In this document: positions 1 to 64,000 of the stretch, piece by piece | Numbering within the stretch: the stretch's first letter is position 1 | Layout of the letters: each line of letters starts with the position of its first letter | Sequence record: OK148440 | Reading direction: 5' to 3' (one strand) | DNA from: Escherichia phage MLP3 | Length of the DNA stretch: 64,000 nt | The notes under the pieces: generated by a model | The model's database searches: none | Told to the model about the DNA's origin: nothing | Seen by the model: only the letters and a program-made list of their open reading frames with translations | Position numbers and translations under genes: made by a program

Positions 1-365
1 AACCAACCCAAATCACCTTTCAGTGCTTGAACACTTGGGTCGATCATTTTAATCAGATTTAGAATACCAGAGTTCTTAGCTCGTGGGTTTACATCGAAAG
101 ATTTAAACTGGCAAGCAGGACGAGGGTCCAGAGGTTTGCCTTCATTATCAGTCCCTGTTGCATCCACGCCAATCAGTTCAAAAGCCAAGTCCATACGGAA
201 AGCTGGGTTCTTAGGAGTAACTGCTTTAGTCTTAGGGTCAATCCAAGGGTCACGATTGTGAACACCTAAACCTACAACACGAACAATACGTGCTTCGTAC
301 TCACCATCAGGGATTACATCGTAGTTGGATTTACGGGATACAGACAGTTCAGGGATCATAGACAT
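1..365 (-). CDS. hypothetical protein, C-terminally truncated by window edge
   Basis: ATG at 363-365 (minus) with AAGGA about 10 nt upstream; frame open to position 1; absent from ORF track because incomplete. Confidence 0.45.
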   Translation of the reverse strand, partial: MSMIPELSVSRKSNYDVIPDGEYEARIVRVVGLGVHNRDPWIDPKTKAVTPKNPAFRMDLAFELIGVDATGTDNEGKPLDPRPACQFKSFDVNPRAKNSGILNLIKMIDPSVQALKGDLGW

Positions 366-781
366 ATTAATATTTCCTTATATAAATTTAAGATTGTTGC
401 TCTCTTTGAGCGGTTTGTATACTATATACATTACACTTATACAGATAAGGTTCTATTATACTATAACCTTTTTGGTAGTAGATAATGACAAGTAGTAATG
501 TATATATGGTATAGCTAGTAAAGCTATTGCAGGCTTGTATATTGGGCAATTCATAGAATCCCTTGCAAGTACCGAAGGGCAGGAGCCACCTGCGAGATAA
601 AAATAGAGAATTAAGGAAATCCTTGATTTAGGTTGTAGGGACTCCTAGGGACTTTGATTCTCTATTTAAAAGAATATTAATTACTTACTACCTAAATAAT
701 TAACTAACTTACTTAAACCAAACTCAAGAATAATAGATAAAAAGATTATTCCTAAGAAAGCTAAAAAGTAAAGGATATAAG

Positions 782-946
782 TTACCATTCAAGTAAACCT
801 TTAAAGTTAGTTTGTTCTACTATCCTCTGATAATGAAGATTAGAATCAGCTTGTTTCTTTAACATCTCATTATATTTATCTCTGATAGAGTCTTTATAAA
901 CTACAGGTTCTTTAAATAATGAGATCTTGTTCTTTTCTTCTTTCAT
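782..946 (-). CDS. small hypothetical protein (ORF-track ORF 782..1030 trimmed to internal ATG)
   Basis: Internal ATG at 946 preceded by AGGAAGG at 6 nt; the longer form overlaps the phosphatase gene by 118 nt. Confidence 0.35.
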   Translation of the reverse strand: MKEEKNKISLFKEPVVYKDSIRDKYNEMLKKQADSNLHYQRIVEQTNFKGLLEW

Positions 947-1433
947 CGAAAACCTTCCTAATCTCTTGCAGAGAAACAGCTTTATAATTAATTTGCTCCA
1001 TTGATGTACAGAAATATCTCCAATCATCAATTACATGATTATGGGTATGAGCATAAATATTAAACTTCCCTCTCATTTCATCAGTGTGAATAGGAATATG
1101 AGTTACCCAAAACTCTTTATATTTATAATCACCAGAGATTCTACGGAAGACTTTCATCATATCAGGGAGAAGTTCTAACCTGTCATGGTTTCCTAAGACT
1201 AGATGCTTCTCTCCTTTTACTTCAGCGATGATATCAAGGGCATACTTTTCAAACACCCAATCACCGGTAAAGAAAGTTTTATCACGTTTAGTAACATGGT
1301 CAAACGCTGCTAAGATAGCTTTGTCGTGTTCTTCAATACTACTAAACCTCTTCCTAAAGCTACAGATGTTACGATGGCCTAGGTGACCATCACCTGCAAA
1401 ATAAACTTCAGCCATTCTCGTATGTGTCCTCAT
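912..1433 (-). CDS. calcineurin-like metallophosphoesterase
   Basis: Motifs GDGHLGH, GDWV, LVLGNHD, HTH typical of metallophosphatases; true start may be the internal Met (MAEVYFAGDGH). Confidence 0.75.
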   Translation of the reverse strand: MRTHTRMAEVYFAGDGHLGHRNICSFRKRFSSIEEHDKAILAAFDHVTKRDKTFFTGDWVFEKYALDIIAEVKGEKHLVLGNHDRLELLPDMMKVFRRISGDYKYKEFWVTHIPIHTDEMRGKFNIYAHTHNHVIDDWRYFCTSMEQINYKAVSLQEIRKVFDERRKEQDLII

Positions 1434-1558
1434 AATATGAGTAGTTGAAGGATTCAGCTTTCGTTTCAGCCTCCTCCATATCGTCTGTTTCCAGAATCAC
1501 TTTCCAGCCAGAACCATCAGGATACTCAGCTCCTTCGTCTAGCCAGACTTTATATCGT

Positions 1559-1762
1559 TTAGATAGTGCAACCATCGCAGATGTAATCTCCGCTTAGAGA
1601 CTCTTGCAAGAGCCGGGATTGTTCATCTGATACCAACTTGTCAACCTCTTCTTTCAGAGCCATAAGGTCAACAAAGGTTAGTAGCTCGTGTCGGTCAGCA
1701 ATCACTTGGTATTTGTAGTCATTAGTATGTGGTGCGCTTTGTACGACGTAAATATTAGACAT
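1559..1762 (-). CDS. hypothetical protein
   Basis: ORF in co-directional tightly packed minus-strand array. Confidence 0.45.
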   Translation of the reverse strand: MSNIYVVQSAPHTNDYKYQVIADRHELLTFVDLMALKEEVDKLVSDEQSRLLQESLSGDYICDGCTI

Positions 1763-1986
1763 TATAAGATCTCCCTTTGTTTAGCGTTAATGACTGACAT
1801 TGCTGTGATTGGGTTGTTTGTTCCAAGATACTCTAGAACAGGTGGACTACTAACTGGTTTACCAGCCTCCACGTAATTCTTAACCTTTCCACCAAGAACT
1901 GCTAGAGAAGCCTGAGCTTCTGCTTCATCAGTATGAACTCGGTCAACTACTTTCTTTCCAATCTTATAAGTATGAACCCAAATCAT
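1762..1986 (-). CDS. hypothetical protein
   Basis: ORF in minus-strand array, abutting neighbours. Confidence 0.45.
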   Translation of the reverse strand: MIWVHTYKIGKKVVDRVHTDEAEAQASLAVLGGKVKNYVEAGKPVSSPPVLEYLGTNNPITAMSVINAKQREIL

Positions 1987-2189
1987 TTAACTTCCTCAAT
2001 ATCAACTAGTTCAAAACTTCCTATTTCTTCAAGCTGGATAATCTCTTTAACCTTCTCAACAGCTTTAATAGGGTTTTCTTCTTCTACAACTTTACACCCT
2101 GACACTTCAAGACTGCCTGTTCCACGAAGGTATAAATTCAACTTATAAACTACTTTGTAGTATTTCATCGTGCTCCCAATTTCTTTCAT
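1983..2189 (-). CDS. hypothetical protein
   Basis: ORF with 4-nt overlap to upstream gene. Confidence 0.45.
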   Translation of the reverse strand: MKEIGSTMKYYKVVYKLNLYLRGTGSLEVSGCKVVEEENPIKAVEKVKEIIQLEEIGSFELVDIEEVK

Positions 2190-2322
2190 AATATCCAGAG
2201 TTGTAGTTTAGGGCGCATTTCTCGGCCTCTTCTATGTCGTCTGTGTTTAGGATATTAACCCAACCACCAACTTCATCAAAACCCTCTTCTACCTCATTGA
2301 ACCACACGCTGTATTTCTTCAT
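2143..2322 (-). CDS. hypothetical acidic protein (alternative longer start at 2358)
   Basis: Internal ATG at 2322 forms ATGA overlap with stop of the upstream small ORF. Confidence 0.4.
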   Translation of the reverse strand: MKKYSVWFNEVEEGFDEVGGWVNILNTDDIEEAEKCALNYNSGYYERNWEHDEILQSSL

Positions 2323-2498
2323 CTTGATAAGACCCTTCCCCAATCCTTGATGTAACATCGACCATCAACCCACTTGGTCTCTGATTTAAACTCTTGAGAG
2401 ATTCTTGTTTCACAGTCTTCTTTACTGTAATCACCAAGAGCATCCATCACCCAAAGAAACAGAGCAATTACAATAGACCAGATTAGAAACTTCTTCAT
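2319..2498 (-). CDS. small membrane protein (59 aa)
   Basis: ATG at 2498 overlapping stop of 2495..2887 gene (ATGA); hydrophobic N-terminal segment IWSIVIALFLWVM; below ORF-track size cutoff. Confidence 0.35.
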   Translation of the reverse strand: MKKFLIWSIVIALFLWVMDALGDYSKEDCETRISQEFKSETKWVDGRCYIKDWGRVLSR

Positions 2499-2887
2499 CG
2501 TATCACCAGAGGCTCTTCAGAGTACACAGGAGAGGCTATTTCTACCGGAGGTGCTGCTCTAAGGTCATTAAGCCTTACGCCCTTCAGCATACCATCTAGG
2601 TGGTCCATTTTAGGGATACCTACAGGGAAGTCATCAATCCAAACATCCACAAAGAAACCCAAGCTCTGAGTGACGGAATCCTTCTGAACACCATTGCAAA
2701 AGATAACAGGAATATCTAGACTTGCTGCATCTGCTAGAAGCTCCTCATTTGAATACCCATTAGGTTGAGCAAAACGATAGGTGACAATACGAACATCATG
2801 TCCACGAGATTTCATAAGACCTACAATGTGGGTCCACATCTCTTTGTCCACTGTAAAAGTATCATCATAATCTAAACCAATATTCAT
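2495..2887 (-). CDS. HAD-like hydrolase (putative nucleotidase/phosphatase)
   Basis: N-terminal DYDDT matches HAD motif I DxDxT; size about 130 aa. Confidence 0.5.
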   Translation of the reverse strand: MNIGLDYDDTFTVDKEMWTHIVGLMKSRGHDVRIVTYRFAQPNGYSNEELLADAASLDIPVIFCNGVQKDSVTQSLGFFVDVWIDDFPVGIPKMDHLDGMLKGVRLNDLRAAPPVEIASPVYSEEPLVIR

Positions 2888-2898
2888 ATTAGCCTCTT

Positions 2899-2927
2899 AG
2901 ACAAGAAAAGCCACCCGAAGGTAGCTT
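2899..2927 (-). terminator. intrinsic terminator-like hairpin
   Basis: Minus strand AGCTACC-TTCG-GGTGGCT followed by TTTTCTTGTC immediately after stop of 2926..3171 gene. Confidence 0.45.
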
Positions 2928-3171
2928 ATTTATTCTGTGTTTCCAGTTCGCTGATACGAACTTTCAAACCGTTAATCTCAGCCTGAGCAGCTTCTAGTTT
3001 AATTAGAGCTTCTTCAGCGTCAGCTTCTGTTTGAAGAACCGCAGTGGTTAGTTCGTATAAAGCTTGGCGGAGAGAATCTTTTCCCATAGCATGAATCTGT
3101 GCAACAAAGAATTGCTTACCTTCCGTGGTTTCCAAAGTCTCTTTTAATTCTTTAGATGTTAAAGTCATCAT
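2926..3171 (-). CDS. coiled-coil protein
   Basis: 81-aa helical, heptad-like sequence; SD GGGAG upstream of ATGATG. Confidence 0.5.
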   Translation of the reverse strand: MMTLTSKELKETLETTEGKQFFVAQIHAMGKDSLRQALYELTTAVLQTEADAEEALIKLEAAQAEINGLKVRISELETQNK

Positions 3172-3338
3172 TACTCCCTTTCATAAATTTTAAGAACTGT
3201 ACCGCCATCTGCTTCAATCTGAGCAACTACTTCATCGCGCTCTTCATCAGAATAAACCAGTTGGTTGTGAAATTTGCCTGTACTATCTTGGAAATACACA
3301 TTCCATTTTGGAGCAGGTTTACGAATCAAATCCATCAT
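3171..3338 (-). CDS. small hypothetical protein (55 aa)
   Basis: ATG at 3338 with AGGAG 9 nt upstream; stop overlaps next start as TAATG. Confidence 0.3.
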   Translation of the reverse strand: MMDLIRKPAPKWNVYFQDSTGKFHNQLVYSDEERDEVVAQIEADGGTVLKIYERE

Positions 3339-3550
3339 TGATCTTTCTCCTCTCGTTCAACCCATGTATGGAAAAGCTCCCCATACACTTTGGCATCATC
3401 AAAACGTCCTTCTTCCTGTGCGAGTTTTTGTTGCTTCAAGCACCATTCAGAACTTTTTACTTCTTCCACTTCCTTGTCTCCTTAAAAAGAACTAATCAAT
3501 AAGACTAGTTCATTTCGTAATACGATTCAGCTCTTCCACTGAACTAATCA

Positions 3551-3862
3551 CTACTTCTCCACCACAAAGAGGTTAACTTCAATGAAAGTTTCGTATTGTG
3601 TTGACTCCTGCTTACGGGTGTAGTAGAAATGACGACCTTCTAATGCACCTCCGTACTGAGTGGCACATCTTTTAACCATCTCTTTTATCACATCTACAAC
3701 TGATTCGCCTTTCCACGGACGTAACCCCTGAGTTGGGACTTTTGCTGTACAGGTTACTTGTGTGTAACCTACATCTTGTAGAGATATCTCAAGAATCAGC
3801 TTTGCCCAAGCATCAAAATTAAGCTTGGGGTTATATTTAACTTCAGTTTTGATATCAATCAT
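3551..3862 (-). CDS. hypothetical protein
   Basis: 103-aa ORF directly downstream of polymerase gene with ATGA overlap. Confidence 0.5.
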   Translation of the reverse strand: MIDIKTEVKYNPKLNFDAWAKLILEISLQDVGYTQVTCTAKVPTQGLRPWKGESVVDVIKEMVKRCATQYGGALEGRHFYYTRKQESTQYETFIEVNLFVVEK

Positions 3863-5709
3863 TAGTGAGTATGATTCCAGTTTAATCCAATCTTACAATC
3901 TGATGCAAGAGGACATTCCATCTTGAGGTATTCCCCTGCTTTACGAACACATTCTTCAGTGAGGATACGAAGTTTGTTAACATCATCACGATGTACAGTG
4001 AACTGTCCTTCATCATGCATGTCAATAACCTTCGCACAACGAACACCATCCCGCTCAATCCATTTATTGAGGAATAGCATTGCATACTTCATAACAATCG
4101 CCCCAGCGCTCTGTAAGAGTGTATTTAAGGCTTTATGGACCATAACCTTTCCAGTTGCATCTCTTCTCATTGTAATACGACGTCCATCCACACCGTAGAT
4201 GTATCCACTTTGCGCTTTCTCTGTCATACGTTCAATAAGGATTGCAATACAAGGGTTCTCTGCTAAGAATCTTGCTCTCATGATAGCCCCTTCGTCAGAG
4301 CCACCACCTACAATACTTCCTAATTTAGCGTCACCTGCCCCATAGTTAAAGGCATATATAAACGTCTTAGCGTTATCACGAGTAGGAAGACCAGCAAGTT
4401 TTTGGTTATGTGAGTGAATGTCTCCTTCTAAAAGAATATCTCTGTACATAACAGCAGAAGCTAGACCACGTTCAGCTTCTCGTTTCTTAGCCGGGTTGTT
4501 TTCTCGCTCTGCTTCAGCGAGCATCTCACGACATTCTTTAATAAGGTAGTGAGCTAGCATCCTCAGCTCAAGACCAGAGCCATCGTAACCTAAGAAGATT
4601 TCACGACCAGCAGGAACATAGAACTTATAGGCACCTACAGGTTTGTCTTTCTTGCCCGGTTTTCCCACTTCGTAGATAATGTTAGTACCCTTTCGTACGT
4701 AACACCCATCAGGGATATGGTTGGTAATGATGAAAGGATGGTTATGACTATCGTCTGAGGAATAGTCAGATTGAAAAAGACTGCGGCACTCGTGACCAAA
4801 CAAACCGCGAGAAGGAATATTAACAACAATGCGATGTTTAAAACGAAATGTCGGAGTAGCGCAGCTATTAGCTTCGGCGGACAACTTACCATCTTTACGT
4901 TCCTTGTCGATAAGCCCGCTAATCAAACCTAGCCTGTGAGCCGCTACAACGCGTCTCTTAAGCAAACTTCCTACACCCCCTAGCTCACCCCCAAGCCCCT
5001 CTTCAAGAGTCTCCTCAAGGTTTGTAGGGGCTGTGGGCCACTTGTTTGATGTAGCCAAAGCTTTTTTGATTTCATCAAAGGTTACAGGTTTCTTCCTATT
5101 CGGATTAAGACCTAAACCACTGACGTAGGCTTTCATGTAGTTGACAGTGTGATAACGGAAATGTTTATCCAAAAATCTTCGGATATCAGCATCTATCATC
5201 TCCGCTGTCTGTTTCTCTTTAGCATTACCTCGAATCCAAGCAGAATACCATGCAGAGTATGTACCATACTTCTTCATAGCTCTACGGATTTCAAATGTAT
5301 TCCAAGGTTTCTTAGAATAATTCCACTCTGGAGGTATGAAGCCCTCATCCATCAAGGCTTCTTTAATACGTGCATCTTTCGATGGGTCGAAGTCTACATA
5401 CTCAACGCAAGTAAACGCCCCACCGATATCTTCTCTTTTAAGACCAACCCTATCGCAATAGAGCTGAGGCCACTTCTGTAAAGCACCTGATTTCTTAAAA
5501 GGCTTAGCATAAGTTGAACCATCCACCCGCATTTTAGGGAGGAGAGGAATCAGTTCTTTATCAATATTGACAATAATCTCTTTGAGAAGGTGAACAAACC
5601 ACCGAGCGTTTCTTCTGTTGAAGTTGACTCCATGCTTCGCTTGTTTTGAGATTATATCAGCGACTGTCATCTCCGTTATGAAAGGTAACTTATCAGGGTT
5701 ATCCATCAC
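3862..5709 (-). CDS. DNA polymerase, family A polymerase domain (no exonuclease domain)
   Basis: Motif A DGSGLELRMLAHY, motif B RDNAKTFIYAFNYGAG, motif C VIDMHDE. Confidence 0.9.
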   Translation of the reverse strand: MMDNPDKLPFITEMTVADIISKQAKHGVNFNRRNARWFVHLLKEIIVNIDKELIPLLPKMRVDGSTYAKPFKKSGALQKWPQLYCDRVGLKREDIGGAFTCVEYVDFDPSKDARIKEALMDEGFIPPEWNYSKKPWNTFEIRRAMKKYGTYSAWYSAWIRGNAKEKQTAEMIDADIRRFLDKHFRYHTVNYMKAYVSGLGLNPNRKKPVTFDEIKKALATSNKWPTAPTNLEETLEEGLGGELGGVGSLLKRRVVAAHRLGLISGLIDKERKDGKLSAEANSCATPTFRFKHRIVVNIPSRGLFGHECRSLFQSDYSSDDSHNHPFIITNHIPDGCYVRKGTNIIYEVGKPGKKDKPVGAYKFYVPAGREIFLGYDGSGLELRMLAHYLIKECREMLAEAERENNPAKKREAERGLASAVMYRDILLEGDIHSHNQKLAGLPTRDNAKTFIYAFNYGAGDAKLGSIVGGGSDEGAIMRARFLAENPCIAILIERMTEKAQSGYIYGVDGRRITMRRDATGKVMVHKALNTLLQSAGAIVMKYAMLFLNKWIERDGVRCAKVIDMHDEGQFTVHRDDVNKLRILTEECVRKAGEYLKMECPLASDCKIGLNWNHTH

Positions 5710-5722
5710 CCACTCCTTATAG

Positions 5723-6076
5723 TTATTGGTATATTAAGTCTGTGAATGCTTGGTTGTCTTCAACAATATCTAAAGCTTCATATGAATCAGCCAATTCATC
5801 CACATAAAAGACTGCTGGAATATCTTCTGCTCGCTGTCTACGAGATTCCCTTTGTTCATTGATATTTCTTTGAACCTGTGCAAGTTTCATACCCCACACC
5901 TGCTCATACAACTCTGGATATTTGTCACTAACCACTACATAGTTTCGAGCTGGTTGGTTTCTATTAATCTTCGCTGTCAACTCAATAAACTGGCGAAACT
6001 CTTGAATAGAGAGGTTGTCATGAATATTATCCCATTTGAGAACGCAGTGACGTTCTAGGCGTTGAGGTACTGGCAT
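5723..6076 (-). CDS. hypothetical protein
   Basis: 117-aa ORF in minus-strand array. Confidence 0.5.
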   Translation of the reverse strand: MPVPQRLERHCVLKWDNIHDNLSIQEFRQFIELTAKINRNQPARNYVVVSDKYPELYEQVWGMKLAQVQRNINEQRESRRQRAEDIPAVFYVDELADSYEALDIVEDNQAFTDLIYQ

Positions 6077-6079
6077 AAC

Positions 6080-6349
6080 TTACTCCACTGTCGGGAATGG
6101 TTTTAGGTTGTTCATGGCTGTACGAACATCAGCACAGATTTCAGGATCACGATAAGAGAGGAATTTACCATCCTTACCACGAATCATTACATTAGTCCGT
6201 GCTGTTTTATTAGGCAATAAAGAAATCCCTCCAATAAGATGGTTGGTAGGGTGTTGTCCTTGATTAACCTTGTAGTCATGAGTCTGAGCGTCACCATTAA
6301 AGAGATGATCACGAATTTGGATTAAGCTAATCTTCATATTATGCACCAA
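6080..6349 (-). CDS. hypothetical protein, tandem paralog (ARTNV-RG-DGKF-S-RD family)
   Basis: Shares NKTARTNVMIRGKDGKFLSYRD...NLKPFP with adjacent gene. Confidence 0.5.
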   Translation of the reverse strand: MVHNMKISLIQIRDHLFNGDAQTHDYKVNQGQHPTNHLIGGISLLPNKTARTNVMIRGKDGKFLSYRDPEICADVRTAMNNLKPFPTVE

Positions 6350-6626
6350 AGTTAGGGAAAGGTTTCAGATTTTCAATAGACTTAGCAATACGCTTAGGAA
6401 CAGCCTTATCACGGAAGGAGATGAACTTTCCATCAGGACCACGAAGGGCTACATTAGTACGAGCTGTTGTTTTGTTAAACTGAATCATCTCAACAGAGCT
6501 TGTAACATTTTCTACAGGAAAAGTATAGCTCTCAGTTGTGTTCAGAGAAGGGAGGAAATCAGTTACAGTGATGTAAGTTACTTTAGACATATTTATTACC
6601 TTAGGTTCTATAAAAGAAAAGGCCAC
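6339..6626 (-). CDS. hypothetical protein, tandem paralog (ARTNV-RG-DGKF-S-RD family)
   Basis: Shares KTTARTNVALRGPDGKFISFRD...NLKPFP with adjacent gene. Confidence 0.5.
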   Translation of the reverse strand: MAFSFIEPKVINMSKVTYITVTDFLPSLNTTESYTFPVENVTSSVEMIQFNKTTARTNVALRGPDGKFISFRDKAVPKRIAKSIENLKPFPNFGA

Positions 6627-6645
6627 CCGAAATGGGTAGCCTTAT
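6611..6645 (-). terminator. intrinsic terminator-like hairpin
   Basis: Minus strand GGCTACCCATTTCGGGTGGCC followed by TTTTCTTTT downstream of 6647..6964. Confidence 0.4.
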
Positions 6646-6646
6646 A

Positions 6647-6964
6647 TCAACTTGAGCTTAAAGCTCCTTTGCGACCGCCTGCTGATTTTCCAGCACGATC
6701 TCCACTTTTGCCGCCGTTCGAGCGATTTCGAGAGACTGATTCAACACGTAAGTTACTTGACGCATTAGAACCTCCCGACTTGATTGATCGTTTGTGTCCA
6801 ACATCTTTACCTCGGACAGCAGCTTTTCCATCGCGCTTTTCAACGATGCGACGTGCACGGTGGCGCTGAGCATCTCCGCTCTTGCTACCAACGCCGGTCT
6901 CACCCCTTGCGATTGCAGTTCTTCGTTCTTGTGCATAATCACGTTTCGCCTTATCGGTCATCAT
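6647..6964 (-). CDS. basic Gly/Ser/Arg/Lys-rich protein (possible nucleic-acid-binding)
   Basis: ATGATG preceded by strong SD AAGGAG; third-codon composition resembles neighbouring genes better than the overlapping 6658..6942 frame. Confidence 0.45.
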   Translation of the reverse strand: MMTDKAKRDYAQERRTAIARGETGVGSKSGDAQRHRARRIVEKRDGKAAVRGKDVGHKRSIKSGGSNASSNLRVESVSRNRSNGGKSGDRAGKSAGGRKGALSSS

Positions 6965-7008
6965 AACTCCTTAATATATCAGTGTACACTAAGGAGTATA
7001 CATTATGT

Positions 7009-7746
7009 TTATGATTTTTCAGATTCCATTGCTTTAACAATAGCTTTACAGAAACCTGAACGAACAATATCATCTGATTCGCCATCTACTAGAGCGGCAA
7101 ATTCAAATAACTGGTGACGGTAGATGAAATCAGTAGCCCAATCAAGACCGCTCTCACCACGCATGTCGTGCTGGTTAGTGTCCCCCATGCAGAACATCTG
7201 AGAGGTTTCACCAAGACGTGTCATGATTGAATATGCTTCATCAGGAGTAGTGTTCTGGAACTCATCAACAATCACGATAGCATCGTTGAACGAGCGACCA
7301 CGTAGATATTCCAGAGGTACGAACTCAATATTACCATTACCTACTTGACATTCGTAGAAACCTTTACCGTAGCGCTGAGTAATAACATCAACGATTGGCA
7401 TTAGGTATGGTTCAAACTTCTCACGAAGCCCACCGGGAAGTAATCCAAGACTATTACCCATACCAACAGCAGGTCGGCTTAGGATAATCTTCTCAATCTT
7501 CCCACTCTTCAGAGCATCGATCACTGTAGAAGTGATTACGAAGGTCTTACCACATCCAGCAGGAGCATCTGTGAATACAACCTGTTTTGTTTTGATTGCA
7601 TCAAGCAATTCACTCTGGAATTGGTTCTGAGGTACTACCGGCTTAGCAAGAACTACTTCTTCAAATTCCCGCTTTCCTTTCTTGGTGACGAGAGCTTCAC
7701 GACGTAATTCTCTCCGTGATGCTTTCCGAGATTCTCTACGACTCAT
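7009..7746 (-). CDS. phoH: PhoH-like ATPase
   Basis: Walker A APAGCGKT, LSRP, LLPG...EKFEPY, VIVDEFQN motifs. Confidence 0.85.
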   Translation of the reverse strand: MSRRESRKASRRELRREALVTKKGKREFEEVVLAKPVVPQNQFQSELLDAIKTKQVVFTDAPAGCGKTFVITSTVIDALKSGKIEKIILSRPAVGMGNSLGLLPGGLREKFEPYLMPIVDVITQRYGKGFYECQVGNGNIEFVPLEYLRGRSFNDAIVIVDEFQNTTPDEAYSIMTRLGETSQMFCMGDTNQHDMRGESGLDWATDFIYRHQLFEFAALVDGESDDIVRSGFCKAIVKAMESEKS

Positions 7747-7924
7747 TTCCTACCTCCGTGTTCTTCATATAAGAAGCTACAGGATTTACACTCTGAGCAA
7801 TGGATACCTATAACCTTAATTTCGACAAACTTCTTATTCTTCCCTTTAGTCGGGGAGCCTTTGGCAAGCTCCCGTATTACTTTCGAGTCCAAATGGAGAA
7901 GAGTTGATTCACATTTAAAACATT

Positions 7925-8245
7925 TCAGATTGATTTGTCCTTATGTAAACGGTATACTTCAGTAGCCATACAAGCTATACGCTCGTCATGTGGGAGATGC
8001 ATACCAGTAGAGCCGTTCCATCCTTCGAACTCTGAATCAAAGAATCCAATAGGCTCGGGATACATCTCTTGCAAGGTGGTTAAGTCATCAGCCACTTGTT
8101 GCCATTTATCGTCAGACCAGATTGGGTCATCCAACCAATAATACAAATAGGAGTGGATAAGCATCTGTGTTCTATGTCGTTTAATCACTTCAGCAGGACT
8201 GATTTCATTTCCGTTACCAGTCCTAAATGTATTATTGTTGATCAT
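7925..8245 (-). CDS. hypothetical protein
   Basis: 106-aa ORF. Confidence 0.5.
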   Translation of the reverse strand: MINNNTFRTGNGNEISPAEVIKRHRTQMLIHSYLYYWLDDPIWSDDKWQQVADDLTTLQEMYPEPIGFFDSEFEGWNGSTGMHLPHDERIACMATEVYRLHKDKSI

Positions 8246-8721
8246 TCCAAAACCCTTTCTTCTAAATCATAAAAGATTTGATTTGTCCCATTATTCTCAA
8301 CAAGCACTGTTCCATTATCTAGCAGGGTAGCAACTTGGGAATAAGGAATGTTCTTTAACATCAGAGCATTAATGGTCGGCTTGTTTTTGAAGTAAGCGAC
8401 AGGCTCAACATAGAAGGAAATCCCACGACTTCCTTTAATTGGGGTGCTTGAAGATAGAACCCAAATTGTTTCTGGCTTGTCTATTTCCTTTTCAACACCA
8501 ACCTCAACAAGCGAGTCAGCAGCGAAACCTACAGGACGACTAGAAGAGCCAAGCGCCCGAATAAATCCCGGTAATTTTGACATATTAGACCAACTACCAG
8601 TGTTTTCATTAAACACAGGTCTTACATCACCATATGCCCAAACCAGATTATCATAGTCACGGGCTATGTATTTGGTCCAATCAGGAACATCATACTCTCT
8701 TCCTTCAAAAATAGCTTTCAT
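8242..8721 (-). CDS. hypothetical protein
   Basis: 159-aa ORF. Confidence 0.5.
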   Translation of the reverse strand: MKAIFEGREYDVPDWTKYIARDYDNLVWAYGDVRPVFNENTGSWSNMSKLPGFIRALGSSSRPVGFAADSLVEVGVEKEIDKPETIWVLSSSTPIKGSRGISFYVEPVAYFKNKPTINALMLKNIPYSQVATLLDNGTVLVENNGTNQIFYDLEERVLE

Positions 8722-9030
8722 TTAGATAACCTTGTGCTTGTAGATGCTAGGGTTGAAGTAATGCAACCAGTTTATGTATTGTTTCTGTTCAAGGTAGTGT
8801 CTGCAATCATGACAAAAAGCATGACCCAAACCTGTTTCCTCGTTCAGCTTGAAGTTGATAAGAAGCTTCTGCTTTTGACAGAAGCTACATGCTTTAGTGG
8901 GCTTCACGTAGTGCATCCCATGAGATTGGGAAAAGTTTACGAAGCTCTTCATCAACAGTTGATGCGAACACTCGTACTTCATACTGAGCATGGTCGGACA
9001 GTCGCTGACGACATAACTCTGACCAGCCAT
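8722..9030 (-). CDS. Cys/His-rich small protein (start uncertain; overlaps 3' end of thyX)
   Basis: CSFCQ...CHDCRHY zinc-finger-like motifs; no convincing SD at any candidate start. Confidence 0.35.
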   Translation of the reverse strand: MAGQSYVVSDCPTMLSMKYECSHQLLMKSFVNFSQSHGMHYVKPTKACSFCQKQKLLINFKLNEETGLGHAFCHDCRHYLEQKQYINWLHYFNPSIYKHKVI

Positions 9031-9544
9031 ATAAAGAACCTGTCCACACCCACTCAGTGATCATACCTTGAGGTAGAACGAATCGGGCTTGCTCTGGAGC
9101 AATAAACTTAATCAACTCATCATATGACTCAAGAGCTGTTTCATATGCCCGATTAATCAGAACTAGTGCAGAGTTTTGCGCTCCTGTGGTGAGGAGATTC
9201 CCCGCACCTGCATGGAGGTCCGAAGGTCTTTCAAAAATCTCTTTAGGGATGAAGAGTTCAACTGCTCCATCTTTATACCGCCGGGACATTTCGTTCCACG
9301 AGAATCCAACTTGATGCTTGCCCAGCTGTCTCGCAATTGCGATTGGCGCTTTGCATCGGAAGCTAATTGTCGGATGGCGGAATGGTGTGACATGCTTTTC
9401 TCTGGCAAGGAACTTGATAAGGCGTTCATCTCGTTCATTTAACTCTCCTTCACGAGTAACCCCAAAGGAAACTCGAGCTGCATTAACAACAGATTTATCA
9501 GAACCCATTGCTTCAATTAGTGTTGCTTGTAATTGTTCGTTCAT
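8894..9544 (-). CDS. thyX: flavin-dependent thymidylate synthase ThyX
   Basis: ThyX signature RHP(x)...S and SRRY (RHR-x7-S-like motif). Confidence 0.8.
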   Translation of the reverse strand: MNEQLQATLIEAMGSDKSVVNAARVSFGVTREGELNERDERLIKFLAREKHVTPFRHPTISFRCKAPIAIARQLGKHQVGFSWNEMSRRYKDGAVELFIPKEIFERPSDLHAGAGNLLTTGAQNSALVLINRAYETALESYDELIKFIAPEQARFVLPQGMITEWVWTGSLYGWSELCRQRLSDHAQYEVRVFASTVDEELRKLFPISWDALREAH

Positions 9545-9558
9545 CCTTGAATTCTTCC

Positions 9559-9774
9559 TTAGTAATGAATCTTTTTATAAATCAGGTTGCTTCCACTTTC
9601 TGTTTCAATCCCTTTCTGGATTGTAATCTTAGAAGCACCGGTATTAGCAATTTTTAAAGCTCGTTTAAAGCGGCGAGCCTCTCTCCGTGTTGTGTATGAG
9701 GAGAAGCTAGGGATTGTACTATCAAAATTAAACCACTTAACTACCCAAAAAGTAATCCAAGGTTTCTTTTCCAT
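9559..9774 (-). CDS. small basic protein, paralog family A (TRQEAR...KK...Y-Cterm)
   Basis: Similar to 11431..11646 and 11646..11858 (W-rich N-term, RREARRFKRALK, C-terminal KKIHY). Confidence 0.5.
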   Translation of the reverse strand: MEKKPWITFWVVKWFNFDSTIPSFSSYTTRREARRFKRALKIANTGASKITIQKGIETESGSNLIYKKIHY

Positions 9775-9775
9775 A

Positions 9776-10105
9776 TTAAATACCTTTCAGAGCTATATCT
9801 AAAAACGCACGGAGGTTTGATTCAGTTTGCATACCGGACAAGCTGTAGTGAGCACCACTGTTCATATTAGGAACTACAAAGGCTGGGATACTACGAACAC
9901 CGTATTCAACAGCTCGCTCTCGACCATCACCTTCAGTGATATTCACTTCTTCAACCTCTACGTTGTAATCAGCTACAACTTTCTTAAACACAGGAGCCAT
10001 AGCTGCACAGGGTGCACAGGAATTACTATAAAACTTAATAACTTTACTCATTCTATTCCTTGTTAATAAACAGATTGATATGACGCTGGGTAGCAGGAAC
10101 AACAA
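9776..10105 (-). CDS. thioredoxin-like protein
   Basis: CAPC active-site motif, SIPAFVV strand, about 109 aa. Confidence 0.65.
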   Translation of the reverse strand: MLFLLPSVISICLLTRNRMSKVIKFYSNSCAPCAAMAPVFKKVVADYNVEVEEVNITEGDGRERAVEYGVRSIPAFVVPNMNSGAHYSLSGMQTESNLRAFLDIALKGI

Positions 10106-10228
10106 TAAAAGACTTATACTGCCCTTTTGCTAAATCATGGGCAATCTTCTTCGTCTGACCAAGACCCATTACACAGCCACTAACGATAATGGCATGTGCT
10201 TGTAGCTCTTCAGGGAGGCTTAATTTCA

Positions 10229-10450
10229 TTATGCAGTCCACAGGTGGAGAAGGAAAGGAATCACAACAGAGAAGACTACCAGAGCAATGCTGCCATGTTT
10301 AATGGGTTTAGCGTCATTCGGGTTCTCTTTAAGCATCTGTTTCTGAGCTACATAAACGATACCGCCAACAAAAATTGCCCATACAGACCATACGATTGCT
10401 GAAAACATACTCATATCCTTATAAAGAAGTTCGCCCCACCTCTTGAACAA
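10229..10450 (-). CDS. small membrane protein
   Basis: Two hydrophobic segments (FSAIVWSVWAIFVGGIVYV; IALVVFSVVIPFLLHLW). Confidence 0.4.
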   Translation of the reverse strand: MFKRWGELLYKDMSMFSAIVWSVWAIFVGGIVYVAQKQMLKENPNDAKPIKHGSIALVVFSVVIPFLLHLWTA

Positions 10451-10471
10451 AGAGACAGGGCGGAGGTTTGA

Positions 10472-11047
10472 TTAGTAAGACACGTCACCACTGGAGTGGG
10501 ACATGTTGCTCTTGACGAAGTAACAGAACTTGCCAAGACCTTCATTAATTTCTTGAAGCATACTCTGATCAACTGGATAGGTGCACAAGTCTGAATCAAA
10601 CTCGTCCATCTTCTCAATGATACACATAAGAGTCATGCACATGTCGGAAAGCATACCGTCCATGTCGAGATCAGCGTTACCTTCTCGGAACCAAGCGTGA
10701 CCTAAATAGTTACTAGCAGTGGCATCCACCTTAACACAATGGAAGCGCATACGCTCTGCTATTCGGTCGCCTGCCTCACGGGCATAATCTTCTAGTTCAT
10801 CGAACATACCATGAACACCTTGGAAACCAGCTCCAGAGACGTTCCAGTGGTAGTTCTTTGCTTTGATGTGTAGAAGTTCAAGGTTAGCCTGCACACCACA
10901 AAGAATGTGCTCTAGGCTGTTACTGCTAATCAGTTTATTCATTCCCTCAAGACGAGAGATAGAAGAATCAGTAGTAGAGAATGGATTACTAGAACCCACT
11001 CTTGTTAGTTCTGGTAAGTCGAAGACATTATTATGCATTAGGTGCAT
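10472..11047 (-). CDS. Dps/ferritin-like protein
   Basis: HWNVSGAGFQGVHGMFDE resembles the Dps ferroxidase-site helix (HWNV...F...H...DE). Confidence 0.55.
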   Translation of the reverse strand: MHLMHNNVFDLPELTRVGSSNPFSTTDSSISRLEGMNKLISSNSLEHILCGVQANLELLHIKAKNYHWNVSGAGFQGVHGMFDELEDYAREAGDRIAERMRFHCVKVDATASNYLGHAWFREGNADLDMDGMLSDMCMTLMCIIEKMDEFDSDLCTYPVDQSMLQEINEGLGKFCYFVKSNMSHSSGDVSY

Positions 11048-11378
11048 CCCCTTCTAAGTTAGTTGAATTAGCTACATTACGAGCAATGTTATCCATGACC
11101 TGCTGTGTAATAACAATGCAATTCTGAGGGTCTACCGATTTAGAACGCCCCATCTCAGGGTCATAGACTTTGACTCGCTTGGCTGTTGAGCCAGTAACTT
11201 GCAACACTTTGAGAAGATAACCTTGGTTTCCAATAGACCATGCAACAACATCACGATTCTTGATATAACGACCAAGCATATCACGATGATAGAACTGCTG
11301 CATAACTTTAGCTTTGCTAATCTCTTCAGATGGCGGGGCCACTTTACTCAAATCTAACATAACTCTCTCCTGTTTCAT
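11031..11378 (-). CDS. hypothetical protein
   Basis: 115-aa ORF. Confidence 0.5.
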   Translation of the reverse strand: MKQERVMLDLSKVAPPSEEISKAKVMQQFYHRDMLGRYIKNRDVVAWSIGNQGYLLKVLQVTGSTAKRVKVYDPEMGRSKSVDPQNCIVITQQVMDNIARNVANSTNLEGDAPNA

Positions 11379-11430
11379 ACAATATTCTTATACTGTATAT
11401 ACATTTGAGAGTTATCATATCTACTACCAA

Positions 11431-11646
11431 CTAGTAATAAACCTTGCTGGATATGAATCCAGCACTGTTATGGATATTTTCAATCCAACGATGAATCTCC
11501 ACCTTTTCAGCGATTCCTAAAGCTTTTGTAGCTTTTATAGTTTTCTTAGCAAGACGAGCCTCTTGTCTTGTGTTGAATAATTGAATACAATCACCACCAA
11601 GAGTTTTGTTAGCCCATTTAGTACGAACTGCCCATAATTTATCCAT
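11431..11646 (-). CDS. small basic protein, paralog family A
   Basis: WAVRTKWANK...NTRQEARLAKK...SKVYY; tandem with 11646..11858. Confidence 0.5.
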   Translation of the reverse strand: MDKLWAVRTKWANKTLGGDCIQLFNTRQEARLAKKTIKATKALGIAEKVEIHRWIENIHNSAGFISSKVYY

Positions 11647-11858
11647 TAGTAATGTACCTTTCCGCTGATATAGAAACGACCTGATTTAAAGTCTTGAGCT
11701 TTGTGGATAGTGATCTTATTAATTGTGCTTTCACAACTTAATAAGAACTTCTTATGAGCGCGAGCTTCTTGACGGGTATTCCTAATACCCATTGACTCTG
11801 TACCACTGCTCCAGTGAATACGAACTACCCAACGTCTTTTCATTGTTCCAAACTCCAT
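11646..11858 (-). CDS. small basic protein, paralog family A
   Basis: WVVRIHW...NTRQEARAHKK...GKVHY. Confidence 0.5.
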   Translation of the reverse strand: MEFGTMKRRWVVRIHWSSGTESMGIRNTRQEARAHKKFLLSCESTINKITIHKAQDFKSGRFYISGKVHY

Positions 11859-12049
11859 TATCTGTCAACCGATTTAGGGACAAACTGCATTACACAGACC
11901 TGACTACGAGGGAGATTTATTTCACAAGCGGCTCTTCTCGTCTCAATCTTAACGCTAGAATCTGGACCAACGTTAGATATAAATACTCCCATAGCAAATG
12001 CCCCAACTACAAAACCTATAGCTAAGTAAGTAGCTTTTTCTTCTTTCAT
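11858..12049 (-). CDS. small membrane protein
   Basis: N-terminal hydrophobic helix LAIGFVVGAFAMGVFI. Confidence 0.4.
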   Translation of the reverse strand: MKEEKATYLAIGFVVGAFAMGVFISNVGPDSSVKIETRRAACEINLPRSQVCVMQFVPKSVDR

Positions 12050-12054
12050 CTTGG

Positions 12055-12588
12055 TTATACACCCTTAGATGCAACTACACCATTACTGCCGTTGTATCGA
12101 CCCTTCACTGCATAAGAGTCATCACCAGCGTGAGAGTGTTCGAACATAACCATTTGACCAACACGCATCCCAGCACGAACTCGTAAGCTATGATTATGGG
12201 TAACGTTATGAAATTCAAAGGTTAGTTTACTGCTGTTAAACCCTGCATCAGCCCAACCAGCATGGAGGTGGTTTAAACCACAACGAGCCATTGAGGAGCG
12301 AAGTACAAACAGGCTTGAGATGTTATCTGGAAGGTTAAACTCTTCCATTGAGTGCGCTAAGAAGAATTGCCCCGGAGTGATAACAATACCATCTTCAGGG
12401 ATTTTTACTTCTTTCCACTTGAGGTTTTCTTTAGCATCAATGTCAACAATTCCGTCAGCCTGTTCTTCAACAAGGATAGTATCACCAATACGGATATCCA
12501 CGCTAGCAGCGTTAACATATTTATGCTCCGCATCTAAAAAGCCATTATCAATAACGCTGTGTAATTCTTGAGAACCTAAAAGACTCAT
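12055..12588 (-). CDS. dcd: dCTP deaminase
   Basis: dCTP deaminase/dUTPase-fold motifs VDIRIG, GWADAGF, GRYNGSNG. Confidence 0.8.
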   Translation of the reverse strand: MSLLGSQELHSVIDNGFLDAEHKYVNAASVDIRIGDTILVEEQADGIVDIDAKENLKWKEVKIPEDGIVITPGQFFLAHSMEEFNLPDNISSLFVLRSSMARCGLNHLHAGWADAGFNSSKLTFEFHNVTHNHSLRVRAGMRVGQMVMFEHSHAGDDSYAVKGRYNGSNGVVASKGV

Positions 12589-14036
12589 GAGTTTCTGTTT
12601 CCTTGTACAGATGATGCCAAATTATTAATCATGTTACGAGCTGTTTCACGAGATAGTGTAACACCTGCTAAGTTGTTATGAAGCTCACCAGATAGCTCAC
12701 GAGCAGCAGCTCGAAGTTCTGTACCAAGTGTAGTATCGGAGTGAGCCAAACCATTACGACGACTATAAGGTCGAGGAGCTTCGTTAGCGTCATTAGCCAA
12801 TGATGCAAAACCAATACGAGCAGCTTCACGAGCCGCTATAGTTGACACTCGATCTTCCGTAGGGGTTGGCAAATCACCAACTTCTACACGTTCTATATCA
12901 CCAGCACGTAGACCCTGAGCGACTGAGCTTACTGTTTCCCATGAACGACGAGAACGCTGTAAATCACCCATTGACGGAGAAGGAATAGGACGAGCAGTTC
13001 CTCCTTGGACATGCCATGTACGAGTATCCATTCCAGAAGAGCGTGCACTACCAAAACTGCCAGTGAAAGTGTCACGAGGTGCCATTGTAGGAGGAACTGC
13101 GAATCTTTCCTGTTGCCAAGAATCGCGTCTGTTAGTTCCCGGAGTCCAAGGTTGTTCAATTGCTTCAGCACCGATAGTAACTAATCCACTAGACCATTCT
13201 GTCTGTAGGTTAACTTCTTCATCAAGATAAATACGACCCCTTTCCTGAGGAATATTTAATGCAACCTCCATCATCTTCAGGGTATAATGACGACGTTGAT
13301 TCTGGTATAAGTTTACACCAGCCATAGGTCCAACTAACTCACTGATTGGATAAACTTCTGGCTCACCAAAAGCACCCATCGCAAGGTGCATGTATTCGGT
13401 AGAACTGCTATAAACTGCAACAGTTGCTTCAGGCCACTTTTTGTAGACATACTTCATTTCACGGCCTGTCACCACAGGGATAGAATCAGTATATGCCATT
13501 GCAAACAAACCTTCGTTTGACACATACATATCATTAAGAGTCATAAATCCTTGACAGATCATAGGGAAACGACGACTCAAAGTATCCATATCCAAAGGTA
13601 GATTAATCATCATCTGGATTTTAACTTGATCAATCTCAATTTCCAGAATCTCTTGGAAAGTGAAAAGTGATTCAGTATAGGTTGTTCCACTGATAGGCTG
13701 AACTAAGCGAGATGTGGTTTGAAGTCCTTTACTTTCTGTCCAAGATAAGAAGTTGTCAAGGAAAAGTGCAGCATTACCTGCGTTAGCAGGGCTGTTTTCC
13801 TGACGAGTGTTCCAACGAAACCCTCCTTGAACTAGGAAGATATCAACATCATTCGGAGTTCGATTTTGGAAGAACGTATCACGGATAGCACCACCTGCAA
13901 TAACAGGATAGATGCCATCAGGAACTACGTTGTCTCTGATCAGATTGCGAATCAGATCAAGCCCTACGCTGAGGGCTTCTCCTTCTTGAAGGTTTAATTC
14001 AGACAATGGAATCTTAATCATTTCTACATTTTCCAA
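12585..14036 (-). CDS. Pol-beta superfamily nucleotidyltransferase (CCA-adding/polyA-polymerase-like head domain)
   Basis: IAGGAIRD ... DVDIF matches the GG-x-VRD / DxD motif of tRNA nucleotidyltransferase head domains; C-terminal 250 aa low-complexity. Confidence 0.55.
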
Positions 14037-14572
14037 TTTAGAGATGGGGGATTCTTATAATCAAATCCAGCCATTTGACAAAGACACATGTAAACTTTAA
14101 CTGTCAAGTTAACGTCTTGCTCACAATAGGCGAACATGTCTTCAGTGAATGCGTCCCATGCCTCCTCCTGTTCTCCATAATCTCCTTTCAGCTCCCCAAG
14201 AAACTCGCCCCATTGTTTGAGGCCGTGACCACGAGGGCCATGTCTAGGGTCGCCTTTGGGGTATTCTGGACTATCACCAATACGGTCAGGCTTGAGATAT
14301 CTACTCAGGCACAAAGTATCGAAGACGTTAAAGCGAAAAGGTATCACATGAGAATAAAACTTAAACAAAGCAGGAAGGTCAAAATCAATAATATTGTGAC
14401 CTATTACTACATCAGCTTCTTTCAGTTTGTGTAGTGCTTCTTCAATTTGGTGAGGGCGATACCCCCACCGCTCTCCAGATAATACATCAAATATCCAGAT
14501 ACACCAGACATTCTGAATACCATCATAGAGATTATCCCCCTCAATATCAAACGCATACAGTTTCTTTACCAC
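14024..14572 (-). CDS. DEDDy 3'-5' exonuclease (stand-alone PolA proofreading domain)
   Basis: Exo I FDIEGD, Exo [11 protein letters not shown], Exo III YCEQDV. Confidence 0.8.
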
Positions 14573-16356
14573 GGACGTGCCTCCCCTTCTTGTGCAAGTA
14601 AGGAAGCTGCATCCTCTCCATTGGTAACGGTAAAAGGATGCTCTTCATCAACTTCATGATCTTCTCGTTCTACAAGACGACCTGTTTCATTGATGTATTT
14701 GGTATAGCAAACCCCTGTCTGTCCATAGTTACGCTCTTTGAGCAGTCGTATGATTGACAAGTTTTTACCTAACCCATCCGCTTGTTTGTTACGTTCAAAA
14801 CCAATAATACACTGACACCAGCGCATCAATGAACGTGAACCAGTAAACTGTACTTCTTTAACCTGACCACCTTCTTCGTGGGGTGCACCACCTGCCGGAG
14901 CGTTCAAGTGAGATAATACAAAAGCAGTGAAGTCTAATTCCTTACACATACCAGCAAGCTCTGAAGCAATCTTGCTGATTTCTGTGTTTACCTCAGATGG
15001 GGTTAAGTGAGATACCAATGCAGTGATGTTATCAAGAATGATAAATTTACACTGATTCTCAACTACCCAAAAGCGAATACACTGCTTAATGTCTTCCCAC
15101 TCGTTCTGCCCAAAGTTGTCATACAAGAAAAACTTATCAGCGTATCGAAGTGCTTCATCTCGTAGCTGGCTTTCTTCGTACTCAACATCCGGTCGGTGGA
15201 ATGGAATAGATGCAGATTTACCTGCAATGTTCTTAACAGACATGCCTACCTTCTCTTCCAAGAAGAAGCCACCACCATTAAAACCATGCTCAAGGCAAAG
15301 CCATGCTACTAGTTCGTGTGCGATTAAGGTTTTACCTGAACCAACACCACCGCCGATTGCAACCATCTCTCCCCAACGAATACCAAAGGTCATGTCGTTA
15401 AGAGTTTTCCACGGATAAGGAATACCCCATTCCGCTTTCTTCAGAGCATCTTCGAGGCAATCAAAAACTGTAACAGCGCCGGCAGGAGATTCCCGCTTAG
15501 CTGAATACTTCAGATTGTTGAAAAGCTCTTGACCTCTCCCTGCAAGTAACATGTCGTTTGCATCTTTGATTTCCTTTTCTTGTCCGTTATAAGTGAACGT
15601 ACCTTTTGGAATCCTTGCAAACTTAACATGCGGGTACAGAGAACGACCCTTAGTTAAAGCAATCTCACCTGCATCATCATTGTCCATGCAGAGTACAATC
15701 TCCTCGAAACCATTAATAAAATCACGGTTTCTTGATAATACAGAAGAGATTGAACCTGCACCGAACGGAAGAGAGACGCAAGCAGGTTTGATGTTAGTTG
15801 CGTTTGTAAACGCGGTAAGTACGTGGAACCCAGACATACAAGAGAGAGGATCTTCAAAGATGAAGAGTTTCTTGTTGTATACGTCACCACGTTGTGCTTG
15901 AGCCATACCAAACAAGTCGGCTTCTTTCACATTACCTACATAATAGAACTTCTTGCTGTCTAGAAGTTTTACTTCATATCCAACAATGTTCCCATCACGT
16001 TCACGAGGGAAGAAGTAGCTGTCAGGAGTTTGACCATCTGTTTGGCTTAAACCGATACGGCATCCATAACGTTCAGATACAGCTTTAGGAATTAAGCGAC
16101 GAGTCAACTCTCCCTGAGGAAGCTCTAAGCAATCGTCTAAGACTTCTCGGAGTTCTTCAGGGGACAGCTCTTTCTTTTCATTAGGAGTGGGCGTCGTTCC
16201 TTTCTCGAAGATTTCATACGCACCACATCTGTTACATGAACCCCACTCCTCACCGGACTCTTCATTTCGGAAGAGAATCATGTGATTGCGGGTCTTATCA
16301 CGACCATGAGAGATACACTCTTTACAGCCTGTGTCTCCCAAAATGATCTTTGACAT
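14566..16356 (-). CDS. primase-helicase (T7 gp4-like; zinc-finger + TOPRIM + DnaB-type helicase)
   Basis: N-terminal CKEC...CNRCG zinc ribbon; Walker [10 protein letters not shown]; helicase motif SHLN. Confidence 0.85.
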
Positions 16357-16391
16357 GCTCTATCCTCCTTGGAATTCCTTGAGCAATCTTC

Positions 16392-16598
16392 TTAGTAAAA
16401 CGATCGTATTTCTTCCCACACATCATCTTGCAAGTTTCTAAAACCCTGCAAGGTTTGCTTTGTTCTGTGAATAAATTCTTCAGAGTGCTTATCAGGTGTG
16501 AGCATACTGACAAACTTTTCATAGCGATTAATCTTCCACCGCATCTTCAAGTAGTCAGATTCCAGCTTTCTTAACTTCTGCCTGTCAGTTACTGTCAT
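16392..16598 (-). CDS. small hypothetical protein (ORF 16392..16694 trimmed to internal ATG)
   Basis: ATG at 16598 with AGGTGAGAAGG upstream; longer form overlaps the GGCT-like gene by 110 nt. Confidence 0.35.
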   Translation of the reverse strand: MTVTDRQKLRKLESDYLKMRWKINRYEKFVSMLTPDKHSEEFIHRTKQTLQGFRNLQDDVWEEIRSFY

Positions 16599-17016
16599 CC
16601 TTCTCACCTGCCAGATATGCTGTCCAGTCACCAGATTCAACCAGAACATCTTGTTCTTCGTCGATGTGATAAATCCATGCTTCCACAGTTTCACCGCTAT
16701 CCAATAATACTGGAATCAGCGTACGCTTGTAAAAGGTGTATGGGTTATCATTACCACGATGACCTTCTAGACCGTCATACGGACCTTCCAGACCAGCTTG
16801 GGTTGTTTCAAAGACTTCTACACGAACAGGCTTACCATTGCTATCATGCTCCAAAGATACACTTGGGAAGTATGCTGTGCAATACTGATACAGGTTACAG
16901 TTGTTGACTGTCCACCCTTCACCAATAGACACACCACCTGCACGAGCGTTGATAGCGTGGTTGTGTTGACCTTTACGAAGAGAACCATACGTTGCAACTA
17001 ATACTTTATCAGACAT
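16585..17016 (-). CDS. gamma-glutamyl cyclotransferase-like (AIG2/GGCT fold) protein
   Basis: N-terminal VATYGSLRKG motif characteristic of GGCT/AIG2-like proteins; about 143 aa. Confidence 0.6.
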   Translation of the reverse strand: MSDKVLVATYGSLRKGQHNHAINARAGGVSIGEGWTVNNCNLYQYCTAYFPSVSLEHDSNGKPVRVEVFETTQAGLEGPYDGLEGHRGNDNPYTFYKRTLIPVLLDSGETVEAWIYHIDEEQDVLVESGDWTAYLAGEKDDSN

Positions 17017-17020
17017 TACA

Positions 17021-17218
17021 TTACCTTTTGTTTAAGATTTCTTTTGTACAAGAAGTCCCGTTACACACGAGAATTGTTTGAGTTACAGAATCGACAACCG
17101 TTACATGACTGCCACATTGAGTTATGATTTGACCTCTCCCTGAATCTTTAGAGATACACTCATCAGCGGCAATTGCTGATACGCTGAACAAGGAGAGTAG
17201 GAGTAGAATCTTTTTCAT
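17021..17218 (-). CDS. small secreted Cys-rich protein
   Basis: Signal-peptide-like N-terminus MKKILLLLSLFSVSAIAA; six Cys. Confidence 0.5.
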   Translation of the reverse strand: MKKILLLLSLFSVSAIAADECISKDSGRGQIITQCGSHVTVVDSVTQTILVCNGTSCTKEILNKR

Positions 17219-17224
17219 GGCAGC

Positions 17225-17641
17225 TTACCAATCATATTCGAAACCAGAATAGCCGGAGAAGAGGATTGATCGGATTGTCTTTTCAGGAAATTCTTCAAAA
17301 CTTTCCTTAATAGCCCCCTTGGTTTCATCAGACACTGATCCTTTTTCACCAAACCAATATTCTCCAAAAATGTCAGAGAAGGTATAGGTTCGATATTTTT
17401 CCAAGTAGTAACAACCTTCCACCGCATCGGTAACCTCCTCACTGATGACACAAGAAGCTACAGGGAAAAGTGAGCTGTGCTCCATAAACAAACACCAACG
17501 ATTAAAGAGAGGAATCTCTTCATCTTTCAGAAGACTTTCTAATTCTTCCTTTGCCTCTTTCTTGTGCTTCTCAAAGAGGTTTTTGGAATACTCTACATCT
17601 AAGATATGGCTTTTAAACATATCCAGTTTATTGTCAACCAT
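17225..17641 (-). CDS. hypothetical protein
   Basis: 138-aa ORF. Confidence 0.5.
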   Translation of the reverse strand: MVDNKLDMFKSHILDVEYSKNLFEKHKKEAKEELESLLKDEEIPLFNRWCLFMEHSSLFPVASCVISEEVTDAVEGCYYLEKYRTYTFSDIFGEYWFGEKGSVSDETKGAIKESFEEFPEKTIRSILFSGYSGFEYDW

Positions 17642-17698
17642 TTTACAACCTCCAGTTAAATTCGAACTAGCCCCCTCTTTCGAAGAGGCTAAAGCAAA

Positions 17699-17884
17699 TT
17701 ATTCTACTTCGAAGTGTTTGATCACACCAGTCAGTACATCAGATTGGAACGTACCTACTAGCTCTGTACCTCGGAAAAAGTTAACACTTGTTCCAAGTGA
17801 TTCAAAGCGATCTGCTTGAATGTCCAGAGATTGAATATTTCCTTCTGCTGACATTGTACGAAACATGATTGTGTATTTATTCAC
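17699..17884 (-). CDS. hypothetical protein
   Basis: 61-aa ORF. Confidence 0.4.
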   Translation of the reverse strand: MNKYTIMFRTMSAEGNIQSLDIQADRFESLGTSVNFFRGTELVGTFQSDVLTGVIKHFEVE

Positions 17885-18123
17885 AGACTTGTTACTCCCT
17901 TATCTGCTTGTGCAATTGCGATGATACGCTCAGCACATTCCATTGAATATTTATCACCTCGTTTGAGGAAGGTGATGATTGCAGAGAACTGATTACCAAT
18001 CATTCTCTTATTTGTGATACCGAACTCTTCACAGAGTTGGTTGATAGCTTTACGAGAGCCTACAATCAGAGGCTCTTTTTCTTCGGTCATTCCACGGCTG
18101 ATCAAATCTTCGATAGACAACAT
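17881..18123 (-). CDS. hypothetical protein
   Basis: 80-aa ORF. Confidence 0.45.
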   Translation of the reverse strand: MLSIEDLISRGMTEEKEPLIVGSRKAINQLCEEFGITNKRMIGNQFSAIITFLKRGDKYSMECAERIIAIAQADKGVTSL

Positions 18124-18149
18124 TACAAATTCCTTTTTGTTTAATTTAA

Positions 18150-19385
18150 TTACAGAGTTACTGCTACTTCGCTACCCTCAACATTGACAGACTCTAACTT
18201 GCGAGGGTTATGAATCTGGACTGGATTGACCGGAACGTTCCAACCACTGCGGTAGAAGTTACGACCATCACAGAACAGGATGACATTGGCAGACATTGCA
18301 TTCGGTTGCAGGTTGTTGTGGACATGACGGATATTTGCAATCCAGTAGCCACGAGACAAAGTGTAGCCAGTAGGTGCATTACGAATAGTTTGAGTATTCA
18401 TCTGACCTTCCAGTTGCATTTCTTCAGGAACCACATCAACTGAATCAATCGGCTGTGCTACTTGTCCTTCCAGTGCAAAGTTTTCATCATCAGCACTTTC
18501 AATATCATCCACCAACTCACCGTCTCCATCTTCAATCGGAGTCTGGTAAACCACTTTATACTGAGGAGTATAGAGAGGGTTTTGAGCTTTAACAAACTCA
18601 AGAATGTTATGACGGTAGGTATCCAGAGTTGTACCAGTCAGGCCCGGTGCTGTATTAACTTCCAGTACCCACGCTTCTTGACCTTTGGTGATAATATCAA
18701 CTGCACCGAAATCCAGACCCATTGATTCAACAGCTTTCACTGCATTGATCAGAGAGGCGTCATTCGGAGCATCTGTGAAGGAGCTTGAGTAAACCCAGCC
18801 AGTGTGGTGATTACGAATATCTTCACGATAGTTAGGGTCTTCGCGATAACCATTGCGACGAATCTTCTTCTGAACATAGGTGATTACACCTTTGAACACA
18901 TGGACACGCCACTCACGACGTGGGCCTTGAATGCCTTTAGTGTACAGTTCAGCTCGACCAAGACCATCACCCGGTTCTACAACAACAATGCCCGAACCAG
19001 AGTGACCAGTCAGCTCATGGCGCTCATACACAATATTACCAGTGTTTGACCACTCTTGAGCAGTCTCTTGAGCATCTGTGTATTCCACAGTTTTAACACC
19101 TGCTTGGTCCATCACGCTGAAAGCACGACGTTTGTTCGCTGCCATATGTAAGGCTGCGGTACGGTTAAGGACGGTTGCAGAACCAAAGAATGATTCAGGA
19201 TAGCGACGGTTCCCGTAGTTAACAACCACATCACCTTCACGAGAACGCCAGCGGCTATTCTCTGAAAGAAGACCCATCACGTTAGCATTGATGCGTTCAT
19301 CACGGATAGTATCACTGATAGCAGATACTAGAGCGTTAACAGAATCAGACGGGCCATACGGAAGAACACGGATACGAGTAGTCAT
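18150..19385 (-). CDS. ATP-grasp family ligase
   Basis: ATP-grasp signature WVLEVNTAPGLTG and glycine-rich ELTGHSGSGIVVV. Confidence 0.7.
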   Translation of the reverse strand: MTTRIRVLPYGPSDSVNALVSAISDTIRDERINANVMGLLSENSRWRSREGDVVVNYGNRRYPESFFGSATVLNRTAALHMAANKRRAFSVMDQAGVKTVEYTDAQETAQEWSNTGNIVYERHELTGHSGSGIVVVEPGDGLGRAELYTKGIQGPRREWRVHVFKGVITYVQKKIRRNGYREDPNYREDIRNHHTGWVYSSSFTDAPNDASLINAVKAVESMGLDFGAVDIITKGQEAWVLEVNTAPGLTGTTLDTYRHNILEFVKAQNPLYTPQYKVVYQTPIEDGDGELVDDIESADDENFALEGQVAQPIDSVDVVPEEMQLEGQMNTQTIRNAPTGYTLSRGYWIANIRHVHNNLQPNAMSANVILFCDGRNFYRSGWNVPVNPVQIHNPRKLESVNVEGSEVAVTL

Positions 19386-19387
19386 TT

Positions 19388-19618
19388 TTAGATACCTTTT
19401 AGTTTAAGAATTTCGTTACGACAGGATTGAATTTTAGCTTCGATTGCCCAATACTCAGCGAACATTTCGTCTTCTTGGTCATCGCTTGGAGAGTCGATTA
19501 AGTTAAAAGCAAACGGATACAGCTTTCGCTGCTCCGTTACCAGTTGTTGAAGTCGGAGTTGTTGATACTCCAGCATTGTCAGGTGAGGCTTAGCTCCCTT
19601 GCTTGACATGAGGCTCAA
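19388..19618 (-). CDS. hypothetical protein
   Basis: 76-aa ORF. Confidence 0.45.
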   Translation of the reverse strand: MSLMSSKGAKPHLTMLEYQQLRLQQLVTEQRKLYPFAFNLIDSPSDDQEDEMFAEYWAIEAKIQSCRNEILKLKGI

Positions 19619-19823
19619 CTTTAATCCCCTTCATTTTAACATAGTCAGCCAACACGTTATTGATAACGGTTGGAAAAGGGATTTCTACTGGAGAGTCAAC
19701 CAGCTTCCCAATACCTTCTTGCATCCACTTCTGGATTGCTCGGAGGTTATCACATCCTGTGCTTGTCATCGGAATACGGCGGGTAGTTACCACGTTATCC
19801 AACATCAGTTTACGAACTTCCAT
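19590..19823 (-). CDS. hypothetical protein
   Basis: 77-aa ORF. Confidence 0.45.
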   Translation of the reverse strand: MEVRKLMLDNVVTTRRIPMTSTGCDNLRAIQKWMQEGIGKLVDSPVEIPFPTVINNVLADYVKMKGIKVEPHVKQGS

Positions 19824-19834
19824 AACTATACCTC

Positions 19835-21868
19835 TTAGTGTTTACCTTTACAGTAATCTGAATTACAGATCACCCTGTTTTCTTTGTTCAGTGAGCAAGT
19901 TTCTGCATCACGCCACGGAATTTGTTTATAACAAACTGCACAAAACCCAATTGAAGTCCAGAGGGCTTTTGTAAACTCAGCTGTTCGTTGTCCATCGTAA
20001 CTGACAACTGTTTTTCGGAGAGAGGTTGACTTTTCTGGAAATGTCTCCGCTTTCTCAGCGGGTACCTCCTTTGGGGCATTCTTTGGACCATAAACAGAGA
20101 TGGCATAAGTATCACCACCACGTTTTTCCAAATACGAATTAGGAACATCTGCAAGTGTGATGTCCCCTGAACGTTTTGCTGAGCTGACCATTACAATCAT
20201 ACGGCTAAGCATACGTTCATCAACACGAACAGCTACTTCAGGACGACGTGGGTTGGTTGTGTCCACTGCTTTAGTCCAAATATAACCCTCAGACAGCGTA
20301 ACATTCTTTACTTTGTCTTTGATTTCTTTGGAGCAGATATAACAAACATCTTCACCACGAAGTTTACTCATTTCGTTGTCAAACTCGAAATCAGTCTTGA
20401 CTTCACCACAGATAGCACATACACCCAAAGGCACATCTTCTTCCTCTTCAGAGGTTTTAGATAACGCTTCGAAGCATTCTGGATGCCAGTATGCCTGATA
20501 AGCAAACACAGCCTTACGAGCATCTTTCCAGTCAATGTGCTTATCACAACCACCACAGTCACCATGAGAGTGAGATTCCCAGAACTTACGAGTGACTTCT
20601 ACACCATTCTTAGTGATGAAGGAGTCCTCTGCATCAAAAGGGATATCATCATCAAAATCAGCAGTAGTGCTTTGAGGCTCCTTATCTGTAGCATCAACAA
20701 ACAGCCCTGAAGTTAGTACGAGGCGAATCATACTGTCCACTTCGGAGATACAAGCAATCGTCCCGCGATATACTACCTTTGGGTTTTCAAGAGCCTTAAG
20801 ATATTCATCTTTGGCTACGTTGTGAACATCCCCTTCGACATACTCTTGAGCTTTATCATCGTAGATGTAACCAACCATCTTACCACGATCTGTGTTGTTA
20901 TAAGCATGGAACTCGTGAGGAATAATATCCACACGACCATCACGACGATAAGGAAGACCACGATCGGCAGCCAGTTTGTTCTGGTCTTCAATCGCTTTAC
21001 GACGACGAATGTCTCCGCTTGTCACGCCGGGCTTGTCGTCTTTGTTTCCGTAAATGTCGCTTGTGCTGCTGCTTGATTTGTTTGTCTGTTGGTTCTGATA
21101 AAGAGAGGAGTTCGAGTAATAGCCGCCCCAGCGACTCGTTACCGTAAAAACCGGAAGCGTGTGCTCCACCTCTTGAACCAGAGTCATACGACTGTTAGAC
21201 ACATCAAAGATATACTCAGTTCCCACTTTACATTCGAAGTGGTCATTGATACGGTTCTTATGGGACTTAGAACGCTCTAAAATCCACATAAGCATAGCTT
21301 CTTCAGAAGCTCCAAACCAATCCAAACCACAGCGGGCTAGGTGGAAAGGACGCTCATCATTACGGATAATGTGAAGTGTGTTGTCTTTAGCATCATGCCA
21401 AATCAAAGTGAATGCACCATCCAGTTTTTGGATAGTCTCTGCTGCTCCAATGGTGTTAATTGAGTGGCAGATGTTTTCACTATCAACTTCGAAACGCTTA
21501 CTGTCAGGAAGGAGATCTTGATCTAACAGGGTTCCATTATGAACCAGAGTAATATCCCCGTGAGTAAATGGGTGAGCATTTCGAGCATTGACAGCCCCAC
21601 GAGTGGCATGTCGGCTGTGACCAACAATCCACGAAGGAGGAACTACGTAGTTCGTAAGCCCTTTGGTAATATTTGTATATTCTGTCTGGAGCATAAAAGC
21701 ATAAGAAGGAAGAGCTTCTTTATAAGAGAAGACTTGCTTTTCACCTTTACGCTGACCAAACACACCAGTTGAGTGCTGTCCACGGAAAACACCAGCATAC
21801 AGAAGTTGGTTGAAAATGTCCAAATCTGCTGAGGTCATGTTGCCGCCAGCTAATACGATACCACAAAT
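19835..21868 (-). CDS. class II (Ntn) glutamine amidotransferase fused to a Cys-rich C-terminal domain; probable AUU start
   Basis: GlmS-like HSRHATRG...NAHPF and LVHNGTL motifs; in-frame upstream codons ATT-TGT-GGT-ATC-GTA encode (I)CGIV matching the MCGIV N-terminus of GAT-II enzymes; AGGTGG SD 8 nt upstream of ATT; TAG two codons further upstream. Confidence 0.7.
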   Translation of the reverse strand: MCGIVLAGGNMTSADLDIFNQLLYAGVFRGQHSTGVFGQRKGEKQVFSYKEALPSYAFMLQTEYTNITKGLTNYVVPPSWIVGHSRHATRGAVNARNAHPFTHGDITLVHNGTLLDQDLLPDSKRFEVDSENICHSINTIGAAETIQKLDGAFTLIWHDAKDNTLHIIRNDERPFHLARCGLDWFGASEEAMLMWILERSKSHKNRINDHFECKVGTEYIFDVSNSRMTLVQEVEHTLPVFTVTSRWGGYYSNSSLYQNQQTNKSSSSTSDIYGNKDDKPGVTSGDIRRRKAIEDQNKLAADRGLPYRRDGRVDIIPHEFHAYNNTDRGKMVGYIYDDKAQEYVEGDVHNVAKDEYLKALENPKVVYRGTIACISEVDSMIRLVLTSGLFVDATDKEPQSTTADFDDDIPFDAEDSFITKNGVEVTRKFWESHSHGDCGGCDKHIDWKDARKAVFAYQAYWHPECFEALSKTSEEEEDVPLGVCAICGEVKTDFEFDNEMSKLRGEDVCYICSKEIKDKVKNVTLSEGYIWTKAVDTTNPRRPEVAVRVDERMLSRMIVMVSSAKRSGDITLADVPNSYLEKRGGDTYAISVYGPKNAPKEVPAEKAETFPEKSTSLRKTVVSYDGQRTAEFTKALWTSIGFCAVCYKQIPWRDAETCSLNKENRVICNSDYCKGKH

Positions 21869-21945
21869 TTTCTAATCCACCTGAAGGGTAAACCCTTTCA
21901 TCTAATTAACCTTTAAATGCGCCCTGTATAAGAGCGCCCGTTGTG

Positions 21946-23046
21946 TTACAGCAGTCGTTCTAATTGCATTTCCAGATGGTCTGGAATATAACCAGTGACG
22001 TTATCATCACTGCTACCTGATTCACGCATCAATGCAAACATGTGACGAATTTCACGAACCGTTGCGATTCGAGTGCTTTCAATCTGAGGGGTGTAGTAGG
22101 TCATGATCTCTTCGTAGACACTGTTGGCATTACCGCGCACATATCCCAAGAAACCATAGAAGTCATTCATATCACGTAAGTTGATAAGGACTTCACCATC
22201 AGGGCCAGTCTGTTGCACACGAACACGACCAACCAAAGTTACAGATTGCTCACGACAGAAGAGAATATCACGAGCAAGACGATACCCTTCAGTGAGATCA
22301 CTGTCTCTTGGAGTATAGTCTAGGGGTAGATGTTGAATCATAGGAGCGAAGCGCAGCTCATTCAACTTCTCAACATAAGCTTCATTGTCTAAATCTGCAT
22401 ATTCAACAGCAAGTTTCTTGAGAACCAAGAAGCGGTTGACCAGATTCAGAAGTTGGCTCTTTTTCCACTTCGGCTCTGAGATACGGAACTCAACAGAACC
22501 AAATTGAGATAGAGGCAAAAGATTAAGGGAGGTATATTTATCCCAGCTATTAACAAGAGAGTGGAAGAAAGCTTCCCCGTCTCGGTTGAACGCTGACGAA
22601 GCATTCATAACTTGTGCTTGAACGACAGCAAAAGCTGGACAGAAGTTGCTACGATAGCGATGGTATCCAGAACATTTGAACATCATCTTTTCATAGAACG
22701 TCCATCCAAGAATAACTTTCTTAAGGATATTACTATCAGCGTCACGCATATCCATATGAACGTGAGTGGAGCAGCGCCAAGTTCCCTCGGCTCCAGAATC
22801 CTGTACTGCTTCACTCAGATTGTTAATAGCACGAAGTAATTCTTCACCGTTGTAAGGTCGTGCACATACTAATTCACAACCATCACGAAGAGAGCCATCT
22901 TCAGTACAAACCCACATATCAGCGTCAATGTCAGTTGTACCTTCGACTTCTAACTCAATACCAACACCACACTGAAAAGCAATACTTGGATGCGGTTCAG
23001 ATAAGCGAGGGTTACGGTATCCAAAAACTTGTGCTACGGTTGTCAT
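21946..23046 (-). CDS. carboxylate-amine ligase (amidoligase / GCS2-like)
   Basis: GVGIELEVEG and STHVHMDM motifs resembling GCS2/YbdK-type carboxylate-amine ligases. Confidence 0.55.
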   Translation of the reverse strand: MTTVAQVFGYRNPRLSEPHPSIAFQCGVGIELEVEGTTDIDADMWVCTEDGSLRDGCELVCARPYNGEELLRAINNLSEAVQDSGAEGTWRCSTHVHMDMRDADSNILKKVILGWTFYEKMMFKCSGYHRYRSNFCPAFAVVQAQVMNASSAFNRDGEAFFHSLVNSWDKYTSLNLLPLSQFGSVEFRISEPKWKKSQLLNLVNRFLVLKKLAVEYADLDNEAYVEKLNELRFAPMIQHLPLDYTPRDSDLTEGYRLARDILFCREQSVTLVGRVRVQQTGPDGEVLINLRDMNDFYGFLGYVRGNANSVYEEIMTYYTPQIESTRIATVREIRHMFALMRESGSSDDNVTGYIPDHLEMQLERLL

Positions 23047-23669
23047 AATGATTCCACCAACTCTACATTATATGATGACAGGTCTGAAGAAATATGCTTG
23101 AACTTCTCCAGAAGGTTTAAAGATTGACGACCATTGTCGCCATAACCAGCTTCAAGAAGCACGTTTCCAACGTAAGCCCCTTTGTAATAAACTTTTCCAT
23201 CGACAGGATTGATATAGATGAAACGAGTAACCAACCCTTCAAACTCTGGATTAAACAGGTTATACACCAAATCACCCGGAATCGAACGTCCGAGAGAAGG
23301 TGGAGTACCACGAAGTTTATTCCCCATCAAGCCTTTAGCTCGCTGACGAACAGGGTTGATATGGGTCCAGCTCACCATGTTATTACCATGCTGAAGGTAT
23401 CCTACATCTGGAGACTCCAGAATGAGGCTGTGATCAAACACTGGGATATTACTAACAATCTGACGTTCAAACTGACCTTCAGAGTTTTTAGTCCAGCGTT
23501 CCGCCTCAAACACTAAAGACATTTCAGCGTCGTGTGAGTAGTCGTCAATATCAAAGTTACCTTGCTGACGAACATCAAGCACATATAGAGGGAGGTTTTT
23601 ACCATCAGGTGATCGCTGAGCAATCCATGTTCCACAATAATAGTGTTGAAAATCTCTTAACAAGCTCAC
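23043..23669 (-). CDS. hypothetical protein in amidoligase cluster
   Basis: 208-aa ORF translationally coupled to neighbours. Confidence 0.5.
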   Translation of the reverse strand: MSLLRDFQHYYCGTWIAQRSPDGKNLPLYVLDVRQQGNFDIDDYSHDAEMSLVFEAERWTKNSEGQFERQIVSNIPVFDHSLILESPDVGYLQHGNNMVSWTHINPVRQRAKGLMGNKLRGTPPSLGRSIPGDLVYNLFNPEFEGLVTRFIYINPVDGKVYYKGAYVGNVLLEAGYGDNGRQSLNLLEKFKHISSDLSSYNVELVESL

Positions 23670-23678
23670 AATATCACC

Positions 23679-24530
23679 TTATACAATCTGGAGTTTAGAG
23701 GAGAATTTATCCGCTTCTTTAACATCGTTACTGTTGATGATGTTGTGAAGCTTTTCAATTGGAAGGCGAGAGTGAAGTGACATCAATACTTCCATATCAC
23801 AGCCTTGAACAACCTTATCAACTTGCTCATAAACAAACTTGCGGGTTGACTTCTCGCCAATCCAGAAGTTAGAAAGAGAACGATATTCAATACCGTAATC
23901 TTTGTAGCGAATGGCAGAAGCCTTTCCGTATAACTCTTTACGACGAGTATCTTTATCCATGATCACAGCTGGCAAGGACAGGAAGTAATCACACAACACA
24001 CCCAACATCATTTGAGTCTGACGACTAATTTCCAGCGTACCAGTGACGCCAAGGTGAACATGACCGCCAGCAGTACGCAGACCTTTGTCTGTCGCTACTG
24101 GAGATGGGTTTTTCTGACCAGTGAAGGCGTTGAAATCAGGAGTACAACCAAATACAAAGGCTGACGGATGGAAAGATTCCAGCTCTTCTGAAGTGAACAC
24201 ATGAGAGCTAATCCCAAGTGCTGCCTCCATGCCACGTTCATTGAGAACTTTGTTAGTCAGATCAATACCACGCTGAATGTTATCATTAAACGCTTCAAAC
24301 CCTTTCTGTGGGTTAATATCGAACTCGGCCAGAACGTTGTCTTCTTGAAGACGAACATCAGGGGCCAGATCAATTTTGTTGTCTTTAGAGCAGCCCAGCT
24401 TACCAGCCACAGAGGTGATAATACCAGAAGCAGTACGAACAAACATTTCAGGGTCAGAACCAATAAGGAAAGCACGCTTAGTCATTGTAATACTCCACGA
24501 GTTCATCAAAAAGGGAAACAACACGAGCAC
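23679..24530 (-). CDS. second amidoligase-like protein (tentative)
   Basis: FLIGSDPEMFV and GGHVHLGV motifs reminiscent of the E-x-E and HVH motifs of carboxylate-amine ligases. Confidence 0.4.
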   Translation of the reverse strand: MLVLFPFLMNSWSITMTKRAFLIGSDPEMFVRTASGIITSVAGKLGCSKDNKIDLAPDVRLQEDNVLAEFDINPQKGFEAFNDNIQRGIDLTNKVLNERGMEAALGISSHVFTSEELESFHPSAFVFGCTPDFNAFTGQKNPSPVATDKGLRTAGGHVHLGVTGTLEISRQTQMMLGVLCDYFLSLPAVIMDKDTRRKELYGKASAIRYKDYGIEYRSLSNFWIGEKSTRKFVYEQVDKVVQGCDMEVLMSLHSRLPIEKLHNIINSNDVKEADKFSSKLQIV

Positions 24531-25428
24531 CAGCTTCTTCTGGTGTCATTGAGGAAGGTACTGCTTGCATCAGTCGTTCGATAAAACTGCGAACAGTAAT
24601 TCTGTCCATACGCTGATCTAATACTTCTCTCTTGTGACCTGCACAAGTTGACCAGAGACGCAACCACTCACTCATACTCTCGTAATGGTCAGGGTCTTGG
24701 TCACGACGACGTGCCATACGACGGAGAACTCCATCATTGTGGTTTCGTACATAACCATCTCGGTTATCATCAACACCGAACACATTCTGAACCCATACGT
24801 TTTCAGAAAATTCATCAGTGGTGCAAATTAGTGGCAGAAATGCAATTGCACTCATGTCACCATCAAAATAAGTCGCTGCTGACTCGTCAGTTGAGTCTAC
24901 GTCATTACTATAACACCAGCGACCAAAGAAGTTACGACTTAAACCAGCTAAGCGTAGAGCTAAACCGATTCGTTGTCGCTTAAGCAACTCTTCCTTGTCT
25001 TGTACGCCTTCCTGAAGGAACTCCATTCCATTAAAATCACCATCCAAATAGCTACGGATGGTCATTAGTCCAGTAAACACCTTGTCTGCTGGATGGTTTC
25101 GAAGGTTCACGGCAATGGAGTTCACCGAAGTGACAGAGAACATATCTTTATAGCAAGACATTGAGTTAAAAATATCTGTTGCTTCAACTAAAGCTCTTTC
25201 GATATCTTTAGCTGGCACGCCATAAAAATTGTGAGGCCAGAAGTTAATAACTTCAATTTCTGAAGTTCTATCACGAAGGCTTGTTCGGTTACGACTTTCA
25301 CCGTTAATGTCTGTAACAGAATACATGTGCATACAGTTAAAAGTACCAAAGCAAGCTCTTCCTTTGAACACTGACTCACCGAAATCCTCTGCCGGTGTTA
25401 CCGGAGCAATCGATGCGGAGATTGACAT
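24478..25428 (-). CDS. hypothetical protein in amidoligase cluster
   Basis: 316-aa ORF. Confidence 0.55.
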   Translation of the reverse strand: MSISASIAPVTPAEDFGESVFKGRACFGTFNCMHMYSVTDINGESRNRTSLRDRTSEIEVINFWPHNFYGVPAKDIERALVEATDIFNSMSCYKDMFSVTSVNSIAVNLRNHPADKVFTGLMTIRSYLDGDFNGMEFLQEGVQDKEELLKRQRIGLALRLAGLSRNFFGRWCYSNDVDSTDESAATYFDGDMSAIAFLPLICTTDEFSENVWVQNVFGVDDNRDGYVRNHNDGVLRRMARRRDQDPDHYESMSEWLRLWSTCAGHKREVLDQRMDRITVRSFIERLMQAVPSSMTPEEAGARVVSLFDELVEYYND

Positions 25429-25436
25429 ATTCGCCT

Positions 25437-26654
25437 CTATTTATTAAAGAATAATTTTTCCATAATGGTTTCCCACTCTTCTGAGGGGAGGGTTGAGAAC
25501 CCGTTTCCGTGAAGCCTGTTTGTCATGCAACTAATAATATTGTACATGTTGTAGCTTCGGGTGGATTCTGTTCCATTGTTCCAGTTATAACCGAAAACAA
25601 TTTTATCGAAGGAGGTTTTATCCGTAGTTACTTCTCGGATGAACTCAACCAAGAGCGATTTCTCTGTGATGACCGCACGTTCACCATCTGGCAGATTACA
25701 ATACTGAGGAAGAAGGATTGGTAAGAACATCGAATTGTTCACTCGACAATCACGAACACCTTCACTGCGATAGATTAGGCTTGAGAAGTCTTCATCACGC
25801 AGGTGTCCTTCACCTTCAGTGTATTCACACTGTCGCCATTTGGTCTGGCGAGGTTCAATCATTGTACTGCCAACGCCTACTGTATACAGAGACGCTTGGA
25901 AGATACACGAGTCGTAATCATTCCCTGTTAAAGCAACTTGCTCATTGCCGAACACATCCACTGAAGAGTTAATCAGTCGGCTGAATGCAAGAGAGGCTAG
26001 TGGAGACCAACCTTTCTTATACATCTTGTTCAGCATTTCATACACAGCAGATTTTTCATCATCTGTATAGAATGTACGATTCAGCATCAGATAGAACAGA
26101 GCGCGATCAGCAGGACAACCATCAGTACAAACACCCATGAATCCTACTTCATGCCATACCAGACATGAGTCAGAATCTTTATCCATGAATGCTTCAAAGG
26201 CTTCCATTACAGCCCTGTCAGTAACATCAGGACGGTTGTTTTCTTCTGCCCATGTTTCTACATGAGAAGGAGGACGAGGGTCTCCATTCTCCACCCCTTC
26301 GCGGAAATATTGAGTGGTAATAGGCTTTTTATCACCATAACGTTTTACACCATAAGCGGGAAGGTGTGTACCAGAGTTCCAGATGTACTTAATTTCGGAC
26401 ATAGGCATCATGTTTTCGAGAACGTTCTCTTCAGCAGTGCCTTGACGAACCATCATATTTTCACTCCACACCTTAATGCGGATATTCCAGCCGTAGTTGC
26501 TGTCATACGTGTTATAATAATCAGGATCACCATCTTCATCTTCATCATAATCACCACCCTGATAGTAACCTGCTTTCAGGAAACCATAACAAGGAGGCCA
26601 GACGGTTACAACATCATCTGATTCTTTCCAGCTTTGAAGTGTTACAGGGAACAT
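25437..26654 (-). CDS. hypothetical protein in amidoligase cluster
   Basis: 405-aa ORF. Confidence 0.55.
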   Translation of the reverse strand: MFPVTLQSWKESDDVVTVWPPCYGFLKAGYYQGGDYDEDEDGDPDYYNTYDSNYGWNIRIKVWSENMMVRQGTAEENVLENMMPMSEIKYIWNSGTHLPAYGVKRYGDKKPITTQYFREGVENGDPRPPSHVETWAEENNRPDVTDRAVMEAFEAFMDKDSDSCLVWHEVGFMGVCTDGCPADRALFYLMLNRTFYTDDEKSAVYEMLNKMYKKGWSPLASLAFSRLINSSVDVFGNEQVALTGNDYDSCIFQASLYTVGVGSTMIEPRQTKWRQCEYTEGEGHLRDEDFSSLIYRSEGVRDCRVNNSMFLPILLPQYCNLPDGERAVITEKSLLVEFIREVTTDKTSFDKIVFGYNWNNGTESTRSYNMYNIISCMTNRLHGNGFSTLPSEEWETIMEKLFFNK

Positions 26655-26665
26655 CTTTTACCTCT

Positions 26666-27028
26666 TTACTCTGCTACCAAAAGGCTCAGAGATTTGCGAA
26701 TGTAGTCAATACTACGGAAGTTTCGATAATTCTCTTGGAAGCGCATCTTTTCAAACTCTGCTTCCTGAAGCTCTACCTCTGCTGCTTTATATCCTGATAA
26801 AGCTAAACTTACCACATCCTGAGGTAAGGTATTACGACGGCGAATAAGATATTTATTCGCTTTTAGTTTACCTTGTGCACGAGCCATTTTGGCCTTTGCC
26901 GCCTTGATACCATGAGAAATCCAAAGCAGTTGCTGTTTCAGATCTTCCTCATCCATACCACCTAAATCATTTGCTACTTTATGCAGCGTAGACAGGTTCA
27001 CATGGCCTTTAATGGGGCGTAGGTTCAT
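26666..27028 (-). CDS. hypothetical protein
   Basis: 120-aa ORF. Confidence 0.5.
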   Translation of the reverse strand: MNLRPIKGHVNLSTLHKVANDLGGMDEEDLKQQLLWISHGIKAAKAKMARAQGKLKANKYLIRRRNTLPQDVVSLALSGYKAAEVELQEAEFEKMRFQENYRNFRSIDYIRKSLSLLVAE

Positions 27029-27192
27029 AACTTCTCCTGTTTGTCACATTGATTGGTTAGCCAGTTGTAAGACCCACTGTTGTTCTTGCTTAACTCGCAA
27101 GATGCAAAAGAGTACATCCTGACAAACCCCACAGTGGCTAAGCAAATAAAGATTGCTGCCAATAAGAATTTAGCTTTCAACTTATTATCCAT
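27025..27192 (-). CDS. small membrane protein (55 aa)
   Basis: ATG at 27192 with GAAGAGG SD; hydrophobic LLAAIFICLATVGFV; stop overlaps next ATG (ATGA); below ORF-track cutoff. Confidence 0.35.
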   Translation of the reverse strand: MDNKLKAKFLLAAIFICLATVGFVRMYSFASCELSKNNSGSYNWLTNQCDKQEKL

Positions 27193-27212
27193 ACAACCTC
27201 TTCTTTGAGCTT

Positions 27213-27237
27213 AAAAAAGGACTCTCCTAAGAGAGCC
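27213..27237 (-). terminator. intrinsic terminator-like hairpin downstream of conserved element R1
   Basis: Minus strand GGCTCTC-TTAG-GAGAGTCC followed by TTTTTT. Confidence 0.45.
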
Positions 27238-27300
27238 AAGCTTTAAGGCCAATTAAATAGATATCACCCAATATCTGTGGATAACCTGCTCTTAAAATAT

Positions 27301-27436
27301 TCTATCCGACGGATGTTCGAGGATTATTCCTCTCCCTAGCATCGGCCCCATACGGGAAAGATTAAATTAAGTTTAGGTTAGTTGAGCCAGAATAGCTCAC
27401 ATAGCCCTCTGATACTCACAAGGGCTATAGATGTTA
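27301..27436 (-). promoter_or_regulatory. conserved ~130-nt element R1 with 8-bp hairpin (copy 1 of 2)
   Basis: About 70 percent identical to 32598..32722; shared blocks TCTATC, TCTCCCTAGC, CTCACATAGCCCTCTGATA-N-CACAAG-GCTATA; hairpin 27401-27408/27421-27428. Confidence 0.5.
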
Positions 27437-27682
27437 CTCTGTGGCTCCGTCGAATCGGAGGATTGCTGCTGGAACAGGGTATACTTCCAGATCTTCATCC
27501 AGTCGGTATAGATGCCCTGTACTTAAATTTACAGCTGTTACTGGCTTAGAGTGGCCTCCAGCCTGTATGGAAGGAACTCTGATAAAGAACTCTTCTGGAT
27601 ATTCAACAGAGTGGAACACACTTCCTGAATAAAGATCTTTTATTTTAGAAGTTTGTTTAGGAGTTTTATCAGCAATTTTCAT
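27434..27682 (-). CDS. small protein, paralog family B (L-x-DL-x-PG-x-VF core)
   Basis: MKI...KDLYSGSVFHSVEYPEEFF; family also at 28803, 29073, 32721, 32946. Confidence 0.5.
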   Translation of the reverse strand: MKIADKTPKQTSKIKDLYSGSVFHSVEYPEEFFIRVPSIQAGGHSKPVTAVNLSTGHLYRLDEDLEVYPVPAAILRFDGATE

Positions 27683-27915
27683 TACAGACCTTTCTTAGCA
27701 CGATCTTTGGCAGTTTTGCCAGTGCGGATACGATGGGAAACATTAACCAGCTCGCCACCTTCGACGATGGTTACGCTTTTGTTTTTCGCAATATCAAACA
27801 CAGTTTTCTCTGTGCCGCCCAGACGAATCTGTTTAGGCTCACTGTGGGTCTGAGTTGATTTAGACTGGAACTGGAACGGCTGACGGATGGCATCAATTGC
27901 GCTAACTTTAGACAT
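27682..27915 (-). CDS. hypothetical protein
   Basis: 77-aa ORF. Confidence 0.45.
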   Translation of the reverse strand: MSKVSAIDAIRQPFQFQSKSTQTHSEPKQIRLGGTEKTVFDIAKNKSVTIVEGGELVNVSHRIRTGKTAKDRAKKGL

Positions 27916-27943
27916 GTTTTTATTACCTTACATTAAAGAGAGA

Positions 27944-28357
27944 TTAAACAACGAATTGGAACGCTTCGTATCCAAACTTATATAAGAAATCGTGTTTGAA
28001 CTTCGTTACACGACCACGGTCACGGAAAGATTTCAGACGGTTACTGAACCCAGCCATCGGCTCAGGGTCAATAGGACTACGAATCTTCATAGCTACAGAG
28101 TGCAGCTTGAAGCGCTTACCAGTGCTACATGCCATCATCACATACTCCATACGAGTAGTCCAGATGTTAAGCACCATACTTGTTTTCTCCGCTGACCAAC
28201 CAGTCTTGCGGGCGATTTCCTTATGGATGTTAAGCTCCAAAGGAAGTGGGAATTGCTTGTTGAATGAAGCCGGATAGAGTTTGACCAGAAGATCAATGTT
28301 TTCTTTATACGTTAAGTAAGCTAATTTCTTGCTTACGTTGGGGAATTTCCCAGACAT
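27944..28357 (-). CDS. ProQ/FinO-domain RNA-binding protein (tentative)
   Basis: N-terminal region LVKLYPASF...PLPLELNIHKEIARKTGWSAEKTSMVLNIWTTRMEY resembles the ProQ/FinO domain. Confidence 0.45.
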   Translation of the reverse strand: MSGKFPNVSKKLAYLTYKENIDLLVKLYPASFNKQFPLPLELNIHKEIARKTGWSAEKTSMVLNIWTTRMEYVMMACSTGKRFKLHSVAMKIRSPIDPEPMAGFSNRLKSFRDRGRVTKFKHDFLYKFGYEAFQFVV

Positions 28358-28390
28358 TTTTGAAGCTCCAAAACAGCGCCGAAAAGAGAG

Positions 28391-28432
28391 GCGTCATAGT
28401 AGCTAAAAGGAGGAGAGAAGAGGGCTTATTTA
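28391..28432 (-). promoter_or_regulatory. bipartite conserved motif GCGTCATAGTAG-N13-AGAAGAGGGCTTAYTTA (copy A)
   Basis: Second copy at 34508..34550; both preceded by a short hairpin; located just upstream (minus sense) of the ProQ-like gene. Confidence 0.4.
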
Positions 28433-28555
28433 CTTGCCTTTTTCTGTCCGTTAATGTACCAGATAACTGAACCGTCAGGCTGTCGTTGACCGAAGCCTTT
28501 CAAGTTAACCATTTCTTCTTCAGAGTAGGCACGTTTTCTCACTGATTTTCTCCTG

Positions 28556-28813
28556 TCAGTAGAAGGTGTGTGTAGAGTCGTCGTTCATAGATAACCAAAC
28601 GAAGAAGACAATCACACAGAAAGCAATAACACCGAGAATTGCAAGGATTATAGTGTTAGCTAATGTGATATCTAACACGCTTTGCAGATACATAAAGAAC
28701 TGTACGACACCACATACCATCAGCACAACCCCAACGACAATGAGGAGCCAATATGTGCAGAGAAGGACTGCATCTAATAGTGATACATACTTTGGATGAT
28801 CTTTATGTCTCAC
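28556..28813 (-). CDS. membrane protein
   Basis: Several hydrophobic helices (LLCTYWLLIVVGVVLMVCGVV; ILAILGVIAFCVIVFFVWL). Confidence 0.45.
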   Translation of the reverse strand: MRHKDHPKYVSLLDAVLLCTYWLLIVVGVVLMVCGVVQFFMYLQSVLDITLANTIILAILGVIAFCVIVFFVWLSMNDDSTHTFY

Positions 28814-29069
28814 TGATCTTTTCCACTAAATCCAGAGTTGCTGATTCAAATACAACACCAACTACCATATTAGGTGCCATATTACGAACGTATCCGCTCT
28901 GCATAGACACGGCCCGAGAGTATTCAGAACCGTTAGAACTTTTGTTTACCTTCATGTAAAGGGTTTGCTCTTTATCTTCTTTCAGAGTAAAGAAAGAGCC
29001 GGGAAGAAGCCTCTGAACAGTCAGAGGGATATCTGCAACATGAGTCTTATTGATAGTAAGAACTGTCAT
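28803..29069 (-). CDS. small protein, paralog family B (divergent)
   Basis: LLPGSFFTLKEDKEQTLYMKV matches family core. Confidence 0.45.
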   Translation of the reverse strand: MTVLTINKTHVADIPLTVQRLLPGSFFTLKEDKEQTLYMKVNKSSNGSEYSRAVSMQSGYVRNMAPNMVVGVVFESATLDLVEKISET

Positions 29070-29072
29070 TGC

Positions 29073-29327
29073 TTATTCCTTAATAGTTGCTTCAGCTTTA
29101 ATAGGAATAACAGCAACATCTTTACGAGGTGCTGTCGCTCGACCTGTGTTAAGGCAGGCTACAAGTCTATGCTCGTCCGCACCCTTGATGCAGAGTCGAG
29201 TTGAGAACTCAGTAGACAGCAAGATGTACAAATCATCATCTTCACTGTTAGGGTACATGAAGCAATCCCCAAGTCGTAAAGCACTGAGAGGTATTGCACT
29301 CTTACCTGCTGGTTTATTAACTTTCAT
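29073..29327 (-). CDS. small protein, paralog family B
   Basis: LSALRLGDCFMYPNSEDDDLYILL matches family core. Confidence 0.5.
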   Translation of the reverse strand: MKVNKPAGKSAIPLSALRLGDCFMYPNSEDDDLYILLSTEFSTRLCIKGADEHRLVACLNTGRATAPRKDVAVIPIKAEATIKE

Positions 29328-29603
29328 TTTACCACCTTTAGTTATGGACCAATTTATGAGAGAACTCTCGGAAGAATGCTTTCATAAATAGGGGGAGGGG
29401 ACGAATCCTCCCATATCCTATTAATTAATATTGCATGTAAGATCTAACAATTCGATGCTGTAGTGGATAGCGTAAAACGCTTACCGGCATTAAACCCAGC
29501 CCATGAGGGGCTTATGTGAATAAAATGCTCAACATTGAGCGGTTAGTTGATAGGAGATCTGAAGTCCTATCTCAAAGGACTCTCGTAAGAATCCTTCACG
29601 ATA

Positions 29604-29870
29604 TTACTTAGTAATAAAGACTGTCACCTTATCCATTACCCAGCCTATCAGCATAAGGAAAGGTAAGAAGAGGATAAAGATCAGCATAAAAGGCCAGAAG
29701 AATATCACCGTCCAAATAGAGTATTCATCAGGCTTACCACTCCATGAGGAATGGAAGAAGTTGTAGAGTGTATTGGTTTTGAAGCACCATTTAACTACAA
29801 TGGCTGCCAACCACCAACCAATAACATAAATCAGGAGGACATACGCTGCTGTAACCATTGACCGTTCCAT
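29604..29870 (-). CDS. membrane protein
   Basis: Hydrophobic helices throughout 88-aa ORF. Confidence 0.45.
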   Translation of the reverse strand: MERSMVTAAYVLLIYVIGWWLAAIVVKWCFKTNTLYNFFHSSWSGKPDEYSIWTVIFFWPFMLIFILFLPFLMLIGWVMDKVTVFITK

Positions 29871-30085
29871 TGATAGTTGCGAGTTACCACGTTTCCGTGG
29901 ATAAGAAAGTGCTGGCGGCGAAGGATATCTTTAACGTTGTAATAGGCAGCGTTACCGAGATGGCCTTCTTTGATAAGCCAACGAAGATTACGAATATCAA
30001 CCAACAGCATTTTTACTTGCTGTTGGCATGAAGTTTGAGCTGCTGTTTCAAGTAGAGCTTTCGTATCAGAATAATGACCGGACAT
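29831..30085 (-). CDS. hypothetical protein
   Basis: 84-aa ORF. Confidence 0.4.
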   Translation of the reverse strand: MSGHYSDTKALLETAAQTSCQQQVKMLLVDIRNLRWLIKEGHLGNAAYYNVKDILRRQHFLIHGNVVTRNYQWNGQWLQQRMSS

Positions 30086-30086
30086 A

Positions 30087-30419
30087 TCACCACTCCTTAC
30101 CTGTTGTTGTCACAGAGCCACCACACAGCTCACCACGGGAGATGAAGTCATAACGTGACCAATCACCTTGGGTAGCCATATCACGATCTGCATAAGCTTT
30201 CTCGTCAACAGCACCGCCATTGGAACAAGAAGCACCGGCATAACGTATATCAACCTCACCACTAGGAATCTTCTCCCCGCTATGCCAACGGGAAACACAG
30301 ACACCTTCTACAGATAATGCACACCATCCATCAGGACGATGCTGTACACAGCCTGTAAGAGCTACACAGGCGATAAAGATACAGGTTAAGGTAATTACAC
30401 CACCCCAACTCATAAGCAC
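30087..30419 (-). CDS. putative lipoprotein
   Basis: Signal peptide ending in lipobox LTGC (ACVALTGC). Confidence 0.5.
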   Translation of the reverse strand: MLMSWGGVITLTCIFIACVALTGCVQHRPDGWCALSVEGVCVSRWHSGEKIPSGEVDIRYAGASCSNGGAVDEKAYADRDMATQGDWSRYDFISRGELCGGSVTTTGKEW

Positions 30420-30430
30420 CTCCTATTTGA

Positions 30431-30520
30431 TTTGGTGGACTATCTGGAATCGAACCAGAAGCTCACTAAGAAAGCAATTCCCACTGTTATAAAAGCACTT
30501 GCCTCAACAGGGATACACTA
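30431..30520 (-). ncRNA. tRNA-like element (non-canonical; possible second tRNA or pseudo-tRNA)
   Basis: Minus-strand sense ends ...TCTGG-TTCGATT-CCAGA-TAGTCCACCA (canonical T-arm and CCA-like end) but no canonical acceptor/D/anticodon fold found by eye. Confidence 0.3.
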
Positions 30521-30551
30521 ACTCTGGTGCCGTACCCATACTAGCCCTAAA

Positions 30552-30627
30552 TGTGGTGCACCCTACAGGACTCGAACCTGTAACCAACGACTTAGAAGGT
30601 CGCTGCTCTGTCCGTTGAGCTAAGGGT
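30552..30627 (-). tRNA. tRNA-Arg (anticodon UCU)
   Basis: 76-nt cloverleaf folded by hand: acceptor GCACCCT/AGGGTGC, D-stem GCTC/GAGC, anticodon stem GCGAC/GTCGT with loop CTTCTAA, T-arm ACAGG-TTCGAGT-CCTGT, encoded CCA. Confidence 0.9.
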
Positions 30628-30638
30628 GCTGAATTTGT

Positions 30639-30848
30639 TTAACTGAAGATACGCAAGGCCACATCGTGACCGATATGACCGGGAACTTTATGCTGTTCTA
30701 TTTTCAAACAGTGTTTACAGATACGAGATACACGAGATTCTTTTCTCTCTACTGGAGTGTCTTTAGCGTGAGTGATATGTAAGTTTTCAGTGACCACCCA
30801 TTCATGTTTACATCCAGAATCTTCGGGCTTTTTCTTACGAAAGAACAT
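30639..30848 (-). CDS. small zinc-ribbon protein
   Basis: CKHEW...CKHC Cys/His pairs. Confidence 0.45.
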   Translation of the reverse strand: MFFRKKKPEDSGCKHEWVVTENLHITHAKDTPVERKESRVSRICKHCLKIEQHKVPGHIGHDVALRIFS

Positions 30849-30856
30849 AACACCCC

Positions 30857-31021
30857 TTAGATCAGATCTGTTTTCTTGTGCTTACCACACACTTTACAGC
30901 GGGAATAGATACGCAACCCCTGTCGCTCTCCTCCAGCAAGACGATGTGTAACCTTCAATTCATAAGTAGAAAGATCTTCCCACTCATGGAAATGAAAGAG
31001 ACGCTTGAACCATTTAATCAT
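30857..31021 (-). CDS. small zinc-ribbon protein (54 aa), paralog of 31031..31216
   Basis: MIKWFKRLFHFHEW...CKVCGKH parallels MIKWLKRVFHCHDW...CKVCGDV; below ORF-track cutoff. Confidence 0.4.
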   Translation of the reverse strand: MIKWFKRLFHFHEWEDLSTYELKVTHRLAGGERQGLRIYSRCKVCGKHKKTDLI

Positions 31022-31030
31022 AATGATTCC

Positions 31031-31216
31031 TTAGATTACATCACGATGACTAACATCACCACACACCTTACACTGAATAACGTAACGTGTGCCCTTGTCA
31101 TTGTTCCCATCTGAATCTGTATAGACCAGAGGACGGGTGTTAATAATCTTCCAATCATGACAATGGAAGACACGCTTTAGCCATTTAATCATACTAAGCA
31201 CACGCCGGTAATTCAA
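31031..31216 (-). CDS. small zinc-ribbon protein
   Basis: HCHDW...CKVCGD motif. Confidence 0.45.
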   Translation of the reverse strand: MNYRRVLSMIKWLKRVFHCHDWKIINTRPLVYTDSDGNNDKGTRYVIQCKVCGDVSHRDVI

Positions 31217-31451
31217 TTAACTGAGGAGTACGACAAGGGCCATCCTCATACACACCTACTAGTGTTGGCATGTAAGGCCCAGCGCACTGGTATTCATCGA
31301 ACAGTTCATTGTAAGTAGGCTTCCACTTCCAAGCCCACACATAACCCATTCGATCAATGGCAATGTAACGAGTGTTCAGAGGAACCTGCATCATCACATC
31401 ACCAACTGCTATTACTTTCGTAATAACTACTGCTCGGAAGTTTGTCTTCAT
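31194..31451 (-). CDS. hypothetical protein
   Basis: 85-aa ORF. Confidence 0.45.
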   Translation of the reverse strand: MKTNFRAVVITKVIAVGDVMMQVPLNTRYIAIDRMGYVWAWKWKPTYNELFDEYQCAGPYMPTLVGVYEDGPCRTPQLIELPACA

Positions 31452-31756
31452 GACTTTGCAGCCTCCATCATTTTATTCATTTTAGCCACACCTTTACGGA
31501 TAAGAGGCATAAATTCATCAGCCAGTTCAGTGGATAAAAGTTTAAGCCCGCCTGATTTAATACCGTTCACCGCCTTCTCAACTTCATCCGACAGCAATGT
31601 CATTGTTAACCACGGGGATTTTATTACCACAGTAAAGCCTGGTTCATACCGCGAGTGACTGTAGGTGAACTCTAAATGAGTAACACCGGGCATCTTAGAC
31701 ATTTGAGCACGGATATCTACATTAGGGTTGCAGCGAGTTGAAGATGAAATTGTCAT
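31448..31756 (-). CDS. hypothetical protein
   Basis: 102-aa ORF. Confidence 0.5.
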   Translation of the reverse strand: MTISSSTRCNPNVDIRAQMSKMPGVTHLEFTYSHSRYEPGFTVVIKSPWLTMTLLSDEVEKAVNGIKSGGLKLLSTELADEFMPLIRKGVAKMNKMMEAAKS

Positions 31757-32094
31757 GGCGCTTTAATCTCAATCTGAACGTTGACGACGAATACAGTATG
31801 GTTTGCACTGTACACTGAAGTGCCTATGATTGGCTTATCATCACTGAGGATTTCAACAGCGTGCTCAAGGTTAATCTTCAGATGAAGACGCCCTGATTCC
31901 ATGAAGAAATCACCAGCACGTATCTCACCGAACTTAGCTGGCACACCGATAGAGGGTATCAGTATGTCAGTGCGACCTTTACGGTCAAATAAACGATTGA
32001 ACATATCAACCTCTCTTGTTAGTTTAAGTAAGAGTTGTCCCTTAATTAAAACAACAAAGGCCACCCCTAAGGGCAGCCTCTTATTTAAGCGCAA
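31753..32094 (-). CDS. hypothetical protein
   Basis: 113-aa ORF. Confidence 0.5.
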   Translation of the reverse strand: MRLNKRLPLGVAFVVLIKGQLLLKLTREVDMFNRLFDRKGRTDILIPSIGVPAKFGEIRAGDFFMESGRLHLKINLEHAVEILSDDKPIIGTSVYSANHTVFVVNVQIEIKAP

Positions 32095-32300
32095 GCACTA
32101 CGCAGTTTGTTATTCAAGAAGCGATCTTCTGCATTATACAGGAATGCATAGAACAACTCTTTTGCTACATCCCGATCGCAATTGAGACATTTAGAGATCT
32201 GTAACAACAAACCATCACGACTATTAGGATGATCAATTATCGCAAGACGAATAATCTCACGAATACCAATGTCATGCTCAGCCGCCATAGAACCAATCAC
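32085..32300 (-). CDS. hypothetical protein
   Basis: 71-aa ORF. Confidence 0.45.
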   Translation of the reverse strand: MIGSMAAEHDIGIREIIRLAIIDHPNSRDGLLLQISKCLNCDRDVAKELFYAFLYNAEDRFLNNKLRSACA

Positions 32301-32457
32301 CCTGACGTTTACGAATGTTAGTTGTCAGACGAAGCATGGCAGACTCAATCTTCAAAGCACCATTTGCTACTGCATCCATACGTTCAGGACGGTTCATACG
32401 TTTGGTTGTCTTTTTCATAATGTTCTCTCTTTATTGATGGAGGCAGGATTGCCAGTT

Positions 32458-32493
32458 AATATAAAGGGAAGCCCTACACGTTAAGGCTTCCGC
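32458..32493 (-). terminator. intrinsic terminator-like hairpin downstream of conserved element R2
   Basis: Minus strand GGAAGCC-loop-GGCTTCC (7 bp) followed by CTTTATATT. Confidence 0.45.
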
Positions 32494-32597
32494 TTGTACA
32501 AACTGTCGAGAACTCTCTACCCCTAGAATGTTCTCTATCCCAAACCGATACATACCCCTACATATCGGAATGCCATTCGAAAATTAACAGGTTTTAG

Positions 32598-32722
32598 TCT
32601 ATCACCGGATGTTTGAGACAAGTCTCTCCCTAGCGGTGAGCCATATGGCGTTGAGATTATAGTTAATTGAGGAACACCCTCACATAGCCCTCTGATAAAC
32701 ACAAGAGCTATAAGTCGATGTT
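32598..32722 (-). promoter_or_regulatory. conserved ~130-nt element R2 with hairpin (copy 2 of 2)
   Basis: Homolog of 27301..27436; hairpin 32684-32691/32704-32711; the single stem mismatch on the plus strand becomes a G-U pair in minus-sense RNA. Confidence 0.5.
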
Positions 32723-32945
32723 ACTTGTTGGTTAGTCGTGCGTTAGGTACAGGTCTGACTACAGTCGATTTACACTCAGAATCACGCTTACCTGTATAAA
32801 GGTTAACAAAATAACTTTTGTTTTCACCATAACACGCAGTACGCATGTAGTATTGAGTTTCATTGTAGTTAAACTGGAAGACTTCACCCGGATTTAGGTC
32901 TCCGAGAGTTACAACCTCTGGCGTACTATCAATGTCAATCTTCAT
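32721..32945 (-). CDS. small protein, paralog family B
   Basis: MKI...LGDLNPGEVFQFNYNETQYYM. Confidence 0.5.
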   Translation of the reverse strand: MKIDIDSTPEVVTLGDLNPGEVFQFNYNETQYYMRTACYGENKSYFVNLYTGKRDSECKSTVVRPVPNARLTNK

Positions 32946-33176
32946 TTAACCACCAATATTAGTCACTTGAACATCAAATACAGGGATAACTTCATGATGT
33001 TCCTGTAACTGGAATAGTGTTCCCTGACGAAGACCAACCACACGATGCATATCATTCAGGCAGGTGTCTGTCTTTAGATAGAGGTGTTCAGAGTTAGTTG
33101 GTAGACGGAATACATCACCCGGACGTAGATCGCTGAGTTTTTTAGTAACAACTAAAGATGGGAGATTAATTTTCAT
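32946..33176 (-). CDS. small protein, paralog family B
   Basis: MKI...LSDLRPGDVFRLPTNSEHLYL. Confidence 0.5.
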   Translation of the reverse strand: MKINLPSLVVTKKLSDLRPGDVFRLPTNSEHLYLKTDTCLNDMHRVVGLRQGTLFQLQEHHEVIPVFDVQVTNIGG

Positions 33177-33364
33177 TTGATTAACACCAAATCAGTACGA
33201 CGTTCGAAGGAAGGGGAGGATTCACCATTCCACTGAACAAGATAACAGAGAACACCATCAATCGTTGTTCTCCGACGAATAACACCTGTAACAGTTCCAC
33301 CAACAAGGCGAACGGTGTCGCCAACGGTAAATTTAACCTTTGATCGCATCTCCTGTTTCCTCAT
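33173..33364 (-). CDS. hypothetical protein
   Basis: 63-aa ORF. Confidence 0.45.
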   Translation of the reverse strand: MRKQEMRSKVKFTVGDTVRLVGGTVTGVIRRRTTIDGVLCYLVQWNGESSPSFERRTDLVLIK

Positions 33365-33638
33365 TCTGGCGTTTAATTTCTTCAGTGAGTTGTTTGTTTA
33401 GATCTTGAATACGCTTAATCTCCCAACCCAAAGAAGCCAAACGATCGTTACGTGCTTCGATTTGTTCCTGCATTTTGAGTAATTTGGAACGAACATCAGC
33501 ATTAAAAACTTCTTCTTGCTTAAGAAGGAACTCGTAACGACGCTTCCAGCTTGCTGATTTATTTCTTAAAATAATAAACCCTAGAGTAGAAACCGTTACA
33601 GTGAGTACGAAAAGGAACTTATAAACCTCTAAAGACAT
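33333..33638 (-). CDS. membrane-anchored coiled-coil protein (spanin- or FtsB-like architecture)
   Basis: N-terminal TM helix FLFVLTVTVSTLGFIIL followed by charged coiled-coil. Confidence 0.45.
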   Translation of the reverse strand: MSLEVYKFLFVLTVTVSTLGFIILRNKSASWKRRYEFLLKQEEVFNADVRSKLLKMQEQIEARNDRLASLGWEIKRIQDLNKQLTEEIKRQNEETGDAIKG

Positions 33639-33839
33639 ATCTTTATCCTCTTAAAGTAAGATATTATAAGAAATATTATTTAGAATTTATTATTTCTAAA
33701 CTTAATTTCTATCAATAATTTTCAGAGGTCTATATACAGTCATTACCTCTGGTCCCAAATCACTTCCACTTTTTACAGAGAAAATCATAAGTGTGTGATT
33801 TATAAGGAAATTTAGTTTGTCAATATTGGCACCTACGAA

Positions 33840-34226
33840 TCAGTCACGGGAGCTATTATTGAACACTAAATCACCACAATACATCGGATTGGTATACCAC
33901 TTTGGCACCCCTTCGCTCTTACTCTGAAAGTATGTACCACTGTATAAAGGCACATAATCTTTCTTCAGTGCACGCCTTGCAAGCCGCTCGCTTTCTCTGA
34001 TTGATTTCTTTATCAGAGGGTTATCATCACGAATTAGCTTTACATAACGCTTAAAAGGTTTCTCCTTCTTTAATAGGACGGGTATCCACTCGAACTGGTT
34101 TCGTTGATTTATAACCTGCTCGGCAGTCAGTTTTCGTTGTGACATTCTGTTTATTACGGTATCCGCTACTAATGCTTTGCAAGCGGTTGGCTGATTCCCT
34201 GCCTCATAATAAATAGTCAATGTCAA
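33840..34226 (-). CDS. SleB/CwlJ-like cell wall hydrolase domain protein (TTG start as in ORF track)
   Basis: LTIYYEAGNQP...ALVADTVINR resembles the Hydrolase_2 (SleB) N-terminal motif. Confidence 0.45.
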   Translation of the reverse strand: MTLTIYYEAGNQPTACKALVADTVINRMSQRKLTAEQVINQRNQFEWIPVLLKKEKPFKRYVKLIRDDNPLIKKSIRESERLARRALKKDYVPLYSGTYFQSKSEGVPKWYTNPMYCGDLVFNNSSRD

Positions 34227-34278
34227 AAGTAGCTGGGCTGTCGTTATCAGAACTTACTACCCCCTTGTTTTACGGGCA

Positions 34279-34307
34279 TAAAAAAGCCCCATCCGAAGAC
34301 GGGGCGA
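34279..34307 (-). terminator. rho-independent terminator
   Basis: Minus strand GCCCCGTC-TTCG-GATGGGGC (8-bp stem, one G-U) followed by TTTTTT. Confidence 0.6.
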
Positions 34308-34360
34308 CCTGAAAGAGTGAACATGACCTCACTCATTTAAGAATCCTCGTAAAGACTCTT

Positions 34361-34386
34361 AAAAAAGCGGCCTCGTTAAAGGCCCG
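34361..34386 (-). terminator. rho-independent terminator
   Basis: Minus strand GGCCT-loop-AGGCC followed by TTTTTT. Confidence 0.5.
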
Positions 34387-34465
34387 GTCAAATGACCATC
34401 CAATAGGGATTGAACCATGCCAATGATTCACAAAGGGAGTTCCCTTTAGGTATCACTAGCTACGC

Positions 34466-34486
34466 AAAAAGCCGCACAAAGGCGGC
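34466..34486 (-). terminator. rho-independent terminator
   Basis: Minus strand GCCGC-CTTTGT-GCGGC followed by TTTTT. Confidence 0.6.
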
Positions 34487-34507
34487 AGACAAAGACGCTC
34501 AAGAAGA

Positions 34508-34550
34508 GCGTCATAGTAGTTGACCACTGGTACAGAAGAGGGCTTACTTA
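34508..34550 (-). promoter_or_regulatory. bipartite conserved motif GCGTCATAGTAG-N14-AGAAGAGGGCTTAYTTA (copy B)
   Basis: Matches 28391..28432; preceded by hairpin GACGCTC-AAGAA-GAGCGTC (34494-34512). Confidence 0.4.
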
Positions 34551-34987
34551 ACTCTTGCTGTTTTGAGTGGGTCAATATATTTTTCAACTCCCCACTTATG
34601 TTTACTATCAGCGTAGAAAACATCTGGTGCACATTGGCTAGTAGTAGGAAATGCTTTCGGTGGCTTAGTGCTACCTTTATTCTTCTGCTTACCTTTAGTG
34701 CGACCGTTACAAAAGATTTCTAAACGCTTTTCTTGTTCCGTTTTCGCCGCCCCGTTGATTAACAAGGAACGCTTGTGATCAGCAAGAAGAAGCGCATCAG
34801 CACGATGAACACGACGACCTAGTACCTTTGGTACAGGAGATTCTTTATGTTCTTGAGCGGCCTGTTTCATAGCCCTGCGTTTAAGGCTACGTTTGCTAAT
34901 ATGGTTAACAGCGGCTGGCTTTTCTTTTTCCAGCTCATTCATAGAGAACACTCGTCCGCCTTTCATGCTGATTTTAGATTTAGCCAT
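34544..34987 (-). CDS. basic hypothetical protein
   Basis: 147-aa Lys/Arg-rich ORF. Confidence 0.5.
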   Translation of the reverse strand: MAKSKISMKGGRVFSMNELEKEKPAAVNHISKRSLKRRAMKQAAQEHKESPVPKVLGRRVHRADALLLADHKRSLLINGAAKTEQEKRLEIFCNGRTKGKQKNKGSTKPPKAFPTTSQCAPDVFYADSKHKWGVEKYIDPLKTARVK

Positions 34988-35057
34988 TGTTTTATTCCTT
35001 TCGCTGATAAATTATATCGTGCAAGCCTTACCACATAGCAAGGCTTAACCAAATAAC

Positions 35058-35267
35058 TTAATCAATTAAACTAAACGATTTCCAACTACGTGTAATTGCT
35101 ACCTTTTCGCCATCAAAGAGAACACTTACAGAGATCAGTTTACCGCGACAACTGGATACCGTGGTAATACGTCCGGTTAATGCCTTACCTTTATTCAGGT
35201 AGTGATAGCGGACACGACGTCCTAACAAACGAGTAGCTTTCTTCTCTAACGTGCTTAAGCTGGTCAT
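35058..35267 (-). CDS. hypothetical protein
   Basis: 69-aa ORF. Confidence 0.45.
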   Translation of the reverse strand: MTSLSTLEKKATRLLGRRVRYHYLNKGKALTGRITTVSSCRGKLISVSVLFDGEKVAITRSWKSFSLID

Positions 35268-35488
35268 TAAATAGCCCCTTTATATTGGAGTGATCTTACA
35301 CGACGATACATAACAGTTGATGCACTAATCGCCGCTTGTTTTCTTTCGTGCTCATGCTGATTCTTTCGAATCTTATCCATCTCGGCATCATTACGACGAC
35401 GTTGTAAGATTCTGCTACATTTGCGATGGTTATTATTAGCACGTGCTTTCTTACAGATAGGGCACAAATGGGATTGAGTTAAGATCAT
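35267..35488 (-). CDS. basic zinc-finger-like small protein
   Basis: CPICKK...HRKC motif; Arg/Lys-rich. Confidence 0.45.
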   Translation of the reverse strand: MILTQSHLCPICKKARANNNHRKCSRILQRRRNDAEMDKIRKNQHEHERKQAAISASTVMYRRVRSLQYKGAI

Positions 35489-35709
35489 TTGCGTAACCCC
35501 AGCTTACGAAGGAATCGGCCTAACTTAGTTTCTTGCGTGATAGTGTAAGTAACAGAGTTATCAATCAAGGCTTGTTCTTGAATCGGCGACGGATACCATT
35601 CACCGGTAAGAATGCATTTGCATTCGATTCCATATTTATCGGTTTTACGATAGGTCATGTTGTTGAGAATGTTACGATACATCTTAACTTCTGTTTTCAG
35701 TTTTGGCAT
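35485..35709 (-). CDS. hypothetical protein
   Basis: 74-aa ORF. Confidence 0.45.
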   Translation of the reverse strand: MPKLKTEVKMYRNILNNMTYRKTDKYGIECKCILTGEWYPSPIQEQALIDNSVTYTITQETKLGRFLRKLGLRK

Positions 35710-35764
35710 GGTGTTTATCTCTTTTTAGTTTCTTTGATTAGCACACTGAATCAATGCACTAGTA

Positions 35765-35797
35765 AAAGAAAAAGGCGCTACCCTTTCGAATAGCGCC
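35765..35797 (-). terminator. rho-independent terminator
   Basis: Minus strand GGCGCTA-loop-TAGCGCC followed by TTTTTCTTTT, downstream of 35817..36728. Confidence 0.55.
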
Positions 35798-35816
35798 TCA
35801 TGTGTTTTATTGTTGG

Positions 35817-36728
35817 TTATGCTGCCAGTTGACGCGCCGCCATAATCTCGGCAGCTTTGCGTAACACTTCCTCTTCTTCCTGCGCAGCTTTCTCATTAGC
35901 TTTGACAGTTGAAGCGTTTGAGATACGACCGCGAAGGTTAGACAATTTTTCAGTCATTTCATTGATCACCTTTTCCATTTCATCGGCGTACGAGTCCAGA
36001 GATTCAAGCTCTTTAGTTGAGGCATTAATCAGGTAGTCATCGCTGATAGAAACAGTTGAAGCGGTTACTTTCTTAAGGAGTGAATCGAAAGTTTTCTTAA
36101 CTTTGCCTACTTCTTCACTCAATGCGATAGTATTGTCAGAAGATGCGCCGTTGCGTTCATCTGCCAGTAGTGCCGCTTCAATACGGATTGCAGCCAGACG
36201 GTCAACCAGTGCATAAATATCCTGATTAAAGTTTTCGTTAACCTTCTGGTTGATCTGGTTTGCTACCGGAACATTGTCGTTGCAACCTTTGTAGAATGCT
36301 GGGTTATCAACCTGCACGTCTTCACCTTTAGCAAAGCGTTCAAAGGAATTAGACCAGCGGGCGCGGTTTTGTTCCATTTTGGCCTTAACTTGTTCCGGTT
36401 TAGCATCCTCTTTCGCTTTCGCTTCACCTTCCAGATTAATCCATTTCTTTTTACCGTTCGCCCCGTCGCTGTTGTACTTGATCGGGGTTAAGAAAGAGAT
36501 GGCAACCGCAATCACGTCTAAGTCACGATAACGCTCAGTTAACAAGAAATCAACCGCCGCCTGCAATACATCCAGTTTCTTACCGTTGGTGCGGAAGTGC
36601 TGCAAATGGCCTAACAGGAAGTTAGAAACATCTTGTTTGATTGCCGCGTTGTTGCTACGAATGTTGTTAGCCAGTGCATTAAAGCCGGATTCGTTAACCA
36701 GATTAAAAACTTTAGCCATGATATTCAC
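35817..36728 (-). CDS. hypothetical protein (303 aa)
   Basis: Long ORF; first gene after the 1.9-kb non-coding gap. Confidence 0.55.
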   Translation of the reverse strand: MNIMAKVFNLVNESGFNALANNIRSNNAAIKQDVSNFLLGHLQHFRTNGKKLDVLQAAVDFLLTERYRDLDVIAVAISFLTPIKYNSDGANGKKKWINLEGEAKAKEDAKPEQVKAKMEQNRARWSNSFERFAKGEDVQVDNPAFYKGCNDNVPVANQINQKVNENFNQDIYALVDRLAAIRIEAALLADERNGASSDNTIALSEEVGKVKKTFDSLLKKVTASTVSISDDYLINASTKELESLDSYADEMEKVINEMTEKLSNLRGRISNASTVKANEKAAQEEEEVLRKAAEIMAARQLAA

Positions 36729-37541
36729 CTTTCAATTGTAAGGGCACTATGCCCCGCTCTCTATGAGCTTTTTAAGTCACTATTGACTTATCAATAATCA
36801 CTCAATATCAAGTAATTATTGATAAGCGAGGCGGTCTTATCAGGAGTTAACCTTGCCGCCTCCTTATCCGTGATGTTTCATCTGGTATCTTTAATTAGTC
36901 GCTATAAATAAAGCCGACCTGATAGCGATGATCAATCATCACAATAAGGCAGTGCGTCCGACTCTATTTAATTACTTTATCGTAACCGTCGGCAATATCG
37001 TCTACTTTGCTTTCGCTCCCGCCTATCCTTTTGTACTAACTCTCAATCGCTAACCATCGCCCACTACGGGAGGTTATTGCGAAAGAGTCATTAGCCGTCT
37101 AATACATTGACGTTTTATATCTTTCAGCAGGTTTACTACATAAACTGATTATGTACGCCATCAATAGTGGCCTCAAATCATTCACATCGTAAACGTTCAC
37201 ACTAAACCTTATTGTTAAATAGCAATTTGCCACTTTTTAACCATTCACCGCCGCCCCCAATTGGGCGTTAATTCGTCGGATTTGCCTACCCTGATAAACT
37301 TCTTTCACTGTAGCACCTTGTTAGCGATGGCCGCCGCTACCCTTTAACCGTGGGCGATTAGTTTAGGCCGTTGCGTGTACTCAATGAATCCGTTTTATCA
37401 GTGGTGACGTTTCCAGTTAAGGGATTGTAAAAACTGTTTACCCTGATAATTTAGGGAGTCTTACGCCGTTTTATCTGGTATGTTTTCCGATGGTTATTAT
37501 CATCCAACATATTCAACCGATATAGGAGAATGTTTAAATTG

Positions 37542-37552
37542 TTAAAGAGCGG
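37542..37552 (+). promoter_or_regulatory. TTAAAGAGCGG motif copy 1
   Basis: Exact 11-mer repeated at 37772 and 37908, variant at 38311; followed by TATCAGTGTG. Confidence 0.3.
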
Positions 37553-37771
37553 TAAATCTATCAGTGTGCTTTCTCACACTATGCAACTGTTAGCCGTTGT
37601 TACGCTTTTCTTAAGCGGTGAATTGCTTAAGTGTGCTCATTATGAATCATGCTGTTTTAGCTGTCAACCGCTTTTTAATCTTTTTCGTCGTTCCCTTTAT
37701 TGGGAGGATATATCAATCAGCTATATTTGATTGAAGATTAAGCGGTAAGGCTTAACTCGCGATTCATATTT

Positions 37772-37782
37772 TTAAAGAGCGG
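37772..37782 (+). promoter_or_regulatory. TTAAAGAGCGG motif copy 2
   Basis: Exact 11-mer; followed by TATCAGAGTG. Confidence 0.3.
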
Positions 37783-37907
37783 TGTTTCTTACTGCTTGGT
37801 GAACATTCTATCAGAGTGTTTCACCTTGTCAACTCTTTTTATCATCTTCTTTTATTCTATTCCCTTATCTCGCTTGAATCTATGCGAAAGGGCAAGATGA
37901 TAAATTG

Positions 37908-37918
37908 TTAAAGAGCGG
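37908..37918 (+). promoter_or_regulatory. TTAAAGAGCGG motif copy 3
   Basis: Exact 11-mer preceded by AAATTG as in copy 1; followed by TATCATAGTG. Confidence 0.3.
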
Positions 37919-38052
37919 GGCACTAAGTGCCGGATGTTTCAAGTCATCGCTGACCGTGTGAACATCTTATCATAGTGATTCGATGTGTCAACAACTATTT
38001 TTCGATTAATGCATCTTGATAAACTAGCGACCATTAAGGCCGCTAACCTACC

Positions 38053-38253
38053 TCAGTTCATACGTTTAAAGGTTAAATCTTTATCCGTACTTACCAGCGA
38101 AAGCACCGCAATAGCTTTGCCTTTATCGGCATCGGCTACCATCTCTTTAGCTTGCTGTAGCGTACTACCGACTATTCTCATAATCATGTTAGTAACGTTA
38201 ATGCTAGTGCAAGTGATTTGCGTGTCTTTGCTTGAGAAGGTGTAAATATTCAT
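38053..38253 (-). CDS. small hypothetical protein (66 aa)
   Basis: ATG at 38253 with TGAGGA SD 8 nt upstream (ORF-track ORF 38053..38292 trimmed). Confidence 0.35.
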   Translation of the reverse strand: MNIYTFSSKDTQITCTSINVTNMIMRIVGSTLQQAKEMVADADKGKAIAVLSLVSTDKDLTFKRMN

Positions 38254-38310
38254 TGATAAATCCTCATTATGGCATGGTTGGGAGTTTATCAAGATACACT
38301 AATCAGATTC

Positions 38311-38320
38311 TTAAAGAGCA
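38311..38320 (+). promoter_or_regulatory. TTAAAGAGCA variant motif copy 4
   Basis: Variant of the 11-mer. Confidence 0.2.
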
Positions 38321-38568
38321 AGGCTAAACATCTAGCCTATCAGGAGGTAATTTACTGCGTCACGTCCTGACAAGATTCAATATACACTATCCTAAAACCG
38401 TTGCAAGCCTTTTTCTAAAATAATTTCACTTTCTTTTAGGCATAGAGGAACACGCGCACGAATAGCATCAAGGGAGGAAGAAAACAAGCCTTATAATCGA
38501 AAATAAGGCATACAGGAGGCGTTCTAACGAGCTAAACAGGGGCAAGATGTGCAATCACCTTAGAAATG

Positions 38569-38591
38569 AAAAAAGCGCCTCAAAAGGGCGC
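38569..38591 (-). terminator. rho-independent terminator
   Basis: Minus strand GCGCC-CTTTTGA-GGCGC followed by TTTTTT, immediately after stop of 38603..38974. Confidence 0.6.
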
Positions 38592-38602
38592 TTAGGGAAG
38601 TT

Positions 38603-38974
38603 TTACGGATTGGTGCAAGTGCCGTTACCGGATGATATTTCGTTCATCGACTCATCAAACAACGTCATGCTAGACCGCATCATGTGATCTATAGTGATTT
38701 GCTTTCCGGTAATTTCGTTAACAAGCATCGCATACTTGCCATCAACGACACGACGATCATAGTCATTCAGGTCAATCAATACTACCTTGCTAGACTTCTT
38801 TCCAGTGTCGTAGTTTTCCATAAGGTAGGTGCATTGCAGACCATCAAGGCTAGACTCATTGAATACGGCAGCATAGGACACGGAAGAAATAGCGAACAAA
38901 GCAGAACATACAGCTAATTTAATTTTCATGATCCAACCCTTAAGCGGAACGTGCAACAAAGAAAAACAAGTCAT
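38603..38974 (-). CDS. secreted protein
   Basis: Signal-peptide-like N-terminus MKIKLAVCSALFAISSVSYAA. Confidence 0.55.
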   Translation of the reverse strand: MTCFSLLHVPLKGWIMKIKLAVCSALFAISSVSYAAVFNESSLDGLQCTYLMENYDTGKKSSKVVLIDLNDYDRRVVDGKYAMLVNEITGKQITIDHMMRSSMTLFDESMNEISSGNGTCTNP

Positions 38975-39021
38975 AGATAAATGCTATGATACAGAGAACT
39001 AACAGACAATGCAAAAAATAC

Positions 39022-39294
39022 TTATGTAACATTACTCACCACTTTATCTAGATGATCATTGAACGTTTCACAAATGGATTGCACTTCGTCAATATCTAAT
39101 AGCAGACCGTGACGGGCAAAGAATTGAGCTAACTCAAGATAATCCGCACCAATAAGCATGACACCATTGAAAGGGGCGATCTTAACATCTTGAGATGTTA
39201 CCAATAATAAATTACCAATATCAGCAATAGCGTCATAATTCAGCGTAACGCCTACACCGTAATTGTGTGTTTCAATAATGGCAATAGTTTCCAT
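39022..39294 (-). CDS. hypothetical protein
   Basis: 90-aa ORF. Confidence 0.45.
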   Translation of the reverse strand: METIAIIETHNYGVGVTLNYDAIADIGNLLLVTSQDVKIAPFNGVMLIGADYLELAQFFARHGLLLDIDEVQSICETFNDHLDKVVSNVT

Positions 39295-39296
39295 CG

Positions 39297-39545
39297 TTAA
39301 TTATCCTCGACGGTTAGTAGTTCTTCCAGTGACAAACCGGATTTAACCAGCAAATCACGATATTCGTTAGCATCCATCGGATCGAGGCCGGATAATCGGG
39401 CAACGGTCATGCGTGCATGTGCTGAAGACAAGGAAGCTAAAGCACGGATAGGAATCAATACAAGCCCATACTTGCCACTAATAACTAAATCACCGTGCTG
39501 GATGCACATATGAGCATTTACTACGATTGCAAATGATTCGTTCAC
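39297..39545 (-). CDS. hypothetical protein
   Basis: 82-aa ORF. Confidence 0.45.
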   Translation of the reverse strand: MNESFAIVVNAHMCIQHGDLVISGKYGLVLIPIRALASLSSAHARMTVARLSGLDPMDANEYRDLLVKSGLSLEELLTVEDN

Positions 39546-40405
39546 TTGATAGCCTCACAATTAGCAAAGTTAATAAAAGTTGTATAGACTGCTATACCGT
39601 CATTGTAGGCAGTGGTAGCGAGTACAGTTTCGCTAACATCGCCATAACTAACGAGATTAGTTACAAACTGTAATTTCTCTTTCTCAATCTTCTGATATAG
39701 AGAATAAGTTACCATGTCATGATCACTATCAGCACGCTTTAAATTAATAACCGATTGAACGCCAGACTTATCACCTAAGGGGGTAAGAGTGACACGCACA
39801 CTACTAACACTGACGTCATTGAAACGAACACGCCAAAAGGCATCATTTCCATCACTTCCAACGTCACGGCAAGCCATATCAGGAGCGTTTTTAAACGTGC
39901 TAACAAAGGATTGCAGACCAGTAGAAAGAGAGTCTTTTGCCTGAACATTGGTAGAGATAGCACTAACACCGATAGCTGCAACCAGTGCATAAGAAGCCAG
40001 ATTAACAGACTTCATAATCTTACTTGCAATAGAAGGCTTGCTATCTTTCTTCTTCTTGTTCTGAATAGCTTCAACCATAGCAGACAAGCGGGATAATACT
40101 GCGTTAGCATCGCGGCAAGATTCAGGCCAATCCTTTTGAGTCCAACTATCTAAATTAGCCTGAATGTAACAGTTGATAGCATCTTGCATATCGGTAAAAC
40201 CATTCTCTTTCATCGACTCTTTATCTTCACACTGTAAGGCGTTCGCGGTGGAATCAATGATGAGGCAAGCCAGAATGACAGAGTTTTTGAAGCTGGTACG
40301 AGCTTGCTGGTTATCCATCCATTGAGAAGGCACACCAACGGAAAGACCTAACGAAGAAAGTACATCATTTGCTTGATTCAAGTATTTAATTGCTAACTTT
40401 GACAT
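39542..40405 (-). CDS. hypothetical protein (287 aa); first gene of the leftward block
   Basis: Long ORF adjacent to the divergent intergenic region. Confidence 0.55.
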   Translation of the reverse strand: MSKLAIKYLNQANDVLSSLGLSVGVPSQWMDNQQARTSFKNSVILACLIIDSTANALQCEDKESMKENGFTDMQDAINCYIQANLDSWTQKDWPESCRDANAVLSRLSAMVEAIQNKKKKDSKPSIASKIMKSVNLASYALVAAIGVSAISTNVQAKDSLSTGLQSFVSTFKNAPDMACRDVGSDGNDAFWRVRFNDVSVSSVRVTLTPLGDKSGVQSVINLKRADSDHDMVTYSLYQKIEKEKLQFVTNLVSYGDVSETVLATTAYNDGIAVYTTFINFANCEAIK

Positions 40406-40789
40406 TTCCTTATCCTTTCGGTTGATGTGAATTAAAAACTACGATTGCAACTATATATTAAAGGAAAAACCTGTCAACCACTTATTTTCAAACTATTTCA
40501 TAACTCACTGAATATAAAAGGAATTTAATTTACTAAACTTTCTTGTTCAGAGATACAGCTTACCAAATAGATGTTATTTTATAACACTTACAGAACGGGT
40601 AGCAGACCAACGGGATAGATAGATGGGTAAGACGTGCCGCATAGGTTAGCCAATGGGTAAGAAGCCTAACGAGGAAGGGGAAACGGGTAGGATATAATGT
40701 AAGTTAGTTACAGTTAACAGGTCAGACCATGCGGTAATAAATTACCAGTCAATTCGCTACTATCGTAGCTCATATCAAATTCCTACTCA

Positions 40790-40870
40790 TCAAAGATAAA
40801 AGAAAAAGAAAAAAGAAACGCTGAAAAAGAAAAGAATAAAAGAAAGAATAAAAATAATAACTAAAGTAAA
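40790..40870 (+). repeat. oligopurine A-rich tract (AAAGA-type low complexity)
   Basis: aaagataaaagaaaaagaaaaaagaaacgctgaaaaagaaaagaataaaagaaagaataaaaataataa, almost pure purine on plus strand. Confidence 0.5.
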
Positions 40871-41357
40871 CAACTACCAGTCTAAACATACATACATCAA
40901 TAATCCACTCATGAATAATCACATAAGTTATTACATTCAAACTATGGGGGATGGTCATCAATGGTATAGTTTACATAGGTTATCATTAATGTTCTTACTA
41001 TTAATACCGGTTAGTTATAGTCTTCTATTAGTATGCCTGTACAGTGCTAGCCTTTCATCCCTTCTCAACATGAGTAAGAGAAATACGGGTAGGAAATCAC
41101 TGGTTAGATATACATGGGTAAATAATCAATGTGTAATATCAATGGGTAGGTTATTTATGGGTAGGTATGCCACTGAACGCAGGTAGGGCAAGGCTTAGAG
41201 CTTAAAGGCTGATTGATTTCCTAAAGGCAATTGCATTGGTAATAACCCTTTTTTAAATGAGGACTCCCCCCTTTTAGGAAACGCGCTCGGAGCGGCTAGG
41301 TCCATCCGGTCAAATTGAAATTTTAAACTCTTATATATAAGAATAAGGAACTATTTT

Positions 41358-41522
41358 ATGTGGAAGATTAAGTTACTAATTAAGCAATTCAAATGTCAAC
41401 ACGAATACTACCCGATACGGATATCGAGAGGAGATGAACGGTTACACGCTTATTACAAGAGTACATGGAGATGTGCAGACTGTGGTAAGGTTAGGAATAG
41501 TAAATGGGTGGATAGACCATAG
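41358..41522 (+). CDS. small zinc-ribbon protein (54 aa)
   Basis: ATG at 41358 with AAGGA upstream; CQHEYY...CADCGK; below ORF-track cutoff; lies between repeat clusters. Confidence 0.3.
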   Translation: MWKIKLLIKQFKCQHEYYPIRISRGDERLHAYYKSTWRCADCGKVRNSKWVDRP

Positions 41523-41714
41523 AGAGTATGGGGTGGCCTTAACATGACATGGCCTTAATGGGTAAGCACTACTTCGTAGTGACGATGCCTTAATGTGGGG
41601 TAGCCTTTATGGAGTCCCCTTTACATCAGCGTACACGGGTTAGTACACGGGTGGGCCTTTAGATGAGTACGCCTTTATGGGTTGATCACTCTCGTTTATC
41701 AGAGGAGAATAAAT

Positions 41715-41963
41715 ATGTTTCTAGACTTTTTATCAGAGGTACTTCCCTACTTCCGCACTGAGAAATGTGCATTTGTATTTGATGAAGGGGAGGAGTCAAT
41801 GACTTGTTTGGGTAGATTGGTAGACCTAGACGACGATGAAGATTTTGATGCTACGATGGACATTAGTTCATTGGGCTGGTTGTACATGAGATGCTTTGTA
41901 AGTTACAAGGCTGAAACGTTTAAAGATTATCGCTATAGCGCTGAAGGAGAGAATGATGAATAA
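41715..41963 (+). CDS. hypothetical protein (first gene of rightward block)
   Basis: ATG at 41715 with GAGGAG 8 nt upstream (internal Met of ORF-track ORF 41682..41963). Confidence 0.45.
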   Translation: MFLDFLSEVLPYFRTEKCAFVFDEGEESMTCLGRLVDLDDDEDFDATMDISSLGWLYMRCFVSYKAETFKDYRYSAEGENDE

Positions 41964-42609
41964 CATGACAGGAACTAATACACTGAATGCAATCTATGAG
42001 AACATGGGATGTAAAGGCGAAGTTACTTACAATGGTTCACTCCGTCCTTTATCAGAGGACACTTTCTATCTGAATCGTGTTCATGAAACTACTGGAGGTA
42101 AATCCCGAGTTGAGATGGTAAAACAACTGGCTCATGGTTCTGTGTACGGTTATGCTCCTTCAACCCGTGAAATATGGGAAGGTTTGATTCCTCGTACAGA
42201 AGCTAAAGATGTGAAAGACTATTTCACTGTGGCAAAAGAAGTTAAACGTAAGTGTCCATCCAATTTAGAAGTTGTTCCGTATGTAGCTGACAAACATGCA
42301 CACCTACCGGACTATGCCCGTGAGATGATTGAGATGATTGAAGAAGCCGAGTATGAAGCTCTGAATAATTATTTAAATTCAAAAGATCAATGGTCACGTA
42401 ATGTAGTAATTGATGAAGAAGGTAATGAAGTAGTTACGTGGGTACATGCTAGTGAACAAGCTCTGGACCCCGAGCTTGAAGAATACAAAAAATTTTTGGC
42501 GTCCTCTTCTTTTGATGTAGAGAATGACAAATCTGTTCCAGTTAGCTGGGAAGGTGAAACTGTAGCTCTCCAGACTTTGTTCAACCTACACGTAGGTGAT
42601 GTAGATTAA
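41953..42609 (+). CDS. hypothetical protein (218 aa)
   Basis: ORF with AAGGAG SD; followed by terminator. Confidence 0.55.
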   Translation: MMNNMTGTNTLNAIYENMGCKGEVTYNGSLRPLSEDTFYLNRVHETTGGKSRVEMVKQLAHGSVYGYAPSTREIWEGLIPRTEAKDVKDYFTVAKEVKRKCPSNLEVVPYVADKHAHLPDYAREMIEMIEEAEYEALNNYLNSKDQWSRNVVIDEEGNEVVTWVHASEQALDPELEEYKKFLASSSFDVENDKSVPVSWEGETVALQTLFNLHVGDVD

Positions 42610-42620
42610 TAAAAGGTGTT

Positions 42621-42646
42621 GCCTCCTCTCGTGGGAGGCTTTTTGT
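42621..42646 (+). terminator. rho-independent terminator
   Basis: GCCTCC-loop-GGAGGC followed by TTTTTG. Confidence 0.6.
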
Positions 42647-42674
42647 TATAACGATAATGTAGAAGGAGTATAAG

Positions 42675-43142
42675 ATGTTTGGAGAAAAAGGAGAACTCAC
42701 GCCTGCACAGGTAGCTGAGATTACAGGAAGACTGCCCGGAGTAACGGAAGAACTTGAATCCAAGGGCATGGAACCAAGCACAGGGAAGTTTACTAAAGGT
42801 AATAAATTTGGACGTCCCAAAGGTAGTAGAGGTAAATTGACACAGCTCATGCTCGATCGTGTTGCTGCTAGTCATCTGTCTCCCGATGAAGTGTTGATTC
42901 AGATTTATGAAGATCCAAATATTCCACCCGATCTTAGATTCAAGGCTGCAAGTAAAGTCGCTGATCTGGTATATCCTAAGGCAGCTTCTGTTGAGGTTAA
43001 GATTGAGGAAGAGAATGTAATCAATGAAGAATCACTGAACGCACAGATTCGAGACTTCTTGACTGGTGCACTGAAAGTGGATGTGCTACCTCCAGAGGAC
43101 TCTGAGGACGCTGAAAAGGAGGAGGAAGCGGACGAGAGTTAA
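42675..43142 (+). CDS. terminase small subunit (putative)
   Basis: 155-aa protein immediately upstream of TerL; N-terminal HTH-like LTPAQVAEITG; acidic C-terminus. Confidence 0.6.
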   Translation: MFGEKGELTPAQVAEITGRLPGVTEELESKGMEPSTGKFTKGNKFGRPKGSRGKLTQLMLDRVAASHLSPDEVLIQIYEDPNIPPDLRFKAASKVADLVYPKAASVEVKIEEENVINEESLNAQIRDFLTGALKVDVLPPEDSEDAEKEEEADES

Positions 43143-43149
43143 TAGGAAT

Positions 43150-43198
43150 AGAGGGGAGGGTTCTTTTCGCGAGGGATCTCTCCCTTTTTTATTTTATT
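43150..43198 (+). terminator. terminator-like structure (attenuator?) between TerS and TerL
   Basis: GGGAG...CTCCC stem followed by TTTTTT-A-TTTTATT. Confidence 0.4.
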
Positions 43199-43208
43199 GG
43201 AGGAATAT

Positions 43209-44750
43209 ATGTCGTTAGATAAAGAAATCTATGAAGCTCTAACTGGAGACAAGTTGAGTATAGAGGAAAAGAAAGCTTTGCTCAATATGTTAAAAGAAAG
43301 GGACCAGTGGAGAAAATATAACAAGATGTTGGCTTTTAAAGCTTACGACTTTCAGAAGAAATTCTATGCAGCAGGGTTGAAGCATCGCTTTCGATTCCTG
43401 TGCGCAGCTAACCGTGTTGGTAAATCTTACAGCGAGGCATACGAGTTTGCTTGTCATGTCACAGGTCGCTATCCAACTTGGTGGACAGGTTACAGATTTA
43501 ATCGACCCATATTGGCTTGGGCAGTAGGGATTACAGGGGACTCTACAAGAAAGGTATTGCAAAAGGAATTGTTTGGAACACCTATCGGAAAGGATATGAA
43601 TCTAATAGGAACAGGTGTTATTCCTCGTGATGCTATCGTATTGGACACGATAGAACGAGATGGGAACAAATTACAGATTGTACAAATTAAGCATCAAAAC
43701 GCGAGAGGCGAGTTTGACGGTTTAAGTACATTAGAGTTCCGTTCTACCCAACAGGGTGAACATACATTGATGGGTGCTACAGTTGATTATATTTGGCTGG
43801 ACGAAGAAGATCCATATGAATCTATGGCAATCTTCTCTCAGTGCGTAACACGTACACTTACAACTAAAGGTTTAGTTACTATTACAGCTACACCAGAGAA
43901 CGGTTTAACAGAGCTGGTGGATAAGTTTATGAAAGGTGAAGGAGATGAGAACACAGGTTCTCTGTATTTCCAGAATGCTTCTTGGTGGGATGCTCATGTA
44001 GATTTAGGTGGACATATCACTGACCAAGATATTAAAGACATGACTGAAGGTATCCCAACATGGCAGTTAGAGATGCGTTCAAAAGGTATGCCGTTGCTTG
44101 GTTCTGGTTTGATTTATGATGTATCAGATGACATGATTAAGTGTGATCCCTTTGAGATACCTGATACGTGGAAACGTGTTTGTGCTATTGATATTGGTAT
44201 CGATCACCCGACAGCCGCTGTTTGGACAGCATACGATGCTAACACTGATACGATTTATGTTTATGACTGCTATAAAGAAGGTGGATTTACTCCGGTGTAC
44301 CATGCACCAGCTATTAATGGTCGTGGTCAGTGGATTCCAGTTATTCTTCCTCACGATGCCGATAATATTGAGAAGGGAAGTGGTTCGTCTGTTGCTCAAT
44401 TCTATAAGAATGCAGGGGTTAATGTACAGAGTGAGACCTTCTACAACAAGATTGGAATGGATGGTAAGAAGAACTTCTTTGTAGAGCCGGGAATTACTGA
44501 TATTCGTGAACGTATGATGTCAGGTCGTTTTAAAATCTTTAACATTGCTTCGTGTGCTAAACTCTTTGAAGAGAAAGCTCGCTATCACCGTAAGGTTGGC
44601 AAGATTGTTAAGGAACATGATGACTTGATGGATGCTATGCGATATTCAGCTTGTTCTGTAACACATCGTGGACGTAGTAAGCATGATGCTAGTTATGGTA
44701 GTTCATCGCTTTATCAAGACAATATTAACAGATGGAATTCGAGTTACTAA
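43209..44750 (+). CDS. terminase large subunit
   Basis: ATPase Walker A-like AANRVGKS; nuclease-domain DIGIDHP; ATG at 43209 with GGAGG SD (ORF-track start 43197 is TTG). Confidence 0.9.
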   Translation: MSLDKEIYEALTGDKLSIEEKKALLNMLKERDQWRKYNKMLAFKAYDFQKKFYAAGLKHRFRFLCAANRVGKSYSEAYEFACHVTGRYPTWWTGYRFNRPILAWAVGITGDSTRKVLQKELFGTPIGKDMNLIGTGVIPRDAIVLDTIERDGNKLQIVQIKHQNARGEFDGLSTLEFRSTQQGEHTLMGATVDYIWLDEEDPYESMAIFSQCVTRTLTTKGLVTITATPENGLTELVDKFMKGEGDENTGSLYFQNASWWDAHVDLGGHITDQDIKDMTEGIPTWQLEMRSKGMPLLGSGLIYDVSDDMIKCDPFEIPDTWKRVCAIDIGIDHPTAAVWTAYDANTDTIYVYDCYKEGGFTPVYHAPAINGRGQWIPVILPHDADNIEKGSGSSVAQFYKNAGVNVQSETFYNKIGMDGKKNFFVEPGITDIRERMMSGRFKIFNIASCAKLFEEKARYHRKVGKIVKEHDDLMDAMRYSACSVTHRGRSKHDASYGSSSLYQDNINRWNSSY

Positions 44751-44847
44751 AACATGGATGCCGGAGTCTAAGTTAACCGGATATGTAGGGGAGGCATAGT
44801 CCTCCCTTTAGTAATTCCTTCCAAGCTATCACCGAGGGAGAGATTAG

Positions 44848-47091
44848 ATGGCTAAGAAGAAATTTAGTGAAGATGTTTTGGATGAATTACGCGTTGACCT
44901 TCAACGTCGATTCAATTATGCTCAAGGATATGTAGACTTAGCTGTAAAAGGCTATGCTCGTGAGGCTTGGGAATACTTCTATGGGAACCTTCCTGCTCCA
45001 GTTACTGCTGGTAGTTCTAGTTGGGTAGACCGTACAGTATGGGAATCAGTGAACGGTACGCTCCAAGATATCATTAACGTGTTCTGTTCTGGTGACGAAG
45101 CGGTAACTTTCGTAGCCGATAACCAAGAAGATAGTGATGCTGCTGACGTAGCCACTAAACTTGTCAACCAAATTTTGTTACGTGATAATCCGGGATACAA
45201 TATTATCTCTTCAGCGGCACAAGAGTGTCTGGTTACACGTAACTCTTTTATTAAATATTATTGGGATGAACAGACTTCTACTCAAACAGAAGAAGCAGAG
45301 GGTGTTCCTCCGGAAGCTTTGGCTGCATATGTCCAAGGTTTAGAAGCTGGTGGGCTTCAAGATTTAGAAATCTTTACCACTGACAATGAAGATGGTACAG
45401 TGGACGTTAAAGTAACTTACAAACAAACAGTAAAACGTGTTAAAGTAGAATATGTTCCTTCAGAACAGATTTTTGTTGACGAACACGCTACCTCTTTTGC
45501 AGATGCTCAGTACTTCTGTCATCGCACACGTAAATCTAAAGAAGATCTGGTTGCTATGGGCTTCCCTAAAGACGAAATTGAAGCTTTTAACGATTGGACG
45601 GATATGATGGACACTACCCAATCGACTGTTGCTTGGTCACGTACTGACTGGCGTCAGGATATAGATTCAGATATCGGTGTAGACACTGATGATATCGCTT
45701 CTATGGTTTGGGTTTACGAGCATTACATCCGTACTGGTGTACTGGATAAGAATAAAGAAGCAAAACTCTATCAAGTTATTCAAGCAGGTGAGCATATTCT
45801 CAGTTGTGAAGAAGTAACTAGCATTCCTTTTGTAACATTCTGCCCTTATCCTATTCCGGGTTCATTCTATGGACAATCTGTTTATGATATCACCAAAGAT
45901 ATTCAGGATTTGCGTACCGCTTTGGTTCGTGGTTATATCGATAACGTAAACAATGCTAACTATGGTCGATATAAGGCGCTTGTAGGCGCGTATGACCGTC
46001 GTTCTTTGCTAGACAACCGTCCGGGCGGTGTAGTAGAAATGGAGCGTCAGGATGCGATTGATCTCTTCCCATACCATAATCTACCTCAAGGTATCGATGG
46101 CTTGCTGGGAATGTCTGATGAGTTGAAAGAAACTCGTACTGGTGTTACTAAGCTTGGTATGGGTATTAACCCTGATGTGTTTAAGAATGATAACGCATAT
46201 GCAACTGTTGGATTGATGATGAATGCTGCTCAGAACCGTCTCCGTATGGTCTGTCGTAACATTGCTCACAACGGTATGGTTGAATTGATGCGTGGTATTT
46301 ATAATTTAGTCCGAGAAAATGGTGAGGTTCCTTTACAAGTACAAACCCCTCGTGGTATGGTTCAGGTTCATCCTAAACAACTGCCTGCTCGTCACAATCT
46401 ACAAGTTGTTGTAGCTATCTCTCCTAGCGAGAAATCAGAACGTGCACAGAAACTCATTAGTCTGAAGCAATTAATTGCTGCTGATGCTCAGTTAGCACCT
46501 CTGTTTACTCTGGAGCAAGATCGTTACATGACTGCACAGATCTTCGAGTTGATGGGAATTAAAGACACTCACAAATACTTAATGCCTCTGGAACAGTATC
46601 AACCGCCAGAACCTTCTCCGATGGAAATCCTCCAGCTTGAGATGACTAAAGCACAGGTTGAGAACGTACAGGCTTCTTCTCAGAAGATGATTGCTGATGC
46701 ATTCGACCAGCGTGAACGTACTACGTTTGAACAGCAGAAAGCTGCGGACGAGTTCAGCTTACGTCAAGAAGAACTGCAATTTAAGCAAGAGAATGCTGCT
46801 GATCAGATGACTTTGGAGAATCGTAAAGAAGACAACAGTGCTACACTTGAACAGGCTAAGCACAAGTTGGCTCTGCTCCAGCAACAGGTCCGTCAGTATG
46901 AATCTGTACTTAAAGAATTGCAGATGACTCTTAATCATCAGGTCGATGTTGAGAAAGTTGCAAATCAGGCTAAAATTCAAGATAAGACTTTGGAACTCCA
47001 AAAGAAAGAAGCAAATGAAACTAAGAAAGAACAGCAAAGTTCAATCAAAGATTCACGGATTCCTAACCGTCGTCTTGGTAGTAGAAAATAA
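44848..47091 (+). CDS. portal protein
   Basis: 747-aa protein directly after TerL in canonical order; coiled-coil C-terminus. Confidence 0.75.
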   Translation: MAKKKFSEDVLDELRVDLQRRFNYAQGYVDLAVKGYAREAWEYFYGNLPAPVTAGSSSWVDRTVWESVNGTLQDIINVFCSGDEAVTFVADNQEDSDAADVATKLVNQILLRDNPGYNIISSAAQECLVTRNSFIKYYWDEQTSTQTEEAEGVPPEALAAYVQGLEAGGLQDLEIFTTDNEDGTVDVKVTYKQTVKRVKVEYVPSEQIFVDEHATSFADAQYFCHRTRKSKEDLVAMGFPKDEIEAFNDWTDMMDTTQSTVAWSRTDWRQDIDSDIGVDTDDIASMVWVYEHYIRTGVLDKNKEAKLYQVIQAGEHILSCEEVTSIPFVTFCPYPIPGSFYGQSVYDITKDIQDLRTALVRGYIDNVNNANYGRYKALVGAYDRRSLLDNRPGGVVEMERQDAIDLFPYHNLPQGIDGLLGMSDELKETRTGVTKLGMGINPDVFKNDNAYATVGLMMNAAQNRLRMVCRNIAHNGMVELMRGIYNLVRENGEVPLQVQTPRGMVQVHPKQLPARHNLQVVVAISPSEKSERAQKLISLKQLIAADAQLAPLFTLEQDRYMTAQIFELMGIKDTHKYLMPLEQYQPPEPSPMEILQLEMTKAQVENVQASSQKMIADAFDQRERTTFEQQKAADEFSLRQEELQFKQENAADQMTLENRKEDNSATLEQAKHKLALLQQQVRQYESVLKELQMTLNHQVDVEKVANQAKIQDKTLELQKKEANETKKEQQSSIKDSRIPNRRLGSRK

Positions 47092-47100
47092 GGATACTGA

Positions 47101-47337
47101 ATGAATACAAGACAGCAATTCAATAAAGAGCACGCCGCCGCTTTGGCGGCTCTCAATCACAACGGCATTCTTGACGCAGCATTAGAGGCATTAAAAGAAA
47201 CCCTCATGAGAGATATTGTATTAACCGAGGCTCATGAGAATAAGAAACGCGAAGAGTGTTATCAAAAGTATAAAATGGTTGGTAGCTTAAAAGAGGTCAT
47301 AAAAGCTGCTATCAATAATGCAGGAGATATTTCCTAA
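47101..47337 (+). CDS. hypothetical small protein between portal and scaffold
   Basis: 78-aa ORF with AAGGA SD. Confidence 0.5.
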   Translation: MNTRQQFNKEHAAALAALNHNGILDAALEALKETLMRDIVLTEAHENKKREECYQKYKMVGSLKEVIKAAINNAGDIS

Positions 47338-48419
47338 TGGCAAATGATTATATTGACCCGAACGATTTTAAATCTTTCCTCCAACTAGACGACTTAAAAG
47401 GCTCCTTCAAAGAAGAGCTTAGTCAATTAGAATCAGAACGTGAACCAGAAGTGAACATTGATGATGAATTCCCAGAACAGTCTGAGACTTTTGATCTTGA
47501 TGCTTCCGACCTTCTCGGTGATGACGATACGTTAGCGTTCGAAGATGAAGATGGTTGGGAAGATCGTGAAGAGGAAGGCGAAGAAGAAGAGGAAGAGTCT
47601 GAGTTCTCTGATGAAGACGGTGAAGAAGATGATTCCGGTGAAGCAGATCACGATGAAGCTGCTAACAGCGATGAAGATGGCGAAGAAGGTGAAGTCTTTG
47701 ACGTAGATTATGAAACTGTTATCACCCTTCCTGATGGTCGTGAGATGACTATTGAAGAGTTGTCTAATGGCTATTTGACTGGTGCAGAAATGTCCGAACG
47801 TGAGACTACTTTGCAGCGTCATGTTGAAGCTTTTGAAGAACGTGTTGCTGGCTTGGGGGATGTATTAGAACTAGCTGCCCTAGAAGCAGACCGAGTAATT
47901 GAAGATTACAACGGTTTTGATTGGGACAAACTTGCACAAGAAGATCCTCAAGCTTATGTAGAAAACAAACGTTTCTTAGAAAAATATACAGCTCGTCGCC
48001 AACAGCTTGAACAAGCTCAGCTTAAAATCAAGCAAGAAGCACTAGCAAAAGAACAACAGCTCTTCCAAGCTAAATGTACTGAGTGTGTAAGCGTACTTAA
48101 ACGTGAGATTCCTAATTGGGATGACAACTTGTATCAGAACCTGATGCAGTATGCAATCGACTTAGGTGCTACAGAAGAAGAAGTGCTGAAAGAGAACCGT
48201 CCGTCAATCTTCCTAGCTCTACACAAAGCATACCAGTTTGATAAAGGTAAGCAGCAGGTGATGGCTAAGATTAAACGTCCCGGCTCTCCACGCAAGGTTG
48301 TGAAGTCCGATGCTTCTAAGTCTCGTTCTTCCAATACGCCAGACAACGCTAAGGTTGCCAAGGCATTCTCAGAGGGTCGTATTCGTCACGAAGACGCATT
48401 TAAGTATCTCGTAGATTAA
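47337..48419 (+). CDS. scaffolding protein (putative)
   Basis: Position before capsid gene; highly acidic Glu/Asp tract and coiled-coil segments. Confidence 0.55.
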   Translation: MANDYIDPNDFKSFLQLDDLKGSFKEELSQLESEREPEVNIDDEFPEQSETFDLDASDLLGDDDTLAFEDEDGWEDREEEGEEEEEESEFSDEDGEEDDSGEADHDEAANSDEDGEEGEVFDVDYETVITLPDGREMTIEELSNGYLTGAEMSERETTLQRHVEAFEERVAGLGDVLELAALEADRVIEDYNGFDWDKLAQEDPQAYVENKRFLEKYTARRQQLEQAQLKIKQEALAKEQQLFQAKCTECVSVLKREIPNWDDNLYQNLMQYAIDLGATEEEVLKENRPSIFLALHKAYQFDKGKQQVMAKIKRPGSPRKVVKSDASKSRSSNTPDNAKVAKAFSEGRIRHEDAFKYLVD

Positions 48420-48459
48420 TCGACAAATTTATTTTTAATAGTATAGGAGCTAATATAAC

Positions 48460-49515
48460 ATGGCAAATCCAACTTTATTTGTATCTTACGACCAGAATGG
48501 TAAAAAACTTTCTTTTGCTAACTGGATTTCTGTCCTGTCTCCGCAAGACACTCCGTTTGTGTCTATGACTGGTAAAGAGTCTATCAATCAGACTATTTTC
48601 AGCTGGCAGACCGATGCTCTGGCGAGCGTAGATGCTAACAACGCCCACGTCGAAGGCTCTCGTGCTGAAGACGGCGAAATGAAACCGACTGTAATCAAGT
48701 CCAACGTTACTCAGATCCTGCGTAAAGTTGTTCGTGTTTCTGATACTGCTAACACCACCGCTAACTACGGTCGTGGTCGTGAACTGATGTATCAGCTGGA
48801 GAAGAAAGGTAAAGAGATTAAACGTGACCTCGAGAAAATCCTGCTGTCCGGTCAGGCTCGTACCGATATTCTGGCAGACCAGTATCTGACCAACTCTGCA
48901 ACTGATCCTGCTGTTGTAGGTCAGAATGATACCTCAGCTGCTCGTAAGACTGGTGCTTTCCAGTTCCTGTGTGCACACAATGGTGTTGCTGGTGGTGTTG
49001 TTAAGAAAGAAGATGGTCCTGCTGACCCGGATACTGGTGCAGTAACTGTTAAAGTTGCACAGAATGCTTCTAACCCGACTACTAACATCGGTTTTGATGA
49101 AGCTGATATCTTTGATATGACTCTGCAATTGTATACCGCTGGTTCTGAAGCAGACATCATCATGATTAACCCTGCTCACGCTAGTATCTTTGCTAAGCTT
49201 CAGGAAAACTCTGTTGGTTCTCGTCAGCGTATCTTTGAGAACACCAAACAGTTCATCTATGAAGTTAACAGCATCACTGACCCGCTGGGCCAGAGCTATA
49301 AAATCATCGTTAACCGTTGGATGCCTGCTGATGCAGTTTACTTCTTCCGCAGCTCTGACTGGACTCAGATGGTTCTTCGTGCTCCGAAACGTACTGAACT
49401 GGCTAAAGATGGTTCTTACGAGAAGTGGATGATTGAAATGGAAGTTGGTCTGCGTCACCGCAACCCGTATGCTTCCGGCGTTCTGTTCACTGCTGCGGGA
49501 AAGGTGGCGGCGTAA
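48460..49515 (+). CDS. major capsid protein
   Basis: 351-aa ORF after scaffold gene; strong SD; highly biased codon usage. Confidence 0.8.
   Translation: MANPTLFVSYDQNGKKLSFANWISVLSPQDTPFVSMTGKESINQTIFSWQTDALASVDANNAHVEGSRAEDGEMKPTVIKSNVTQILRKVVRVSDTANTTANYGRGRELMYQLEKKGKEIKRDLEKILLSGQARTDILADQYLTNSATDPAVVGQNDTSAARKTGAFQFLCAHNGVAGGVVKKEDGPADPDTGAVTVKVAQNASNPTTNIGFDEADIFDMTLQLYTAGSEADIIMINPAHASIFAKLQENSVGSRQRIFENTKQFIYEVNSITDPLGQSYKIIVNRWMPADAVYFFRSSDWTQMVLRAPKRTELAKDGSYEKWMIEMEVGLRHRNPYASGVLFTAAGKVAA
49497..49503 (+). other. candidate -1 programmed frameshift slippery heptamer G_GGA_AAG
   Basis: X_XXY_YYZ motif 4 codons before capsid stop; -1 frame continues open into the Ig-like ORF. Confidence 0.5.
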
Positions 49516-50039
49516 CAGTAGACAGTGTGACTGTTAGCCCTGCGTCTTTAGCAAGCCTAGAGACAGGGGCTACTCGGCAGTTCACTGCAAGCGCGGAGAA
49601 AAGTGATGGTTCTACCGAAACAACTGGCTTTACTTGGTCAGTGACAGGAGGTGGTTCTATCACTCAGTCGGGTTTGTATACTGCTCCGAGTGCGTCTCAA
49701 TCCACTGATGTATCCATTACTGCAACTTTAGAAGGTGTTTCTGGTACAGCAACCATTTCTGAAATTGTTGCTCCTGCTCCTACTATTGTAGCTAAGGGTC
49801 CAATTACGGGTAAAACTGGTGGTTCTTCCACTAACTTCACTACCATGTTTACTGTAACTAATTCTACTGCTGCGGATTACACGTTTGTTGTAACCCCTAC
49901 AGAAGCTGGTACAGTAAGCGCCGCTGGTGCGTTAACCTTAGATGCTGCTGCAAGTGGCGAAGTTACTGTTCAAGCAAGTTTGACAGCTGACCCGTCCATC
50001 AATGCAACATGCACTTTTACTGGTGTAACACCTGCTTAA
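49497..50039 (+). CDS. Ig-like (Big_2-type) C-terminal extension of capsid protein, expressed by -1 frameshift (long form)
   Basis: -1 frame from the slippery site is open to 50039; Thr/Ser/Gly-rich beta-strand sequence typical of Ig-like domains; no SD for an independent start at 49527. Confidence 0.5.
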   Translation, partial: GKGGGVTVDSVTVSPASLASLETGATRQFTASAEKSDGSTETTGFTWSVTGGGSITQSGLYTAPSASQSTDVSITATLEGVSGTATISEIVAPAPTIVAKGPITGKTGGSSTNFTTMFTVTNSTAADYTFVVTPTEAGTVSAAGALTLDAAASGEVTVQASLTADPSINATCTFTGVTPA

Positions 50040-50046
50040 AACTAGA

Positions 50047-50076
50047 CCCTGCCTTCGGGCGGGGTTTTTTCGTTTT
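50047..50076 (+). terminator. rho-independent terminator after capsid module
   Basis: CCCTGCC-TTCG-GGCGGGG followed by TTTTTT. Confidence 0.7.
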
Positions 50077-50140
50077 AAGACCTATACAAGCTAGTGTGTA
50101 ATGTATATTCTTTGTCTACATATAACAAGGAGGACAACCT

Positions 50141-50653
50141 ATGGCAATGCCAGATTTCAGAGGAGCTTTTACATATAACCCAAATACAGGGCATCTTTTC
50201 TGGTCTATGAGTAACATATTCAATAAACAGAAAGGTCAACGTGCTGGATGTATTAATAGTAAGGGATATCGTGTGTTAACCTTCAAGAAGAAATCTTACC
50301 TAGAGCATAGAGTCATAGCTGAACTCTTTCTTCCTAAAGTAGAAGGGAAGGAGTATGTCAACCATAAGAATGGAATAAAAGATGACAACAGGATTGAGAA
50401 GCTAGAGTGGTGTACTCAACAAGAAAACTGTGTACATGCTTATGAAACAAAACTCTCAACACCAAGGAATCTTGAGGATAATCCTAATTCCAAACTTACT
50501 AAAGAACAAGTTCTTTTCTGTTTAGAGAACTATAAACCGAGGGACAGACAGTTCGGAGCTAGAGCTTTAGCTAGGAAGTTTGGAGTCTCTTCAAGCACAA
50601 TAAGCCTAATAATCAATGGCACAAACTGGAAGGAGGTATCCTATGTTGCCTGA
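50141..50653 (+). CDS. HNH homing endonuclease
   Basis: HNH_3/NUMOD-like motifs YLEHRVIAELF, VNHKNGIKDDNRIEKLEW, QQEN; AT-rich insert between capsid and tail genes. Confidence 0.75.
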   Translation: MAMPDFRGAFTYNPNTGHLFWSMSNIFNKQKGQRAGCINSKGYRVLTFKKKSYLEHRVIAELFLPKVEGKEYVNHKNGIKDDNRIEKLEWCTQQENCVHAYETKLSTPRNLEDNPNSKLTKEQVLFCLENYKPRDRQFGARALARKFGVSSSTISLIINGTNWKEVSYVA

Positions 50654-51392
50654 CGTTCAATACCCCATCAATACCTATGGGTGGCTAAAGAAGGCCGTGT
50701 CCCTCTGGGCAGATAGGGACGATGACGAATTTGTTAATCAAATTCCAAACTTTATTAACTTTGCAGAGAAAGAGATTTATCGTAACTTACGTATTCCTCC
50801 TCTGGAAAAAGAAGTGTATTTAGATATTAAAGATGGAGTAGCTTATATTCCTCCTGATTACTTAGAAGCTCAATGGATGATGAGAGCCAAAGATGGCACA
50901 ATCTTCCAAGTAACCTCTCCTGAAGAGATTAGCTATCGTAGACAGCATGGAACAATTAACCCATCTCACTGGAATAACCAACCTGTCAACTTTGCTCGTT
51001 TCGGTAGTCGTTTCATTTTCTACCCTAGCATCGAAGCAGATACTCCGTACTACCCTGATGATGGAAGCCCTTTGATTCCAGCAGAAAACTCAGTGATTCT
51101 TAGCTATTATGCAGACCCACCGGAATTCCATGAAGATACAGATACTAGTACTATTCTTACTATAGCACCAGAACTTCTTCTGTACTTCACCCTACGTCAT
51201 GCTTGTCTCTTTGTTCAAGATGATAATGGTGTTCAGAAATGGTCAGCATTAGGAAAAGCTATCCTTGATGAAATAGTAGAGCAGAATAAGAAACAAGAGT
51301 ACTCAGGTTCACCTATCGCAATTCCGAATAACATGACTCGACTTCAGAGCAGCTTGCCTGATATTTATGGTATTCGTACTTCTCGTGTATAA
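50643..51392 (+). CDS. structural protein (putative head-tail or tail component)
   Basis: ATG at 50643 with AGGAGG 6 nt upstream (ORF-track start 50616 lacks SD); overlaps HNH stop. Confidence 0.5.
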   Translation: MLPDVQYPINTYGWLKKAVSLWADRDDDEFVNQIPNFINFAEKEIYRNLRIPPLEKEVYLDIKDGVAYIPPDYLEAQWMMRAKDGTIFQVTSPEEISYRRQHGTINPSHWNNQPVNFARFGSRFIFYPSIEADTPYYPDDGSPLIPAENSVILSYYADPPEFHEDTDTSTILTIAPELLLYFTLRHACLFVQDDNGVQKWSALGKAILDEIVEQNKKQEYSGSPIAIPNNMTRLQSSLPDIYGIRTSRV

Positions 51393-51401
51393 GGAGATAA
51401 T

Positions 51402-54044
51402 ATGATCGTTTATAATAACCAAGCACCCGATGCAGTGAATAATGTTGGGCAGTTTGGTGCTACTGAAGGCTCTATTGGAGCTTATAAGCAAGCCGCAGAA
51501 TATGCAGCTGACTCTAAATATTGGGCACTGTTAGCAGAATCTAAGTTTGGTACAATTGATGACTTGATCGCTGAAGTAGAACGTCTGTATCAACAGGGTG
51601 TTCTTATGAAGCAAGATATTGAAGATCTTAAGCAGGACTTTAAAGATCAAGATGCTCGTCTGATGAACTTGATTGCTCAGACTAATGCAGCAGTATCTGA
51701 TGCAAATAACGCAGTCGCCCTTATTAACCAGAAACTCATTGAGGTTCAGAAACAGCTTGATGTTCTGTTGGGAATGTCCGTTAATGTGACTACCCTTCCT
51801 CCGGGAACTCCGGCTACTGGTTCTTTTAATCCTAACACTGGTGTAATCTCTCTAGGTATCCCAGAAGGCGAACCCGGAAAGGATGGTTCTGTTAAGGATT
51901 TAGACACAGCTCCTACTGGTGTTCCAGAGCTAGGTGACTTGGGTTTCTATGTTGATAAAGATGACAACACCGTCCATAAAACTACTCTAGAGAATATTGC
52001 TAACTTAATCCCATCTGTTCGTTCTGTCTCTGTTAACGGTGGTCCAGCTCTTGATGGAGAAGTTGCCTTAACACTTAACAAGGAGACGGTTGGTTTAGGG
52101 AATGTTCTGAACGTCGCTCAGTATAGTCGTCAAGAGATTAACGACAAGTTTGACAAAACCACAAAGACATACCAATCGAAAGCAGAAGCTGATGCTGACG
52201 CTCAGTACCGTCAAGTTGGTGAGAAGGTTTTAGTCTGGGAAGCTACTAAGTATGAGTTCTACACTGTTGCTGCTAACAAAACACTAACCCCTGTTAAAAC
52301 TGAAGGTAGAATTCTTACCGTTAACTCTCGCTCTCCAGACTCTAGTGGTAACATTGACATTACCATTCCAACAGGAAACCCTTCTCTATATCTTGGTGAG
52401 ATGGTGATGTTCCCTTATGATCCAACGAAGAATATCTCCTACCCAGGAGTTCTTCCTGCTGATGGTCGTCTGGTATCAAAAGAATCTGCTTCAGATTTAG
52501 GCCCATCCCTTGTCAGCGGACAGCTCCCTGTTGTTTCAGAAACTGAATGGCAAGCGGGGGCTAAACAGTACTTCTCTTGGGGTAAGTTAGCAGACGGTAT
52601 TACCGATGCGGATTCTACTAATTTTATCAACATTCGACTCCCTGATTGGACTGGAGGGGAGGCAATAAGAGCACCAGATTCTGATAAAGACTCTCAGTAC
52701 AATGGGTCTGTACAGGCTCAGAAACCTTATGTTGTTACTGTAAATAACCAAGCTCCTGATGAGATTACTGGTAATGTGAACATCTCCAGATCAATTTTAG
52801 GTGCTGCTTCTTCTGGAGCAAACTCTGACATTACATCTTTATCTGGACTCACAACACCGCTATCCATCTCTCAAGGTGGTACTGGAGCTAAAGATGCTGC
52901 TGGTGCTCGTTCTAATTTAGGTCTAGGTTCAACAGCTACCCTCAACACAATACCTGTAGCCAATGGTGGCACAGGAGCAACTACTGTTGATGTTGCTCGT
53001 TCCAATTTATCCATAGACCGAATAGATCAAGCCTCCGGGGAGAGTAAATTATTATCCCCTAACAAAGAAACCTACCTCTTTGTGGATAACAATGGGTGGG
53101 GCTGTTATAGTACCTCAGCTGGAAGGGTTGGTGATGTGGCTCTTTCTGTTGAAAGAGGTGGTACTGGAGCTAAAGATGCTGCTGGTGCTCGTTCTAATTT
53201 AGGGTTGGGGAGTGTTTCCACTCTAGATAACGTTCCTATCGCTAGTGGTGGGACAGGGGCTGGAGATGCTGCTGGTGCAAGGTTTAATCTTGGGTTAGGT
53301 AACTCAGCCACAATGAATACCGGAACTAACAGTGATAATGTTCTTAAGGTTGGTGATTTTGGAATTGGAAGACCTGATGGTGCTCTTGTTTTTGATACTA
53401 CTTCACAAGACCAACTTCTTGCTGGACTTGACACTTATGGGCTGTGTGTGTTTAGGAATAACCAACAAATAGCAGCACCTTGGGATATATGGAATTACTC
53501 CTCAAACCTCTTCTTTAGGGCAGGAGACACATACAGTATGATAAGTATTCCGTTTGAGTCTGCCGGTAAGATAAAAGTTTTTGGTGGTGCAGCAGGCAGT
53601 GGGTGGAAAACCTCAAGGACGGTATATGATACTGTAAATACAACTGTTGACGTCAATGGCTTTATCAAAGCAGCGTCACCAATAGTTAAGGTATTCCATG
53701 ACGGAAGTTTTGAAACAAACGAACAATCTGATGGAGTTAGTGTTAAGAAAATCTCCACCGGGGTTTATTTAATTTCAGGGTGTCTTGGTCTTAATTCTGA
53801 TGCAGGATGGGGTGGTGTAGATGGAGGTTTTGAAATCCCAATAGACCGAAACAAACAACCTAGAGTTTGGCTTGACTATGAGGTTAAAGAGGATGGTTCT
53901 CTTTTAATTAAAACTTATCATAGAACCCATTCAACATCCCCAGCTTTTGCTAGAAACGAGTTGGAAGGTTTTTCTGACGGAGACCCTGTTGACATTCCTA
54001 AGGATGCTTTCATTTCGGTTCGTGTTGAAATGCCTTCTAAGTAA
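51402..54044 (+). CDS. tail fibre protein with internal GGTGA...SNLGLG repeats
   Basis: N-terminal coiled coil; repeated QGGTGAKDAAGARSNLGLGS and GGTGAGDAAGARFNLGLGN segments; 880 aa. Confidence 0.65.
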   Translation: MIVYNNQAPDAVNNVGQFGATEGSIGAYKQAAEYAADSKYWALLAESKFGTIDDLIAEVERLYQQGVLMKQDIEDLKQDFKDQDARLMNLIAQTNAAVSDANNAVALINQKLIEVQKQLDVLLGMSVNVTTLPPGTPATGSFNPNTGVISLGIPEGEPGKDGSVKDLDTAPTGVPELGDLGFYVDKDDNTVHKTTLENIANLIPSVRSVSVNGGPALDGEVALTLNKETVGLGNVLNVAQYSRQEINDKFDKTTKTYQSKAEADADAQYRQVGEKVLVWEATKYEFYTVAANKTLTPVKTEGRILTVNSRSPDSSGNIDITIPTGNPSLYLGEMVMFPYDPTKNISYPGVLPADGRLVSKESASDLGPSLVSGQLPVVSETEWQAGAKQYFSWGKLADGITDADSTNFINIRLPDWTGGEAIRAPDSDKDSQYNGSVQAQKPYVVTVNNQAPDEITGNVNISRSILGAASSGANSDITSLSGLTTPLSISQGGTGAKDAAGARSNLGLGSTATLNTIPVANGGTGATTVDVARSNLSIDRIDQASGESKLLSPNKETYLFVDNNGWGCYSTSAGRVGDVALSVERGGTGAKDAAGARSNLGLGSVSTLDNVPIASGGTGAGDAAGARFNLGLGNSATMNTGTNSDNVLKVGDFGIGRPDGALVFDTTSQDQLLAGLDTYGLCVFRNNQQIAAPWDIWNYSSNLFFRAGDTYSMISIPFESAGKIKVFGGAAGSGWKTSRTVYDTVNTTVDVNGFIKAASPIVKVFHDGSFETNEQSDGVSVKKISTGVYLISGCLGLNSDAGWGGVDGGFEIPIDRNKQPRVWLDYEVKEDGSLLIKTYHRTHSTSPAFARNELEGFSDGDPVDIPKDAFISVRVEMPSK

Positions 54045-54052
54045 ATTAACAA

Positions 54053-54073
54053 TGCTCCCTTCGGGGAGCTTTA
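54053..54073 (+). terminator. terminator-like hairpin
   Basis: GCTCCC-TTCG-GGGAGC followed by TTT. Confidence 0.45.
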
Positions 54074-54084
54074 AGGAGATTTAA

Positions 54085-56253
54085 ATGTCTAGAGAATTAA
54101 TGCCCAAATCTGGTATAATGATGCCTCATGTGGTTGTAACCAGAGATGCGGCTGTTGTTGGTGTTTCTACCGTAGATGGACAGGTAGGAGCTGTGAATCT
54201 GACTGATAAATACTTACAGAAAACTGACGCAGCTGCTACATACCAGACTAAAGTAGAAGGGGCTACTAAGCAATATGTAACCGACGCTATCAATCCCATT
54301 ATGACAAATGCTCTTTTTAAAGATGACCCCTTTGTTAATAATGACACACCTATCCGCTCCGGTGGTGGTAATGGTGTTGAATCGGTAGACATGATTAAAG
54401 TCACTCCTGAGAATAATATCAAACTGGGGAGCTATGCTTCTTCTGTTCAGGGGGTTGAGATTCATTCTGCTGGTCGTCTTCAGGTTGTTGATCAGAACGA
54501 TTCTGGAGTCGAAACTAAATACCCGATATACTCCAAAAGGTATCGCCCGGAAGTTGAGGATTTACCTTTCGCTTCAATCGGTTCCTACGTCAAAGATTCC
54601 AAAGGACGCACTATTGGTGTAACTCGTACTGGTATCAACTCTGATATCAAACAACTTACCCAGAAGGTAACTTTCACTCAACCCGTTACTGTTCCTGATG
54701 CAGTTGGTGATTATGATGCGGTTACTTTGAGACAGCTTCGAAACAGCGGTGGTGGTTCTGGTGGTCCTACAATGAGTGGAATTTCTAACTTTGGGATTGG
54801 GGATTTTCATTTACGTGACAGCCGTGCTTTCATCCCAGCTTTTGAGGTAGTGTCTGATGGGCAGCTTTTGAATCGTGCTGACTACCCAGATTTATGGGCT
54901 TATGCACAACTGCTATCTCCAATCGAAGACTCTCTTTGGTTGTCTAATATCTATCAGAGGGGTAGGTATTCTACCGGAAATGGTACAACAACTTTCCGTG
55001 TTCCTGACCGAAATGGTATCCAAGAGGGGTCACTGAGAGCTTTATATGGCCGTGGTGATGGTGGTAATTCTGCTGCAAATGGTCAAGTGTTTGATTCTGC
55101 TGCACCGAATATCACATATGCGTCCCCTCACACAATGGTAACACTAGCCTCCGCTCCGGGGCAGGTGGCGACTAACGGGGCAATTCAATCAATCACCTCT
55201 ACAGACGATGTGGCTCCAGTGGGGGCTGGAGGTAAATACATATCCACAAACTTTGACGCATCGCGTTCCAGTCCTATTTATGGTCGCTCCACTGAGGAGA
55301 TTCTGACCCGTAACTTTGTAGGTGTTTGGACTATTCGTGCGCATGGTGGTTTTACTGCTGCTAACACCTCTTGGTCAGTTATTAACAGTGATGCAAACCG
55401 TCCTGCTGGTGGAACTAAAGCTTCTAGCGGTTCTGTTGTTGCTGAATATAAAATTGGTTCAGAAGTAGAGGCTTCTACTACGCTCCAAACTGATGCTTAT
55501 ATCGACGGAGCTTATTATGGGATTATCAATGTTTATAATAAAACCAAAGGAGTTACCAAGCAATTAGCTTTTGACGATTCTGGAACCCTGAACTCTGATA
55601 GATATGTTGCTCGGTTTGGGACATTGATGTCTTGGAGTGAAACAGGAAGTCGCAGAGGGACGTTTTCTACAGACAACCAAGGGGTTGGTGCTAACTACTC
55701 TTTTAACTCTATACTGAGTGCTTCCCAAGCATCCCAAGGTGGATACAAAACTACTACCCATGTAGGGATGATTCACAATGATGCTGGAACTTTTGCTGAT
55801 TCTTGTTGGCACGTAGCTGGGGATGAAGATAACAAGTATGGTTGTCGTTTAACTCTTCGACCAAACAGAAATGAGATTTATTACTACACTTGGCAGCCAA
55901 GTTCAACCGGAACTTATACTCTTGCTATGAATCCTGTATCTGATGAAAAGTTGAAACATAACATCCAAGATATCTCTCCTGATGAAGCAATTCGTGCGAT
56001 AAAAGGTTTGGATTTCAAATCGTTTGTGTACAACAATGATAATCAAGGAAGAACTCGTCGTGGTATCATTGCACAGCAGGCAGAGAAAGTTGAACCTCTT
56101 TATGTTAAAACTCGTAAATTCCATGACAACGATGGGGTAGAGCAGGAACAGAAAGAGTTGGATGCAACTCCAATGCTTTTAGATACCATGCAGGTTGTTC
56201 AAGATCTGCTGAAGCGTATTGAAGTTCTAGAAGCGAAGTTAGCAGAGAAGTGA
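54085..56253 (+). CDS. tail fibre/spike with C-terminal intramolecular chaperone (peptidase S74) domain
   Basis: C-terminal SDEKLKHNIQDI motif (S74 Ser-Lys dyad context) followed by coiled coil. Confidence 0.7.
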   Translation: MSRELMPKSGIMMPHVVVTRDAAVVGVSTVDGQVGAVNLTDKYLQKTDAAATYQTKVEGATKQYVTDAINPIMTNALFKDDPFVNNDTPIRSGGGNGVESVDMIKVTPENNIKLGSYASSVQGVEIHSAGRLQVVDQNDSGVETKYPIYSKRYRPEVEDLPFASIGSYVKDSKGRTIGVTRTGINSDIKQLTQKVTFTQPVTVPDAVGDYDAVTLRQLRNSGGGSGGPTMSGISNFGIGDFHLRDSRAFIPAFEVVSDGQLLNRADYPDLWAYAQLLSPIEDSLWLSNIYQRGRYSTGNGTTTFRVPDRNGIQEGSLRALYGRGDGGNSAANGQVFDSAAPNITYASPHTMVTLASAPGQVATNGAIQSITSTDDVAPVGAGGKYISTNFDASRSSPIYGRSTEEILTRNFVGVWTIRAHGGFTAANTSWSVINSDANRPAGGTKASSGSVVAEYKIGSEVEASTTLQTDAYIDGAYYGIINVYNKTKGVTKQLAFDDSGTLNSDRYVARFGTLMSWSETGSRRGTFSTDNQGVGANYSFNSILSASQASQGGYKTTTHVGMIHNDAGTFADSCWHVAGDEDNKYGCRLTLRPNRNEIYYYTWQPSSTGTYTLAMNPVSDEKLKHNIQDISPDEAIRAIKGLDFKSFVYNNDNQGRTRRGIIAQQAEKVEPLYVKTRKFHDNDGVEQEQKELDATPMLLDTMQVVQDLLKRIEVLEAKLAEK

Positions 56254-56257
56254 GATA

Positions 56258-56277
56258 AGCCCCTTCGGGGGCTTTTA
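56258..56277 (+). terminator. rho-independent terminator
   Basis: AGCCCC-TTCG-GGGGCT followed by TTTT. Confidence 0.6.
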
Positions 56278-56342
56278 GGAGTGAAACTGGTGAATAAGTA
56301 ATGAAACTACTATATCCAAAAGGAAAATGAAAGGAGAAGAAA

Positions 56343-56561
56343 ATGAAAATGATGAAACAGGTAACTTATGGTCTAGCTTGCTTAGGGACAGGTTTTGTGA
56401 TTTCCACAGCAGTACCTGTAAATGCAGTAGGCTCTCATTCTATTATAGAAGCTCCTGTAGAGAAGCTTAGTTCTCAATGTAAACAAAGGACCATTCAAAA
56501 TAATTTGGTTGTTATTTGCCCAGACGCTCAATCTTCAGCTCTGAGAAAAATTCTTCCTTAA
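56343..56561 (+). CDS. small secreted/membrane protein upstream of endolysin
   Basis: Signal-like N-terminus MKMMKQVTYGLACLGTGFVISTAVPVNA; AAGGAG SD. Confidence 0.45.
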   Translation: MKMMKQVTYGLACLGTGFVISTAVPVNAVGSHSIIEAPVEKLSSQCKQRTIQNNLVVICPDAQSSALRKILP

Positions 56562-56594
56562 TTGACCTAAAATAACAACAAAAGGAGGTCAAAG

Positions 56595-57086
56595 ATGGAC
56601 GCTATCGCATTGCCGCCTATACAGATGAGCCTAAGTCCGGCTGGTATGGAGTTTATCATGAAGCATGAAGGCATGAGAACTAAAGCCTATAAAGACTCCG
56701 CTGGAATCTGGACTATATGTGTAGGGGCTACGCGCGATATGAATGGGTATCCAGTAAGACAAGGATTAACGTATTCTATAGAGGATTGTCTAGCTCTGCT
56801 AGATAGAGACACACAAGACTCTGTTCGTGCTACTCAGAAAAACATAAGAGTTCCTATGCTAGCTCATGAATTTGATGCTGTCACTTCTTTCAACTTTAAT
56901 GTTGGTGGTGGTGCTTTGTCAGCTTCAAAACTTAGGAAAGTGATCAACGGAGATGTGAAGGGTGATGTTTACTCAGAGTTCTTACGTTGGGATAAGATAA
57001 CTGTTAAAGGTGTAAAGCAGCGGAGTCCGGGACTTCACAATCGCAGGGTTGCAGAAGCAAATCTATACACTACAGGAAAATATTAA
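56595..57086 (+). CDS. T4-type lysozyme (GH24 endolysin)
   Basis: HEGMRTKAYKDSAGIWTICVGAT matches the catalytic E-x8-D-x5-T region of phage lysozymes. Confidence 0.85.
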   Translation: MDAIALPPIQMSLSPAGMEFIMKHEGMRTKAYKDSAGIWTICVGATRDMNGYPVRQGLTYSIEDCLALLDRDTQDSVRATQKNIRVPMLAHEFDAVTSFNFNVGGGALSASKLRKVINGDVKGDVYSEFLRWDKITVKGVKQRSPGLHNRRVAEANLYTTGKY

Positions 57087-57098
57087 TGGAGGTGCCTT

Positions 57099-57902
57099 TT
57101 GGCTATCGAAACAACTGCGGTAGTTACTACCGATTTAAACCCCCTATACCCACGGGACAGGGATTATCTTTATGAAGGGGCTGCCCAGATACGACTGGTC
57201 AAACAAGTATTAATTAACACCTTTCCTAACATCACAGAGCCAGTTCAACTTGACTCAGATTCTTTCAACATCTTAGCAAACAAGGTTTCCTTTACTGGAG
57301 ATTCTATGGATGTTGGAGGTTTGATGATCAAAAACTTAACTCCGGGAACTGGTGATAAAGATGCTGTAACCAAAGGTCAGATGGAAGCTTTCATGTTAAA
57401 CTGGATGCAGAATAAACTCTATCGTATTGGGGCTTACTATATCACTGAAGAAGATATCAACCCCGGAGATTCTAGCTCTCTTGGTTTTGGTTCTTGGGCT
57501 AAAGTAACTGGTGTTGTTATGGGTACTGGTGTTGTTAACCCTGATGGCTCTGTTCCTAATGCTCAGCGTGTAGAGTTCCAAGCAGGTGGTACTGGTGGTC
57601 GTGTATTTAACACAATTCGTGCTGACAACATGCCTCTGACTACAATCAATGGTTCTAGTTTTCAAGTTAGTTCTTATTCTCACTCACATAATATCACAAT
57701 GGGTCGTGGAGATGCTAGTGGTCACAACAGCAGTCCTAATTGGTATAGTCCGGGTGGTGGTTATACTCAGGTAACTGACACTAACACCCACTCTCACTCA
57801 ATTACAGGTTCTGTTAGTTTTGGACGTGATGATGTATCGAGACAACCCATCAACACTTTGCCGCCTTTCAGAGCAGCGCATATCTGGAGACGTATTAGCT
57901 AA
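57099..57902 (+). CDS. tail fibre-like protein (TTG start)
   Basis: TTG at 57099 with GGAGG 6 nt upstream; GDKDAVTKGQ motif common at tail-fibre N-termini. Confidence 0.5.
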   Translation: MAIETTAVVTTDLNPLYPRDRDYLYEGAAQIRLVKQVLINTFPNITEPVQLDSDSFNILANKVSFTGDSMDVGGLMIKNLTPGTGDKDAVTKGQMEAFMLNWMQNKLYRIGAYYITEEDINPGDSSSLGFGSWAKVTGVVMGTGVVNPDGSVPNAQRVEFQAGGTGGRVFNTIRADNMPLTTINGSSFQVSSYSHSHNITMGRGDASGHNSSPNWYSPGGGYTQVTDTNTHSHSITGSVSFGRDDVSRQPINTLPPFRAAHIWRRIS

Positions 57903-57911
57903 GGAGGAACT

Positions 57912-60900
57912 ATGGCGCTTTATCCAATAAAATCTTTAGGGGCTGTAGGGGTTATTGCTGACCAAGCTCCGACTGATTTAGCACCTAATGCTTTCACTAA
58001 TGCTATCAATGCCCGCTTTGTAGAGCAAAGAGTTTTTAAGACGGGGGGCAATGCCCCTCTTTCTTATGTAGAAGAAGATAAAGAGATTACACCACTTTCT
58101 TTTATATCAATGCCTTTTGACTACTATAGTGCAGGTAATAGCTTTCTGATTGTTGGTACAGACAAAAAGCTATACAAGCTAACAGATGAAAGTTTGACAG
58201 ATATTAGCCGAAAGGTTGCTACTGTCACAAAAAGAGCTTCCGCTTCTATTAAGATATATCCGGTTGTTTCTCAGATTGTTCCTAAAGAAACTTCTATTTC
58301 AATGAATTTCAATCAAACTAAAACCTTGGAAGTTTCTATTCTTCCTGAAGATGCTAATAACACAGCTTTAGTTTGGGAGGTTAGTAATTCTTCTTATGGT
58401 AAAGTAGAAGCTGACACCGAGAACCCTAAAACTGCAACCTTGACGTCTTATGAAAAAGAAGGGAATTTAGTAGTTACTGTATCAACAGCTGATAAATCTA
58501 TTAGTGCTCAGATTGCAGTAAACATCATAGATGGTGATTCTGGTATCTTCTTAAGTCAGGATACAATAACTGTCCGCAAAGGTGGTAACACAACGCTAAC
58601 TGCTGTTACTGGAAAAACTCCTGTAACTTGGGTCTCTAGTAATGCTTCTGTTGTGTCTGTAACACCTAATGCTAATACACTGACAGCTACTTTGTCTGCT
58701 AATGGTGAGGGTACTGTAACAATAACTGCTGATAACGGAACTAAGAGTGCTTCTTGTCAAATTACTGTTATACCTCAGATAGACAGTATCACTCTGAGTC
58801 AGACAAGCGTTCAAATGAGCAGGGGTACTCAGTATGTTTTAACTGCTACGGTTAATCCTTCAGATGCTCCCAATAAAAGCATAACTTGGACTTCCTCTAA
58901 TCCTGCCATTGCCACAGTTTCTGGAAATAGTACAGAAGCGGTAATAACAGGGTTACTAGCTGGGTTTACTGAAATCACAGCTGTTACTCAAGAGGGTGAT
59001 AGATCAGCAACCTGTACAGTGAGAGTTGATTTAGCTGGGAGAATGATGCGAACTTCTGCAATGGCTTTATCAGAACCTGTTGTAGATTCTATACAAGAAG
59101 AAGAAACCAATAATACTCCTATCGAATCAGAAGAGGTTTTATATTTTGTTAATGAGCCATCTGGAGTTGATACCTCAGGGATGTATGAAGGTAACAACTT
59201 CTATGATTACTCAAACGTCAATGATATGGAAGGTTTTGCACGAGCTGCACTTATGTCCAGTGATACTCCGTTGCAATCTTTATCACTAGATATCATCGAT
59301 GCCTCTCTTGATGTTGGGGAAGATATTGTAATTACAGCCAATGCTTTGCCTGAGGGAGAGTATTTCTATCAGTGGACAGTGGACAAAGCAGGATATGTTT
59401 CAACCACATCTACTACCGGGAAATCTCTAAAACTGACAGCTATTCGTAAAGGTGAGATCAAAGTTACTTGTACTGCTAGTCAAATGACTCAGAAAGATTA
59501 TGATGCTTTTGACGACTATCCTTGGTATCACACCATAATCTCTAACTGTGCAGTGGCTACCACTCACTATGAAACACCACAGGTCAAAGAGTTTGAATCT
59601 GAGTATTTCGTAGATCTTCCGGGATGGGGTGAGCAAACAGTCGTTGATAATGATGGCAACCCTTCTGTTAAGAAATTTAACTGGAAGTGTGAGCGTATTC
59701 GTGCATTCAACAACAGACTTTTTGCTCTGAATATGAGGGAATCTAATGCATCTGGTGTAACTACTCACTACCCTCTAAGACTCCGGTGGTCGAATTTCGC
59801 TAACGAAAACAAAGCTCCATCTCTTTGGGATGATTATGCTTATGATCGTTTAACAACTTCAGACCTATCAGCAAACATTGTTGGTCAAACTGAGGCTTTG
59901 GAAAATGGGTACGCTGGGTATATAGATTTAGCAGATTCTAACGGAAGCTTGATTGATGTACTTCCTCTGAAAGATTACCTTTTTGTTTACACGGAGTTCG
60001 AAACCTACATTGGTTCTCCAACCAATAACACATATCAGCCCCTTATGTTTAAGAAGCTGTTTAATGACTCTGGCATACTTGCTCCTGAGTGTGCAGTTGA
60101 AGTCGAAGGTGGACACTTCGTAGTAACTCAAAATGATGTGATCTTACACAATGGTGCATCTAAAAAATCTATAGCATCTAACCGAGTCAAGAATCTTCTC
60201 ATTAATGAGATCTGTCTAGTAAACCCTCTAGCTACTAGAGTTCACCTACACCAAGACAAGAAAGAGGTTTGGGTTTTATATGTAGGTCCGGGAGAGCCTA
60301 AAGAGAGTTTTGCTTGTAATAAAGCCGCTGTTTGGAATTATGAGTTTGACACTTGGTCTTTCCGTACAATACCATATGCTCAGTGTATTGGGTTAGTCGA
60401 TCCACCAGTTCTTGAGAGAGGTCCAATCTGGGCAGATTTTCAAGAGATCACTTGGGATGATCCCTCTATTAACCAATTAGTCTGGAGAAAGGATGCTAAT
60501 AACTTCCGTCAAAGGATTACAATAGTTGGCTCTTTCCTGAAGGGATTCTATCAAGTGGATGTTGGTGCTCTGGACTACATCTATGACAGAACCAATGATA
60601 GGATTATAGAAAAACCTTTAGAAATGAGGCTAGAAAGAACTGGTATTGATTTTGATAGTGTCACTAACGAGTGGAATCAAAAACATATTAATAGATTTAG
60701 ACCTCAAGTCACTGGTACGGGTACTTATACTTTTGAAGTCGGTGGAAGTCAATTCTCAAACGAATATGGACACAATCACTCAACTAAAGAGTTTAGGGTA
60801 GGCTCAGATCGTCATGTATCCGTGAGACTGAACCATCCATACCTATTCTATAATGTTATAGATAATGATGTTAACAGTAATGCTTCTATGAATGGTTTAA

Positions 60901-60932
60901 CCATAGAGTTTAGTGTTGGCGGTCGAAGATAA
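57912..60932 (+). CDS. large structural protein with three Big_2 (bacterial Ig-like) domains
   Basis: Three about 80-aa repeats ending ...TVTV/TITA...; 1006 aa; strong SD. Confidence 0.65.
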   Translation: MALYPIKSLGAVGVIADQAPTDLAPNAFTNAINARFVEQRVFKTGGNAPLSYVEEDKEITPLSFISMPFDYYSAGNSFLIVGTDKKLYKLTDESLTDISRKVATVTKRASASIKIYPVVSQIVPKETSISMNFNQTKTLEVSILPEDANNTALVWEVSNSSYGKVEADTENPKTATLTSYEKEGNLVVTVSTADKSISAQIAVNIIDGDSGIFLSQDTITVRKGGNTTLTAVTGKTPVTWVSSNASVVSVTPNANTLTATLSANGEGTVTITADNGTKSASCQITVIPQIDSITLSQTSVQMSRGTQYVLTATVNPSDAPNKSITWTSSNPAIATVSGNSTEAVITGLLAGFTEITAVTQEGDRSATCTVRVDLAGRMMRTSAMALSEPVVDSIQEEETNNTPIESEEVLYFVNEPSGVDTSGMYEGNNFYDYSNVNDMEGFARAALMSSDTPLQSLSLDIIDASLDVGEDIVITANALPEGEYFYQWTVDKAGYVSTTSTTGKSLKLTAIRKGEIKVTCTASQMTQKDYDAFDDYPWYHTIISNCAVATTHYETPQVKEFESEYFVDLPGWGEQTVVDNDGNPSVKKFNWKCERIRAFNNRLFALNMRESNASGVTTHYPLRLRWSNFANENKAPSLWDDYAYDRLTTSDLSANIVGQTEALENGYAGYIDLADSNGSLIDVLPLKDYLFVYTEFETYIGSPTNNTYQPLMFKKLFNDSGILAPECAVEVEGGHFVVTQNDVILHNGASKKSIASNRVKNLLINEICLVNPLATRVHLHQDKKEVWVLYVGPGEPKESFACNKAAVWNYEFDTWSFRTIPYAQCIGLVDPPVLERGPIWADFQEITWDDPSINQLVWRKDANNFRQRITIVGSFLKGFYQVDVGALDYIYDRTNDRIIEKPLEMRLERTGIDFDSVTNEWNQKHINRFRPQVTGTGTYTFEVGGSQFSNEYGHNHSTKEFRVGSDRHVSVRLNHPYLFYNVIDNDVNSNASMNGLTIEFSVGGRR

Positions 60933-60937
60933 CAAAT

Positions 60938-60965
60938 AGGGGCTTCGGCCCCTTTTATTGTTTTT
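60938..60965 (+). terminator. rho-independent terminator
   Basis: AGGGGC-TTCG-GCCCCT followed by TTTTATTGTTTTT. Confidence 0.7.
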
Positions 60966-60967
60966 AA

Positions 60968-61948
60968 TTGGAGGTACTTATGGGTGCTGGAGGTTTTCGA
61001 AAGAATACTGGTAGAAACAACACCACACTTCCGTACAATGTTGGTTTTCTAAACAATGTGCAGGATACAGAAACTTACAACGTTGCCGTCTATGATGAAC
61101 TACAAAAAGTTAGTACAGCAACTAATCAGATGTTTCAAGCCATTGATGAAATACATGAAGAAATTGATGTTAGGATTAAAGCTCTTAATGCAATGAATCT
61201 TCAATTTGATGAACTTGAAAACAGAATTACTACAGAGATCGAAACAGCTATTGCTGATATTCAAACACAGATGGGCAATCTGTCCACTGAAGATATTTGG
61301 GATAATTCAGTACAACCGCCAGTTAAGCTAGAAAGTTCTATGGCAGGGTTTAAAACTTCTATAGAAGGTAATGAGGTTAAGATACAATCTGTTGAGGGAA
61401 TCGTAAACCAGCAGGGAGAGGAAATTGGCTTAGTTCAAACAGAGATCTCCAACATTAACAGCAGTCTATCTTCTTATATGAAGCTATCTGACTACGAGGC
61501 TACGTGGGGGGTTAACTCAAATGTCAACGGTAGGTATGCTGGTGTCAAGTTAACTAACAACGGAACAAACAGTCAATTCCAAGTAACAGCTAACAAATTT
61601 ATTGTTGGTGATGGCAGCTCTGGTAACACACCTTTTGTGTTTGAGGGTGGTAGGGCTAGAATGGAGTTCGCTGACATAAAGAACGTCAACATCACAACTG
61701 CTCAGATTGCCAACGCTAGGATCCAATGGGCACAGATTGATAACGTATCTATCTCCAATGCTCAGATTCAGAATTTATCAGCGGATAAAATCACTGCTGG
61801 TTCTATGTGGGGTTCTAACTGGAGACTTACTGTTGGTGGTGATTTTGTTATGGGTGGTACAGGTGGTTCTCAGTTGTGGATGAATGGTAATAGAATAGAT
61901 TTTTATGATGGGAGTGGAACTCTTCGCATAAGAATAGGGAGTTGGTAA
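60968..61948 (+). CDS. tail protein (coiled-coil N-terminus; fibre-like C-terminus)
   Basis: 326-aa ORF with GGAGG SD; repetitive IANARIQWAQIDNVSISNAQIQN segment. Confidence 0.5.
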   Translation: MEVLMGAGGFRKNTGRNNTTLPYNVGFLNNVQDTETYNVAVYDELQKVSTATNQMFQAIDEIHEEIDVRIKALNAMNLQFDELENRITTEIETAIADIQTQMGNLSTEDIWDNSVQPPVKLESSMAGFKTSIEGNEVKIQSVEGIVNQQGEEIGLVQTEISNINSSLSSYMKLSDYEATWGVNSNVNGRYAGVKLTNNGTNSQFQVTANKFIVGDGSSGNTPFVFEGGRARMEFADIKNVNITTAQIANARIQWAQIDNVSISNAQIQNLSADKITAGSMWGSNWRLTVGGDFVMGGTGGSQLWMNGNRIDFYDGSGTLRIRIGSW

Positions 61949-61949
61949 C

Positions 61950-62984
61950 ATGGCATATGGAATATGGACACGCCCGGTTGGTCCGGGTCCAGCGGCCCCT
62001 GCTGATATTTATATTGATAGTGGTAGCACATTCCCTCAACTCAGAAATAGGGTCAGTGGGAATTTCTCTTTTAGTGGAAATACCTGTGACTTGCCTATAA
62101 GTGGTTGGGATGGTAGTGGTCAGATAGTTATAGTTCCAACAGGGTCTGTTGTTTGGGAGAGATACATACCTCCCAATTTAACATCTGATGTATATTGGAT
62201 AACTGACATATCTGTTATTAATAACTCAACCTTCAGAGTTACTATGGACTATAATGTAAACGGTTGGATATTTGATATGGCTTTTAATGTGTATCAAATA
62301 TGGCCTAGAGCTAATAGGAACTATGGAATCACATTCTCCAACTCTGCTGACTATTTCTCAATCTCTGATTCTGGAGTTGTTGGTCAATGTATTTGGGCTT
62401 GGGAAGGTGACATAAATGGTTCTCTTCAAATACCAGATATTGGTGGTTTTGATATGAGCCGAGCAACTGTCTACGCAAATTGGAGTAACGGAGGAGCAGG
62501 GCTTCTATACAATCCATCCAATAGGGTTGTTTATGTGTACCAGAACAGGTCTCATGATAATGGTAACACAAACCAAACAGGATCCATTGGCGGTGTTAGA
62601 ATTGCCGTCTTCTGTGATGGTTCTGGAGTACCGACTCATAATGGAGGTTTAAATATCTTTTCTCCAAATGGGTCTCAGTGTGTATTTTCTACATATAGAA
62701 CCCCTTTTAGTGTTGAGGGATTTATGCCTATGAGTGGTGGTAACACATCTCTGGCCTATCCAATGATACCACTATCTTACGGAGCCGGAGCAATAAGAGG
62801 CAGGACTAGTGGTTGGTATTTTCAACACACAAGATCTCACATGATGAATGGCTCTTCTTTCAGCACAGGTTTCGGTAGGATGATTTACTCTTGGAGTGAC
62901 CAATACGATTTAGGAGGGGGTGGTGCTCTCGGATTAAGCATTCCGATATTAGATGCTAGGAAAATATTCAGGAGTATACAATAA
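61950..62984 (+). CDS. tail protein (hypothetical)
   Basis: 344-aa ORF translationally coupled to previous gene. Confidence 0.5.
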   Translation: MAYGIWTRPVGPGPAAPADIYIDSGSTFPQLRNRVSGNFSFSGNTCDLPISGWDGSGQIVIVPTGSVVWERYIPPNLTSDVYWITDISVINNSTFRVTMDYNVNGWIFDMAFNVYQIWPRANRNYGITFSNSADYFSISDSGVVGQCIWAWEGDINGSLQIPDIGGFDMSRATVYANWSNGGAGLLYNPSNRVVYVYQNRSHDNGNTNQTGSIGGVRIAVFCDGSGVPTHNGGLNIFSPNGSQCVFSTYRTPFSVEGFMPMSGGNTSLAYPMIPLSYGAGAIRGRTSGWYFQHTRSHMMNGSSFSTGFGRMIYSWSDQYDLGGGGALGLSIPILDARKIFRSIQ

Positions 62985-62993
62985 GGAGTTATT

Positions 62994-63791
62994 ATGTCAA
63001 TTAGAATGGGTATTGAAGAACTAGACCCAATGGTTCAACAGGCTTCAAAGAAGTATGGGATTCCTGCTGCTTTGATTCATGCTGTAATCCAAAGAGAGTC
63101 TAGTGGTCGTCCTACAGTGGCTTCTGGAACTGGTCCTGTAGGTTTAATGCAGATTAGTAAAGGGTTGGCTAAAGATTACGGTTACAAACTTGAAGATAGG
63201 TTAGACCCTGCAAAGAATATTGACATGGGTGCTAGATATTTAAGAGATAACCTGAAAGCTTTTGACGGCGATGTGAGGAAGGCTTTGGTGGGGTATTCAG
63301 AAGGGACTGGTGGTGCTAAGCAAATGTTTGCTGGTAAGAAAGGGTTTACACCTCAAGCTTTAGATTCAATGAATAATAAGCTGTTCCTACCATTCTTTGA
63401 TAAGAATACAGCAGCGGCACAAGTGGCTAATCCTGTAGGTGCTTTGAAAGCAGTACAGCCTGTGGACCAGTTTGATTCTAATACGCTGACTAGAGAAGGT
63501 GCTGCAAACGCTCCTACTCAAGCAGAGATAGCTGCAAGCAAGGCTGGAGCTTTAGGTGGTCGTCCTGTAGAGTTTTACTCTGATGAACAATCTACTGGGG
63601 AAAATCAAAAACCTCAACAGAACTTTGGAAATGCTGTATTGGCAGCTGCTTCTATGCTTGCAGGAAAACAGCCTAACTCTCAAACCGTACAGAGAGCACA
63701 TGCCCCTACTCAAGCAGGTTCTCGATACAGTCCACAAACACAAGCCGTGCTGAGACGTTTGTCTAGCATAGGTACTGATATTTACAGATAA
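62994..63791 (+). CDS. lytic transglycosylase (SLT domain), probably virion-associated
   Basis: SLT motifs QRESSGRP...GPVGLMQI...YLRDNL; located among tail genes. Confidence 0.8.
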   Translation: MSIRMGIEELDPMVQQASKKYGIPAALIHAVIQRESSGRPTVASGTGPVGLMQISKGLAKDYGYKLEDRLDPAKNIDMGARYLRDNLKAFDGDVRKALVGYSEGTGGAKQMFAGKKGFTPQALDSMNNKLFLPFFDKNTAAAQVANPVGALKAVQPVDQFDSNTLTREGAANAPTQAEIAASKAGALGGRPVEFYSDEQSTGENQKPQQNFGNAVLAAASMLAGKQPNSQTVQRAHAPTQAGSRYSPQTQAVLRRLSSIGTDIYR

Positions 63792-63800
63792 GGAGGACGT

Positions 63801-64000
63801 ATGTCTCTTTTCGGTTCTGCTCCTAAATCTAAGACTACGGTAGCTCCGTCTTCTCAGGTTGATGCTCTTCTGAAACAGATTGTAGCAAATGCTCAGGCTA
63901 TGAATCAAAACGATCAAGGTTTTATTAATCGTAACATAGCAGGTTTTAATGAAAATCAAACAGCAGCTCTTTCTAATTTAGCAAATTCTAACACACTCAA
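63801..64000 (+). CDS. hypothetical protein, truncated by window edge
   Basis: ATG at 63801 with AAGGAGG SD; open to end of window. Confidence 0.5.
   Translation, partial: MSLFGSAPKSKTTVAPSSQVDALLKQIVANAQAMNQNDQGFINRNIAGFNENQTAALSNLANSNTL

Follow-up and report, generated by a model that had tools for sequence, protein, structure and literature searches.

Directly after the stop codon of a small gene in Escherichia phage MLP3 lies a stretch, R1, that has a counterpart, R2, in the same genome, which raises the question of whether these intervals are spacer or encode an RNA with a function of its own. An earlier note on this DNA had favored a cis-acting RNA leader (attenuator, antitermination site, processing site or small RNA) over spacer, and we followed up this proposal in a window of 64,000 nt of the phage (OK148440).

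Extent and fold of R1 and R2

R1 lies on the minus strand, where its folded domain occupies 168 nt (27441-27274) and the element including its terminator ~232 nt (27441-27210); the ~130 nt originally assigned to it was too small. As proposed, it starts at the stop codon (TAA, 27436-27434) of a paralog gene, the family-B small gene directly upstream (27434..27682, minus strand), which encodes 82 aa of the SH3-like barrel family. R2, a paralogous copy of R1, spans about 32729-32467 on the minus strand. These are the only copies of the structured RNA in the window, and no further copies were found in the SE131 genome or in Erwinia phage Pecta. The ~70 percent identity claimed between 27301-27436 and 32598-32722 was borne out, with 100 matches over the 125-nt shorter segment compared with 61 +/- 2.4% (maximum 67%) in shuffled-sequence controls, and the ordered blocks said to be common to both loci are seen in the pairwise alignment. 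The 19-mer TATCAGAGGGCTATGTGAG occurs at the R1 and R2 sites only and found no match in 100 shuffles with 3 mismatches tolerated. The genes that precede the two copies (82 aa before R1, 74 aa before R2) are themselves paralogs, 33% identical, which suggests that gene and RNA were probably duplicated together.

R1 is composed of a long hairpin (P1), a long-range rod (P2) that closes a three-way junction, a mini-hairpin (H2) and an irregular helix (P3), all on the minus strand. P1 (27388..27441), recovered in the minimum free energy (MFE) fold and by RNAalifold on 22 R1 copies (helix 1 paired 98.8%), comprises an outer helix, P1a (AGUAAC.. / ..GUUAUUCUG), within which the stop codon of the upstream gene falls and whose equivalent in R2 is AACAYC/GRUGUU, and an inner helix, P1b or H1 (27401..27428). 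H1 is the 8-bp hairpin with a 12-nt loop described previously (ATAGCCCT / AGGGCTAT); other phages have cUUCGg, UACG or UCCG tetraloops in place of this loop, and both sides change in 6 of 9 pairs when divergent members are counted. P2 pairs a pyrimidine-rich 5′ strand devoid of G (UAACCU ... CUUAA ..., 27358..27380) with a 3′ strand (..UUAAG..AGGUUA, 27281..27303) that overlaps a DnaA-box-like 9-mer; P2a is invariant, and three pairs of P2b are changed on both sides. The stem of H2 (CCC-GUAU-GGG, 27347..27356) occurs as CCC/GGG, GCC/GGC, GGC/GCC or UGC/GCA. P3 (27306..27345) is built, in order, from P3a (CCGAUG/CGUCGG), a 3x3 loop (CUA/AUC), one G-C pair, a further 3x3 loop (GGA/GAA) and P3b (GAGGA/UCCUC), and hardly any variation is seen in its loop strands, CUAGGGA (27339-27333) and GAACAUC (27318-27312).

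The R2 core (32580..32729, minus strand; 109 bits) comprises P1, with the stop codon at 32723-32721, H1 (32711-32684), a short P2 (AAUUAAC/GUUAAUU), H2 and P3. Specific to R2 are hairpins A (32568-32545, 10 bp) and B (32535-32508, 12 bp) at 32508..32568 on the same strand, whose stems covary and each of which presents a GGGG tetraloop inside UAGGGGUA. R2 contains four UAGGG motifs (P about 3e-6), a loop motif that is also present in the copy from Klebsiella phage Asterion. Beyond the junction fold of R1 lie a small hairpin with a G-rich loop (AGAUAU-UGGG-UGAUAUCU, 27259..27276, minus strand) and then a conserved, modest intrinsic terminator. This small hairpin, missing in SE131, probably corresponds in weakened form to the UAGGGGUA hairpins of R2 and Asterion.

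Covariation and distribution of the RNA

The covariation analysis across related phages that the earlier note had suggested revealed compensatory change in every helix. With sequence-only alignments, 99.7% of cells were paired for the core (29 sequences) and 96.6% for the full R1 domain (16 sequences), compared with 33-48% for slid partners, and 8-9 pairs were changed on both sides; once divergent members that had played no part in model building were counted, both-side changes were found in 13 of 22 core pairs. The MFE fold of the single sequence matches the comparative fold (z = -2.8). At a non-canonical position in P3 we observed A.G (14), C.A (10) and A.A (3) and never C.G, a pattern of covariation that points to an ordered loop. 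Since U-G pairs are frequent and UNCG/GNRA tetraloops are present, the fold belongs to the sense-strand RNA.

About 100 phiEco32-like phages carry two copies each, Salmonella 7-11-like phages carry one, and Citrovirus-like phages also carry the family; at least 80% of R1 is present in 98 of 102 phage records. Copies were further detected in a CVT22-like contig (68.6 bits) and in Asterion (43.6 bits), with a weak match in CVT22 (26.3 bits). Conservation far exceeds that of the neighbors: R1 retains ~86% DNA identity compared with only ~41% protein identity between subgroups for the adjacent downstream 405-aa protein, and an anchor search with the latter re-found Escherichia/Shigella phages only. 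Compensatory changes in all helices, together with conservation in three phage families, rule out neutral drift. The comparative evidence identifies R1 as a conserved, structured, sense-strand RNA and excludes the spacer reading; to this extent the original proposal stands.

Upstream homology ends abruptly at AGTRAC, beyond which the genes are unrelated, and such sharp breakpoints at its edge suggest that the element is also a recombination joint. The PeSLs (promoter-early stem-loop cassettes) of T4-type phages, short units of a promoter and a hairpin that occur in many copies, are likewise conserved intergenic stem-loops amid variable small early genes; R1 and R2 differ from them in lacking a promoter, in their length of about 170-270 nt, in their elaborate covarying structure and in occurring once or twice per genome.

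At gathering thresholds, Rfam 15 returned tRNA-Arg only for the whole window, with no antitermination or other family matching R1 or R2. In E-value scans, the best match to R1 was STnc100, which reached 21 bits (E 0.015) where the cutoff is 47 and was restricted to the terminator portion, and R2 gave nothing at E<=1. Neither a host counterpart nor a prophage copy was found among 5,426 E. coli genomes, in which there was no similarity, and mimicry of a host RNA was dropped on these grounds. No description of the RNA was found in literature that did not extend to the primary phiEco32 transcription papers. The family is previously uncatalogued. We are confident that R1 and R2 are two paralogous members of an uncatalogued structured RNA family lying in sense among small early-operon genes, and hold with the same confidence that the hosts of this family are phiEco32-like, 7-11-like and Citrovirus-like phages whose operons are transcribed by host RNA polymerase (RNAP).

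Terminator and neighboring genes

The order proposed downstream of R1, a terminator followed by the Shine-Dalgarno (SD) sequence and start of the next operon, was recovered: an intrinsic terminator (GGCTCTC-TTAG-GAGAGTC + T6; 27210..27247, minus strand), with its core stem at 27237-27220 and U-tract at 27218-27213, precedes the SD and start codon (27190..27203, minus strand; ATG 27192) of a 55-aa ORF (27025-27192). It has the G+C-containing hairpin and directly following U-tract by which intrinsic terminators are recognized, is annotated as such in SU7 and 4E8, and is kept in the E. coli and Salmonella lineages with covariation in its stem (closing pair C-G, G-C or U-G; G-U to A-U). Its 5′ flank, UUAAAG, is A-rich and can pair with the U-tract. 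Because the hairpin ΔG is only -7 to -11 kcal/mol across copies (about -10 kcal/mol in R1) and the next SD and start codon come 18 nt past the U-tract, leaving no space for a promoter, read-through is required. The claim that both loci share this layout holds only loosely, since a conserved terminator accompanies R1 alone. The terminator-like hairpin 3′ of R2 (32491-32467, minus strand) has a poor U-tract and is not conserved in phiEco32-type phages, where R2 lacks a terminator ahead of the next gene, and no terminator was found 3′ of the RNA in Asterion or L043. A position upstream of terminators is true for R1, loosely true for R2, and not evident in Asterion or L043.

No sigma-70 or phage-sigma promoter is conserved within or ahead of the element, and the phage-sigma motif TAATGTATA is absent; a candidate phiEco32 promoter within the P2 5′ strand, CTGACT-18-TATATT (9/12), was rejected because it is not preserved in other lineages. 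As a promoter of its own is not evident, the RNA is presumably made within a polycistronic early transcript. No conserved anti-terminator pairing with the terminator 5′ arm was detected, the best partner being lineage-specific and often no better than in shuffles.

A ProQ/FinO-like protein had been put forward as a possible partner, and a gene for one (27944..28357, minus strand; FinO-domain match of 27.3 bits against a cutoff of 27) does exist two ORFs upstream of R1, but it is absent from most carriers of the RNA. About 75 phiEco32-type phages and the RNA-carrying Citrovirus-like phages do not encode the FinO-domain protein; a homologue is present in 7-11-like phages. With an unrelated membrane protein at the corresponding phiEco32/Salmonella position and the gene confined to a minority of carriers, it was rejected as a conserved syntenic partner. 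The family-B protein found no support as an obligate partner, being a generic SH3-like barrel with five paralogs in the window that is not always adjacent to the RNA (it is absent before phiEco32 R1 and in Citrovirus-like phages). On the downstream side, R1 and its terminator directly precede gp90-gp83 in phiEco32-like phages, a set that includes a COOH-NH2 ligase, an amidoligase and a GlmS-like aminotransferase. The class of the downstream gene is inconsistent across the E. coli, Salmonella, R2 and Citrovirus-like copies: a cell-wall hydrolase gene comes right after R1 in Salmonella phages, and unrelated small genes follow R2.

Candidate roles of the RNA

The reading that we favor, tentatively, is that R1 may be an RNA domain which, within the early transcript, is recognized by a protein and is coupled to a leaky ProQ/FinO-type terminator, giving a stable 3′-end RNA. 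P3 and the recurring UAGGG accessory loops would offer a recognition surface to a conserved host or phage protein, and this domain would be joined to the modest intrinsic terminator, with its A-rich 5′ flank and six U, at which a fraction of polymerases would halt. The halted transcript would carry the upstream message and end in a compact 3′ domain resistant to exonucleases, and its product could persist as a ~230-nt 3′-UTR-type RNA with a ProQ/FinO-style 3′ end, served by the FinO-domain protein in MLP3 and by host ProQ in other phages. The other polymerases would continue past the terminator, allowing expression of the genes beyond, which are themselves without a promoter. As a ribonucleoprotein platform plus leaky terminator, the element would determine how stable the upstream mRNA is and at what dosage the downstream operon is expressed.

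Published determinants of ProQ-type ligands comprise a hairpin, an A-rich stretch on its 5′ side and four or more U (PMC7367173), to which the UUAAAG - stem - UUUUUU arrangement of R1 conforms at the level of sequence. R1 resembles the ProQ/FinO ligands malM-3′, cspE-3′ and RaiZ, and FinP of the FinP/FinO system of F plasmids, in ending with a terminator of this kind and in its location 3′ of a coding unit, and a FinO-domain gene is present in the same block of MLP3. However, its conserved 168-nt three-way-junction domain has no counterpart in known ligands, most family copies (R2, Citrovirus-like) lack a terminator, and most carriers lack a FinO-domain gene. Since the terminator is conserved at R1 only, a terminator-defined 3′ end cannot be the general mode of the family, and the abundance of intercistronic terminator-like hairpins in the early region implies that the adjacency of R1 and terminator is possibly, in part, incidental.

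The main rival to this recognition-domain reading, a cis-acting processive antitermination or anti-pausing RNA in the style of HK022 put or Bacillus EAR, seems to us doubtful. Here the nascent RNA would stay on host RNAP and confer resistance to terminators further on, of which the first would be R1's own. Such a role would suit the sense orientation of the RNA in long host-RNAP operons, where strong promoters are few (37991-37639 and 40477) and coding-strand terminator-like hairpins are in excess (10 against 4.3, 10 against 5.8 and 26 against 13.5 expected), the position of R1 directly upstream of a terminator that needs read-through, the irrelevance of flanking-gene identity, and the presence of one copy after another in the longest operons, two in all; invariant loops across phages of different enterobacterial hosts would fit a conserved host-machine contact, and all carriers depend on host RNAP and a phage sigma factor. 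Put and EAR are likewise structured sense RNAs of long host-RNAP operons, upstream of intrinsic terminators and independent of their flanks, and phiEco32-like phages have two copies per genome. Yet the MLP3 RNA is larger and of other architecture, lies kilobases from early promoters and matches no Rfam antitermination family; strong terminators (35799, 34512-34286) stand upstream of R2, beyond the element's help, the Citrovirus-like copies have no notable terminators close by, and recurrence of the UAGGG loop is left unexplained. A lambda nut site consists of boxA (CGCUCUUA-like) and, after it, boxB, a short hairpin whose loop is a GNRA-like pentaloop; a site of this type was rejected, as the family has no boxA-like conserved block and its conserved single strand is ACUCAACUAACCUA. 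A processing or stabilization module like the RNase III sites of T7 is unlikely. A host endoribonuclease would cleave P1 and/or the rod, uncoupling upstream from downstream cistrons and leaving protective hairpins at the new ends, and R1 is indeed placed exactly between cistrons from the stop codon on, with a P1 of ~18-20 bp that has an internal loop and, in several lineages, very stable UNCG caps, and a P2 that forms an interrupted rod of ~20 bp. T7 sites, too, are conserved intercistronic hairpins with internal loops after early stop codons, but they are single irregular hairpins at many junctions, whereas R1 and R2 are multi-helix RNAs with invariant loops at one or two of many intercistronic gaps, and a cleavage or stability signal needs neither a three-way junction with two invariant internal loops, nor isosteric non-canonical covariation, nor repeated UAGGG loops. 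We regard as improbable a riboswitch or attenuator that would control the R1 terminator through a metabolite bound in the junction, such as one connected with the amidoligase / GlmS-like cluster. Conserved junction and loop nucleotides between covarying helices, the direct placement of R1 and terminator before gp90-gp83 in phiEco32-like phages, and the location of the RNA 0.1-3 kb upstream of that cluster in every lineage would accord with it; the attenuator role raised at the outset is nevertheless weakened by the lack of a terminator/anti-terminator pairing conserved across lineages, the variable domain-terminator spacer (partly deleted in SE131), the lineage-dependent downstream gene and the rarity of the terminator, which most copies lack and which is conserved at R1 only. 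None of the copies overlaps an SD.

Two further explanations would dispense with an RNA function altogether. That R1 acts as DNA, as a DnaA-binding origin, roadblock or titration site, is very improbable. It contains the perfect 9-mer TTATCCACA (27284-27276), the high-affinity consensus DnaA box, and GGTTATCCACA is invariant in 22 R1 copies, including those of Salmonella phages, while its flanks vary. Nonetheless, 5 of these 11 bases (GGUUA) form the P2a helix with an equally invariant UAACC, CAGA pairs with UCUG in E. coli phages, the 9-mer is missing from R2 and the Citrovirus-like copies, and U-G wobbles and tetraloops indicate that selection acts on the RNA. The box is also single, without a cluster: two exact boxes occur in 64 kb against 0.65 expected, a count reached in 12 of 100 shuffles, and the other lies 26 kb away. 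A DnaA-box cluster or origin, which would have several boxes beside an A+T-rich unwinding element, was rejected, the conservation being mostly explained by P2 pairing. It is hardly credible that R1 has no function of its own, as a relic of segmental gene and spacer duplication or an unrecognized small ORF. The paralogous upstream genes would agree with a relic, and a 19-codon ORF readable in R1 and the 52-aa CDS0013 annotated over the core in Asterion with an ORF; but the non-coding part preserves an exact 19-mer against 33% protein identity for the duplicated genes, and covariation with three-family conservation refutes a relic within sequence analysis. Asterion CDS0013 overlaps covarying helices, the reading frame is not maintained (a 2-nt indel falls in the P3b loop and stops differ by lineage), and Pfam gave no support, so that a small ORF was rejected, as was any coding ORF of conserved length given indels that are not multiples of three.

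Apart from these alternatives and from the recognition-domain reading, it is possible, if speculative, that the family constitutes a new functional class acting on a conserved host machine, either as a novel processive antiterminator or as a host-takeover decoy. The antiterminator may be an RNA that reprograms host RNAP, used by sigma-encoding podophages without an RNAP of their own; the decoy may be an early RNA whose invariant P3 loops and UAGGG repeats titrate a host RNA-binding protein. The family may also represent a new class of riboswitch or self-cleaving ribozyme.

Phages of the phiEco32 type are a model for the redirection of host RNAP without a polymerase of their own, through the phage sigma factor gp36 and the inhibitor gp79, and are also found in phage-therapy collections. 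Descriptions of their early region have so far listed no more than dozens of small 'hypothetical' genes. Within it lies an RNA with strong covariation support that is present in three phage families and conserved much better than any neighboring protein. It is a ready candidate family for Rfam, its structure corrects at least one miscalled gene, and its two P3 internal loops are a defined target for mutation. The RNA points to an unrecognized RNA-level step in early infection, be it stability, read-through control or host-factor capture.

Two copies of a conserved intercistronic element

The window derives from a phiEco32-like podophage (Gordonclarkvirinae) with IME267 and vB_EcoP-101114UKE3 as nearest relatives (98% identity), and the element R1 (minus strand, 27441-27210) is flanked by minus-strand genes of the early-gene block, which in phiEco32-like phages is transcribed by host sigma-70 RNA polymerase (PMC4281155). 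Public records annotate nothing in the R1 gap except a terminator. On the minus strand, the TAA stop codon of an 82-aa gene (27436-27434) is followed by the H1 hairpin, ATAGCCCT-12 nt-AGGGCTAT, and, ~165 nt beyond it, by the terminator GGCTCTC-TTAG-GAGAGTC plus T6 (27237-27213), after which the next gene has its Shine-Dalgarno sequence and its ATG start (27192). The earlier note had described an element starting at the stop codon of a paralog-B gene, with a 12-nt-loop hairpin and a terminator ahead of the next start, and these landmarks bear it out. Its claim of similarity to a second copy, R2 (minus strand, about 32729-32467), likewise holds, with 100 matches in 125 nt compared with 61 ± 2.4% for shuffles, and with an exact 19-mer at R1 and R2 that has no other site even when up to three mismatches are allowed. 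The genes upstream of R1 and R2 are paralogs of only 33% protein identity, and thus the non-coding part is the better conserved. With a covariance model, two and only two copies are detected across the window, scoring 134 and 109 bits; the next match scores 12 bits. A tRNA-Arg(TCT) gene (30554-30629, minus strand) lies between R2 and R1.

A blastn search with R1 returned 102 phage records, 98 of which contain at least 80% of the element, while the surrounding 1.8 kb aligns across in only 21 of 97 records. Between window-type and phiEco32-type phages R1 DNA is ~86% identical, whereas the adjacent 405-aa protein is ~41% identical, a contrast that favors a conserved element over spacer. The upstream edge of homology is abrupt, at AGTRAC, and the gene ends preceding it are of several unrelated kinds. 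When collections of viruses, metagenomes and genomes were scanned by pattern and then with nhmmer, 22 unique R1-type and 16 R2-type copies emerged. Every phiEco32-like genome carries both; in phiEco32 they lie between gp91 and gp90 (R1) and between gp113 and gp112 (R2). Salmonella 7-11-like phages (Grimontviridae) have a single copy; the 250-nt gap that holds it is unannotated, and the gene downstream is a different one.

A covarying sense-strand RNA fold

RNAalifold, applied to a sequence-only MAFFT alignment of 29 distinct core sequences, yielded four core helices (H1, the mini-hairpin H2, P3a and P3b). In this alignment 99.7% of core cells are paired, a share that drops to 33-47% once the partners are slid by 1-3 columns, both bases have changed in 8 of the 22 core pairs, and no shuffle reached the observed covariation score; the covariation check suggested earlier is thereby answered in the affirmative. 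Full-length R1 adds the outer helix P1a, which includes the stop codon, and P2, a long-range interrupted rod of three segments: one invariant (UAACCU/AGGUUA), one changing from UCUUAA/UUAAGA in E. coli phages to UCUUUU/AAAAGA in Salmonella phages, and an innermost, weaker one. The resulting 47-pair structure is 96.6% paired across 16 aligned sequences (38-48% when slid), with nine pairs changing on both sides, and minimum-free-energy folding of the single window sequence reproduces it (z = -2.8; R2, z = -2.9). H1 is capped, depending on lineage, by cUUCGg, UACG or UCCG, the loop of the terminator reads UUCG in phiEco32, GUAA in SE131, and many pairs alternate between C-G and U-G. The tetraloops, together with the U-G pairs, whose opposite-strand equivalent would be an A-C mismatch, place the fold in the sense-strand RNA.

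The interval between P3a and P3b consists of two symmetric 3x3 internal loops, 5'-CUA/AUC-3' and 5'-GG[A/C]/[G/A]AA-3', with a single G-C pair in between. The final position of the second loop covaries (A.G, 14; C.A, 10; A.A, 3; C.G, never), a pattern that recurs independently in the R1 copies of E. coli and of Salmonella phages, in R2 and in the 48.7-kb MAG contig L043, and that would be expected of isosteric sheared-type pairs. R1 is shown to be a conserved structured RNA of the sense strand that contains an ordered irregular helix, itself nearly invariant.

Divergent copies extend the family. L043 matches the model at 68.6 bits; its H1 (UUAAGCG/CGCUUAA) and P3a (AUAGCG/CGCUAU) are wholly different in sequence and completely paired, it retains the loop strands GCUAGGGCGAG and CUCAAACAUCCG, and its proteins resemble those of Citrobacter phage CVT22 (Zobellviridae, Citrovirus). 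Klebsiella phage Asterion has a copy (43.6 bits) beneath a 52-aa CDS call; this CDS0013 (PV891806.1, 2654-2812) overlaps the covarying core and is probably a miscalled gene. CVT22 has a weak copy (26.3 bits) in its gp79/gp78 gap, and the model found none in Erwinia phage Pecta. When L043 and Asterion, neither of which was used in model building, are added in an alignment fitted to the model, the core pairs with changes in both bases number 13 of 22, with pairing at 99.5%. Citrovirus-like phages and phiEco32 have in common a phage sigma factor and an amidoligase/COOH-NH2 ligase/GlmS-like cluster, the last member being an aminotransferase. In the ~48-kb Zobellviridae/Citrovirus-like phages CVT22, Pecta and Asterion the genes shared with phiEco32 extend to a glutamine amidotransferase and a RimK-like gene, and this gene set points to common ancestry of the early/middle module across phage families.

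The 3' parts of the two copies are distinct. In R1 the domain is followed by a small hairpin, its loop UGGGUG, and then by the terminator, a covarying stem of -7 to -11 kcal/mol whose flanks, UUAAAG and U6AA, are able to pair. R2 has a short P2, followed by a pair of hairpins (10 and 12 bp) whose stems covary and whose GGGG caps each lie within UAGGGGUA; the motif UAGGG is present at four places in R2 (P about 3e-6), and Asterion carries one UAGGGGUA hairpin about 65 nt 3' of its core. The same element-terminator layout had been claimed for both loci, and it stands for R1, the only place where the post-RNA terminator is conserved; no terminator follows the RNA in phiEco32's R2, Asterion or L043.

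Transcriptional setting and candidate partners

A scan places near-consensus sigma-70 promoters at 37991-37639, where three are in tandem on the minus strand (37991-37964, 37832-37805 and 37667-37639), and at 40477. Further downstream the promoter matches are all weak, and the coding strand has many terminator-like hairpins, which frequently stand just 5' of the next Shine-Dalgarno sequence. In 8000-40500 such hairpins lie mostly on the coding strand, number about twice those in dinucleotide shuffles (26 vs 13.5; 10 vs 4.3; 10 vs 5.8), and strong internal promoters are absent. The R1 terminator is therefore one among many intercistronic terminators, which are probably leaky, since downstream genes need read-through. 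The three tandem promoters fall in some 1.9 kb at ~36700-38600 (minus strand) that have no annotated genes in relatives and contain terminator-like hairpins at 38593-38573 and 38509-38488; this stretch would make up a long early leader that is not translated. Four terminator-like hairpins, including GCCCCGTCTTCGGATGGGGC plus T6, fall within 230 nt at 34286-34512 (minus strand), under two tiny ORFs annotated in Bas87, and may be tandem terminators or other structured RNA.

The ProQ/FinO-like partner proposed for R1 fared less evenly. The 137-aa gene two ORFs upstream (27944-28357, minus strand) reaches the Pfam ProQ/FinO gathering score, but no homologue was detected in phiEco32-type phages; the same position in phiEco32 and Salmonella phages holds an unrelated membrane protein. 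Among phages with the RNA, tblastn detects the FinO-domain protein only in the ~21 window-type phages and in 7-11-like phages, there 6 kb from the RNA. Homologues are also found in Erwinia and Aeromonas phages. Directly 5' of the gene (28365-28425, minus strand) is a short G+C-rich hairpin, CGCC-9 nt-GGCG plus UGUUUU, in a terminator-then-Shine-Dalgarno arrangement. The small early family-B protein precedes R1, R2, phiEco32's R2 and the Salmonella copy, and is not found before phiEco32's R1 or the Citrovirus-like copies. Its five minus-strand paralogs (27437-27682, 32724-32945, 32949-33176, 28806-29069 and 29076-29327; ~75-88 aa) share the motif DLxxGxVF ... LxTG and are predicted to form a generic SH3/KOW-like five-stranded barrel (pLDDT 82; best PDB matches at E of at least 0.05). 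Neither protein qualifies as the partner.

Possible functions

Several readings of R1 were rejected. A 19-codon ORF is out of frame in Salmonella phages and meets an early stop in R2, no sigma-70 or phage-sigma promoter motif is conserved, Rfam scans gave no match at threshold, a comparison with 5,426 E. coli genomes showed no similarity to host sequence, and no anti-terminator pairing is conserved. The published phage-sigma (gp36) motif TAATGTATA occurs exactly at 425-433 (minus), 496-504 (plus), 6997-7005 (minus) and 50099-50107 (plus), and its count in the window with one mismatch is not above chance.

We tentatively favor a protein-binding role, in which P3 and the G-rich loops would be a recognition surface and a leaky R1 terminator, whose sequence features are those typical of ProQ/FinO ligands (PMC7367173), would give rise to a stable 3'-end RNA and still allow part of the polymerases through. 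That the RNA instead modifies host polymerase, as do the cis-acting antitermination RNAs put (HK022) and EAR (Bacillus), we regard as unlikely, and a processing or stability module as rather doubtful. A riboswitch or attenuator is improbable. A DnaA-related DNA site could draw on a perfect DnaA-box 9-mer kept in all R1 copies, but 5 of the 11 invariant bases belong to P2a and no other branch of the family has the 9-mer; such a site is very improbable, and that R1 has no function is scarcely credible.

The family has no Rfam entry, and as far as we searched no paper or annotation describes it. It falls in the broad group of structured RNA elements found in the early transcripts of phages but matches no known member; the evidence for its structure is strong and its phylogenetic range broad.

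Follow-up and report, generated by a model that had tools for sequence, protein, structure and literature searches.

Five small genes among the early genes of a podophage of E. coli, together with a divergent sixth, are a real family that encodes β-barrel proteins of ~75–90 residues. The window analyzed is a 64,000-nucleotide stretch of Escherichia phage MLP3 (OK148440). Members A to E were confirmed as a family by profile statistics despite low pairwise identity. The family is not special to this phage, and relatives occur across many virulent phages.

Genes and their arrangement

All six genes are on the minus strand (Table 1). The original prediction listed five ORFs, each of which is present where it was placed, but the count was one short. 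Its two tandem pairs were also recovered: the B/C gap is 3 nt, and D and E abut (TAAATG). Within the C–B pair, C is the first gene after a ~270-nt non-coding gap and B is the downstream gene. The start of E overlaps the stop of an upstream 63-aa gene (ATGA).

Table 1. Members of the family in the window
Member	PHROG	Coordinates	Strand	Length (aa)	PHROG match	Leave-one-out E-value	Other
A	phrog_6570	27434..27682	-	82	1.6e-15	6e-7	family HMM 2e-23; dN/dS 0.08
B	phrog_12612	28803..29069	-	88	2.9e-29	2.5e-4	family HMM 8.8e-23; RBS AAGGA
C	phrog_7832	29073..29327	-	84	2.3e-21	2.5e-4	dN/dS 0.04; RBS GGTGG
Sixth (divergent)	phrog_22099	31753..32004	-	83	6.2e-42		hhalign 94.7%
D	phrog_9955	32721..32945	-	74	1e-19	6.9e-7	
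E	phrog_16423	32946..33176	-	76	3.7e-26	3.4e-11	AF2 pLDDT 83.7

In phiEco32-like phages, the leftward cluster of the right arm is the early class transcribed with host σ70 (PMC9965538; PMC8948821). The region is syntenic with phiEco32 gp91–gp116 and with SU7_89–107, and by position the family genes would belong to this class, which the RNA polymerase of the host transcribes as infection begins. Assignment of promoters by σ70 consensus was tried and rejected, since the 11 sites in the region (18.9 expected) were no more common than in shuffled sequences.

A is the final gene ahead of R element 1, and D, the downstream gene of the E–D pair, is the final gene ahead of R element 2. The two genes thus directly precede the R elements, as had been proposed. 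A conserved hairpin follows within ~5–10 nt of each of these stops. The hairpin opens a ~200–250-nt conserved non-coding stretch with a terminator at its end. An Rfam search of the R elements returned no family; its only hit was STnc100, which at 21 bits is below the gathering score (47).

Evidence for a single family

Pairwise identity among A–E is only 18–30%, and six columns are invariant (M1, L17, G20, F23, G56 and V67 in the numbering of A). The core L-x-DL-x-PG-(D/E)-VF, originally ascribed to all five proteins, is literal in D and E only and degenerate in A (IKDLYSGSVF), B (VQRLLPGSFF) and C (LSALRLGDCF). When all 760 stop-to-stop segments of the window were searched with phmmer, the four best matches of member E, the hub of the family, were D (7e-5), A (0.0018), C (0.0073) and B (0.059). 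Pairs such as B–C and A–B were individually non-significant.

The low identities and the non-significant pairs are what would be expected if the motif were a chance or compositional artefact in unrelated ORFs, an explanation to which we give essentially no weight, as it is refuted by the statistics of the family as a whole. Hidden Markov models built with one member left out return the omitted member as the top non-training match in every case, with E-values from 3e-11 to 2.5e-4 and a clean gap before the next window segment, which appears only at E-values of at least 0.13. A–E cross-match one another's PHROG profiles, and hhalign probabilities for the members are 98–99.5%. A common predicted fold among relatives in BFVD and purifying selection on the genes (see below) also argue against an artefact. 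A model built from 122 distant non-kuravirus relatives recovers exactly A–E (5e-21 to 9e-16), although with some circularity, as it was the family profile that had turned up those relatives.

The sixth member matches the family profile by hhalign with P = 5.8e-8. As a single sequence it is the best of 475 window segments (P = 5.3e-5; next segment, 1.2e-3). Its motifs are FGEIRAGDFF, LHLKI and VFVVNVQIEI, in that order, and DNA repeat D1 is further evidence for it. Gene callers give the length in Table 1; a 113-aa ORF starting at TTG is probably too long because of a terminator-like hairpin at 32081–32056. The best phiEco32 match of this protein, gp109, is itself in the family.

Predicted fold and conserved positions

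The predicted fold, for which E was the member modelled with AF2, is a single-domain, SH3-like, five-stranded β-barrel of about 60–80 residues that superposes on solved SH3-like domains. The family motif, L..L..G(D/E)(V/C)F / Y(M/L)K / V.L.(T/S)G / V.PV, makes up the hydrophobic core and glycine turns, and is a fold signature rather than an active site. The only low-entropy columns are M1, I3, L14, L17, G20, V22, F23, Y33, M34, V47, L49, G52, V63 and V66, among which there is no enzyme signature. All conserved columns are core or turn positions, with no conserved basic or aromatic position on the surface, and neither catalytic nor membrane features were found in the family. Variation between paralogues in sequence and length is concentrated in the exposed strands, the β1–β2 loop and above all the tip of the β2–β3 hairpin. 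Insertions cluster at this tip, after position 40 (mean of 2.5 residues per sequence), and member C has a long one there.

The possibility that tandem pairs form heterodimers (a “Rosetta stone” arrangement) was considered and rejected. A natural two-domain fusion was modelled as two confident barrels joined by a disordered linker with a pTM of 0.58, and therefore gives no support for a defined pair complex.

Selection and turnover

Comparison with SU7 orthologues gave dN/dS values of 0.04–0.19. The genes are thus real, selected protein-coding genes, as first proposed; the accompanying suggestion of diversification is not supported gene-wide, since orthologues are under purifying selection. Member C is the most conserved, with 94–100% identity in 21 records. 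The paralogues are old: recent duplication is unsupported because of their low mutual identity and because the sister genus Kuravirus has a separate counterpart for most of them. The best phiEco32 counterparts are gp95 (B), gp97 (C), gp115 (E) and gp109 (sixth member). The arrays of Suseptimavirus and Kuravirus are syntenic.

Among close relatives, A orthologues form two allele classes that are ~62% identical, and a D at ≥60% identity occurs in just 9 records, compared with 21 for B, C and E. Existing variation consists of allele replacement (A) and presence or absence (D). Copy number varies among related phages, in support of the original interpretation, and spans 4 to about 9 per genome. 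Salmonella phage 7-11 has 4, SU7 has 4 together with an orthologue of the sixth member that is sub-threshold, this phage has 5+1, and phiEco32 and CHD5UKE1 have about 9 each.

Distribution and database status

A profile search recovered 475 clusters at 50% identity from a wide range of virulent phages; the genes frequently occur as tandem copies or as fusions. Hosts include E. coli, Pseudomonas, Vibrio, Serratia and Erwinia, and all sampled members are on contigs of 184 kb or less. Members at the sequence level include N4 gp21 (E-value 2.9e-17) and LUZ24 gp7 (1.2e-9). Genes of phiEco32 (about nine: gp95–98, gp104, gp109 and gp113–115) and of Salmonella phage 7-11 (gp110, gp112, gp131 and gp133) match the family at 1e-15 to 2.5e-4. 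All these proteins share their size, an MK(I/V) start and a place among non-structural ORFans. They differ in number: a single copy was found in the 22 kb of N4 that were scanned, from its first nucleotide, and one in the early region of LUZ24, compared with the arrays described above. An unrelated phage contig of 122 kb carries two neighboring 79-aa genes beside a Gad2-like gene; of the two, family membership is shown for the queried gene only.

Scans of the window proteins with Pfam, NCBIfam and PADLOC gave nothing above noise. When 102 family members were scanned against Pfam, no model scored above its gathering score, including those of the SH3 clan (SH3_1, SH3_3, KOW and Tudor, among others), and a profile search of PDB sequences found nothing below an E-value of 0.1. 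PHROGs 6570, 7431, 7832, 8365, 9955, 12612, 16423 and 22099, which are records of the same proteins, are all annotated “unknown function.” Each window protein is a full-length match to its own PHROG by hmmscan and also matches several others. PHROGs holds these as separate unannotated groups, whereas here they form one superfamily with an SH3-like fold that includes the divergent phrog_22099.

Several candidates were rejected. Profile matches to long proteins (3353, 1397, 768, 3153, 1651 and 470 aa) are sums of partial matches to cadherin, RCC1, SH3_3 or unannotated repeats. PaP3 gp70.1 (131 aa), which binds RpoS, was considered as a two-domain member by way of P0065, a 131-aa two-domain relative; P0065 was unmatched in the phage collection and gave no link. 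CRISPRi-ART fitness data for PTXU04 are inapplicable, as they concern a Xuquatrovirus and not a kuravirus.

Possible functions

Our preferred reading, which we hold tentatively, is that family members are non-enzymatic, non-toxic protein-binding modules and that each paralogue has its own, probably host, partner. The barrel would serve as a stable scaffold that binds a partner protein through its variable surface. Partners would differ between the long-lived paralogues and would most likely be host proteins dispensable for growth, with defence, stress or regulatory factors as candidates; once bound, a partner would be stoichiometrically blocked or redirected. In favor of this reading are the lack of an enzyme signature, the acidic-to-neutral charge, the early position, the retention of separate paralogues under purifying selection, their accessory-like turnover and the non-toxicity of LUZ24 gp7, with the Gad2-like neighbor described above as a hint. 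Note that we only infer protein binding, host targets and the assignment of one target per paralogue. A putative role in host takeover or anti-defence, as originally suggested, is plausible. Comparison with characterized inhibitors of defence (anti-CRISPR, Gad, Tad and anti-RM proteins such as Ocr/ArdA, among others) gave no sequence or fold match.

The strongest competitor, though we judge it somewhat less probable, is a phage-internal role in which paralogues act as adaptors or chaperones for different phage transcription, replication or assembly proteins. Strong purifying selection, the near-invariance of C in 21 genomes and the diversity of hosts fit such a role at least as well as they fit an arms race. 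The syntenic arrays of the two genera point the same way, as does retention of the family in very different phages, including gp21 among the non-structural genes of N4; the non-toxicity of LUZ24 gp7 (see below) would be equally expected. Set against this are the variable copy number, the dispensability of D in many close relatives and the exchange of A for a 62%-identical allele, which are more typical of accessory genes. The location of the genes among early-region ORFans, away from replication and morphogenesis genes, also speaks against it.

We consider it unlikely that the proteins are small barrels that bind nucleic acid, functionally akin to KOW, Tudor, Sm or cold-shock domains, and that they act on RNA or DNA of the host or the phage, for instance by chaperoning RNA or by partnering the structured R elements. 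Their best structural neighbors are indeed RNA-binding SH3-like domains (uL2, EF-P/eIF5A, the KOW domain of Spt5) and a PWWP domain with ssDNA, and A and D each directly precede a conserved structured non-coding element. The other four of the six members do not adjoin an R element, however, and the surface is without conserved basic or aromatic positions. The charge of the family is unlike that of typical nucleic-acid binders: the window proteins are mostly acidic to neutral (pI 5.9–7.7), and 122 relatives have a median pI of 5.9 and are net negative in 75% of cases. Because the top-scoring fold relatives (uL2, EF-P, KOW and Tudor) mostly bind RNA or modified peptides, however, the fold alone is no pointer to protein inhibition, a point against the preferred reading.

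An extended form of the binding-module reading, which we regard as unlikely, is that the family is a loop-diversified, SH3-like “mini-antibody” library. Each paralogue or allele would neutralize a different host immunity or stress protein, and the repertoire would be retuned as arrays expand, alleles are swapped and genes fuse. Gordonclarkvirinae and N4-like phages in the BASEL study broadly resist restriction-modification and other defences, and this resistance is unexplained (PMC11990801). If true, such a library could contribute to it.

Experimental data for the family come from LUZ24 gp7, a single distant homologue from a phage of another host. Of 13 LUZ24 early genes tested in P. aeruginosa PAO1 or PA14, only gp4, gp6, gp9 and gp11 inhibited growth; gp7 did not, and no construct inhibited E. 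coli (PMC4635203). This argues against a host shut-off toxin and is compatible with anti-defence or subtle modulation. Early killing or arrest of the host cell by these proteins is therefore very improbable, even though they are encoded in the early region, where many phage growth inhibitors lie (PMC4635203; PMC5035744), and the family is also without the catalytic or membrane features noted above.

Significance

These are phage accessory genes of an ordinary, if uncatalogued, kind. In the genomes of virulent phages, small early ORFans make up the biggest block of unknown function, and they are the usual home of takeover and anti-defence proteins. Several PHROGs, N4 gp21, LUZ24 gp7 and about nine phiEco32 genes are joined here in a single family with an SH3-like fold and at least 475 clusters, which provides one handle on many hypothetical proteins and a candidate new domain family absent from Pfam. 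N4, LUZ24 and the BASEL kuraviruses Bas86–88 are tractable systems for finding partners. If these were defence proteins, the barrel would be a reusable inhibitor scaffold; if they were phage proteins, it would be a conserved regulatory module.

Comparison with known systems

Resemblance to characterized SH3-like barrels (the C-terminal domain of uL2, domain I of EF-P/eIF5A, KOW, Tudor/PWWP, FeoA, the C-terminal SH3 of DtxR, CarD/UvrD-CTD and VapX) is at the level of fold class only, with 5–17% identity and no sequence-profile match. These relatives include RNAP-binding Tudor-like domains (CarD/UvrD-CTD) and an antitoxin (VapX). In the conserved columns of the family, neither a KOW glycine motif nor an aromatic cage nor a proline-binding groove was found. 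The N-terminal helix and bent five-stranded sheet, Sm1/Sm2 motifs and basic RNA-binding face of Sm/Hfq-like chaperones were not found, nor were the adjacent VapD toxin gene and sequence relationship of a VapX-type antitoxin.

The bacterial SH3b domain (Pfam SH3_3) of cell-wall hydrolases has a similar G-x-x-F hairpin. Weak, repeated partial profile matches in a 1397-aa lysozyme are consistent with a remote SH3 relationship, although the scores of the long-protein matches are owed to many summed partial repeats. The family differs from SH3b in that the 102 scanned members fall below every Pfam SH3 model and have no signal peptide or cell-wall enzyme context. Foldseek matches to the fold include Fyn SH3/Fynomer complexes. 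Fynomers and other engineered SH3 binders are an analogy rather than homologues: in these, a constant barrel core with diversified loops gives rise to different specificities.

The five genes and their relationship

The positions of the five ORFs in the original prediction (A to E in the table below) exactly match the ORF list, and all five lie on the minus strand. Each has either a plausible ribosome-binding site (AAGGA ahead of B, GGTGG ahead of C) or coupling to the gene upstream. The stop codon of E and the start codon of D abut (TAAATG), and the start codon of E and the stop codon of the gene upstream overlap (ATGA). This overlap translationally couples E to a 63-aa protein that looks KOW/Tudor-like (FTVGDTVRLVGG..G.I) and gives weak Pfam hints, all below threshold, of beta-barrel domains. 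The 63-aa protein was not placed in the family by hhalign and may be a small barrel from a separate family.

Pairwise identity among A to E is only 18–30%, with six invariant columns. When E was used as a phmmer query against the 760 stop-to-stop segments of the window, the top four matches were D, A, C and B (7e-5 to 0.059). In leave-one-out HMM searches, the omitted protein was the best non-training segment at E values of 3.4e-11 (E), 6e-7 (A), 6.9e-7 (D) and 2.5e-4 (B and C alike), and no other window segment fell below 0.13. Single-sequence hhalign against the wider family gave probabilities of 98–99.5% for all five, and their PHROG families cross-match one another's proteins. These analyses agree on a paralogous family of five, and we regard the relationship as statistically solid at the level of sequence despite the low identity. 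Note that the L-x-DL-x-PG-(D/E)-VF core from which the family was first proposed occurs in full only in D and E, whereas the relationship itself holds. Values of dN/dS relative to the orthologues in the related phage SU7 are 0.04–0.19, and therefore the genes are real, constrained and coding.

The predicted count of five should be raised to six in the window. The 31753–32097 ORF was the best non-member in every family scan, and at the DNA level the surroundings of its G-D-F-F motif can be aligned to the corresponding motif sequences in D and E (repeat D1). A terminator-like hairpin at 32081–32056 and the gene callers favour a start at the ATG at 32004. A profile built from five orthologues of the shorter product matched the family profile with a probability of 94.7% (P 5.8e-8), the 56 aligned columns covering the entire domain; as a lone sequence the product gave P 5.3e-5, with the next of 475 segments at 1.2e-3. 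Its best phiEco32 counterpart, gp109, is itself a family member at the equivalent position. On these alignments the product is counted as a divergent sixth member.

Features of the region
Feature	Position	Strand	Size or type
A	27434-27682	minus	82 aa
B	28803-29069	minus	88 aa
C	29073-29327	minus	84 aa
D	32721-32945	minus	74 aa
E	32946-33176	minus	76 aa
Divergent sixth member	31753-32004	minus	83 aa
R elements	27205-27433 and 32465-32720	minus	conserved non-coding, ~230-255 nt
Gap upstream of C	29328-29603	minus	non-coding, ~270 nt
tRNA-Arg (TCT)	30554-30629	minus	tRNA gene
Second paralogous trio	30639-30848, 30857-31021, 31031-31216	minus	54-69 aa
Protein coupled to E	33173-33364	minus	63 aa

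Genome setting

Escherichia phages HC-25922 and IME267 share 97% identity with the 27.0–33.5 kb stretch, and about 20 further records share 91–97%; 107 phage records match it in total. SU7 is classified in the Gordonclarkvirinae (genus Suseptimavirus) and, with the window phage, groups with the phiEco32-like prolate-headed podophages of ~76 kb. All genes of the region are carried on the minus strand, in synteny with phiEco32 gp91–gp116 and SU7_89–107. The right-arm cluster of phiEco32 belongs to the early, host-sigma70-dependent class and encodes hypothetical proteins almost exclusively (PMC9965538; PMC8948821). Within the early gene cluster lies a tRNA-Arg gene whose position is conserved in SU7, phiEco32 and CHD5UKE1. 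Just upstream of it is a second paralogous trio sharing the pattern (K)-x5-H-x-W ... T-x2-L ... R ... C-K-x-C at 31–42% identity, two of whose genes share a 43-nt DNA repeat (84% identity); the trio may be a zinc-ribbon-like family. The gap upstream of C holds terminator-like hairpins (for example GGGAGGATTCGTCCCCTCCC at 29412–29393), the SU7 depositors annotated a promoter immediately 5' of the C orthologue, and the gap is probably a transcription-unit boundary.

As predicted, two members directly precede the conserved R elements, which start within ~5–10 nt of where the A and D reading frames stop. A hairpin, UAUAGCCCUUGUG...CAGAGGGCUAUGUGAG, lies at the head of each element and an intrinsic terminator at its end (27237–27220 and 32491–32467). 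The 16-mer CAGAGGGCTATGTGAG occurs exactly in SU7 (two copies), phiEco32 and CHD5UKE1, the latter two having one copy per stretch scanned, just downstream of a family member. Folding of copy 1 gave −71.7 kcal/mol (z = −2.9 relative to shuffles), and an Rfam search of the elements returned no matching family. The R element is a candidate structured 3'UTR or phage small RNA.

Breadth of the family

Word-indexed searching turned up just 39 close relatives, every one on a phage-sized contig. An exhaustive profile search of 1.84 billion representatives yielded 475 clusters at E ≤ 0.001, nearly all of 70–90 aa, with about ten of 131–161 aa consisting of two copies. The few very long profile matches were repeat proteins (cadherin-like, RCC1, SH3_3) and were rejected as artefacts, their scores being added up from many partial matches. 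A C-terminal KTSC domain is present in one member. A Pfam scan of 102 members gave no match to any family, no solved structure was found by sequence with the family profile, and NCBIfam and PADLOC scans were empty. Searching by tblastn with the family consensus added Vibrio phages of 130–142 kb, Gamaleyavirus, Serratia MyoSmar and Erwinia TropicalSun; contigs bearing sampled members were all ≤184 kb.

Members per genome from HMM scans, covering the stated stretches only
Phage	Stretch	Members
phiEco32	right-end 20.6 kb	~9 (gp95-98, gp104, gp109, gp113-115)
CHD5UKE1	right-end 27 kb	~9
SU7	8.8 kb locus	4, plus sub-threshold orthologue of the sixth
Salmonella phage 7-11	45-90 kb	4 (gp110, gp112, gp131, gp133)
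N4	first 22 kb	1 (gp21, E 2.9e-17)
LUZ24	first 8 kb	1 (gp7, E 1.2e-9)

Several neighbourhoods were recorded. An unrelated metagenomic phage contig has a confirmed tandem pair of members (L003/L004, 5758–6231). On a 122-kb JGI contig, two adjoining 79-aa genes, of which membership was confirmed for the queried one only, lie beside genes for a pentapeptide-repeat protein and for a nucleotidyltransferase homologue resembling Gad2 (anti-Gabija); such surroundings suggest an accessory or anti-defence setting. In Salmonella phage 7-11 (L007, 24960–26121), gp110 and gp112 lie on either side of gp111, which is annotated as the endolysin; a 77-aa member from kuravirus EcoN5 bears the UniProt name 'Endolysin', probably an annotation carried over in error.

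Fold, conservation and charge

An AlphaFold2 model of E, built from a 32-sequence alignment, was confident (mean pLDDT 83.7, pTM 0.69), with five beta-strands and no helix of ≥4 residues. Foldseek hits in the PDB agreed in fold class, none reaching E ≤ 0.001. Among predicted viral structures there were 26 matches at that threshold, all of them small phage proteins, uncharacterised or of doubtful name, from kuraviruses, N4 (Gp21) and Serratia, Proteus, Morganella, Klebsiella, Erwinia and Vibrio phages.

Across 102 members the conserved columns (M1, I3, L14, L17, G20, V22, F23, Y33, M/L34, V47, L49, G52, V63 and V66) are hydrophobic core and turn glycines, and the column statistics contain no conserved polar constellation hinting at catalysis. 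Insertions concentrate at the beta2-beta3 tip (mean 2.5 extra residues after position 40), where the long insert of C also sits, with the beta1-beta2 loop as a second site. The six window proteins have pI values of 5.9–7.7; the median for 122 relatives is 5.9, and 75% are net negative. A natural two-domain fusion was modelled as two barrels that fold independently and are joined by a flexible linker (pTM 0.58), and so gives no indication of a fixed complex between tandem partners.

Evolution among relatives

Each paralogue was searched by tblastn against the phage collection. B, C and E were each found in 21 records, at 68–100%, 94–100% and 78–100% identity, respectively. A was found in 40, as two classes (11 at ≥90% and 11 at ~62%) plus 18 Kuravirus-type records at 35–37%; D was found in 28, only 9 at ≥60% and the other 19 at <60%. 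Best phiEco32 counterparts are separate (B, gp95; C, gp97; E, gp115; D, gp114/gp104), and the duplications are therefore older than the split of the two genera. Arrays have contracted or expanded since (gp95–98 versus C-B; gp113–115 versus E-D). The pattern is that of paralogues kept over long periods, with occasional losses and replaced alleles, and shows no recent burst of diversifying duplication. Of the selected, multi-copy and diversifying function originally proposed, the first two terms stand, whereas gene-wide diversifying selection is not seen among orthologues (dN/dS 0.04–0.19); the interpretation is thus supported in part.

Possible function

Tentatively, the members may be non-toxic protein-binding modules. 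We favour this reading because the barrel is non-enzymatic with a conserved core and variable loops, and because of its acidic-to-neutral charge, early-region position and accessory-like copy-number behaviour. Each paralogue would bind a separate partner, most likely a growth-dispensable host protein. An anti-defence or takeover role for the family, as first proposed, is plausible, and anti-defence fits. Gordonclarkvirinae and one Gamaleyavirus in BASEL are unusually restriction-resistant with no known inhibitor (PMC11990801), which is context and not evidence.

The main rival is that the members are adaptors or regulators internal to the phage, a role favoured by the strong purifying selection, by how little C varies and by the occurrence of the family in phages whose hosts differ greatly. 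The fold neighbours and the R elements that follow A and D suggest nucleic-acid binding, against which both the charge and the conservation pattern speak. Host shut-off toxins are unlikely.

The sole experimental datum for any member of these putative protein-binding modules is LUZ24 gp7 (YP_001671880, 77 aa), one of the 13 early proteins that were screened by expression in P. aeruginosa PAO1 (PMC4635203). In that screen growth was impaired by gp4, gp6, gp9 and gp11 only, and no construct had an inhibitory effect on E. coli (PMC4635203). The family is an uncatalogued yet ordinary phage accessory type with a predicted SH3-like fold, and nothing about it is strongly surprising; being broad and represented in N4, LUZ24 and phiEco32, it is a reasonable experimental target.

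Follow-up and report, generated by a model that had tools for sequence, protein, structure and literature searches.

A leftward gene of Escherichia phage MLP3 (sequence record OK148440) encodes a 137-amino-acid (aa) protein that carries a ProQ/FinO domain, as recognized by sequence, profile and fold. The protein is minimal, as a single FinO domain and an additional basic helix at the C terminus make up nearly all of it, and it is a divergent phage-borne member of a known family, already recognized as such by automated databases. In our best explanation, which we hold with slightly better than even confidence, it is an early FinO-domain protein that would bind terminator-type RNA 3' ends and so alter the stability or fate of transcripts. 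Positions refer to the window, that is, the whole 64,000-nucleotide stretch of MLP3 DNA that was analyzed; those of the relevant features are collected in Table 1.

When searched as a single sequence, the protein matched Pfam PF04352, the family proposed in the initial annotation, over residues 18-87 with 27.3 bits (E=3.7e-6). As the gathering score is 27.0, this match is borderline alone, and PF04352 is also the precomputed Pfam assignment of the protein's cluster. Other single-sequence searches returned little: phmmer against the PDB gave only a mannosidase (E~1), and a word-indexed homologue search gave nothing beyond the protein's own cluster. A profile-based homologue search added a few metagenomic relatives, and an exhaustive HMMER search of 1.84 billion representatives recovered only 45 relatives at E<=1e-3. 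Forty of these 45 were aligned and used to build a subfamily profile, and every one of the 40 matches PF04352 (best E=1.7e-20). Against the PDB, the subfamily profile matched all solved FinO domains: the E. coli ProQ N-terminal domain (NTD) was the best match (5NB9, E=1.3e-17), accompanied by RocC (7RGU, 7RGT and 7RGS, E about 4e-14, 3.3e-14 at best), FinO (1DVO, 1.6e-11), Legionella Lpp1663 (6S10, 2e-11) and NMB1681 (1.3e-7). The next match had an E value of 1.3, and none other fell below E=1. No NCBIfam family was found, only sub-threshold L31 noise; Pfam DUF7343 and L31 were rejected as identities, being weak matches below threshold. A six-frame HMM search of the window detected exactly one FinO-like open reading frame (ORF; E=6.5e-45).

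The predicted structure agrees with this assignment. AlphaFold2 supplied with the alignment gave a pLDDT of 93.7 and a pTM of 0.87 (pLDDT 43.5 with the single sequence), and the model shows the FinO-domain fold, a helical core with a beta-hairpin. Its predicted secondary structure comprises helices at residues 10-27, 44-52, 56-66 and 70-79, a beta-hairpin at 81-83/93-95 and a helix at 98-110. When the model was compared to the PDB with Foldseek, the best 26 matches were all FinO domains, after which the E value leaps to 0.7. The initial annotation had placed a ProQ/FinO resemblance in the N-terminal half of the protein. The domain itself is confirmed, but not this extent, as it spans residues ~10-110 and thus most of the protein. 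Only ~9 residues precede helix 1, one helix follows the domain, and all other Pfam domains score below their gathering thresholds. The accompanying label of RNA chaperone goes too far for a bare FinO domain plus one helix, lacking accessory regions and having A56, S60 and N43 in place of ProQ K54, R58 and G37. Strand exchange and duplexing are carried by accessory regions, namely the N-terminal extension of FinO and the linker plus Tudor-like C-terminal domain of ProQ. On the evidence, "RNA 3'-end binding protein" would be the furthest permissible label.

Several observations characterize the gene and its phage. Its product is identical to GenBank UEN68474.1 of Escherichia phage MLP3, falls into a cluster of 62 sequences at 90% identity and matches PHROG 18901 (E=4.5e-61); orthologues include SU7_91, ECBP2_0092 and Bas88_0084. 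The GGAG ribosome-binding site is invariant in all 8 orthologous loci, and the SU7 annotation has a ribosome-binding site at the same place. Among the 8 orthologues, dS reaches 0.33 while dN is at most 0.03, with dN/dS values of 0.03-0.19. Residues 3-92 are invariant except for I44V, and all other changes, save S2A, lie at 93-131. Judged by this substitution pattern, the ORF is a real gene under strong constraint rather than one arisen by chance. Its product is strongly basic (pI 10.0, with 24 Lys plus Arg versus 11 Asp plus Glu). Over the 2.5 kb around the gene, identity is 98.8% with Escherichia phage vB_EcoP-101114UKE3 and 93% with SU7, and the source phage is a phiEco32-like podovirus of C3 morphotype, genus Suseptimavirus (Gordonclarkvirinae).

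Table 1. Features in and around the MLP3 FinO-like gene (window coordinates)
Feature	Position	Strand	Remarks
CDS, 137-aa FinO/ProQ-domain protein	27944..28357	-	Stop codon included; ORF from ATG to TAA
Ribosome-binding site GGAG	28366..28369	-	8 nt upstream of ATG; read from sequence
FinO-domain core	28028..28330	-	Residues ~10-110
Pocket pair	28112..28144	-	Tyr72 codon 28142-28144 to Arg82 codon 28112-28114; hmmalign mapping
Extra C-terminal helix	27974..28018	-	Residues 114-128; subfamily-specific, basic; model secondary structure, pLDDT 97-98
Single-gene cassette, 468 bp	27916..28383	-	blastn break-points 27910/27915 and 28384/28385
Intrinsic terminator GGCUCUCUUAGGAGAGUC + CUUUUUU	27220..27237	-	End of the gene's transcription unit; terminator scan
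Putative promoter upstream of gene block	29323..29350	-	Approximate position; transferred from SU7 annotation
R1, 220-nt conserved non-coding stretch	27433->27212	-	~500 nt downstream of the FinO-like gene, in its transcription unit
R2, R1 paralogue	32715->32467	-	

The gene lies within a leftward transcription unit composed of ORFs of 84, 88, 85 (membrane) and 38 aa, the FinO-like gene, ORFs of 77 and 82 aa, R1 and a terminator, and the neighboring proteins are all of unknown function. The terminator is also annotated as such in SU7 and 4E8. The promoter was transferred from an SU7 feature (L001 6324-6351) using the offset of a 94%-identical alignment, so that its coordinates are approximate. 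In Kuravirus phages 4E8 and SU10, the homologues of the 38-aa and 77-aa ORFs are separated at the cassette site by a ~66-nt spacer that contains two hairpins. The insertion site corresponds to that between the SU10 gp094 and gp095 homologues and is thus within CDS 69-125, the early class of SU10 (PMC4281155). This synteny supports placing the gene in the early leftward cluster of a phiEco32-like phage. Four strong sigma70-type promoters are present upstream on the minus strand (40477, 37991, 37832 and 37667), and their arrangement (one plus three) agrees with the published phiEco32/SU10 layout. No exact match to the promoter consensus of the phage sigma factor (gp36), TAATGTATA, was found close to the gene, and the nearest ones on the minus strand are at 6997 and 425; this would be consistent with early- rather than middle-class transcription. 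Terminator-like sites number 24 between 23 and 42 kb versus 14 +/- 3.9 expected, and 21 of the 24 are on the sense (minus) strand, so candidate FinO-type ligands are abundant in the early cluster. Phage terminator RNAs include those that end at 27220 (the R1 terminator), 29393, 32467 and 34286, and four hairpins stand in tandem at 34512-34286. Rfam searches over the window found no family except tRNA (tRNA-Arg). A weak antisense terminator-like hairpin overlies the gene start (28338-28353, plus strand). An antisense RNA at this place seems doubtful, as no convincing promoter was found and promoter-like sites are not enriched. The first 11 codons are near-invariant, which is compatible with an antisense RNA and proves nothing.

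Using tblastn with the protein, identities of 94.9-97.8% were obtained in the Escherichia phage records listed, with about 21 records at 90% or more, and identities of 30-41% in phages of the Salmonella 7-11/SE131, Erwinia phiEa21-4 and Aeromonas LAh types and in Shewanella KASIA phages. No homologue was detected on 72,556 plasmids (tblastn, E<=1e-3). The gene, which looks expressed, is an accessory cassette of Suseptimavirus, absent from the sister Kuravirus genomes 4E8 and SU10, and it is therefore dispensable for the basic lytic program. Existing names differ among databases: the SU7, PAS59 and IME267 orthologues are called "ProQ/FinO domain-containing protein" in UniRef/BFVD and "hypothetical protein" in GenBank, and some depositors have labelled distant relatives "proQ: RNA chaperone", "sRNA-binding protein" or "putative RNA chaperone". 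The KASIA genome paper remarks that phage genomes "rarely" contain FinO-like proteins (PMC8541194), and a review of FinO/ProQ evolution treats phage-encoded members in passing only (PMC9977716). In the literature searched, no experimental study of a FinO protein from a lytic phage was found.

To compare RNA-binding surfaces, residues were mapped to ProQ and RocC numbering by hmmalign and set against published work on RocC-RocR (PMC9674577) and ProQ mutagenesis (PMC7192607), in which the roles of the Tyr/Arg pocket were established. This 3'-nucleotide pocket is kept: Tyr72 and Arg82 correspond to ProQ Y70/R80 and RocC Y87/R97, have the ProQ spacing of 10 residues, and do not vary among the 40 subfamily members or the 8 orthologues. 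The helix N-cap serine is also kept (Ser55, equivalent to RocC S70 and ProQ S53, at the start of helix 56-66), its position being Ser or Thr in 29 of the 40 relatives, and so is the hydrophobic core (P29, F32, L40, I44 and L85). The full set of shared residues is P29, F32, L40, I44, S55, T67, Y72, R82 and L85, which match ProQ P22, F25, L34, I38, S53, T65, Y70, R80 and L83.

The basic N-cap residues, by contrast with what is kept, have been lost, with Ala56 replacing ProQ K54/RocC K71 and Ser60 replacing ProQ R58/RocC R75; K58 (RocC K73) is the only basic residue still present in the N-cap region. Further replacements are Glu57 (ProQ T55/RocC S72), Glu41 (ProQ K35/RocC K50), Asn64 (ProQ R62), C77 (ProQ K75) and K84 (ProQ D82). 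The beta-turn glycine (ProQ G37/RocC G52), which is Gly in 36 of the 40 subfamily members, is Asn43 in the MLP3 protein, and A56, E57, S60, N43, E41 and N64 are each fixed in 8 of 8 orthologues. By our reading of the hmmalign mapping, of the 11 surface positions that are canonically basic in ProQ, only 2 have a basic residue in the MLP3 protein. In ProQ, the K54A, R58A and R80A variants have lost RNA binding (PMC7192607). In RocC, binding decreases about 12-fold in K71D and >100-fold in R75D; basic N-cap residues of the K71/R75 type contact stem phosphates, the Arg being ~80% conserved in the wider family, and the beta-turn Gly, "nearly completely conserved" in FinO domains, shapes the pocket (PMC9674577). 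The basic residues of the MLP3 protein instead cluster in three places: helix 2, the surroundings of the beta-hairpin, and the C-terminal helix. The last of these keeps the module RLNxFRDRxRIxxFxxDFxKxFG throughout the subfamily, Salmonella phage 7-11 gp122 included, and its F120 is invariant in an 8-sequence alignment. Taken together, these residues suggest that 3'-end docking has probably been kept with the duplex-reading part being remodelled.

Under the explanation we prefer, the protein would be made early and would coat the 3' ends of terminator-ended transcripts, changing their stability or fate. By analogy to the mechanism of other FinO domains, the 3'-terminal RNA nucleotide would dock in the Tyr72/Arg82 pocket while the Ser55-capped helix would read the base of the adjacent hairpin, the ligands presumably being Rho-independent terminator structures with a U-tail. 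The target transcripts might be terminator-punctuated phage early mRNAs (our preference), host RNAs, or both. As the basic N-cap residues are replaced and basic residues are found instead in helix 2, the beta-hairpin and the C-terminal helix, the protein should differ from ProQ, RocC and FinO in its affinity and specificity. ProQ is reported to act in this way, keeping exonucleases and poly(A) polymerase off RNA 3' ends, and to protect mRNAs via inhibition of poly(A) polymerase (PMC12086684). Several points speak against this explanation, however: the N-cap and turn residues needed in ProQ and RocC are replaced, and these replacements are fixed in the orthologues; the Pfam score is barely over the threshold; and the absence of the gene from Kuravirus indicates an accessory function.

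A role as a host takeover or counter-defence factor, competing with or replacing host ProQ on host RNAs, seems unlikely, although parts of the evidence would fit it. Type I antitoxin sRNAs are plentiful in the ProQ regulon. The phage protein might stabilize labile ProQ-class antisense or antitoxin sRNAs after the phage's gp79-type inhibitor has shut off host sigma70 transcription, thereby preventing toxin activation, or it might sequester host sRNAs. That the subfamily profile finds the E. coli ProQ NTD as its best PDB match is in line with such a role, as is the presence of toxin-antitoxin and prophage RNAs among ProQ ligands (reviewed in PMC9977716). However, identity to ProQ is only about 20%, and the RNA-contact surface differs from that of ProQ at most basic positions, so that shared ligands are not assured.

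The replaced RNA-contact residues could also mean that the FinO fold has been repurposed; the extra C-terminal helix would then serve as the functional surface, and the ligand would be some other feature of RNA, single-stranded nucleic acid, DNA or a protein. The fixation of these replacements would be explained in this way, and so would the finding that the RocC R75 position is Arg or Lys in only 8 of the 40 subfamily members, compared to Arg in about 80% of the wider family. The subfamily has residues of its own as well (R69, invariant, and W66, present in 39 of 40) together with the conserved extra helix, and some relatives have added a C-terminal domain of ~100 aa that has no Pfam match. 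We nevertheless consider repurposing quite unlikely, as the pocket Tyr and Arg, the two pocket residues that best indicate 3'-end recognition, are retained throughout the subfamily, the N-cap Ser is kept and the protein is strongly basic. To our knowledge, moreover, there is no FinO-domain protein with a non-RNA function.

The initial annotation had further linked the gene to the nearby elements R1 and R2, through which RNA-based regulation of the early region was envisaged. Judged by sequence conservation and folding, these are real structured RNA elements and paralogous modules. Each has a hairpin, UAUAGCCCU...AGGGCUAU, directly after a stop codon and a terminator at its end, and the blocks GCUAGGGAGAG and AACAUCCG are common to both. 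Compared to shuffled sequence, R1 folds better (z=-2.6); a canonical terminator with a U6 tail closes it, and it is better conserved than the flanking genes (for example 98.4% versus 90.6% in ECBP2). Among only 7 sequences, compensatory changes were seen at 8 base pairs of the R2 hairpins that have (C/G)UAGGGGUA loops. A "UAGGG" loop motif was rejected as a window-wide signal, since its 6 occurrences (4.5 expected) are not an enrichment; 4 of the 6 are in R1/R2. The structured nature of R1 and R2, the conservation of R1, and its position in the same transcription unit with a terminator that is a FinO-type target structure are what a dedicated partnership of the protein with R1/R2, regulating the early region through them, has in its favor. 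Such a partnership is nonetheless very improbable. R1 was found in 104 phage records (85-100% identity), most of the 60 listed having both it and R2, versus about 21 records with close copies (at least 90% identity) of the gene, and it is found in about 80 Kuravirus-type genomes without the gene. Kuravirus 4E8 has R1 and no FinO-like gene, and the complete SU10 genome has both R1 and R2, but a six-frame HMM search of that whole genome found no FinO-like ORF (best E=0.4). Co-occurrence of the gene with R1/R2 was thus tested and rejected; the elements work without the FinO-like protein, and, given their spread beyond the gene, adjacency does not speak on comparative grounds for the two working together. 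The R1 terminator is a possible ligand, one among many. Finally, that the ORF is spurious or the profile match due to chance, as might be argued from a single-sequence Pfam score just 0.3 bit over the gathering threshold and a single-sequence phmmer search of the PDB that finds nothing relevant, is refuted by the dN/dS values, the PF04352 matches of all 40 relatives, the profile matches to the PDB and the predicted fold, and has practically no probability.

FinO/ProQ proteins constitute one of three major families of sRNA-associated RNA-binding proteins in Gram-negative bacteria, and the members studied are chromosomal or plasmid-borne. We offer, as a speculation to which we give rather little credence, that virulent phages (Suseptimavirus, those like 7-11 and phiEa21-4, and phages of Aeromonas and Shewanella) carry a FinO branch of their own, not detected on plasmids, in which the pocket has been kept and the canonical duplex-reading Arg/Lys N-cap traded for a new invariant Arg69/Trp66 and an extra basic helix; its members might act on terminator-ended RNAs as an early "3'-end cap" that shields phage early mRNAs from PNPase, RNase II and poly(A) polymerase, or that stabilizes host antitoxin-type sRNAs. 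If host sRNAs were indeed held stable after shut-off, this would amount to a post-transcriptional takeover or an anti-abortive-infection device. An early phage FinO protein would be a simple, tractable case of a virus that controls RNA stability in the course of takeover with a 3'-end-binding protein of its own, and the natural N-cap and turn substitutions would test which FinO-domain contacts are truly needed. The gene is present in phages Bas86-88 of the BASEL collection, where knockouts are feasible. About 20 GenBank phage records that now read "hypothetical protein" could be renamed "ProQ/FinO domain-containing protein", as in UniRef.

Compared to known FinO/ProQ systems, the MLP3 protein differs in what surrounds its domain and in residues at the N-cap and turn. 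E. coli ProQ (5NB9) has a linker and a Tudor-like C-terminal domain that the MLP3 protein lacks, and ProQ K35, G37, K54, R58, R62, K75 and D82 are E41, N43, A56, S60, N64, C77 and K84; the low identity to ProQ argues that the MLP3 gene is not a recent capture of a host gene. RocC of Legionella pneumophila (solved with the RocR terminator, PDB 7RGU), which serves one sRNA only, carries a long C-terminal region, and its K71, S72, R75 and G52 are A56, E57, S60 and N43 in the MLP3 protein. The minimal ProQ of Neisseria meningitidis, NMB1681 (PDB 3MW6; ~21% identity), is chromosomal and a global binder; compared to it, the MLP3 protein has lost the N-cap Lys/Arg and turn Gly of the canonical domain and gained a conserved helix at its C terminus. 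Terminator recognition by minimal ProQ involves the lower part of the stem together with the 3' tail and the 3'-OH. In the plasmid FinO/FopA systems, FinO (F plasmid, 1DVO) has a long N-terminal extension that is missing from the MLP3 protein, and there is a cognate cis-antisense RNA, whereas none was identified for the MLP3 protein by Rfam and terminator/promoter scans of the window. As no plasmid homologue was found, the MLP3 protein appears to belong to a separate, phage-borne branch. Further counterparts are the phage relatives of the same subfamily (Salmonella 7-11 gp122, Erwinia phiEa21-4-like, Aeromonas LAh and Shewanella KASIA_p031; 30-41% identity), which have the same fold in BFVD, are all carried by virulent phages and are known from annotation only. 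Their genomic setting differs from that in MLP3: an AAA ATPase gene on one side and the PRPP-synthetase/NAMPT genes on the other flank the gene in 7-11 and in two metagenomic phage contigs.

The two structured modules near the FinO-like gene, R1 and R2, are non-coding paralogues with the same layout: each opens immediately downstream of a stop codon with a hairpin (UAUAGCCCU...AGGGCUAU), has GCUAGGGAGAG and AACAUCCG as common blocks, and is closed by an intrinsic terminator. Their sizes are about 220-250 nt. R1, which occurs in 104 phage records, is more conserved than the adjoining genes (98-100% in Suseptimavirus and 85-87% in Kuravirus), and compensatory changes were seen at 8 pairs in those R2 hairpins that have (C/G)UAGGGGUA loops (n = 7 sequences). 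Neither module had a match in Rfam. R1 and R2 could be either sRNAs derived from 3'UTRs or antitermination elements of the put/nut-like type; according to the paper describing phage 7-11, the strategy that these phages use for antitermination is undefined.

Terminator-like sites are numerous in this part of the genome. Between 23 and 42 kb, 24 were seen (14 ± 3.9 expected), 21 of them in the sense orientation with respect to the early genes, and one tandem run packs four such hairpins into about 230 nt. On the antisense strand, a terminator-like hairpin overlaps the FinO-like gene's start codon. Codons 1-11 of this gene show almost no nucleotide variation among 8 phages. As no convincing promoter was found for this antisense hairpin, it may have arisen by chance.

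Coordinates of features in the window
Feature	Position	Strand	Remark
R1	27212-27433	-	non-coding module, paralogue of R2
R2	32467-32715	-	non-coding module, paralogue of R1
Terminator-like hairpin, TTGGGGAATTTCCCAG + ACATTTTTGA	28338-28353	+	antisense over the FinO-like start codon
Four tandem terminator-like hairpins	34512-34494, 34486-34471, 34384-34369, 34305-34286	-	early cluster; within 34286-34512
Strong sigma70-type early promoters	40477-40450, 37991-37964, 37832-37805, 37667-37639	-	within 37639-40477
tRNA-Arg(TCT)	30554-30629	-	inside the early cluster
Late structural genes	from about 41.9 kb (41953 onward)	+	rightward

Compared with the reference genomes, the window is circularly permuted, and its four early promoters agree with the published one-plus-three arrangement. 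Among the 62 sequences in the cluster of the FinO-like protein, one (EFV9058450.1) was deposited under Shigella sonnei; its source is a 76.5-kb contig representing an entire phage genome within a bacterial assembly.

In Kuravirus 4E8 (L002 2415-2481) and SU10 (L003 2744-2809), the FinO-like gene is replaced by a spacer of about 66 nt, equivalent to window positions 27916-28383, that contains two hairpins, one small and terminator-like, the other a perfect 10-bp hairpin, GCGUAGGGAAUUCCCUCUACGC. The first bases of the FinO ORF are ATGTCTGGGAAATTCCCC, and ATGTCT also starts the 77-aa ORF downstream; therefore, the short sequences common to the cassette junctions may mark a recombination site.

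In more distant phages (Salmonella phage 7-11, gp125-gp119 at L010, and the metagenomic phage contigs L020 and L021, of 82 and 98 kb), the FinO-like gene has other neighbours, and these are conserved. Upstream is the gene for an AAA/STAND-like ATPase of about 406 aa, and a protein of about 200 aa is encoded downstream, followed by the NAD salvage genes for ribose-phosphate pyrophosphokinase and nicotinamide phosphoribosyltransferase. Part of the subfamily, namely P0015, P0016, P0018, P0027 and P0031 of alignment A1 together with 7-11 gp122 (L010 2983-3687), carries an extra C-terminal domain of about 100 aa with the conserved motif GNHPF..G....TS.VV, for which Pfam gave no match. The two-domain architecture of these phage FinO proteins is unlike that of ProQ with its Tudor-like C-terminal domain.
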